Notes: generated by a model not told the origin, from the letters alone. Shown: positions 1 to 32,000, numbered from the stretch's first letter. The stretch is 32,000 nt of DNA from Candidatus Saccharimonadota bacterium (GCF_902713755.1 NZ_LR744089.1), one strand, 5' to 3'. Translations and numbers: made by a program.

Positions 1-180
1 TCCAATATCACTAATTTGTCCACAAGATTCAAAAACAAATGATGTTGTTTTTAAAATAATAATTCCTTCTATATTTTCTTTTATAACTTGTATTTTTTTA
101 CCTTTTTTATTACAAATTTGTATTATATTACTTTTAATGTTTTTTTTCCTTTCTTGTATATATTTAATAACCTCTATTCT
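1..180 (-). CDS. Possible 5' end of an unidentified CDS running off the left edge; no canonical start codon
   Basis: The minus-strand frame is open from the in-frame TAA at 181-183 to position 1. It translates as RIEVIKYIQERKKNIKSNIIQICNKKGKKIQVIKENIEGIIILKTTSFVFESCGQISDIG, which has the K/N/I-rich composition of real proteins in this window. It contains no ATG, GTG or TTG, only ATA (175-177) or ATT (166-168). I do not recognise the family. Confidence 0.25.
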
Positions 181-189
181 TTACTATAA

Positions 190-213
190 CTATAATTTAT
201 ACTATAATTTATA
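190..213. repeat. Perfect tandem duplication of the 12-mer CTATAATTTATA (2 copies, preceded by a partial CTATAA at 184-189)
   Basis: Direct reading: 190-201 is identical to 202-213. Each copy contains TATAAT. It lies 12 nt upstream of the mutS ATG. Confidence 0.9.
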
Positions 214-224
214 TAATACAACTT

Positions 225-2756
225 ATGAAAAATAATTTATATAATACAACCCCAATAATTACACAATATTTAAAAATAAAAAATAAATATAAAAATATTT
301 TATTATTATATCGAATGGGTGATTTTTATGAATTTCTTTTTGAAGATGCACATAAAGCGTCTGCTTTATTAAATATACAATTAACTAGTAAAGGAAAATA
401 TAATAATAAACCTATTCCAATGGCTGGAATACCTTATCATAGGATAAATACATATTTAAAACGTATCATAACTAACGGAATATCTGTTGCTATTTGTGAA
501 CAAATACAAAATAATAAAAAAACTAATACCAAATTAATAGAAAGAAAAGTAATTCGAGTAATAACACCTGGAACTATATATGAAGAAAATTTATTAGATG
601 AAAATAAAGATAATTTAATTTTATCAATAATATATAAAAATACTATATGGGGTATTTCTTGGTTAGAATTCACAACAGGCGATTTTGGAGTTTTAGAAGT
701 TAATAATACACACAATTTAATTTTAGAATTAGAAAGATTAAATCCTGTTGAATTATTAATTCCTAGTTCAACTAAACACTTACCTACACTTCCCATAAAA
801 AAATCAATAATAAAATATATAAATGATGACTTTTTTAATTATAACAATGCTTATAATATATTGTATAACAAATTAAACATAAAAAATATAGATACTAAAC
901 TTCATAATGGTATATCTGCAGCTGGGGCTATAATTCAATATATAAATAATAATAAAATTTATAATTTATCACATATTAATCATTTAATTTTTGAAAAAAA
1001 CAAATATAAGTTAAATATAGATCTTACCACTAAAAAACATTTAGAACTTGATATAAATGTTAATGGTAAACAAGAAAATACATTATTTAGTGTTTTAAAC
1101 ACCACAATGACAAATATGGGTAGTAGATTATTAAAAAAATGGATTAATAATCCCATTACAAATTATAAATTAATTGAATTAAGACAAAATGCTATTCATA
1201 TTATTATAAATAATGATTTAATATATATTTTACAAAACAATATCAAAAAAATTGGCGATATAGAACGTATAATTACTAGAATAGCTTTAAAAAAAGCAAA
1301 ACCCCTAGATTTAATCAAATTAAAAAACGCTTTAAAAGTATTTCCTAAAATTAAAAATATATTAAATAGAATTTTAAAAAAAAATCAACACATAAAATCT
1401 ATACTTAATAATATATATCTATATATAAAAATATATCCAAATATAGATTTACTTTTACATGATGCTTTAATCGACAATCCTCCTAATACTATTAGAGATG
1501 GATATGTAATAAAATCTCATTTTAATCTCAAATTAGATACATTACGTGAAATCTATAATAATTCAGAAAAGTATATAAAAAAATTTGAAAATAAAGAAAA
1601 AATTCGTACAGGTATCTCTAAACTAAAAATTAATTTTAATAAACTTAATGGTTTTTTTATAGAATTACCTAAAAAACATACTTACAAAATACCTAAAGAA
1701 TATATAAAAAATAAAACATTAAAACATTCAGAAAGATTTTATTCTAAAGAATTAAAATCTTTTGAAAATTTATTAATAGAATCTAAAGAAAACTCAATAG
1801 AATATGAAAAAAAAATTTATAAAAAAATAATTAATATTCTTATTAATAATATTAATTGTTTATTAAAAACATCAAAAGCAATAGCAGCATTAGACGTGAT
1901 TACAACTTTATCTGAAAGAGCTTTAGCTCTGAATTTTTGTAAACCAATAATAAATAAAAACAAAATAGGCATAAAAATCATAGAGGGTAGACATCCTATA
2001 ATAGAATCTGTAAATAAACATCAATTTATACCTAATAATTTATATTTAAATCATAATCATAATATAAACATTATTACAGGACCCAACATGGGTGGTAAAT
2101 CTACTTATATTAGACAAAATGCCATAATAGTTTTATTAACTTATATAGGAAGTTATGTACCTGCTAAATATGCTGAAATCGGTCCTATTGATAAAATTTT
2201 TACTAGAATAGGATCTTATGATGATTTAAGTGCAGGCAAATCAACATTTATGATAGAAATGCATGAAACTGCTAATATATTAAATAACGCAACATTTAAA
2301 AGTTTAGTATTAATGGATGAAATAGGAAGAGGAACTAACCCTACTGAGGGTTTATCTATCGCTTGGGCATGTTTAGAAAAATTAATACAAATTAAAGCTT
2401 TAACTTTATTTTCTACTCATTATTTTAGTTTAACTCAAATAGACAAAAAATTTAAACAAATAAAAAATATACATTTTAATGCCTTAATAAATCATAATAA
2501 AATTACTTTTATGTATAATATTAATCAAGGTGCCACAAACAACAGTTATAGTTTAACTGTTGCTAGTTTAGCACATATACCACATTTTATTATAAATAAA
2601 TCCACACAAATTTTAACAATATTAAAAAAACATAAAACAAATCATACAAAAATATATAAGTTAATAAATTTTATCAAAACATTTAAAATTAAAAAATTAA
2701 CCATTTATCTAAAATTTTTCAAAACTTTAATCAACAAAATCAAACATATCACTTAA
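225..2756 (+). CDS. mutS: DNA mismatch repair protein MutS
   Basis: 843 aa. N-terminal mismatch-binding motif MGDFYEF (Phe-x-Glu). Walker A GPNMGGKSTY, Walker B LVLMDEIGRGT, and STHYF. Length is close to E. coli MutS. Confidence 0.95.
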   Translation: MKNNLYNTTPIITQYLKIKNKYKNILLLYRMGDFYEFLFEDAHKASALLNIQLTSKGKYNNKPIPMAGIPYHRINTYLKRIITNGISVAICEQIQNNKKTNTKLIERKVIRVITPGTIYEENLLDENKDNLILSIIYKNTIWGISWLEFTTGDFGVLEVNNTHNLILELERLNPVELLIPSSTKHLPTLPIKKSIIKYINDDFFNYNNAYNILYNKLNIKNIDTKLHNGISAAGAIIQYINNNKIYNLSHINHLIFEKNKYKLNIDLTTKKHLELDINVNGKQENTLFSVLNTTMTNMGSRLLKKWINNPITNYKLIELRQNAIHIIINNDLIYILQNNIKKIGDIERIITRIALKKAKPLDLIKLKNALKVFPKIKNILNRILKKNQHIKSILNNIYLYIKIYPNIDLLLHDALIDNPPNTIRDGYVIKSHFNLKLDTLREIYNNSEKYIKKFENKEKIRTGISKLKINFNKLNGFFIELPKKHTYKIPKEYIKNKTLKHSERFYSKELKSFENLLIESKENSIEYEKKIYKKIINILINNINCLLKTSKAIAALDVITTLSERALALNFCKPIINKNKIGIKIIEGRHPIIESVNKHQFIPNNLYLNHNHNINIITGPNMGGKSTYIRQNAIIVLLTYIGSYVPAKYAEIGPIDKIFTRIGSYDDLSAGKSTFMIEMHETANILNNATFKSLVLMDEIGRGTNPTEGLSIAWACLEKLIQIKALTLFSTHYFSLTQIDKKFKQIKNIHFNALINHNKITFMYNINQGATNNSYSLTVASLAHIPHFIINKSTQILTILKKHKTNHTKIYKLINFIKTFKIKKLTIYLKFFKTLINKIKHIT

Positions 2757-3629
2757 TTATATTTTTTTTCCATAATTTTGATTTTTTGCTTTATAACTAG
2801 ATCTTATTAAAGGACCAGAAGCAATATAATTAAAACCTAAAATATAACATATTTTTGCATAAAAATAAAAAGTTTTTGGATGAACCCATCGTTGAATTGG
2901 TAAATGAAATTTAGATGGTGAAATATATTGTCCTATAGATATAATATCTACTTTATTTTTTTTTATATCTTTTATAACTTTTATAATCTGTTTATCATTT
3001 TCACCTACTCCTACCATTAAACCTGATTTAGTTTTTACTTTTGGACAATAATTTTTATATTGTTTTAATAAATTAAGTGAATAAAAATAATTTCCACCGG
3101 GTTTAACTTTAAAATATAAATTGTGTATAGTTTCTATATTATGATTTAATACATTAGGTTTATTTTTTATTAATATCGTAATCGCAATATCACTTTTTCC
3201 TCTAAAATCAGGTACTAAAACTTCTATTTTGATATTTTTATATAATCGTTTTATTGCTCCAATACATTTTGAAAAGTGATTAGCTCCTCCATCATATAAA
3301 TCGTCACGATTTACTGAAGTAATAACTATATATTTTATATTTAATTTAATAAGTATTTTGATTATATCAAAAGGTTCATAATAATTTATATTATTGGTAT
3401 TACCATATAACACATCACAAAAAGGACATTTTCTAGTACATTTATTTCCTAAAATCATAATTGTTGATATACGTTCATTAAAACATTTTATTATATTAGG
3501 ACAAGAGGATTCTTCACAAACTGTATGTAAATAATTTTTCCTTAATTTATTTTTTATATTTTTGATTTCATTATATATAGGTATACGTAATTTAATCCAA
3601 GTAGGTTTTAACAATAATGTTTGTTTCAT
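2757..3629 (-). CDS. lipA: Lipoyl synthase (radical SAM)
   Basis: 290 aa. Two Cys clusters typical of LipA: CEESSCPNIIKCF and CTRKCPFCDV. An AAGAGG Shine-Dalgarno sits just upstream of the ATG. Confidence 0.93.
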   Translation of the reverse strand: MKQTLLLKPTWIKLRIPIYNEIKNIKNKLRKNYLHTVCEESSCPNIIKCFNERISTIMILGNKCTRKCPFCDVLYGNTNNINYYEPFDIIKILIKLNIKYIVITSVNRDDLYDGGANHFSKCIGAIKRLYKNIKIEVLVPDFRGKSDIAITILIKNKPNVLNHNIETIHNLYFKVKPGGNYFYSLNLLKQYKNYCPKVKTKSGLMVGVGENDKQIIKVIKDIKKNKVDIISIGQYISPSKFHLPIQRWVHPKTFYFYAKICYILGFNYIASGPLIRSSYKAKNQNYGKKI

Positions 3630-3681
3630 AACCTCTTACCTATTTTTATTAAAAAACATTTCTAAAAGTTCCTATAATATT

Positions 3682-3770
3682 TGGAAGGCGTGGGATTTGA
3701 ACCCACGAATTTTATTTATCAAATTACTTGTTTTCGAAACAAGTGCAATCAACCTCTCTGCCAGCCTTCC
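3682..3770 (-). tRNA. tRNA-Ser (anticodon CGA), long variable arm, no encoded CCA
   Basis: The reverse complement reads GGAAGGC-TG-GCAG...CTTGT-TTCGAAA-ACAAG-(long variable arm)-GTGGG-TTCAAAT-CCCAC-GCCTTCC-A. It has a 7-bp acceptor stem and a 7-nt anticodon loop with CGA at positions 34-36. It is a GC-rich island in AT-rich DNA. Ends are +/-1 nt. Confidence 0.88.
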
Positions 3771-3778
3771 TTTATATA

Positions 3779-3866
3779 CGGAGGGACAGGGATTTGAACC
3801 CTGGAAAAGTAATTAGCTTTTGTCGGTTTTCAAAACCGATGCATTCAACCACTCTGCCACCCCTCC
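3779..3866 (-). tRNA. tRNA-Ser (anticodon UGA), long variable arm, no encoded CCA
   Basis: The reverse complement reads GGAGGGG-TG-GCAG...TCGGT-TTTGAAA-ACCGA-(long variable arm)-CAGGG-TTCAAAT-CCCTG-TCCCTCC-G. The anticodon is TGA. It lies 8 nt from the neighbouring tRNA-Ser. Confidence 0.88.
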
Positions 3867-3870
3867 TATT

Positions 3871-4317
3871 TTAGGATATAGTTATAATAATTTTATTGTT
3901 ATTTAAATTATTAATTTCATTATAAAATTTATTTTTTTTAACACAAATAATATATTTTATATTCTTTTTATTTATTCCTTTTAAAACTAAATTATTAACT
4001 ATAAAATTCATTCTATATTTATTTAAATATAAATTATATTTTATATTTCCTAAACCTATTGTATCAATTTTTAATAATATTTTTTTATTTGGATTATTAC
4101 GCATATATATAATATATTGATTTAACATATTATTAAATTTGTTATTAAAAAAATAAAGATCATAATTAAAATAAATATGTTTAATAAAAGGTAATTTATT
4201 ATAAAAAAATTCATTATTTAATTTAATATTATTAAAAAAAATAATATTATTTTTTTTTAATAAAATTAATATTGAAAATAATATTATTATTTTTTTTAAT
4301 ATATTTTTTTTGTTCAT
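3871..4317 (-). CDS. Degenerate OmpA-family / peptidoglycan-associated (Pal-like) protein with an N-terminal hydrophobic anchor
   Basis: 148 aa. The C-terminal ~100 aa aligns by eye to the OmpA-like domain of E. coli Pal. IYFNYDLY matches IVYFDLDKY, MRNNPNKKILL matches LRSNPSYKVTV, KYNLYLNKYRMNFIVNNLVLKGI matches [23 protein letters not shown], and the terminal NNKIIITI matches NRRAVLVY. The N-terminus has a hydrophobic stretch IIILFSILILL but no lipobox Cys. Its start overlaps the ruvC stop in an ATGA. Confidence 0.55.
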   Translation of the reverse strand: MNKKNILKKIIILFSILILLKKNNIIFFNNIKLNNEFFYNKLPFIKHIYFNYDLYFFNNKFNNMLNQYIIYMRNNPNKKILLKIDTIGLGNIKYNLYLNKYRMNFIVNNLVLKGINKKNIKYIICVKKNKFYNEINNLNNNKIIITIS

Positions 4318-4805
4318 ATTATATTTTTTTTCTTTTTATTTATATTATAATAATGTGTTAAAGCAATTGCTATTGCATCTATAGCATCATAATTCTTAAT
4401 ATATCTTACTTTAAAAAACGAAGAAACTATTTTTTTTAAAATGACTTTAGTTGATGCACCATATCCTGTAATACATTGTTTAATTAAACGAGATGAATAT
4501 TCAAAAACTGGTAAATTATTATTTGCAGCGCATACTATAGCTGTTCCTCTAGCTTGAATTAACCTTAAAGTTTTAAAAATATTTTTTTTATTAGATATAA
4601 ATACTTCTTCTATTGCAATTTCATAAGGGCAATAATGAGATATTATCTCACTAATTCCACTATATATCAAATTTAATTTTTTTGAAAAATTATTAATTTT
4701 AATCACATTTATATAACCACTATCCATATAATATGGATAATCTTTTATCTTTATTAAACCAAACCCTGTTTTTAACAAACCGGGATCTATACCTAAATAT
4801 ATCAT
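4314..4805 (-). CDS. ruvC: Holliday junction resolvase RuvC
   Basis: 163 aa. Starts MIYLGIDPGLLKTGFG. Catalytic acidic residues are present (IDPG, AIEEVF, YDAIDAIAIALTH). The stop is TGA inside an ATGA overlap. Confidence 0.9.
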   Translation of the reverse strand: MIYLGIDPGLLKTGFGLIKIKDYPYYMDSGYINVIKINNFSKKLNLIYSGISEIISHYCPYEIAIEEVFISNKKNIFKTLRLIQARGTAIVCAANNNLPVFEYSSRLIKQCITGYGASTKVILKKIVSSFFKVRYIKNYDAIDAIAIALTHYYNINKKKKNII

Positions 4806-4812
4806 TGTAAAT

Positions 4813-6492
4813 TTATGAAGGTGCTCCTGTTAAATAACAAATCAATTTGTTGTTTTTAGGAAACGCAATAACATCTCTAATATTATTAGATTTTGTTAAT
4901 AACATTACTATACGATCTAAACCTAACGCTAACCCTCCATGTGGTGGTACAGCATATTTAAAAGCTTTTAAAAAAAAACCAAAATTTTTATTAATTTTTG
5001 TATAACTTAATCCTAATATTTTTAATATTATTTTTTGAATTTTTTCATCATTTATACGAATTGACCCCCCACCTAATTCAATACCATTAATTATTAAATC
5101 AAAAGAATTAGCAACAGATTGTTCTGGATTATATATTAATTCGTCTAATTTAGATTTAGGTGCAGTAAATGGATGATGATATGATGTTAAAATTCCTGAA
5201 TCATCACGTTTAAATAAAGGAAAATTTATCACCCATATAGGAGCCCATTGGTTGATATAAAGATTAAAATCTTTTGCTAATTTTGTTATTAACGCTGACA
5301 AGGAATTGTTTACAATATTTTTTTTATCAGCACAACACAAAATTATATCTCCATTTTTTATATGTAATTTTTTGATAAGGTTTTTGATAAATTCCTCTGT
5401 TATATTTTTTAAAATAGGAGATTTTAAACCATTTAAACCTAATTCTATATTGTAAAATTTTATCCATATTAACCCTTTTGCACCATATACTTTAACCAAA
5501 GTAATATATTTTTTAATTTGTTTAATAGATAAACACACACCCCCTTTTATTTTTATAGCGCCTATTCTGTTATTTTTACTTTTTTGTAATATATTTTTAG
5601 GCATTAAATCATCTATATCTTTTATCTTTATTGGAATTCTTAAATCCGGTTTATCTGTTCCATATTTTTTTATAGCCTCTGTATATTCTAGTTTTTTAAA
5701 TTCTGTTGAGAAATTTAAATTCAATATTTCTTTAAATAAATATTTTATCATATTTTCAATTATATTAATTATTGTTTGCGAGTTCATAAATGAAGTTTCT
5801 ATATCAATTTGTGTAAATTCTGGTTGTCTATCAGACCGTAAATCTTCATCTCTAAAACATTTAGCGATTTGATAATATCTATCTAAACCTGACAACATTA
5901 AAATTTGTTTATATATTTGAGGTGATTGAGGTAAAGCAAAAAATTTATTGAAATTTTTATGACTTTTTATAATAAAAGTACGCGCTCCTTCAACCGTAAG
6001 ATTGCTTAATATAGGTGTTTCGATTTCAATAAATTTATTAAAATTTAAAAATTTTCTAATTTTATGATTGATTTTAGAACGAAGAATTAACTTATTTATA
6101 TATTTTTTACGACGTAAATCAATATAACGATATTGAAATCTTAATTCTTCTTTAATTTTTTTATTATCATATATTTTAAACGGTAAAGTTATTGATTTAC
6201 TTAAAATATTTAATTCAATTATAAATATATCAATCATATTATTTTTTACAGGTCTTAATTTTATTAATCCTATTATTTTTATAATATATTCAGATTTTAT
6301 TTTTTTTGCTAACACAAAATTTGTAAAATCAATTTTTTTTGAATCAATAACTATTTGAATTATACCATACATATCACGTAAATCTATAAATAAAATTCCA
6401 CCATGATCACGAATTTTATTCACCCATCCGTATAACGTTACATAACTATTTATAAAATTTTGATTGACTTTACCACAATAATTAATACGCAT
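4813..6492 (-). CDS. aspS: Aspartyl-tRNA synthetase (class IIb)
   Basis: 559 aa. Motifs [26 protein letters not shown] and GLALGLDR. The N-terminal OB fold begins YCG...VTLYGWV. Confidence 0.95.
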
Positions 6493-6573
6493 TTTTTATT
6501 TCCATAAAAATATATAAGTTACAATAATTATTTATTATAATGAATCTATATATAAATATTATAAGAGATATTA

Positions 6574-7920
6574 ATGAAAATTAATAATATTATTCCTAAA
6601 TTATTTAAAGCTTTATCAAAAAAAGATTATAAAAAAATAAAAAGTTTATTAAAATATTTTCGTTCAGCTGATATTGCTGATATAATTTCACTGAAATCAA
6701 ATAAATTCATAATACAAATATTAAATAGTCAAAACTCCAAAAGAAAAGCTGATATTTTTTCTTATTTACCAAAAGATAAACAACTTGAAATTACTAAAGA
6801 ACTTAATAATGAAGAAATAATAAAAATTTTTGTAAAAATGAATTCTGATGATAGTGCTGATGTATTTAATATGTTTGAACCAATACGTAGAGAAAATATT
6901 TTACGTAGTATGGCAAATAAAGTTAGAGAAAATATTAGAAAACTTTCTAGTTATGAAGATGGAACTGCTGGTGCTATTATGACATCAAATTATGTTGTTA
7001 TACCTGAAAATATCAATGTATTAAAAGCGTTAAACAAAATCAAACAAACGGCACCAGATGCAGAAACCATTTATCAAATATATGTATTAGATAAAAATCA
7101 AAAATTAACTGGAACATTATCATTACGTCAAATTATTTTAGCTAATCCTATTGCTTTAATAAAAGATTTAATGATAAAAGATGTAATATATGTTAATACC
7201 AATTCAAAACAAGAATATGTAACTAAAATGATTTCACATTATGATTTTTTAGCCATACCTGTAATTAATTCTGAACATAAATTAGTAGGCATCATTACAT
7301 ATGATGATGCTATGGATGTTGTCGAAAGAGAAACAACAGATGATTTTCATAAATCAGGTAGTGTAGGTACTTTAGAATATAATATTGTTCGTACAAAATT
7401 ATGGACGTTATATAGTAAACGTATATTTTGGTTAGTTTTATTAATTTTTGGTAATTTATTTTCTGGAGCTGGAATATCACAATATGAAGATACCATTTAT
7501 TCTAAAATATCTTTAGTTTTTTTCTTACCTTTATTAATAGGTAGTGGGGGTAATGCTGGATCACAAGCAGCTACTCTTATGATAAGAGGTTTAGGTACAG
7601 GAGAAATTAACATTAAAGATTGGGCTAAATTAATGAGTAAAGAATTATTAGTTTCCGGAATATTAGGTTTCACAATGGCCATTGTAATATATCCAATTGG
7701 ATATATTCGAGGAGGAATCGAAGTAGCATATTCTGTAGCGATTAGTATGATAATCATTGTTATTATAGGTAGTTTACTTGGTATGTCGTTACCTTTTTTT
7801 TTAAATCGATTAGGATTCGATCCTGCTGCTGCTAGTGCTCCTTTAGTTGCTACTTTATGTGATTCACTAGGAGTTTTAATTTTTTTTTCTATAGCAACAT
7901 TAATACTTAACGTCAACTAG
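6574..7920 (+). CDS. mgtE: Magnesium transporter MgtE
   Basis: 448 aa. It has an N-domain, tandem CBS region (TAGAIMTSNYVVI, LAIPVINSEHKLVGIITYDD) and a C-terminal TM domain with GGNAGSQ. The TAG stop is followed immediately by an in-frame TAA. Confidence 0.92.
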   Translation: MKINNIIPKLFKALSKKDYKKIKSLLKYFRSADIADIISLKSNKFIIQILNSQNSKRKADIFSYLPKDKQLEITKELNNEEIIKIFVKMNSDDSADVFNMFEPIRRENILRSMANKVRENIRKLSSYEDGTAGAIMTSNYVVIPENINVLKALNKIKQTAPDAETIYQIYVLDKNQKLTGTLSLRQIILANPIALIKDLMIKDVIYVNTNSKQEYVTKMISHYDFLAIPVINSEHKLVGIITYDDAMDVVERETTDDFHKSGSVGTLEYNIVRTKLWTLYSKRIFWLVLLIFGNLFSGAGISQYEDTIYSKISLVFFLPLLIGSGGNAGSQAATLMIRGLGTGEINIKDWAKLMSKELLVSGILGFTMAIVIYPIGYIRGGIEVAYSVAISMIIIVIIGSLLGMSLPFFLNRLGFDPAAASAPLVATLCDSLGVLIFFSIATLILNVN

Positions 7921-7925
7921 TAAGA

Positions 7926-9302
7926 TTATTGTATTGGTGACGCTAAAAAAGCTGTTTTAGAAATTAATTTATTTATTAACGAACGACATTTTATTTCATT
8001 TAATTTTATTAATTTACAATATAATAAATCTTGTTTTAACATATAATCAACATCTTTAGCAAAATCATAATCAATTATATATGCTGTTATTTCAAAATTT
8101 AATCTAAAAGATCTATTATCTAAATTTATAGTTCCTACTGAAGCTGTATGATCGTCTATTAACATAACTTTTTGATGTAAAAAACCTTTTATATATTTAT
8201 ATATTTTTACTCCAAATTTTATTAATTCAGATAAATAACTAAATGTAGATAAATAAACCAATAAATGATCTGTACGTTCCGGTATAATTATTTTAACATC
8301 TACACCTCTTAATGCTGCTAATTTTAATGAATCCATTACACTTTGATCTGGAATAAAATAAGGACTAGTTATCCAAAATTTTTTTTTTGCTATATTTATT
8401 GAATTTTGAATTAATAGGCTTGCATTATTTATATTATAAACAGGACCACTTGGTACAATAATTATATGTTGATTTTTTTTGTTTGATATTATTGGTTTCC
8501 AATTTAAATTTTTTATTTTTGTTTCTGTTGTCCAATACCAGTCTTCTAAAAAAATTTCTTGTAAAAATAAAACACTAGGTCCTATTATATGTAAATGTGT
8601 ATCTCTCCAATATCCTATTTTTTTATTTCTACCTAAATATTCAAGTCCGATATTTAATCCTCCTGTCCATGCTTCTTTACCATCTACTATTAGTAATTTT
8701 CTATGATTACAAAAATTTATTTTTAAAATATTTTTCCACCCTTTACAAAAACCAAAATAAAAAATTTTTATTCCTGCTTTTTGTAATTCTTTTATAAAAA
8801 TTTTTGATAAATTATGACTACCAATTTTATCATAAATAACAAAAATTTCAATACCTTTTTTTGCGCTATATATTAAAAGTTGTTTTAATTTTTGACCTAT
8901 TATATCATTTTTTATTATAAAAAATTGAAGTAAAATATATTTTTTTGCTCTTTTTATACCATCAAACATACTTTTAAATGTAATATACCCATTTATTAAT
9001 AATTTGGCAAAATTTTCTTTCGTCAAAGGAAACATTGCTAATTTTTCTACTACTTGTACATTACAATTTATATATGGTTTAAATTTTTTATTATGTAAAA
9101 TATTTTTTTTTCTTATGTATCCGCAAAAATTAGGACAAGATAATATCCAAAATATAGGAATTGATAAATAAGGAAATGTTATTAACGATATAAACCAAGC
9201 AATAGCACCTTGAGCTGTTCTACTTATCATAATAGCTATTATTATAGAAAATAATAATATTAAAAATATTATTATATTAAAAATATTAAAAATATAATTC
9301 AT
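7926..9302 (-). CDS. cls: Cardiolipin synthase (PLD superfamily, ClsA-like)
   Basis: 458 aa. Two N-terminal TM helices and two HKD motifs (HRKLLIVDG and HQKVMLIDD). Confidence 0.9.
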   Translation of the reverse strand: MNYIFNIFNIIIFLILLFSIIIAIMISRTAQGAIAWFISLITFPYLSIPIFWILSCPNFCGYIRKKNILHNKKFKPYINCNVQVVEKLAMFPLTKENFAKLLINGYITFKSMFDGIKRAKKYILLQFFIIKNDIIGQKLKQLLIYSAKKGIEIFVIYDKIGSHNLSKIFIKELQKAGIKIFYFGFCKGWKNILKINFCNHRKLLIVDGKEAWTGGLNIGLEYLGRNKKIGYWRDTHLHIIGPSVLFLQEIFLEDWYWTTETKIKNLNWKPIISNKKNQHIIIVPSGPVYNINNASLLIQNSINIAKKKFWITSPYFIPDQSVMDSLKLAALRGVDVKIIIPERTDHLLVYLSTFSYLSELIKFGVKIYKYIKGFLHQKVMLIDDHTASVGTINLDNRSFRLNFEITAYIIDYDFAKDVDYMLKQDLLYCKLIKLNEIKCRSLINKLISKTAFLASPIQ

Positions 9303-9318
9303 ACAAATTGTATTAATA

Positions 9319-9376
9319 AAGGTTTTAAGGTTTTAAGGTTTTAAGGTTTTAAGGTTTTAAGGTTTTAAGGTTTTTA
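9319..9376. repeat. Microsatellite (GGTTTTAA)n: six perfect 8-bp units plus flanking partial or variant units
   Basis: Direct reading: 9321-9368 is 6 x GGTTTTAA. AA precedes it at 9319-9320 and the variant GGTTTTTA follows at 9369-9376. On the minus strand it lies 16 nt upstream of the cls start codon. Confidence 0.97.
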
Positions 9377-9433
9377 CCGTTGTAACTGTTTACTGCTCAC
9401 GATCTTTTGTATGTTGACTAGCTTTACCTAAAT

Positions 9434-9506
9434 GGTGGATGATGGGTATCGAACCCACGACACACGGAGCCACAATCCGGAGCTCTACCACTGAGCTACA
9501 CCCACC
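9434..9506 (-). tRNA. tRNA-His (anticodon GUG) with encoded G-1, no encoded CCA
   Basis: The reverse complement reads G-GTGGGTG-TAGCTCAGTGGTAGAGC-T-CCGGA-TTGTGGC-TCCGT...GTGGG-TTCGATA-CCCAT-CATCCAC-C. It closely resembles E. coli tRNA-His as I recall it. The extra 5' G pairs with C73. Confidence 0.9.
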
Positions 9507-9509
9507 AAA

Positions 9510-9583
9510 TACGTCCAGCAGGAATTGAACCTGCAACCTACGACTTAGAAGGCCGTTGCTCTATCCTATTGAGCTATGGACGC
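9510..9583 (-). tRNA. tRNA-Arg (anticodon UCU), no encoded CCA
   Basis: The reverse complement reads GCGTCCA-TAGCTCAATAGGATAGAGCA-ACGGC-CTTCTAA-GTCGT-AGGTT-GCAGG-TTCAATT-CCTGC-TGGACGT-A. It resembles E. coli argU. It sits 3 nt from tRNA-His. Confidence 0.9.
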
Positions 9584-9586
9584 ATA

Positions 9587-9660
9587 TCGGAGTAGAGGGA
9601 TTTGAACCCCCGACACCCTACTCCCAAAGTAGGTACGCTACCTGACTGCGCTATACTCCG
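9587..9660 (-). tRNA. tRNA-Pro (anticodon UGG), no encoded CCA
   Basis: The reverse complement reads CGGAGTA-TAGCGCAGTCAGGTAGCGTA-CCTAC-TTTGGGA-GTAGG-GTGTC-GGGGG-TTCAAAT-CCCTC-TACTCCG-A. It sits 3 nt from tRNA-Arg and 4 nt downstream of the cysS stop. Confidence 0.9.
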
Positions 9661-9664
9661 TGGA

Positions 9665-11026
9665 TTAACTATAAAACCAAATATTTCTTTTAAATGTATC
9701 TTTAAAAACAACATCAAATTTATTTAAATAATTTCTTAATTTATCTGATTGTAAAAAATTTTTTTCCTTTTTAGCAATATTACGTTTTAATATCAATTTT
9801 TCAATTTGTTTTATATTTAATAATATTTTTTTTTTAAAAACATTTTTTGGTAATGACTTTAAAATTCCTATTAGATTTCCTAAACGTATTAATTCAAAAC
9901 ATAAATATTGAGCTTTTTTGATTTTACCTAAATGAAAACTATTTTTTAGTTTATATAATATATCAAATAAAATATAAATTGCTTTTACTGTATTCAAATC
10001 ATTTTCTAATGCTAAAATAAATTTATTATAAAATAAATTATTATTTTTTCCTTTTATTGGTGTAATAATATTTAGTATTTTATAAAATCTTTTTAATGAA
10101 TTAAAAGCCATATCTAAGGAATATTTAGTATAATTGATTGATTTTCTATAATGCGTTAAAAGAAAAAAATATTTAATTACTTCATTATGATATTGTTTTA
10201 AAATTTTACGTAATACTATAATATTATTTAAAGATTTAGACATTTTTTTATCATTTATATTTATATGCCCTGAATGTATCCATATATTAACATGTGGTTT
10301 ACAAAAAATTAATTCACTTTGAGCTTTTTCATTTTCATGATGGGGAAAAATTAAGTCTAACCCCCCACCATGAATATCAAATTTATTACCTAAATATATT
10401 TTTGATAACACTGAACATTCAATATGCCATCCTGGCAAACCCACACTCCACGGAGAATCCCAACCATATTTATAATTTGTTTTTTTCCATAAACTAAAAT
10501 CTAATTTATTTTTTTTATATTTATCTTTTTTAATACTTACAACTAAATTTTTTACGGTTTGATTACTTAATATACCATATATATTATGTTTATTTATTTT
10601 AAAATAAACATTACCTTTATTTATATATGCATAATCTTTTTTTATTAATTTATTTATATAATATATTATAATATTTTTATATTTACTCACTTTAGGTTCA
10701 TAATCAGGAGACAATAAACATAATTGTTTTTCATCTTTATATATTGAAGTAATAATTCTTTTTGTTAATCTATTTATAGATTCTTTATTTTTTATAGATT
10801 TATTTATAATTTTTTTATCTATATCAGTTATATTTCTTACATACGTTATTTTATAGCCTCTACTTTTTAAATATTTATTTATTAAATAAAAAACAAACAT
10901 ATTTCTTCCATGACCAAGATGGCAATAATCATATACCGTAATACCACAAACATATGTTTTTAATTTATTATATTTTATAGGAATTAATAAATCTTTATAA
11001 TTCTTTAATGTATTATATATAAACAA
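9665..11026 (-). CDS. cysS: Cysteinyl-tRNA synthetase
   Basis: 453 aa. Class I signatures HLGHGRN (HIGH) and KMSKS (DKKMSKSLNN). Also the WHIECS zinc/cysteine-site motif. Confidence 0.94.
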   Translation of the reverse strand: MFIYNTLKNYKDLLIPIKYNKLKTYVCGITVYDYCHLGHGRNMFVFYLINKYLKSRGYKITYVRNITDIDKKIINKSIKNKESINRLTKRIITSIYKDEKQLCLLSPDYEPKVSKYKNIIIYYINKLIKKDYAYINKGNVYFKINKHNIYGILSNQTVKNLVVSIKKDKYKKNKLDFSLWKKTNYKYGWDSPWSVGLPGWHIECSVLSKIYLGNKFDIHGGGLDLIFPHHENEKAQSELIFCKPHVNIWIHSGHININDKKMSKSLNNIIVLRKILKQYHNEVIKYFFLLTHYRKSINYTKYSLDMAFNSLKRFYKILNIITPIKGKNNNLFYNKFILALENDLNTVKAIYILFDILYKLKNSFHLGKIKKAQYLCFELIRLGNLIGILKSLPKNVFKKKILLNIKQIEKLILKRNIAKKEKNFLQSDKLRNYLNKFDVVFKDTFKRNIWFYS

Positions 11027-11035
11027 TGAATCACC

Positions 11036-12616
11036 TTAAGTTTTTAAACTTATAATCTTATTAAACACTAAATTATTTTTATTATAATCATATCTATCAG
11101 CACAAAAATAACCCACTCTTTCAAATTGTACTTTTGTTTCAGGTTTTATATTATCTAATATAGGTTCACATATAGATTTAGTAATTTTTAAAGAATTTTT
11201 ATTAATATTGTTTTTTAATAAATTTTTATAATGACGTATTTCAACTTTTACCCCATGTTTCACACTTACCCAATGAATTACTCCTTTTATTTTTTTTCCT
11301 TCAAGATTTTTATTTTTAGTATTTAAATAAACAATACCTTGGATTTCTTTTATCTTTTTATTTTTCAAATAAATAATTTTCTTACATTTTATTATATAAG
11401 AATGACGTAAACGTACTTTTGTTCCTAGCGATAATCTAAAAAACTTTTTTTTTGGACTACTATTAAAATCATTTAAATCTATCCAAATTTCTCTATTAAA
11501 AAATAAACTTCTAGTACCCATTTCTATAAACGGATGATTTCTAACGTTAATTAATTCTTCATAATCTACAATTAAATTCGTTAATACTAATTTTATTGGA
11601 TTAATTACACACATTACTCTACTAACTTTATTTTCTAAATCAGAACGTATAACATAATATTGCATATTTATATCTATAATATTATTTGATCTTGTGATCC
11701 CTGTTATTTTACATAATTTATTTAAAGACGATGGAGTATAACCCCTACGTCTCATTCCCGAAACCGTTGATAATCTAGGATCATCCCACCCACAAATAAT
11801 TTTTTTATCTATTAATAATTTTATTTTTCTTTTAGAAGTTAACGAATAATTTATATTCATTCTAGAAAATTCTATTTGTTTTGGATATTTTAATTTATTA
11901 TTTAAAATATTTTTAATAAACCATTGATATAACTTTCGATTATTTTCAAATTCTAATGTACATATTGAATGTGTTATTCCTTCTAATATATCAGATTGAC
12001 CATGAGTAAAATCATAAGACGGATATATTTTCCATTTATTTCCAGTTCTATAATGATAAACGTTTATAATACGATACATTATAGGATCTCTTAAATTGAT
12101 ATTCTTAGATTTCATATCAATTTTTGCACGCAACACTTTATTACCTTCTTTAACAAAACCCTTATACATTTTTTTAAATAAAAAAATGTTGTCTTTTATA
12201 CTACGATTTCTATAAGGACTATTATATCCAAAGGATTTAAAATCACCTCTATATTTTTTTATTTCTGTTATAGATAAATCATCAACATAAGCATTACCTT
12301 TTTTTATTAACAATAAAGCCCATTCATATAATTTATTAAAATAATTAGAAGCATAATAAATATTATGAAATTTATATCCTAACCAATGGATATCTTCTAA
12401 AACAGAATTAATATATATATTATTTTCTTTAATAGGATTCGTATCATCAAATCGAATATAACATTTTCCATTAAAATATTTTGATAAACTATAATTTACC
12501 CATATTGCTTTAACATGACCAATATGTAAACAACCATTGGGTTCAGGAGAAAACCTAGTAATAATTATTTTTTTAAACATAATTCGATTTGTTATTTCTT
12601 TAATAATTTTTATCAT
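11036..12616 (-). CDS. glnS: Glutaminyl-tRNA synthetase
   Basis: 526 aa. TRFSPEPNGCLHIGHVKA (HIGH) and LTSKRKI (the MSK-type motif), with GlnRS-like overall length. The ATG at 12616 overlaps the aroE stop by 17 nt. An internal Met at 12580 is an alternative start. Confidence 0.93.
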   Translation of the reverse strand: MIKIIKEITNRIMFKKIIITRFSPEPNGCLHIGHVKAIWVNYSLSKYFNGKCYIRFDDTNPIKENNIYINSVLEDIHWLGYKFHNIYYASNYFNKLYEWALLLIKKGNAYVDDLSITEIKKYRGDFKSFGYNSPYRNRSIKDNIFLFKKMYKGFVKEGNKVLRAKIDMKSKNINLRDPIMYRIINVYHYRTGNKWKIYPSYDFTHGQSDILEGITHSICTLEFENNRKLYQWFIKNILNNKLKYPKQIEFSRMNINYSLTSKRKIKLLIDKKIICGWDDPRLSTVSGMRRRGYTPSSLNKLCKITGITRSNNIIDINMQYYVIRSDLENKVSRVMCVINPIKLVLTNLIVDYEELINVRNHPFIEMGTRSLFFNREIWIDLNDFNSSPKKKFFRLSLGTKVRLRHSYIIKCKKIIYLKNKKIKEIQGIVYLNTKNKNLEGKKIKGVIHWVSVKHGVKVEIRHYKNLLKNNINKNSLKITKSICEPILDNIKPETKVQFERVGYFCADRYDYNKNNLVFNKIISLKT

Positions 12617-13451
12617 TAACTAATCCATTATTATTTAACATAATACGTAATATTCTATGTAAGTTTTTAGTATTAGGACGTATATTATTTAATAAAAAAT
12701 ACGTTTCAGCACCTTGTTCTATTAACATACCTAAACCATCATATATTTTAGCGTTATTAGTTTTTGCAAATTTTAAAAAATTAGTCATTCTTTTTGAATA
12801 CATTAAATCATAAGCTATAGTGTTTTTAAAAATATTTTTATATAAAAATATTTTATCTTTTTTTATACTTAAACTTGTACCATTGATTATAACATCAAAA
12901 GACTTTTTATTTTTTAATTCCTCATATTTACAAAATTTAATTATATTATTTAAATTAAATCTATTTATGATGTCTTTACATTTTACTAATGTCCTATTAA
13001 CTAAATAAATTTTATTAGGACCTAAATCTAATAATTGTTGTATTATACTATTTATTGCACCTCCTGCTCCTAATAAAAGAATACGTTTATTTAATATTTT
13101 TATTTTTAATCGATTAAAATCTCTTATTAAACCTACTCCATCTGTTGTATCTCCATATATATTTGTTTTATTTATTATTAAAGTATTTACTGCTCCTGCA
13201 ATTTTAGCTCTATAAGATATTTTATTAGCTATTTTAATTGCATATTGTTTATATGGTATGGTAATATTAATACCTATACCACCACATTTTAACAATTTTA
13301 TCCATTCTTGTTTAAATTTTTTTTTATTTATAATATTTATAGCTTTATAATATAAAAAAATATTATTTTTTTTACCAAAATAACTGTGTATTATAGGAGA
13401 TAAAGAATGTTTGATTGGTTTACCAAAAACACAAATAAGTTTTTTTTTCAT
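12600..13451 (-). CDS. aroE: Shikimate 5-dehydrogenase
   Basis: 283 aa. N-terminal FGKPIKHSLSPIIHSYF matches the AroE G-x-P-x-x-HS-x-SP signature. LLGAGGA forms the nucleotide-binding loop. Confidence 0.9.
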   Translation of the reverse strand: MKKKLICVFGKPIKHSLSPIIHSYFGKKNNIFLYYKAINIINKKKFKQEWIKLLKCGGIGINITIPYKQYAIKIANKISYRAKIAGAVNTLIINKTNIYGDTTDGVGLIRDFNRLKIKILNKRILLLGAGGAINSIIQQLLDLGPNKIYLVNRTLVKCKDIINRFNLNNIIKFCKYEELKNKKSFDVIINGTSLSIKKDKIFLYKNIFKNTIAYDLMYSKRMTNFLKFAKTNNAKIYDGLGMLIEQGAETYFLLNNIRPNTKNLHRILRIMLNNNGLVNDKNY

Positions 13452-13465
13452 TATATAAATCTCAT

Positions 13466-13921
13466 ATGAAAATATTAAAATACCCAGATAAACGTCTTAA
13501 CATTATAGCAAAACCAATTAAAAATATAAATAATAATATAAAAAATTTAGTTTTCAATATGATTAATACCATGTATGCCCATAACGGTATAGGGTTAGCA
13601 GCTACACAAATCAATAAACATATTCGTATATTTGTTATGGATATTAGTAAAACTTATAATCAACCATTAATTATTATTAATCCAAAATATACCTTTGTAA
13701 ATACTAAATATAAAAAAGTTAAAGAGGGATGTTTATCTATACCTAATTATTTTGAATATATTTATAGATCTATTAATATTATTATAAATGCAATAGATAT
13801 AAATGGTAATAATTTTATTATTAATGCTTATGGAAAAATTGCACAATGTATACAGCATGAAATTGATCATTTAAATGGTAAATTATTAATAGATAATTTA
13901 TCAAAAAAACATAAAGGATAA
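13466..13921 (+). CDS. def: Peptide deformylase
   Basis: 151 aa. All three PDF motifs are present: GIGLAATQ, EGCLSIP and QHEIDHLNG. Confidence 0.95.
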   Translation: MKILKYPDKRLNIIAKPIKNINNNIKNLVFNMINTMYAHNGIGLAATQINKHIRIFVMDISKTYNQPLIIINPKYTFVNTKYKKVKEGCLSIPNYFEYIYRSINIIINAIDINGNNFIINAYGKIAQCIQHEIDHLNGKLLIDNLSKKHKG

Positions 13922-13926
13922 CAAAT

Positions 13927-14895
13927 ATGAATCAATTATCATTAGTTGGTGATATTGGAGGAACTAATGTTCGTTTAGCTTTAGTATCATCAAATCAATT
14001 TAATCTTTATAAAATAAAAATATTTAAATGTATTAATTATATTAATATTTTTGAAGTTATAAAAAAATATATCTCTTTAGTAGATTGTGATTATCCTAAA
14101 TATGCTTGTTTAGCTTTTGCCTGTCCTGTTAATTATAATTTAATAAAAATGACAAATAATTCTTGGCAAATAAAAAAATATGAATTAAAACATAAAATGA
14201 AATTACAAAAATTAAAAATAATAAACGATTTTACTGCAACAGCTTTAGGATTACCTCATATTCAAACAAAAGATTTATATAAAATTGGATATGGAAAAAA
14301 TAATAATACTAGTAATAAAATTTTAATAGGACCAGGTACTGGATTAGGAATTGCAGGTTTAATTCCTAATAAACAAAAATTATGGATACCAATTTCTGGT
14401 GAAGGGGGTCATATCAGTTTTGCACCAATTGATCCATTTGAAATATATATTTTAAATTGGTTTAAAAAAATTTATAAGCGTGTTTCTATTGAACGTATAC
14501 TTTGTGGACAAGGAATAGTTGATTTATATAATGCACATGTTAATTATTATTTCAACAAATATAAAAATATTTTAACAACACCTGAGGCAATTACAAAAGC
14601 AGCTTTAAATAAAGAAGATCCTTTAGCATATAAAACCATTATGAGATTTTGTAAAATATTAGGTCATGTAACTGGTGATATGGCTTTAACTTTAGGCGCT
14701 AAAGGAGGAGTATATTTATGTGGAGGAATATTACCTAGAATAATAAATATATTAGATAATAGTGAATTTCGTATTTCTTTTTACAATAAAGGAAGAATGA
14801 GTTGTTATAATAAAGAAATTTCAACTTGGTTAGTAAAATCTAAATGGATAGGATTATTAGGAGCAGCTGATGCTTTATTTAACAACAATATTTAA
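13927..14895 (+). CDS. glk: Glucokinase
   Basis: 322 aa. N-terminal LVGDIGGTNVRLAL ATP-binding motif, GPGTGLG, and LCGGI near the C-terminus. Length matches bacterial Glk. Confidence 0.9.
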   Translation: MNQLSLVGDIGGTNVRLALVSSNQFNLYKIKIFKCINYINIFEVIKKYISLVDCDYPKYACLAFACPVNYNLIKMTNNSWQIKKYELKHKMKLQKLKIINDFTATALGLPHIQTKDLYKIGYGKNNNTSNKILIGPGTGLGIAGLIPNKQKLWIPISGEGGHISFAPIDPFEIYILNWFKKIYKRVSIERILCGQGIVDLYNAHVNYYFNKYKNILTTPEAITKAALNKEDPLAYKTIMRFCKILGHVTGDMALTLGAKGGVYLCGGILPRIINILDNSEFRISFYNKGRMSCYNKEISTWLVKSKWIGLLGAADALFNNNI

Positions 14896-16283
14896 ATATT
14901 AGGTCCCCATGTAAAAGATTTATAATAATATATAGGAATATTTTTTTGTTTCCAAAGATAAATAAGTTTATCTATCCATCTCCATGAATAATCAATTTCT
15001 TCTTTACTAACAAATAAATCTTGTTTTCCTTTTATAACCTCTAAAATTAAAAATTCATATGAATCTAAGTTATTAGAGTTTTTATTATTTAAAGACATTT
15101 GATTTAAATTGAATGTATTAAAAATATTTTTATTCAAAATATTTATAGTTATATCTTCTTTTGGTTGTAAATTAATTATCAATTTATTATTTAATTCATA
15201 ATTAAATAGATTTTTATTAAAATATATTTTTATTTGTGATAATTTTTTTTTTAACCGTTTTCCTGATATTAAAATAAAAGGAATACCATACCAATAAAAA
15301 TTATTTATTTTTGTTTTTATTGAAATAAATGTTTCAGTAGATGAATTTTTATTTGAATTTTTTTCTTCAAGATATCCATTAAAAATTTTTTTATTCAATT
15401 TATTTGAAATATATTGTCCATAATTTATATCAACCGTTAAAAAACTATTATTTAAATCTTTTAATAATTTTATTTTTTCTTTATATATATTTTTATAATC
15501 AAATTGTTTTGGTACACATATAGTAAGCATAGATAATATTTGTATTAAATGATTTTGTACCATATCTCGTAATTGTCCTGTTTTATCAAAATACCCCCAA
15601 CGATCTTCTATACCTAATTTTTCAGCTAAAATTATCTTAATATGTGTAATATATTTTTTATTCCATATATTATAAAAAATAGGATTTAAAAATCTTAAAT
15701 CTAATAAATTTTTTACTTGTCTTTTACCTAAATAATGATCTATACGAAAAATACAATTTTCAAAAAAAATATTATTAATATAATTATTTATATTTATTGA
15801 ACTTTTTAAATTAAAACCAATTGGTTTTTCTAATATGATTTTAGCATTTATTGTTATACATTTATTTAAATTAAGATATTTACAAATAATTTTAAATAAA
15901 TTACTAGATACTGATAAATAAAATATCAATGGTAAATTTTTTTTTAATAACCAATTTTTTATATATTTATAATGTGTTATATTGGTGAAATCTATATTTA
16001 AATAATATAAACATTTTATAAACTTAATAATATTAACTAATTCTTTTTTATTGTTAATATATTTATTTTTTATTAATCTTTTATATATTTTATATCTAAA
16101 TTTATTTACATTTATAACTTTCCATGCTAAACATAATATATTTATTTTGTTATTTATTAATTTTTTTTTATATAATATAAATAATGAATTATATAATTTT
16201 CTTAAAGCTAAATCTCCTAAAGCACCAAATAATACAAAAGTTAAATTTGTTATTTTTTTTACAATTAATTTCATTAAAATCAT
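14892..16283 (-). CDS. zwf: Glucose-6-phosphate 1-dehydrogenase
   Basis: 463 aa. FGALGDLALRKL dinucleotide-binding motif, RIDHYLGK active-site motif, and DMVQNHLIQIL. It overlaps the glk stop by 4 nt (convergent, TTAA). Confidence 0.93.
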   Translation of the reverse strand: MILMKLIVKKITNLTFVLFGALGDLALRKLYNSLFILYKKKLINNKINILCLAWKVINVNKFRYKIYKRLIKNKYINNKKELVNIIKFIKCLYYLNIDFTNITHYKYIKNWLLKKNLPLIFYLSVSSNLFKIICKYLNLNKCITINAKIILEKPIGFNLKSSININNYINNIFFENCIFRIDHYLGKRQVKNLLDLRFLNPIFYNIWNKKYITHIKIILAEKLGIEDRWGYFDKTGQLRDMVQNHLIQILSMLTICVPKQFDYKNIYKEKIKLLKDLNNSFLTVDINYGQYISNKLNKKIFNGYLEEKNSNKNSSTETFISIKTKINNFYWYGIPFILISGKRLKKKLSQIKIYFNKNLFNYELNNKLIINLQPKEDITINILNKNIFNTFNLNQMSLNNKNSNNLDSYEFLILEVIKGKQDLFVSKEEIDYSWRWIDKLIYLWKQKNIPIYYYKSFTWGPNI

Positions 16284-16341
16284 CTCCTAAAAAAATAAAT
16301 ATAATTATATTATAATAATAACATACAAATTAATAAAGATT

Positions 16342-17754
16342 ATGGAGATTAGTTATATGTTAAAACTTTTCACACAAAATATAAATGTTAAAACTAAAAT
16401 AGTACCTTTAGTATGGATAAGTTGTAGTATAGTTGCTTTAGTAGGTATTTTATTTGGTATGGATATAGGGGTTATTTCAGGTGTATTACCTTTTATAACC
16501 AAAGAATTTAATTTATCTAATAATATGGCTGGCTGGATAGTAGGTTCAATGATGGGCGGAGCATCTATAGGTGCTTTAGCTACTTGTATTATTTCACAAC
16601 AATTAGGTAGAAAAAAATCATTATTACTTAGTTCAATATTATTTTGTATTGGCGCTGTAATAGCTGTATTTTCAAAATCTACTATAATATTAATAATCGC
16701 TCGTATAATTATTGGATTGTCGGTAGGCTCTGCATCTTTTACAGCACCTTTATATTTAGCTGAAATTACTCCCAAAAGTATTAGAGGAATGACAATATCA
16801 TTATATCAATTTATGGTTACTATAGGTATACTTTTAGCTTTTATATCAAACCTTATTTTTAGTTATTTTCAAAGTTGGAGAAGTATGTTTGGAATATTAA
16901 TTTTTCCTTCAATAATTTTATTTTTTGGCATATTAATAATTCCTGATAGTCCTCGATGGTTAGCTTCTACAAATAAAAAAAATGAAGCAATCAAAATATT
17001 AAAAAAATTAAGATATTCTAATTTTGAAGTTAATAAAGAAATAAAAGAAATTTTTAATAGTATAAAATATAAAAATCAAATTTTTGGATGGAATTTATTT
17101 AAACAAAATATTAATTTTCGTAGATCTGTAATTTTAGGAATTATTTTACAAATTATACAGCAATTTACAGGTATGAATGTTATGATGTATTTTTCTCCTA
17201 AAATTTTTGAAATTGCTGGCTTTATAGGAACTAAAAATCAATTATTAAGTACTTTGCTTGTAGGTTTAGTAAATGTATTAGCAACTCTAATAGCTATTAT
17301 ATCAGTAGATAAATTAGGTAGAAAACCTATTTTATATATAGGTTTCACTATTATGGCGATAGGAATGTCAATATTAAGTTTAGTTTTATATGGGCATATA
17401 GGGCATCAATATTTATCTATCATTTCATTATTAATATTTGTTGCTGGTTTTGCTATGTCAGCTGGCCCTATAATATGGATTATATGTGCAGAAATTCAAC
17501 CGTTATATGGACGCGATTTTGGAATTAGTTGTTCAACAATAGCAAACTGGTTAGCTAATATGTTACTGGGAACTTTCTTTTTAACTATACTTAGTAAATT
17601 GGGTGGACCAATGACTTTTATTCTATTAGCTTTAGCTAATATATCTTTTATCATATTTACAATATTTGTAATTCCTGAAACAAAAGGAATTTCATTAGAA
17701 CAAATAGAAAAAAATTTAATGAATGGAAAATCGTTACGTAATTTAGGAAAATAA
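16342..17754 (+). CDS. galP: MFS sugar porter, GalP/AraE-like hexose:H+ symporter
   Basis: 470 aa. It matches E. coli GalP along its length as I recall it: LFGMDIGVISGVLPFI, GRKKSLL, PLYLAEITPKSIRG, PDSPRWL, QQFTGMNVMMYF, and PETKG near the C-terminus. The real start may be the ATG at 16357, because the first codons ATGGAG supply a GGAG Shine-Dalgarno 9 nt upstream of it. Confidence 0.88.
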   Translation: MEISYMLKLFTQNINVKTKIVPLVWISCSIVALVGILFGMDIGVISGVLPFITKEFNLSNNMAGWIVGSMMGGASIGALATCIISQQLGRKKSLLLSSILFCIGAVIAVFSKSTIILIIARIIIGLSVGSASFTAPLYLAEITPKSIRGMTISLYQFMVTIGILLAFISNLIFSYFQSWRSMFGILIFPSIILFFGILIIPDSPRWLASTNKKNEAIKILKKLRYSNFEVNKEIKEIFNSIKYKNQIFGWNLFKQNINFRRSVILGIILQIIQQFTGMNVMMYFSPKIFEIAGFIGTKNQLLSTLLVGLVNVLATLIAIISVDKLGRKPILYIGFTIMAIGMSILSLVLYGHIGHQYLSIISLLIFVAGFAMSAGPIIWIICAEIQPLYGRDFGISCSTIANWLANMLLGTFFLTILSKLGGPMTFILLALANISFIIFTIFVIPETKGISLEQIEKNLMNGKSLRNLGK

Positions 17755-17755
17755 A

Positions 17756-18613
17756 TTATGTTATTAATTCATTTAAAATATTTAAAGTAGGTTCTATTTT
17801 ATTTAATGTATAAAAATGTAACCCTGGAGCTCCACCTTTAATCAAAATTTCACATAATTTTATAACAATTTCTTTACCAATATTTTCTATGTCATTTTTA
17901 GTTTTACAAGATTCTAATTTTTTATATATCCATTTAGGAATATTAGCACCACATTTGTTTGAAAACTTTATTAAGTTTTTTACATTTATTATAGGCATAA
18001 TACCTGGAATGATAGGTTTATCAATACCATATTTACTAACTTTCTCTAAAAAATAAAAATATGAATCTGGATCATAAAAATATTGTGTAATTGCCTTATT
18101 TGCTCCAAACAAAAATTTTTTTATAATAAAACAAACTTCTTTTTCAAAATTTATAGTATTAGGATGCATTTCTGGATAAGCTGATACTATTATTTCAAAC
18201 TTTTTATAAAACTTTTTATTTATTAATGTTATTAGATCTAGTGAATTAATAAAATTATTTTTTTTTAGTTTATCATTTTTATTCATATCGCCTCTCAGTG
18301 CTAAAATTGTTTTTATTCCTAATTTTTTATAAATATTTATAATTTTTATTATTTCCTTTTTAGTATTTGATATACAAGATAAATGTGGCACACATTCTAT
18401 ATTGTTGTTTTTTATATTTTTTATAACCTCTAAAGTTTTTCTTTTATTTGATCCTCCAGCTCCAAAAGTAATTGAACAAAAAGTTATATTTATTTTTTTA
18501 TATAACGTTTTTATTAAACTTAGTAATTCTTTTATTTTATAAGTTTCGTTAGGTGGAAAAAATTCGAAACTAATTTCTAATTCATTTTTATTCATATTTT
18601 TCTTAATTTTCAT
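17756..18613 (-). CDS. metF: 5,10-methylenetetrahydrofolate reductase
   Basis: 285 aa. Motifs SFEFFPP, TFGAGGS and LHFYTLN are typical of MetF. Confidence 0.9.
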   Translation of the reverse strand: MKIKKNMNKNELEISFEFFPPNETYKIKELLSLIKTLYKKINITFCSITFGAGGSNKRKTLEVIKNIKNNNIECVPHLSCISNTKKEIIKIINIYKKLGIKTILALRGDMNKNDKLKKNNFINSLDLITLINKKFYKKFEIIVSAYPEMHPNTINFEKEVCFIIKKFLFGANKAITQYFYDPDSYFYFLEKVSKYGIDKPIIPGIMPIINVKNLIKFSNKCGANIPKWIYKKLESCKTKNDIENIGKEIVIKLCEILIKGGAPGLHFYTLNKIEPTLNILNELIT

Positions 18614-18768
18614 TATATTTTTTATACTTAAACGAACTTTATTTCTTTATTTTACCGCATTTCGTATTCTTGCACAACAAAGTAAAAAAAAACAATAAAA
18701 AAACCTTAATTTATGAGGTTATATTGTATATAATATTATTATTCGATAATAACATTAACATATACAAA

Positions 18769-20073
18769 ATGAAAATAATTCAATCTAAAAATTTAGCTTT
18801 AAATATAATCATAGGTTTGTTTTTAGGCATACTTACTGGATTAATATTACATCAAAATAATATTATAAAATCATGGGTTATTTTACATTTTTTACAACCA
18901 TTAGGAGAAATATTTATTAGATTAATAAAAATGATAGTAATACCCATTATAATTTCTTCGTTAATCATTGGTATTTCTGGTATAGATGATACAAAAAATT
19001 TAAGTAGAATTGGACTTAAAACTATTTTATATTTCGAACTTGTTACAACTTTAGCAATAATTGTAGGATTAATAGCAGCTAATATATTTAAACCTGGGTA
19101 TGGAATCAATATGTCGAAATTAAGTAATAATATTGATATATCACAATATAAAAATATTACTAATATTGTTCATCATAATGAACATACCAATATAATAAAT
19201 ATTATAGTTAATTTAATACCCTCTAATATATTTAAATCTTTTGTTAATGGAGATATATTATCTATTATATTTTTTTCTGTAATTTTTAGCCTAGGTTTAG
19301 CAGGTATTCCTATCCAAAATAAAAAAAATCTAATAAATATAATTAAAACTATATCAGAAACTATGTTTAATATAACTAACATTATTATGCGGTATTCACC
19401 TATCGGGGTTTATTCTTTAATATCTATTACTGTTGCAAATTTTGGATTTTTATCATTAATACCATTAATAAAATTAGTAGTTTTAGTATATTTCACAATA
19501 ATATTTTTTATATTTATAATACTAGGCAGTATTGCTTGGTACTTTGGTTTTAATATCATAATATTATTGCGTATAATTAAAAATGAATTATTATTAGCTT
19601 TTACTACTTCTAGTTCAGAAACAGTATTATTAAACTTAATGTCTAAAATGGAAAATTATGGTGCTCCAAAAAATATTTGTAATTTTGTAATTCCTACAGG
19701 CTATTCATTTAATTTAGATGGTTCTACGTTATATCAAAGCATAGCCGCTTTATTTATAGCACAACTGTATGGAATAAATTTAACTTTATTTACACAACTT
19801 ACTTTAATATTAACTTTAATGATTACATCAAAAGGCATAGCTGGAATACCAGGGGTGTCGTTTGTAGTTTTACTAGCTACATTAGGTAGTATAGGGATCC
19901 CTATCGAAGGAATAGCTTTTATAGCTGGTGTAGATCGAATATTAGATATGGCTAGAACTGTATTAAATGTTATTGGTAATGCTTTAGCTGTACTAATAAT
20001 TTCCAAATGGGAAAATCAATATGATAAAAATAAAGGTTTAAATTATTTGGAAAGTAAAAAATATAAGGTATAA
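18769..20073 (+). CDS. gltP: Glutamate/aspartate:cation symporter (DAACS family, GltP-like)
   Basis: It matches E. coli GltP along its length as I recall it: IKMIVIPIIISSL, ISETMF, MRYSPIGV, SSSETVL, PTGYSFNLDGSTLYQSIAALFIAQLYGI, SKGIAGIPGVSFVVLLATLGSIGIP, and AGVDRILDMARTVLNVIGNALAV. The ORF-track start at 18670 is a TTG with a non-homologous leader. The ATG at 18769 (MKIIQSK) aligns with the GltP N-terminus. Confidence 0.92.
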   Translation: MKIIQSKNLALNIIIGLFLGILTGLILHQNNIIKSWVILHFLQPLGEIFIRLIKMIVIPIIISSLIIGISGIDDTKNLSRIGLKTILYFELVTTLAIIVGLIAANIFKPGYGINMSKLSNNIDISQYKNITNIVHHNEHTNIINIIVNLIPSNIFKSFVNGDILSIIFFSVIFSLGLAGIPIQNKKNLINIIKTISETMFNITNIIMRYSPIGVYSLISITVANFGFLSLIPLIKLVVLVYFTIIFFIFIILGSIAWYFGFNIIILLRIIKNELLLAFTTSSSETVLLNLMSKMENYGAPKNICNFVIPTGYSFNLDGSTLYQSIAALFIAQLYGINLTLFTQLTLILTLMITSKGIAGIPGVSFVVLLATLGSIGIPIEGIAFIAGVDRILDMARTVLNVIGNALAVLIISKWENQYDKNKGLNYLESKKYKV

Positions 20074-20078
20074 GAAGA

Positions 20079-20513
20079 ATGAAAATATTTTTAATAAATG
20101 GACCAAATTTAAATTTTTTAGGTAAAAGACAAACCAATATATATGGATTTAATACTTTAAATGATATAGAAACATTATTAATAAAAAAAGCAAAAAAATT
20201 TAAAGTTAAATTAGAATGTTATCATTCTAATCACGAAGGATATATAATAGATAGTATTCAACGTGCTTATTATAATAATTGCAATTCTATTATTATCAAT
20301 GCAGGGGCTTATAGTCATACATCAATTTCTATATTAGATGCATTAAATATTTTTCATGGCACAATAATAGAAGTACATATTTCTAATATATATAATCGTG
20401 AAACTTTTAGGCATAAATCTTATATTTCTATAAGAGCTAATGCAGTAATATCGGGAATGGGGGTATATGGATATATTTCAGCATTAAATTATTTAATCAA
20501 AGGAATAAAATAG
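20079..20513 (+). CDS. aroQ: 3-dehydroquinate dehydratase, type II
   Basis: 144 aa. Motifs NGPNLNFLGKRQTNIYG, HSNHEG and INAGAYSHTS. TAG stop. Confidence 0.94.
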   Translation: MKIFLINGPNLNFLGKRQTNIYGFNTLNDIETLLIKKAKKFKVKLECYHSNHEGYIIDSIQRAYYNNCNSIIINAGAYSHTSISILDALNIFHGTIIEVHISNIYNRETFRHKSYISIRANAVISGMGVYGYISALNYLIKGIK

Positions 20514-21385
20514 TTAAAGCTTTTTTATAATATACATAGTAGCACTACGTGAACTATTGTTATAAATAATTTCTTCTGTATTAGGATATAATTTATATTT
20601 AAATAAATTATTTAATAATTTATTTTTTTTTATTACTTTTTTTAATAATTTTGATTCTAAAGAATTAAATGTAATAATTATTAAATTTTTATTTTTATTT
20701 AAAATTTTGAACGATGAATTAATTAATAATTCCATATTTTGTAATTCATTATTGATATAAATACGTATAGCTTGAAAAAGCTTTGTTGCTGGATGCTTAT
20801 TTTTTTTTAAGTGTTTTTGTTTTATCAGATTTGATAATTCTAAAGTCATTTTAAATGGATATTTAATCCTACGTTTACATATTTTTTTTGTAAGTCTATA
20901 TGAATCTTTCTCTTCTCCATATGTTTTTAATATTTTTAAAATTTCGTTTGATTTATAATTATTTAAAAACTCAAAAGCTGGTATACCTAATTTATTATTT
21001 ATTCTCATATCTAAAGGACCATTTATATAAAAACTAAAACCTCTTTTATAATCTTTAATTTGATTTTTAGAAATTCCTAAATCTAAGAGTATACCTGATA
21101 CTTTTCCAAAAAATTTTTTTTTATAGCAATACTTTCTAAATAACTAAAATTAGTATTAATTAAATTAAACCTTTTATCCAAAAGTAGTCCTAATTTTTTT
21201 GCCAAAATTTTTGTATTTAAATCATTATCTATTGCTATTAATTTACCTTTTTTAGATAATCTATTTAAAATTTTTTTACTATGTCCCCCCAAACCAAAAG
21301 TACAATCTATATATATACCATCTTTATTAGTTATTAATAAATCAATAGCTTTATTTAAAAATAAACTTTTATGAATCTTATTCAT
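20514..21385 (-). pseudogene. rsmH: 16S rRNA m4C1402 methyltransferase RsmH (MraW), interrupted by a frameshift in an A9T6 homopolymer
   Basis: The N-terminal ORF 21083-21385 carries the SAM-binding region (YIDCTFGLGGHSKKIL, IAIDND). The C-terminal frame is open over 20514-21143 and encodes the conserved GKVSGILLDLGISKNQIKDYKRGFSFYINGPLDMRI...HPATKLFQAIRIYIN. The two frames overlap at 21083-21143, which contains the tract A9T6 (minus strand; plus 21108-21122). One extra A or T restores a single frame (..AIKKKFFGKVSGILLDLG..). Confidence 0.88.
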
Positions 21386-21399
21386 TATTTTATTAATTA

Positions 21400-21738
21400 T
21401 TATTAATATACAATAAGCCGGATCCTGTTCAAATTACAGTCATTTATCTAATATATATATTACTATATATATTTATGCAACCTACCAGAATTTTTTTAGA
21501 GCTCTTGAAATTCTTATTTAGTTTTACTCAAAGTGGGGTTTACATAACGAATTTGTTTCCAAATACGTGGTATGCTTTTACCAAACCTTTTCACCATTAT
21601 CTATAAAATAGATTGTATTTTTTCTTGTGCACTTTCCGTCAAAAATCTTTGCCCAGTTATTAACTGGCACTTTGCTCAATGAGTCCGGACTTTCCTCTTA
21701 TAACTTTTTTTATAAGTGACTGCATAACTATATTAAAA
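21400..21738 (-). ncRNA. rnpB: RNase P RNA (bacterial type A), reduced
   Basis: The minus strand contains the universally conserved blocks. GAGGAAAGTCCGGACTC lies at plus 21681-21697. ACAGGATCCGGCTTA lies at plus 21414-21428 and is the P4 partner. Also present are GTGCCAGTTAATAACTGGG, AGTGCACAAGA, GGTGAAAAGG and GTAAACCCCAC. P2 pairing is GCAGTCA/TGACTGT. P1 pairing is TTAATATA/TATATTAA. The P3 hairpin is short (CTTATAA-loop-TTATAAG). It is a GC-rich island with no ORF. Ends are +/-5 nt. Confidence 0.9.
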
Positions 21739-21744
21739 ATAATT

Positions 21745-22128
21745 TTACCGTTTTGAAAATTGTGGTGATTTTCTTGCTTTTTTGAAACCAATTTTTTTTC
21801 TTTCAACTTCTCTTGAATCTCTCTTTAAATAACCATTCATTCTTAATTTATAACGTAACTTATTATTATAAGCTAATAAAGCACGAGAAATTCCATGTCT
21901 TATTGCTTCAGCTTGTGATTTATAACCTCCACCATTTACCGTAATTTTTATATTAAATGTATTTATATTATTTGTTAATTCTAATGGTTGAATTATTATA
22001 CCATATATATTTATATTTTTAAAATATTTGTTTAATGTATTTTTATTTATTAGAATTTTACCATTACCTAATTTTATAAACACTCTTGCACGAGCTGTTT
22101 TTCTACGTCCTGTACCATAATAATACAT
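21745..22128 (-). CDS. rpsI: 30S ribosomal protein S9
   Basis: 127 aa. Starts YYGTGRRKTARARV, and has the C-terminal KKARKSPQFSKR ending typical of S9. Confidence 0.96.
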   Translation of the reverse strand: MYYYGTGRRKTARARVFIKLGNGKILINKNTLNKYFKNINIYGIIIQPLELTNNINTFNIKITVNGGGYKSQAEAIRHGISRALLAYNNKLRYKLRMNGYLKRDSREVERKKIGFKKARKSPQFSKR

Positions 22129-22139
22129 AATTTTATCCT

Positions 22140-22568
22140 TTAAATTAATAATTCTAAAGGTTGTTGAGCCATATGTGGATGTTGTTTTCCTTTATATATT
22201 TTAAGTTTTTTACTAATTAATCTACCTAATGAATTTTTTGGCAACATACCTTTCACCGCTATTTTTATTATTTTTTCTGGATTTTTTTTTATCATATCTA
22301 ATAATTTTATTTTACGTAAACCACTCGGATAACCTGTATGATAATAATAAATTTTTTTTATCAATTTTTTTCCCGTTAATTTTATTTGAGCTGCATTAAT
22401 AATAATAATATTATCTCCTACATTTAAATAATTATTATAAATCACTTTATTTTTACCTAATAAAAAATAAACTATTTTAGTAGATAACCTTCCTAAAGTT
22501 TTTTTATATGCATTTATTATATACCATTCTCTTTTTACATCCTTTACCTTCACATTAAAAGTTTTCAT
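22140..22568 (-). CDS. rplM: 50S ribosomal protein L13
   Basis: 142 aa. Motifs W.IINA..KTLGRLST and YYHTGYPSGLR. It keeps the conserved rplM-rpsI gene order. Confidence 0.96.
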   Translation of the reverse strand: MKTFNVKVKDVKREWYIINAYKKTLGRLSTKIVYFLLGKNKVIYNNYLNVGDNIIIINAAQIKLTGKKLIKKIYYYHTGYPSGLRKIKLLDMIKKNPEKIIKIAVKGMLPKNSLGRLISKKLKIYKGKQHPHMAQQPLELLI

Positions 22569-22577
22569 ATTATTCCC

Positions 22578-23222
22578 TTATATTATAGAAATTAATAATT
22601 CTATTAATGGATTTATATATTTATATTTTATAATCATTGATGTTTTATTTACAATTAATCTGGTACTAATATTTGTTATTAATGTTTTTGGTTCCATTCC
22701 ATTTTCTTTTAATGTATTCCCTGTATCAACTATATCTATTATTTCATCTGCTAAATTCATAAGTGGAGCTAATTCCATCGCACCATATAATTTTATTATA
22801 TCTGCTTTAATACCTTTACTTGCATAATATTTTTTTGCTATATTTAAAAATTTCGTTGCTACTTTACGGGTTTTATTTTTTACATTAAATCCAATTAAGC
22901 CTGCTGTCATTAGTCTACATTTAGAAATTTGAAAATCTATCGGTTCATATAATCCTTTAGATCCATTTTCTAACAAAACATCCTTACCTACAATTCCCAT
23001 ATCGGCTGCACCTAATTTTACATAAGTAGGTACATCTATAGCTCTTAAAAATATTAAATTTAAATATTTTTTTTTAGTATTAAATAATAATTTTCTATTA
23101 TTTTCTATAGAATCAATAGGTATTATACCAGCTTTTTTTAATAACGATAAACTTTTTAAAAGTATACGTCCTTTTGATAAAGCAATTACTAAAGGCTCTA
23201 TCATATATTTTTTTATAACCAT
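22578..23222 (-). CDS. hisG: ATP phosphoribosyltransferase, short form (HisG-S)
   Basis: 214 aa. Motifs IALSKGRIL, DMGIVGKDVL and DIVDTGNTLKENG. The short length implies dependence on HisZ. The start may be the second Met (23204). Confidence 0.88.
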   Translation of the reverse strand: MVIKKYMIEPLVIALSKGRILLKSLSLLKKAGIIPIDSIENNRKLLFNTKKKYLNLIFLRAIDVPTYVKLGAADMGIVGKDVLLENGSKGLYEPIDFQISKCRLMTAGLIGFNVKNKTRKVATKFLNIAKKYYASKGIKADIIKLYGAMELAPLMNLADEIIDIVDTGNTLKENGMEPKTLITNISTRLIVNKTSMIIKYKYINPLIELLISII

Positions 23223-23282
23223 TTTTATATTAAATTTAATAATATTATATTATATAATAATATTATTTTAAGGAAAAGGTTC

Positions 23283-23540
23283 ATGAAAATTAATATTTTA
23301 TCTAAATTAAATATAAATGATGTTAATTTAAAAACTTTAAAAATAAATATAAACTTACTATTAAAAAATTTATTTATTATTAATTTAATAAATATTAAAC
23401 CTATTACAAATCCATTAAATCATAATTATTATTTAATATTACGAAAAGATAAAATAAAAAAAAATAAAAAAATTAATAATTATATTGAATCTGCACCTAA
23501 AAAAAATAATTATTATATAACAATTCCTAATATTTTATAA
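23283..23540 (+). CDS. gatC: Asp/Glu-tRNA amidotransferase subunit C
   Basis: 85 aa. It sits immediately upstream of gatA and gatB. The pattern ..L..INLLLKNL..INLINIKPITNPL......LRKDKI...AP matches the GatC layout. An AAGGAAAAGG Shine-Dalgarno precedes the ATG. Confidence 0.8.
   Translation: MKINILSKLNINDVNLKTLKININLLLKNLFIINLINIKPITNPLNHNYYLILRKDKIKKNKKINNYIESAPKKNNYYITIPNIL
23457..23489 (+). repeat. 33-bp exact direct repeat, copy 1 (in gatC, in frame, encodes KKNKKINNYIE)
   Basis: AAAAAAAATAAAAAAATTAATAATTATATTGAA is identical to 25574-25606. Both copies begin at codon position 1 of their genes. Confidence 0.95.
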
Positions 23541-23547
23541 AATTTAT

Positions 23548-24969
23548 ATGACAATCATTGATATTATAAAAGGATTAAAAAATAAACATTTTTCTTGTTA
23601 TGAATTAATAAACTTTTTATTAAATAAAATAAAAAAAAACAATAAATATTTAAATTGTTTTATAACTATTGAATATAAAAATGCTTTAAAAGAAGCAAAA
23701 AAATGTGATTTTTTACGCAATTTTAATCAAAATAATGTATTACATGGAATACCTATAGCTTATAAAGATCTATTTTGTACAAAAGGTATTAAAACAACTT
23801 GTGGTTCTAAAATGTTAAAAAATTTTATTCCAACGTATAATTCTACTATTATTGAAAAATTAAAACATTATGGTCTTATAAATTTAGGTAAAACTAATAT
23901 GGATGAATTTGCAATGGGTTCTTTTAATGAAAATAGTTTTTTTGGACTAGTAAAAAACCCTTGGAATATCAAATTAGTATCAGGTGGATCTTCTGGAGGA
24001 TCCGCTTCTGCTATATCTGCTGGATTAATACCAGCTTCTTTAGGTACTGACACAGGAGGATCTATAAGATTACCTTCTTCTTTTTGTGGTATTACTGGTT
24101 TAAAAACTAGTTATGGTTTTCTGTCAAGATATGGTATTATCTCTTATTCATCTAGTTTAGATCAAGCTGGTCCAATGGCTCATACAGTAAAAGATTGTGC
24201 AATATTATTAAATATAATTTCTGGTTATGATAAATGTGATTCCACAAATATAAACTTACAAAATGATGATTATTTAAAATATATAAATAATTCTATAAAA
24301 GGAAAAAAAATAGGATTACCAATAGAATACTTTAAAAATATAAATTACAAATTTTCTTATATAATACAAGAAGCAATAAACGTTTATACAAAATTAGGTA
24401 TAAAGTTTTTTGATATTAGTTTACCTTATATTGAATCAGCTATTTCCGCTTATTATATTATAGCCTCTGCAGAGGCAGCTTCTAATTTAGCAAAATATGA
24501 TGGTATAAAATATGGTTACTATAAAATAAATCCTAAATCTTTAGAAGATCTATATATAAATACTCGTACAAATGGATTTGGTAAAGAGGTAAAAAATCGT
24601 ATTTTAATAGGAACATATTTATTAAATAATTATTTTATAAAAGCAAAAAAAATTAGAAAAATCATTTATAATAATTTTATAAAAAGTTTTAAAAAAGTTG
24701 ATTGCATTTTTATACCTACAACAAATTCTATCGCTAATCAAATTCATACAAAAAAAAATAATATTTTAAATATACAACAAGATCTTTATACAATATCAGT
24801 CAATTTAGCAGGTTTACCTGCTATAAATATTCCAATAGGGTTTATTAATAAATGTCCTGTTGGTTTACAAATAATAACACCTCATTTTACTGAACAATTA
24901 TTATTAAATATAGCTCATTGTTACCAAAAAAATACACATTGGCATTTAAATTATCCAAATATTTTATAA
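23548..24969 (+). CDS. gatA: Asp/Glu-tRNA amidotransferase subunit A (amidase)
   Basis: 473 aa. Amidase signature GGSSGGSASAISAG and TDTGGSIRLPSSFCG. Confidence 0.95.
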   Translation: MTIIDIIKGLKNKHFSCYELINFLLNKIKKNNKYLNCFITIEYKNALKEAKKCDFLRNFNQNNVLHGIPIAYKDLFCTKGIKTTCGSKMLKNFIPTYNSTIIEKLKHYGLINLGKTNMDEFAMGSFNENSFFGLVKNPWNIKLVSGGSSGGSASAISAGLIPASLGTDTGGSIRLPSSFCGITGLKTSYGFLSRYGIISYSSSLDQAGPMAHTVKDCAILLNIISGYDKCDSTNINLQNDDYLKYINNSIKGKKIGLPIEYFKNINYKFSYIIQEAINVYTKLGIKFFDISLPYIESAISAYYIIASAEAASNLAKYDGIKYGYYKINPKSLEDLYINTRTNGFGKEVKNRILIGTYLLNNYFIKAKKIRKIIYNNFIKSFKKVDCIFIPTTNSIANQIHTKKNNILNIQQDLYTISVNLAGLPAINIPIGFINKCPVGLQIITPHFTEQLLLNIAHCYQKNTHWHLNYPNIL

Positions 24970-24982
24970 GGTTATATAACTA

Positions 24983-26401
24983 ATGTTAAATAAATGGGAA
25001 ACTATTATTGGTATAGAAACTCATATACAATTATCCACAAAATCTAAATTATTTTCTAAATCTTCTACAAAATTTTGTTTATATCCTAATAAACAAATTT
25101 GTAATTTCGATATAGGTATGCCTGGGGTCTTACCAATCTTAAATCAAACAGCTATAGATATGGCTATTCGGTTTGGTTTAATTATAAATACTAAAATTTA
25201 TAATCAAGCTATATTTGAAAGAAAAAATTATTTTTATCCAGATTTACCTAAAGGATATCAAATTAGTCAAAGAAAAAAACCAATTTTAGGATCAGGAAAA
25301 CTTACAATCAAAAATAAAACTTTTTATATAGATCATATAAATTTAGAAGAAGATGCCGGTAAATTATTACATATTTTTTCACATAGTGCAATTGATTTAA
25401 ATCGTGCAGGTATACCGTTATTAGAAATAATAACTAAACCTTGTATATTAACTTACAATGAAGTTATAAGTTATGTAAAATATATTAATAAGATAGTAAA
25501 ATATATAAATATATCTGATGCAGATTTATCAAAAGGTTCAATGCGTTGTGATATAAATATATCTATAAGAAACAAAAAAAATAAAAAAATTAATAATTAT
25601 ATTGAAATCAAAAATTTAAACTCTTATAAATATATTAAATGTGCAATTTTATATGAAACTAAAAGACAAATAAATATTTTTAATAAAGGTGGTAAAATAA
25701 TTAAAGAAACTCGTTTATATAATTTCAAAAAAAATAAAACTTATACTTTACGAAAAAAAGAAAATAAAAATGATTATTTATATTTAAATTGTCCTGATTT
25801 ATTAGAATTAAATTTAAACAACAAATTTATATTAAAACAAAAAAAATTTCTACCTGAATTACCTCATATTAAAATAAAAATTTTTATACAATTAGGATTA
25901 TCATATAAAGAAGCTGAAATATTAACTAATACTTTAGATATAGCAAATTTTGTTGAAAAAACTTTTAAAATTTGTAAAGATATTCATTTAACTTCTATAT
26001 GGATAAGATGTTATCTTTTTGAAAAATTAAAATTTTATTATTTAAATATAACACAAAACCCAATAAAACCCAATTTATTTGGTAAATTATTATTTTATAT
26101 AAAAAGCAATATTATCAATCATAATATTGCTAAAATTATTTTTAAGAAATTTTGGAAAAAAAATAATAATATAGAAATAGAAATTAATAAATTAAAAAAA
26201 GAACAAATAAATGATAATAACTTATTAACAATTATAAATTTCACATTTCAAGAAAATATATTAAAAATCATATTATATAAAAAATCCAATTTAAAAAAAA
26301 AGAAAAAAATATTAAATTTTTTAATAGGTCATGTTATAAAAAAATCAAATAATAAAGCAAATCCAAAACAAATTAATTTTTTAATAAAAAAATTAATATG
26401 A
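24983..26401 (+). CDS. gatB: Asp/Glu-tRNA amidotransferase subunit B
   Basis: 472 aa. Motifs ETIIGIETHIQL, MPGVLP, NLEEDAGK, DLNRAGIPLLEI and EIKNLNS. The TGA stop overlaps the crtI ATG. Confidence 0.94.
   Translation: MLNKWETIIGIETHIQLSTKSKLFSKSSTKFCLYPNKQICNFDIGMPGVLPILNQTAIDMAIRFGLIINTKIYNQAIFERKNYFYPDLPKGYQISQRKKPILGSGKLTIKNKTFYIDHINLEEDAGKLLHIFSHSAIDLNRAGIPLLEIITKPCILTYNEVISYVKYINKIVKYINISDADLSKGSMRCDINISIRNKKNKKINNYIEIKNLNSYKYIKCAILYETKRQINIFNKGGKIIKETRLYNFKKNKTYTLRKKENKNDYLYLNCPDLLELNLNNKFILKQKKFLPELPHIKIKIFIQLGLSYKEAEILTNTLDIANFVEKTFKICKDIHLTSIWIRCYLFEKLKFYYLNITQNPIKPNLFGKLLFYIKSNIINHNIAKIIFKKFWKKNNNIEIEINKLKKEQINDNNLLTIINFTFQENILKIILYKKSNLKKKKKILNFLIGHVIKKSNNKANPKQINFLIKKLI
25574..25606 (+). 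repeat. 33-bp exact direct repeat, copy 2 (in gatB, in frame, encodes KKNKKINNYIE)
   Basis: Identical to 23457-23489. A third partial copy (21 bp, TAAAAAAATTAATAATTATAT) lies in crtI at 26613-26633, also in frame (KKINNYI). Confidence 0.95.
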
Positions 26402-27858
26402 AAAATATAATAGTAATTATTGGATCTGGTTTTGGTGGTATAGCAGCTGCTTTAAGAGCTAAAAAAAAAGGATTTGATGTCATAATAATAGAACGTAATA
26501 AAAATATTGGTGGAAAAGCGCAAATCTATAAAGATAATAATTTATTATTTGATACTGGTCCTACAATTATTACAGCACCTTATTTATTTGAAGAATTGTT
26601 TAATATTTTTGGTAAAAAAATTAATAATTATATAAATTTTATAGAATTAAAAAATTGGTATAAGTTTTATTTTTTTGATAAAACTACATTTAATTATTGT
26701 AACAATTTAACAAAAACTAAAAATAATATAAAAAATTTTTCACAAAAAGATCTCGAAAGTTATAATAAATTATTATTAATTACAAAAACATTTTTTGAAG
26801 TTTGTTTTAAAAGGTTTTCAAACAAACCAAATAATAATATTTATCAAATGATAAAATGTATACCTAATTTTATTAAATTAAAATGTTATAATTCATATTT
26901 TTATTTAATTAATCATTTTATAAAAAATAATAAATTAAAACAAATTTTTTCTATTTATCCTTTATTAATAGGAGGCAATCCTTATAAAGTTTCTTGTTTA
27001 TATTCATTAATATTATATTTAGAACGTAAATGGGGTATACATTTTCCTAAAGGAGGTATAGGATATTTAATACAAAAATTAGAAATTTTAATGCGCGAAG
27101 AAGGTATTAAAATATACACAGGTGTAAGTGTTAAAAAAATTATTACACATAAAAAAAAAGCAATATCAATTATATTAAATAATAATCATTATATTAATAC
27201 TAATTATATTATATCAAATATTGAACCTAGATATTTATATAAAAATATTATTAATATTCAAAATAATTTATTTATAAAAAAAAAATTATCCAACTTAGAA
27301 TATTCTATTGGATTATTTATATTATATTTTGGTACTAATTGTTTTTATTCAAATATTTCTCATCATACCATATTTTTTAATAATCATTATAATAAATCAA
27401 TCAAAAATATTTTTTATAAAAATTGTTTTAATAAAAAAAATATTTGTATTTATTTACATCACCCAACTAAAACTGATCATTCTAGTACTCATTCTATTTT
27501 TTATGCATTAATCCCAGTACCTAATTTAAAACTTTATAACAATTGGTCAATGTATGAAAGTGAAAAATTTGTTCAATCTATAATAGCAATATTAGATTCA
27601 AACTTATTACCCAAATTAAAAAAAAATATAATAACATGTTTTTATATTACACCAACTTTTTTTAAAGAAAGATATTTTAGTACATATGGTAGTGGTTTTT
27701 CCATTTCTCCTAATTTTAATCAAATATCATGGTTTAGATTTCATAATAAATCCGAAAACATAAAAAATCTTTATTTAGTAGGAGCTGGTACACATCCTGG
27801 TGCTGGAATACCAGGGGTTTTATTAAGTGCTAAAATAATAGATAAATTAATTATATGA
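26398..27858 (+). CDS. crtI: Phytoene desaturase (CrtI type, FAD-dependent)
   Basis: 486 aa. N-terminal dinucleotide fold IVIIGSGFGGIAAALRAKKKGFDVIIIERNKNIGGKA. C-terminal CrtI signature NLYLVGAGTHPGAGIPGVLLSAK. It sits next to crtB and crtY. Confidence 0.9.
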   Translation: MKNIIVIIGSGFGGIAAALRAKKKGFDVIIIERNKNIGGKAQIYKDNNLLFDTGPTIITAPYLFEELFNIFGKKINNYINFIELKNWYKFYFFDKTTFNYCNNLTKTKNNIKNFSQKDLESYNKLLLITKTFFEVCFKRFSNKPNNNIYQMIKCIPNFIKLKCYNSYFYLINHFIKNNKLKQIFSIYPLLIGGNPYKVSCLYSLILYLERKWGIHFPKGGIGYLIQKLEILMREEGIKIYTGVSVKKIITHKKKAISIILNNNHYINTNYIISNIEPRYLYKNIINIQNNLFIKKKLSNLEYSIGLFILYFGTNCFYSNISHHTIFFNNHYNKSIKNIFYKNCFNKKNICIYLHHPTKTDHSSTHSIFYALIPVPNLKLYNNWSMYESEKFVQSIIAILDSNLLPKLKKNIITCFYITPTFFKERYFSTYGSGFSISPNFNQISWFRFHNKSENIKNLYLVGAGTHPGAGIPGVLLSAKIIDKLII

Positions 27859-28709
27859 ATAAAAACTTTTTTAAAAAATCAACTAAAATAGTAAAAGTTT
27901 ATAGTAAAAATTTTTACTTTACAAGTTTATTTATCAAAAAACAATATTCTACATATATAAAAATAATGTATTTAATTTGTAGAACTCTTGATGAAATTGC
28001 TGATAACAATTATTTAGCTTCTAAAAAAAAATCATTAAAAAGATTAAATTTAATTTTAAAACAACTAAAAAATAAGTATAACAAAAAATTAGATAAACTT
28101 TCGTTTTTAATAAAATTTTTAAAAAAAAATACATCAATAAATATAAAGTTTTTTATTGATTTAATTCAAGTTTTAATAAAAGATATAAAATATCCAGCTA
28201 ATATAAAAAATGAAAAAGAATTAATATATTATTGTTATGGAGTTGCTGGAACTATAGGAATCTTGATTTTACCGATTATAAAATGTTCTATAAATAATAC
28301 TCTTAATGCAATACATTTAGGCATTTTTATGCAACTAATTAATATTGCTAGAGATGTATTAGAAGACGCTTTTAAAGGTAGACGTTATTTACCTGCATCC
28401 TGGCTTAATAATATAAGTGCAAAAGAAATTATTTATTTATCTAATATCCCTATAAATAAAAAACATAAATTAATTAATCATGCTATTATTAAAATACTTA
28501 ATTTATCTCATTATTTTTATAATAAAGGTATAAATAATATTTATAAATTAAACTATACAAATCGTCTTTTTATAAAAATAATTAGTTCAATATATTATAA
28601 AATCAATATAAATATACGTAATTCAACCAACAATTGGATATATAAACGTATATATATATCTTTATATTATAAAATATTTATAACACTAAAAAATATTTTA
28701 ATATGTTAA
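27855..28709 (+). CDS. crtB: Phytoene synthase (squalene/phytoene synthase family)
   Basis: 284 aa. Both Asp-rich motifs are present (YLICRTLDEIAD and NIARDVLEDAFKGRRYLP), plus YCYGVAGTIG. It has an ATGA overlap with crtI. Confidence 0.88.
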   Translation: MNKNFFKKSTKIVKVYSKNFYFTSLFIKKQYSTYIKIMYLICRTLDEIADNNYLASKKKSLKRLNLILKQLKNKYNKKLDKLSFLIKFLKKNTSINIKFFIDLIQVLIKDIKYPANIKNEKELIYYCYGVAGTIGILILPIIKCSINNTLNAIHLGIFMQLINIARDVLEDAFKGRRYLPASWLNNISAKEIIYLSNIPINKKHKLINHAIIKILNLSHYFYNKGINNIYKLNYTNRLFIKIISSIYYKININIRNSTNNWIYKRIYISLYYKIFITLKNILIC

Positions 28710-29836
28710 AAACTGACATAGATATATTAATTTTAGGAGGGGGATGTACTGGTTTATCTTTAGCATATTATTTAAGTTTTTTACCAAATAACTTTAACAT
28801 TTTAATTATTGAACATAAAACATTATATAATAATGATAAAACATGGTGTGGTTGGAGAACAAAAAACCATGCATTTATAAAATGTTGCAAAACCTTTTGG
28901 TATTCTTTTTATATAAAAAAAGCAAACCCATATTATTCAATAATAAATTCTTCTATTCCATATGAATATATTAGATCAATAATTTTTTATAAAACAATTC
29001 TTAATCGAATACAAAATATTTATAATATACAATATTATAATAATAAAATTATAAATATAACAGAATATAAAAATTATATATCAATAAAATTAAATAATGG
29101 AAAATATAAAAATGCGCGGTGGGTAATAGATACTATACCTAAACAAATAAAAATTTATTCACCTTGGAAATGGCAAACTTTTTTTGGTATAGAATTATAT
29201 TCTAATAATATTTTTAATTTTTTTTCAAAACCATATTTAATGAATTTTTATATAAACAAATATTTAAAATATAACAACTTTAATTTTATTTATATACTAC
29301 CAATAAAAAAAAATAAATTTTTATTTGAATGGACTATTTTTTCTAATAAAGATATTTTTATTATAAATAATTTATTAATATTTTATATCAATCTTAAAAT
29401 AGGAATATATAATTATCAAATTTTAAGAAAAGAAACAGGACATATACCAATGGCAAATATAAAAAATAAAACAAAAATCAATAATTTAGCTAAATTATAT
29501 GGCTGTTATATACGTACATCAAATGGTTTTTCATTTCATGAAATTCAAAACTGGGCTATAAAATGTGCTTATAATATTTCAATTAATAAAAAAATTATCC
29601 TACCAAATATTCCTTATTTTTTTATATTTTTAGATTATATTTTTATGAAAACCATTGAAATATATCCTACTATATCTTTAGTATTATATACTAATATATT
29701 TTATAAAATAAATTCTAATTCTTTAATTTATTTTTTTACAAATACTTCTAAAATATTAGATATATTAAATATTTTATTTTTTATAAAACCTAAATTGTTT
29801 TTATTATATACAATATTTATGAACTTATTTAAATAA
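28703..29836 (+). CDS. crtY: Lycopene beta-cyclase (CrtY type)
   Basis: 377 aa. N-terminal [18 protein letters not shown] dinucleotide motif. Length and position after crtI-crtB fit CrtY. It overlaps crtB by 7 nt. The sequence is very divergent and AT-driven, so the assignment rests partly on context. Confidence 0.78.
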
Positions 29837-30926
29837 TATCCATTAATTGTTCTGATTTAAATTCATTAATTAATGAATTTATTATTTCATCTAAATTACC
29901 AGAAATAATATTGTTTAAATCATAAAGTGTTAAATTTATTCTATGATCTGTTACACGTCCTTGTGAATAATTATAAGTACGAATCCTTTCTGATCTATCT
30001 CCTGAACCAATCAATGATTTTCTTATTTTTGTTTGTTTTTTTTGAAATTCATCTTTATATTTTTGTTTTAATTTTGCTTTTAATAATAAAATAGCTTTAG
30101 ATTTATTTTTATGTTGAGATCTTTCTGTTTGACATTCAACAACTATATTTGTAGGTATATGAGTAATTCTAACAGCAGAATCAGTAGTATTTACATGTTG
30201 TCCACCTGCTCCACTAGATCTATAAGTATCTATTCTTAAATCAACTGAATTAATTTTTATATTTAAATCTTTTTTTATTTCAGCCATAACAACTACAGTA
30301 CAAGCAGAAGTATGTATTCTACCTATAGATTCTGTATCAGGTATTCTTTGTACTCTATGAGTACCAGATTCAAATTTTAATTTACCATATATACCATATC
30401 CTTTAATTCTTAAAATAATTTCTTTAAACCCCCCATATTCTCCTGAATTAAAACTAATTACTTCAATTTGCCATTTATTTTTTTCAGCATATTTATAATA
30501 CATTCTAAATAAATCACCAGCAAAAAGCGCAGCTTCTACCCCTCCTGTACCAGCACGTATTTCTAAAAAAACACCATTTTTATCTTCTTTTTCTTTATTA
30601 TAATTTTTTATATAGTTAATAACATCTTTAATATTTAATTTTAAATTAAATAATTTACTTGTTATATTTTTTATTTCTTCATTTATTAAGTTACGTAAAT
30701 CTAAATCATTTTCATTATATATTTTTTTATTATAAATAAGTTCTACTTCTAAAGTTTTATATGTTTTCCATAAATGTACTAATTTTTCTAAGTTTGAATA
30801 CTCACGTGAATATTTTATATATTTATCTTTTTTATAAATAATTTCAATTTTAGAAAGTAAAATAGATAAATTATAAAATTTTTTTTCAAGTTTATTTAAA
30901 TAATAACGTACGTTATTTTTTATCAA
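29829..30926 (-). CDS. prfA: Peptide chain release factor 1
   Basis: 365 aa. GGQ motif ([20 protein letters not shown]). The RF1-type P-x-T decoding tripeptide sits in [18 protein letters not shown], with no SPF motif. It overlaps crtY by 8 nt (convergent). Confidence 0.94.
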
Positions 30927-30944
30927 ATTATATTACCTACAAAT

Positions 30945-30989
30945 ATTATTTTATTTAATATAAATATATTAATTATTTTATTTAATATA
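30945..30989. repeat. Two perfect copies of the 18-mer ATTATTTTATTTAATATA with 27-bp spacing
   Basis: 30945-30962 is identical to 30972-30989. Both lie in the 112-bp divergent prfA/prs intergenic region. Confidence 0.9.
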
Positions 30990-31038
30990 TATAATAATAT
31001 TAATAAATATAATAAATTATTTATAGGTAAGTGTAAAT

Positions 31039-31986
31039 ATGATTTTTTCTAAATTAATGTTATTTACTGGTAATTCTAATATTGAACTAGCAAAAAAAAT
31101 TGCTAGTTGTTTAAAAACTAAGTTAGGTAATTCTACAGTTAATAAATTTAGTGATGGTGAAATTTCTGTTGAAATTAAAGAAAATGTAAGAGGTAAAGAT
31201 ATTTTTATATTACAATCAACTTGTGTACCTACTAATAATAATTTAATAGAATTAATTTTAATTATAGATGCTTTGCGTAGAGCTTCGGCTACAAGAATTA
31301 CAGCTGTAATACCTTATTTGGGGTATTCTAGACAAGATCGTAGAATAAGATCTACACGAGTTCCTATTTCGGCCAAAGTTATAGCGGATATGATTGTTAA
31401 AGCAGGTGTAAATCGCGTTATGACTATGGATTTACATGCTGATCAAATCCAAGGTTTTTTTGACGTTCCTGTAGATAATATCTATGGATCTCCTGTATTA
31501 ATAAAAGATATAGAAAATCAAAAATACAATAATATTGTAATAGTATCACCTGATATAGGTGGAGTTGTACGCGCACGAGCAATAGCTAAAGAATTAAATG
31601 TAGATTTATCCATTATAGATAAACGTCGTCCTAAAAAAAATAAAACACAAGTCTTGCATATTATTGGAGATATTAAAGAAAGGACATGTATATTAATTGA
31701 TGATATTGCAGATACTGCTAGTACTTTATGTAAAGCGGCTGAATCATTAAAAAAAAAAGGAGCTAAATATGTAGTTGCATATATTACTCATGCTATATTA
31801 TCAGGTAATGCTATAGATATTATAAACAAATCATTATTAGATAAATTAATAATTACAGATACTATTCCTTTATCTAAAAAAGCTATTATTAGTAAAAAAA
31901 TTAGACAATTATCTGTTGCTAGTATAATAGCAGAAGCTATTCGTAGAGTGAATAATGAAGAATCAATAAGTGCAATGTTTAATTAA
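31039..31986 (+). CDS. prs: Ribose-phosphate pyrophosphokinase (PRPP synthetase)
   Basis: 315 aa. Motifs [20 protein letters not shown], and the PRPP-binding loop [12 protein letters not shown]. Confidence 0.96.
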
Positions 31987-32000
31987 TATTTGGAATTTTC

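Follow-up and report, generated by a model that had tools for sequence, protein, structure and literature searches.

The whitefly endosymbiont Candidatus Portiera aleyrodidarum carries a crtB-crtI-crtY carotenoid trio that was reportedly described by Sloan and Moran (2012, Biol Lett) and by Santos-Garcia et al. (2012, J Bacteriol), and it is said to have been, in 2012, the first bacterial endosymbiont reported to supply carotenoids to an animal. Synthesis of these pigments from host GGPP is considered a trait of all Portiera strains (PMC5322561; PMC4438442), and the literature regards crtB, crtI and crtY as an ancient function under purifying selection. Another reduced insect symbiont, Candidatus Profftella armatura from psyllids, has the same trio without crtE; there it is plasmid-borne and Pantoea/Enterobacterales-like (46-58% identity), and is considered an independent acquisition (PMC7643613). 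The Profftella genes, unlike those of Portiera, are not attached to gatCAB. Among free-living bacteria, marine proteobacterial rhodopsin-linked retinal clusters (crtE-crtI-crtB-crtY-blh) share the crtI-crtB-crtY order with Portiera and have overlapping or abutting ORFs, and in the SAR11-like arrangement atpBEFF'-crtI-crtB-crtY-blh-ispH the crtIBY genes stand, as in Portiera, directly behind an essential operon with no adjacent crtE. However, the end product of these rhodopsin-linked and SAR11-like clusters is retinal and not a host carotenoid, and unlike them neither Portiera nor the free-living Halomonadaceae genus Kushneria has blh (beta-carotene dioxygenase) or a rhodopsin gene beside the cluster.

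Here we analyzed a 32,000-nt stretch of DNA (the window) that originates from the published Portiera genome of the whitefly Pealius mori (LR744089; 277,700 bp; Santos-Garcia et al. 2020, PMC7821994). A first-pass annotation made from the sequence alone had guessed Portiera as the source and expected the locus to be already described. Both expectations were right, as deposited Portiera proteins are 100% identical to the CrtI (CAA3707752.1/WP_180824911.1) and CrtB of the window, and carotenoid synthesis from host GGPP has been in the Portiera literature since 2012. The core finding, the crtI-crtB-crtY trio, is already known, and the deposited genome has its genes annotated; the published locus shows no gene-level difference from the window, and its published reading, carotenoids from host GGPP, agrees with ours. 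No mention of the gatB/crtI overlap, of the synteny with Kushneria or of a deletion of crtE and a regulator was found in the papers searched, although Sloan and Moran (2012) may have the synteny. Taken as a whole, the locus is very likely to be best explained as the known Portiera carotenoid locus with an inherited gatCAB-crt adjacency, compacted by deletion and fed by host GGPP.

Organization and conservation of the gatCAB-crtIBY string

The string runs on the plus strand from gatC (23283-23540; 85 aa, a divergent sequence) through gatA (23548-24969; amidase subunit of the Asp/Glu-tRNA amidotransferase) and gatB (24983-26401), with gaps of 7 and 13 nt between them, to the putative phytoene desaturase gene crtI (26398-27858; 486 aa), the putative phytoene synthase gene crtB (27855-28709; 284 aa, with a C-terminus shorter than in free-living homologues) and the putative lycopene cyclase gene crtY (28703-29836; 377 aa). 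The TGA stop of gatB (26399-26401) overlaps the crtI ATG by 4 nt in an ATGA at 26398-26401, crtI and crtB overlap by 4 nt in a second ATGA at 27855-27858, and crtB and crtY overlap by 7 nt (28703-28709). The 3' end of crtY in turn overlaps by 8 nt the convergent prfA (release factor 1; 29829-30926, minus strand; PCRF/RF-1 domains are recorded for its orthologues in other Portiera), which forms the 3' boundary of this gap-free same-strand string. Re-reading the ORFs and junctions confirmed every coordinate of the first-pass annotation. Its description of the crt genes as "translationally fused" to gatCAB is wrong: gatB, crtI and crtB each end in a stop codon, neighboring genes lie in different reading frames (gatB 2, crtI 1, crtB 3, crtY 2), and a gene fusion was rejected as no continuous frame crosses a gene boundary.

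All three GatCAB subunits are recognizable, in the order gatC-gatA-gatB. GatA and GatB pass NCBIfam equivalog cut-offs (TIGR00132, 520 bits vs 481.1; NF004014, 495 bits vs 414), GatA is 49% identical to Kushneria GatA, and GatC, whose score is below the cut-off (TIGR00135, 33.1 bits vs 47.1), is recognized by its position, gatC lying ahead of gatA and gatB in all Portiera and Kushneria. The dN/dS of gatC is 0.7-1.6 (NG86), and the gene has been listed among those under relaxed or adaptive evolution (PMC7821994).

Six Portiera lineages, that of the window included, share the identical string. The five others (S. simplex, B. tabaci, A. dispersus, T. vaporariorum and one metagenomic lineage) have the gat-crt layout of the window together with the 4-nt gatB/crtI overlap, the junction TAATATGAA is invariant across five Portiera lineages, and the string is gap-free even in Portiera genomes in which intergenic DNA has expanded to 30-40%. 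According to the first-pass annotation, "hard-wiring" of the pigment genes to gatCAB implied strong selection, a claim that is unsupported. Genes cover 97.9% of the window, 19 of its 22 same-strand junctions are 13 nt or less, and unrelated pairs overlap too (aroE/glnS by 17 nt, ruvC/orf148 by 4 nt). Because the window is about 98% coding and unrelated neighbors are equally packed, the tight gatB/crtI junction is no evidence of selection, and the adjacency itself appears to be inherited from a free-living-type ancestor (see below). The gene identities are beyond chance; nothing sets the close packing at their junctions apart. Better evidence of selection than the junctions comes from crt ORFs that are intact in six lineages across both whitefly subfamilies and from the retained catalytic motifs. 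In this regard, dN/dS values of 0.3-0.56 for most pairs (0.86 for crtB in the PeMo-TeVa pair), similar to gatB, indicate only moderate constraint on the crt genes by the crude Nei-Gojobori (NG86) estimate.

Identity of the carotenoid enzymes

The gene identities and the pathway assigned from the sequence alone, from GGPP to phytoene, lycopene and a cyclized carotene, are supported by our analysis; translation recovered all the motifs quoted for the three proteins, and the catalytic motifs are retained on alignment with free-living homologues. CrtI exceeds the TIGR02734 (crtI_fam) cut-off over residues 5-485 (404.7 vs 238.1 bits), matches the Pantoea CrtI structure 4DGK over its full length (333 bits, residues 6-481) and keeps 116 of the 162 sites invariant in free-living homologues. 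Its FAD-binding GxGxxG fold is present as GSGFGG (residues 9-14; 26422-26439) and its C-terminal signature as GAGTHPGAGIPGV (residues 462-474; 27781-27819; family form GAGTHPGAG(I/V)PGV). It is predicted to be a phytoene desaturase that makes lycopene by four-step desaturation; the beta-zeacarotene mentioned in B. tabaci (PMC5322561) would imply some cyclization of neurosporene.

CrtB is assigned to Pfam SQS_PSY (PF00494; 112 bits vs a cut-off of 26). Both its Asp-rich motifs, DEIAD (residues 46-50; 27990-28004) and DVLED (residues 167-171; 28353-28367), align with CrtM, as do its YCYGVAGT and QLINIxRDV blocks, and 36 of the 47 sites invariant in free-living homologues are kept. Its nearest named non-Portiera match is Kushneria, and in the clusters examined its homologues lie between crtI and crtY. 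That C20 GGPP rather than C15 FPP is its substrate is suggested by the neighboring CrtI and CrtY, together with the crtE of Kushneria. CrtY is assigned to Pfam Lycopene_cycl (PF05834; 109 bits vs a cut-off of 23.4, residues 7-293), carries a GGGCTG dinucleotide-binding motif (residues 12-17; 28736-28753) and keeps 37 of 44 invariant sites. Its best match among the loci compared is the Kushneria CrtY of a crtEIBY cluster (242 bits, 30% identity, full length). No PDB relative of CrtY was found by sequence, and its AlphaFold2 model, built from an alignment of only seven sequences, was too poor for a fold search (mean pLDDT 38.8). In the reading favored here, crtB, crtI and crtY are predicted to encode a functional phytoene synthase, phytoene desaturase and lycopene cyclase that would yield cyclic carotenoids.

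Synteny with Kushneria and the missing GGPP synthase

In Kushneria phosphatilytica (CP043420) and Kushneria sinocarnis (RBIN01000006), a minus-strand mreB is followed by gatC, gatA, gatB, an HTH-cupin gene, a polyprenyl synthase gene, crtI, crtB and crtY. As in Portiera, gatCAB lies upstream of the crt genes on one strand in the same gene order, and crtB and crtY overlap, by 4 nt in Kushneria. The two differ in the gatB-crtI interval, which is -4 bp in Portiera and 1,858 bp in Kushneria, where it holds a 202-aa HTH/cupin regulator (PuuR-like, 157 bits), a 307-aa polyprenyl (GGPP-type) synthase and spacers of 117 and 209 nt. They also differ in GC content (60-65% in Kushneria vs 21% in the Portiera window), with Crt protein identities of 29-41%. 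Despite this GC gap, Kushneria supplies the highest-scoring matches to Portiera CrtB and CrtY among the Kushneria, rhodopsin-linked and SAR11-like clusters compared.

Since Kushneria has gatCAB, the regulator and crtEIBY at one locus, the gatCAB-crt adjacency appears to predate the symbiosis, an ancestral synteny read from two species of one free-living genus. A Halomonadaceae-like ancestor would have had gatC-gatA-gatB, a PuuR-like HTH/cupin regulator and crtE-crtI-crtB-crtY on one strand. We infer that genome reduction deleted about 1.86 kb from the gatB stop to the crtI start, taking the regulator, crtE and the spacers, and that the crtI ATG has overlapped the gatB TGA since then. Such a deletion would explain both the gatB/crtI junction and the missing GGPP synthase, and it would have taken only what lay between the genes, since the GatB C-terminus is full length against Kushneria GatB. 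In this way the pathway would have lost its own GGPP synthase and regulator, and probably its promoter as well. The first-pass annotation had already remarked that the window has no GGPP synthase gene, and this was borne out: Pfam scans found no polyprenyl synthase in the window, nor did tblastn with Kushneria CrtE find a crtE remnant there, giving only chance matches (E of at least 3.6).

Transcription and translation of the string

The 60-nt divergent hisG-gatC spacer (23223-23282, plus strand) is the sole non-coding stretch upstream of the six genes. It holds a -10-like TATAAT (23253-23258) and a Shine-Dalgarno (SD)-like AAGGA (23270-23274); a TTTAAGGAAAAG block in it is invariant in six Portiera lineages and a TATATTATATAAT block is kept in five of the six. 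This spacer is a candidate promoter and ribosome-binding site for the whole string. The AAGGA of gatC is conserved, whereas no SD-like motif was found upstream of crtI, crtB or crtY; no terminator-like site was found at the gatB/crtI junction. Stop/start overlaps combined with the lack of an SD of their own on crtI, crtB and crtY are the pattern of translational coupling, and the crt genes may at most be translationally coupled, not fused. In our proposal transcription would most likely begin in the hisG-gatC spacer and give one gatCAB-crtIBY message of six genes, with crtIBY as its constitutive tail, and the SD-less crt genes would probably be translated by termination-reinitiation at the overlaps.

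Discussion

Two alternatives concern the enzymes themselves and where they came from. It is extremely unlikely that the crt genes are decaying relics or that CrtB is a squalene-type (HpnC/HpnD) synthase, either of which would leave Portiera without a C40 carotenoid. HpnD is indeed the top-scoring NCBIfam model for CrtB (91 bits), the CrtB models scoring 67-82 bits against equivalog cut-offs of 480-550, CrtY is far below its cut-offs (TIGR01789, 31.1 vs 215.2 bits; TIGR01790, 58.7 vs 209.5 bits), and decay would fit the crtB PeMo-TeVa dN/dS as well as a frameshift in a T9 run of the T. vaporariorum CP004358 crtB. However, the Kushneria CrtY of the crtEIBY cluster is likewise below TIGR01789 and TIGR01790 (59 and 94 bits), and the CrtB test is uninformative for the clade because the CrtB of that same cluster fails it too (148 vs 480 bits; HpnD 140). 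In addition, the ORFs are intact in six lineages, CrtB retains both Asp-rich motifs and most invariant sites, and the flanking CrtI and CrtY need a C40 substrate to make sense. The named CrtB homologues, among which a check for HpnC/HpnD look-alikes found none, are all phytoene synthases or members of the generic phytoene/squalene synthase family, and in the PDB CrtB scores 25 bits with HpnC and about 60 with CrtM. Horizontal acquisition, for example from an AT-rich SAR11-like donor with insertion after gatB in the Portiera ancestor, is also very improbable, although CrtI, in contrast to the other two enzymes, has its highest scores with AT-rich SAR11-like CrtI. SAR11/Pelagibacterales-like proteins top its non-Portiera matches (44-48% identity) and group with it in 100% of NJ bootstraps, even after Dayhoff recoding, and the SAR11-like contigs place their crtE-less trio directly after the atp operon. 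Behind this grouping is either an attraction artefact, from composition or long branches, or a genuine conflict with simple vertical descent. The AT-richness common to both (window 21% GC; SAR11-like loci L005 and L007 about 28%) favors artefactual attraction, the scores of CrtB and CrtY with Kushneria are about double those with the SAR11-like proteins, and chance would very rarely place crtEIBY one gene past gatCAB on the same strand in a genome of 3.6 Mb, as is seen in two Kushneria species.

The other alternatives concern expression and use of the pathway. The crtIBY genes could have a promoter of their own within the 3' part of gatB, the overlap being compaction only with no regulatory link to gatCAB; we regard this as unlikely but quite conceivable, as -10/-35-like sites occur everywhere at 20% GC, including two on the plus strand inside gatB (26142-26170 and 26240-26268), and functionally unrelated genes of the window are joined as tightly. 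None of these sites is individually credible, since the promoter scan gave 67 such sites against 89 expected by chance in shuffled sequence and is uninformative at about 20% GC; furthermore, the sole conserved non-coding block is upstream of gatC, and the string has stayed gap-free where Portiera intergenic DNA expanded. As for the product, the Portiera enzymes would turn imported host GGPP into cyclic carotenoids, with a flux that would be set by the host GGPP supply, and host transcripts for GGPP synthesis are raised in bacteriocytes (PMC4607527). It is doubtful that the symbiont keeps the carotenoids chiefly for its own use, for example to reinforce membranes or as antioxidants when its cell produces no lipids, and does not provision the insect with them. 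Nothing in the sequence specifies export, and with no demonstrated carotenoid exporter only a ditE-like candidate has been proposed (PMC4438442); however, B. tabaci carotenoid has been attributed to Portiera (PMC5322561), carotenoid genes of the insect were not found (PMC4438442), and the two uses are not exclusive.

The inherited-adjacency reading makes a small addition to the known Portiera trio, one of history and mechanism. The Kushneria layout points to the former site of the missing GGPP synthase and to the manner of its loss, and offers a reason why the pigment genes begin over the stop codon of gatB, an essential gene of translation. The case also cautions against reading selection from overlapping junctions alone where 97-98% of a genome is coding. 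The model predicts a six-gene transcript and crt genes without independent regulation. We tentatively propose that a single deletion may have turned an autonomous, regulated pigment operon into a constitutive, coupled tail of gatCAB, the output of which would be governed only by host GGPP. If true, a single collapse of this kind would give the host control over a symbiont product by simple genomic means.

Identity of the locus and of its enzymes

The CrtI and CrtB proteins of the window match those deposited at NCBI for Candidatus Portiera aleyrodidarum, hereafter Portiera, at 100% identity (CrtI: CAA3707752.1 / WP_180824911.1), so the whitefly symbiont that the first-pass annotation had named is the right one. 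Accession LR744089 (277,700 bp) belongs to PeMo, the Portiera of the whitefly Pealius mori (PMC7821994). The crt genes are annotated in this public genome, and Portiera crtB, crtI and crtY were published in 2012, according to later papers that cite that work; the locus is therefore the published, already known Portiera carotenoid locus, and belongs to the crt(E)IBY type of proteobacterial cluster. The source of GGPP, which had been raised as a question, is addressed by the literature: GGPP is a listed input from Bemisia tabaci (PMC4438442), and host transcripts for GGPP synthesis are raised in bacteriocytes (PMC4607527).

ORF calling placed gatC at 23283-23540, gatA at 23548-24969, gatB at 24983-26401, crtI at 26398-27858, crtB at 27855-28709 and crtY at 28703-29836, all on the + strand and exactly as first annotated. 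Translation also recovered every motif that had been quoted, at its reported position: GSGFGG and GAGTHPGAGIPGV in CrtI, the Asp-rich DEIAD and DVLED in CrtB, and GGGCTG in CrtY. GatA and GatB scored above the NCBIfam equivalog cut-offs, and GatC was recognisable but weak (33 bits vs a cut-off of 47, TIGR00135). CrtI reached 404.7 bits against TIGR02734 (cut-off 238.1) and aligned end to end with the Pantoea phytoene desaturase structure 4DGK (333 bits). CrtB gave a clear match to SQS_PSY (112 bits), and its Asp-rich motifs and its YCYGVAGT and QLINIxRDV blocks all align with their CrtM counterparts; for CrtY the match to Lycopene_cycl was also clear (109 bits).

CrtB and CrtY scored below the NCBIfam equivalog cut-offs, and HpnD is nominally the NCBIfam model that scores highest for CrtB. 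In free-living Kushneria, CrtB and CrtY come from a complete crtEIBY cluster yet fail the same cut-offs; because these genuine proteins fail too, we dropped the cut-offs as a membership test for both families. The reading of CrtB as HpnC or HpnD was rejected, since all its named homologues are phytoene synthases or generic members of the phytoene/squalene synthase family, with no HpnC/HpnD name among them, and since it scored 25 bits against the solved HpnC vs about 60 bits against CrtM. Given also that the CrtB homologues inspected are positioned between crtI and crtY, the missed cut-offs were not counted against the assignment. A word-based search with CrtY returned only Portiera and one other sequence, so that this protein was assessed through locus-derived homologues; its AlphaFold2 model, built on a 7-sequence alignment only, had a pLDDT of 38.8. 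At sites unchanged among 7-8 free-living homologues, the window proteins retain 116/162 (CrtI), 36/47 (CrtB) and 37/44 (CrtY) residues, and the changes are mostly conservative (V to I, L to F, R to K). Judged from their sequences, CrtI, CrtB and CrtY are predicted to be intact enzymes.

Gene junctions and expression of the string

Read per base, the junctions leave 7 nt between gatC and gatA and 13 nt between gatA and gatB, followed by ATGA overlaps at gatB/crtI (26398-26401) and crtI/crtB (27855-27858) and a 7-nt overlap at crtB/crtY (28703-28709). This overlapping stop/start geometry is of the kind typical of translational coupling. The description of the genes as translationally fused does not hold, however, because each gene has a separate stop codon and gatB, crtI, crtB and crtY lie in frames 2, 1, 3 and 2, which rules out a protein fusion across the string. 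At its 3' end crtY overlaps the 3' end of the convergent prfA by 8 nt (29829-29836); this overlap is 8-26 nt in other Portiera lineages, and prfA starts with TTG in the window, as it does in L001-L004, the four lineages checked.

The only non-coding spacer upstream of the string separates hisG from gatC (23223-23282). It contains a -10-like TATAAT (23253-23258) and an SD-like AAGGA (23270-23274), and its TTTAAGGAAAAG block does not vary among six lineages, the TATATTATATAAT block being kept in five of the six. No SD-like motif was found upstream of crtI, crtB or crtY, and a consensus scan detected no terminator-like site at the gatB/crtI junction. The promoter and terminator consensus scans of 22900-30100 were uninformative (67 promoter-like sites vs 89 in shuffled sequence). 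The same region holds only two + strand terminator-like hairpins, both in coding sequence, at 24019-24035 and 27795-27816. The latter consists of eight pairs and a T-rich tail after them; it falls within the HPGAGIPG codons of crtI about 40 nt upstream of the crtI/crtB overlap and probably just reflects the coding sequence there. We propose that the six genes would form one transcript starting in the hisG-gatC spacer and that the crt genes would be translated by reinitiation at the overlaps. Expression would be constitutive, with flux set by host GGPP, because the cluster appears to have lost its regulator, its promoter region and its GGPP synthase.

Other genes in the window

Because a GlnRS-type synthetase, with a tRNA-synt_1c domain and both C-terminal anticodon-binding domains (11036-12616, - strand), and a bacterial-type AspRS (4813-6492, - strand) accompany gatCAB (23283-26401, +), the amidotransferase is probably kept for the formation of Asn-tRNA(Asn) and not of Gln-tRNA(Gln). 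The rsmH gene (mraW; 20514-21385, - strand) is split by a frameshift near 21083-21110 into two ORFs of 100 and 164 aa, and its downstream frame stays open on the upstream side across the conserved GILLDLG...GPLDMR motif; in other Portiera lineages the orthologues are single ORFs of 292-385 aa. The split gene probably accounts for one of the genome's three reported pseudogenes, unless slippage rescues it. A 148-aa ORF at 3871-4317 (- strand), with no Pfam match and a 4-nt overlap with the end of ruvC, could by its position be a degenerate ruvA.

Origin of the gatCAB-crt adjacency

The hard-wiring of the crt genes to gatCAB had been taken as a sign of strong selection. Two results favour a simpler history, as tight packing is general and the adjacency appears to predate symbiosis. 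Within genes lies 97.9% of the window (published coding density of this genome, 96.6%; PMC7821994), 19 of its 22 same-strand junctions span 13 nt or less, the median spacing outside the cluster is 7 nt, and overlaps join unrelated genes as well (17 nt for aroE/glnS, 4 nt for ruvC/orf148). Tight packing is thus the rule in this genome.

The closest free-living counterpart found to the Portiera locus is the gatCAB-regulator-crtEIBY arrangement of two free-living Halomonadaceae, Kushneria phosphatilytica (L008) and K. sinocarnis (L010). Both show mreB (-) followed by gatC, gatA, gatB, an HTH/cupin regulator (PuuR-like, 157 bits), a polyprenyl synthase in the crtE position, crtI, crtB and crtY, with gatC through crtY all on one strand. 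The distance from the gatB stop to the crtI start is 1,858 bp in Kushneria vs a 4-bp overlap in Portiera, whose GatB C-terminus is still full length. Despite GC contents of 60-65% in Kushneria vs 21% in Portiera, CrtB and CrtY match their Kushneria counterparts at 183 and 242 bits, above every other cluster compared. Synteny therefore points to a gatCAB-crt adjacency older than the symbiosis, and the most parsimonious history is a deletion, during genome reduction, of the regulator, crtE and the spacers that left crtI on the gatB stop codon, which would account for both the gatB/crtI junction and the absent GGPP synthase. A tblastn search of the window alone for crtE or regulator remnants gave only chance hits. 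No mention of this deletion history was found in the literature searched, the 2012 Biology Letters paper lying outside that search. In Kushneria the 209-nt spacer upstream of crtE holds the sole promoter-like site of that region, a slight hint that the ancestral crt cluster had its own promoter. NCBI taxonomy now places Portiera in Johnevansiales/Johnevansiaceae (SeqCode) and not in Oceanospirillales/Halomonadaceae; the close kinship assumed for free-living Kushneria is based on the older literature, together with the synteny and similarity described here.

The crt genes of Portiera may, less probably, be of mosaic origin, as the affinities of CrtI conflict with those of CrtB and CrtY. The best non-Portiera matches of CrtI, those encoded on contigs L005, L006 and L007 among them, are AT-rich SAR11/Pelagibacterales-like proteins (44-48% identity), with which it grouped in 100% of bootstraps in neighbour-joining trees, Dayhoff recoding included, whereas CrtY and recoded CrtB placed Portiera with Kushneria and L009, a rhodopsin-linked gammaproteobacterial-type cluster. 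These trees comprise 11 taxa with long branches and a shared AT bias, for which reasons the CrtI grouping is most likely an artefact; because such sampling and composition bias cannot settle origin, we gave more weight to synteny and favour a common ancestral cluster next to gatCAB.

Conservation and selection among Portiera lineages

The block hisG(-), gatC, gatA, gatB, crtI, crtB, crtY, prfA(-), prs, with an identical 4-nt gatB/crtI overlap, was present in the Portiera of Singhiella simplex (L001), B. tabaci (L002), Aleurodicus dispersus (L003) and Trialeurodes vaporariorum (L004), and in a metagenomic lineage (L013) whose upstream region is rearranged. These lineages cover both whitefly subfamilies, which split 125-135 Myr ago or more (PMC5322561, PMC7821994), and the junction TAATATGAA is invariant in five lineages (the window and L001-L004). 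The string is also gapless in the symbionts of B. tabaci and S. simplex, despite intergenic fractions of 30% and 40%, respectively (PMC7821994).

Crude Nei-Gojobori (NG86) dN/dS values served for gene-to-gene comparison only, since near-fixation of A/T at synonymous sites (dS only 0.06-0.5 across some 100 Myr or longer) inflates them. They were 0.31-0.50 for crtI, 0.34-0.86 for crtB and 0.40-0.56 for crtY, compared with 0.40-0.55 for gatB, 0.18-0.29 for gatA and 0.07-0.13 for prs. No other gene of the block evolves nearly as fast as gatC (dN/dS 0.7-1.6; 57-78% amino-acid identity between lineages), which has been listed among genes with omega >= 1 (PMC7821994). The ranges comparable to gatB argue for purifying selection on the crt genes that is not especially strong. 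In L004 (CP004358, 9458-9570) crtB is frameshifted in the T9 homopolymer AAAAATTTTTTTTTACAAG, where one added T restores the frame, and is therefore annotated as 247 aa from an ATT codon. The frameshift is either an error in sequencing the homopolymer or a genuine lesion that transcriptional slippage rescues.

What we add to the known locus is modest, namely its ancestral synteny, the likely loss of the regulator together with crtE, a junction sequence that does not vary, and corrected claims of fusion and selection. The crtBIY plasmid of Profftella is an independent parallel to Portiera crtIBY (PMC7643613). In the SAR11-like contigs L005, L006 and L007, crtI-crtB-crtY-blh-ispH (crtI at 7001, 5784 and 7001) lies 3' of atpB-atpE-atpF-atpF', with 14-19 nt gaps and no crtE next to it. 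Here, too, a streamlined, AT-rich genome carries crtIBY on the end of an essential operon.
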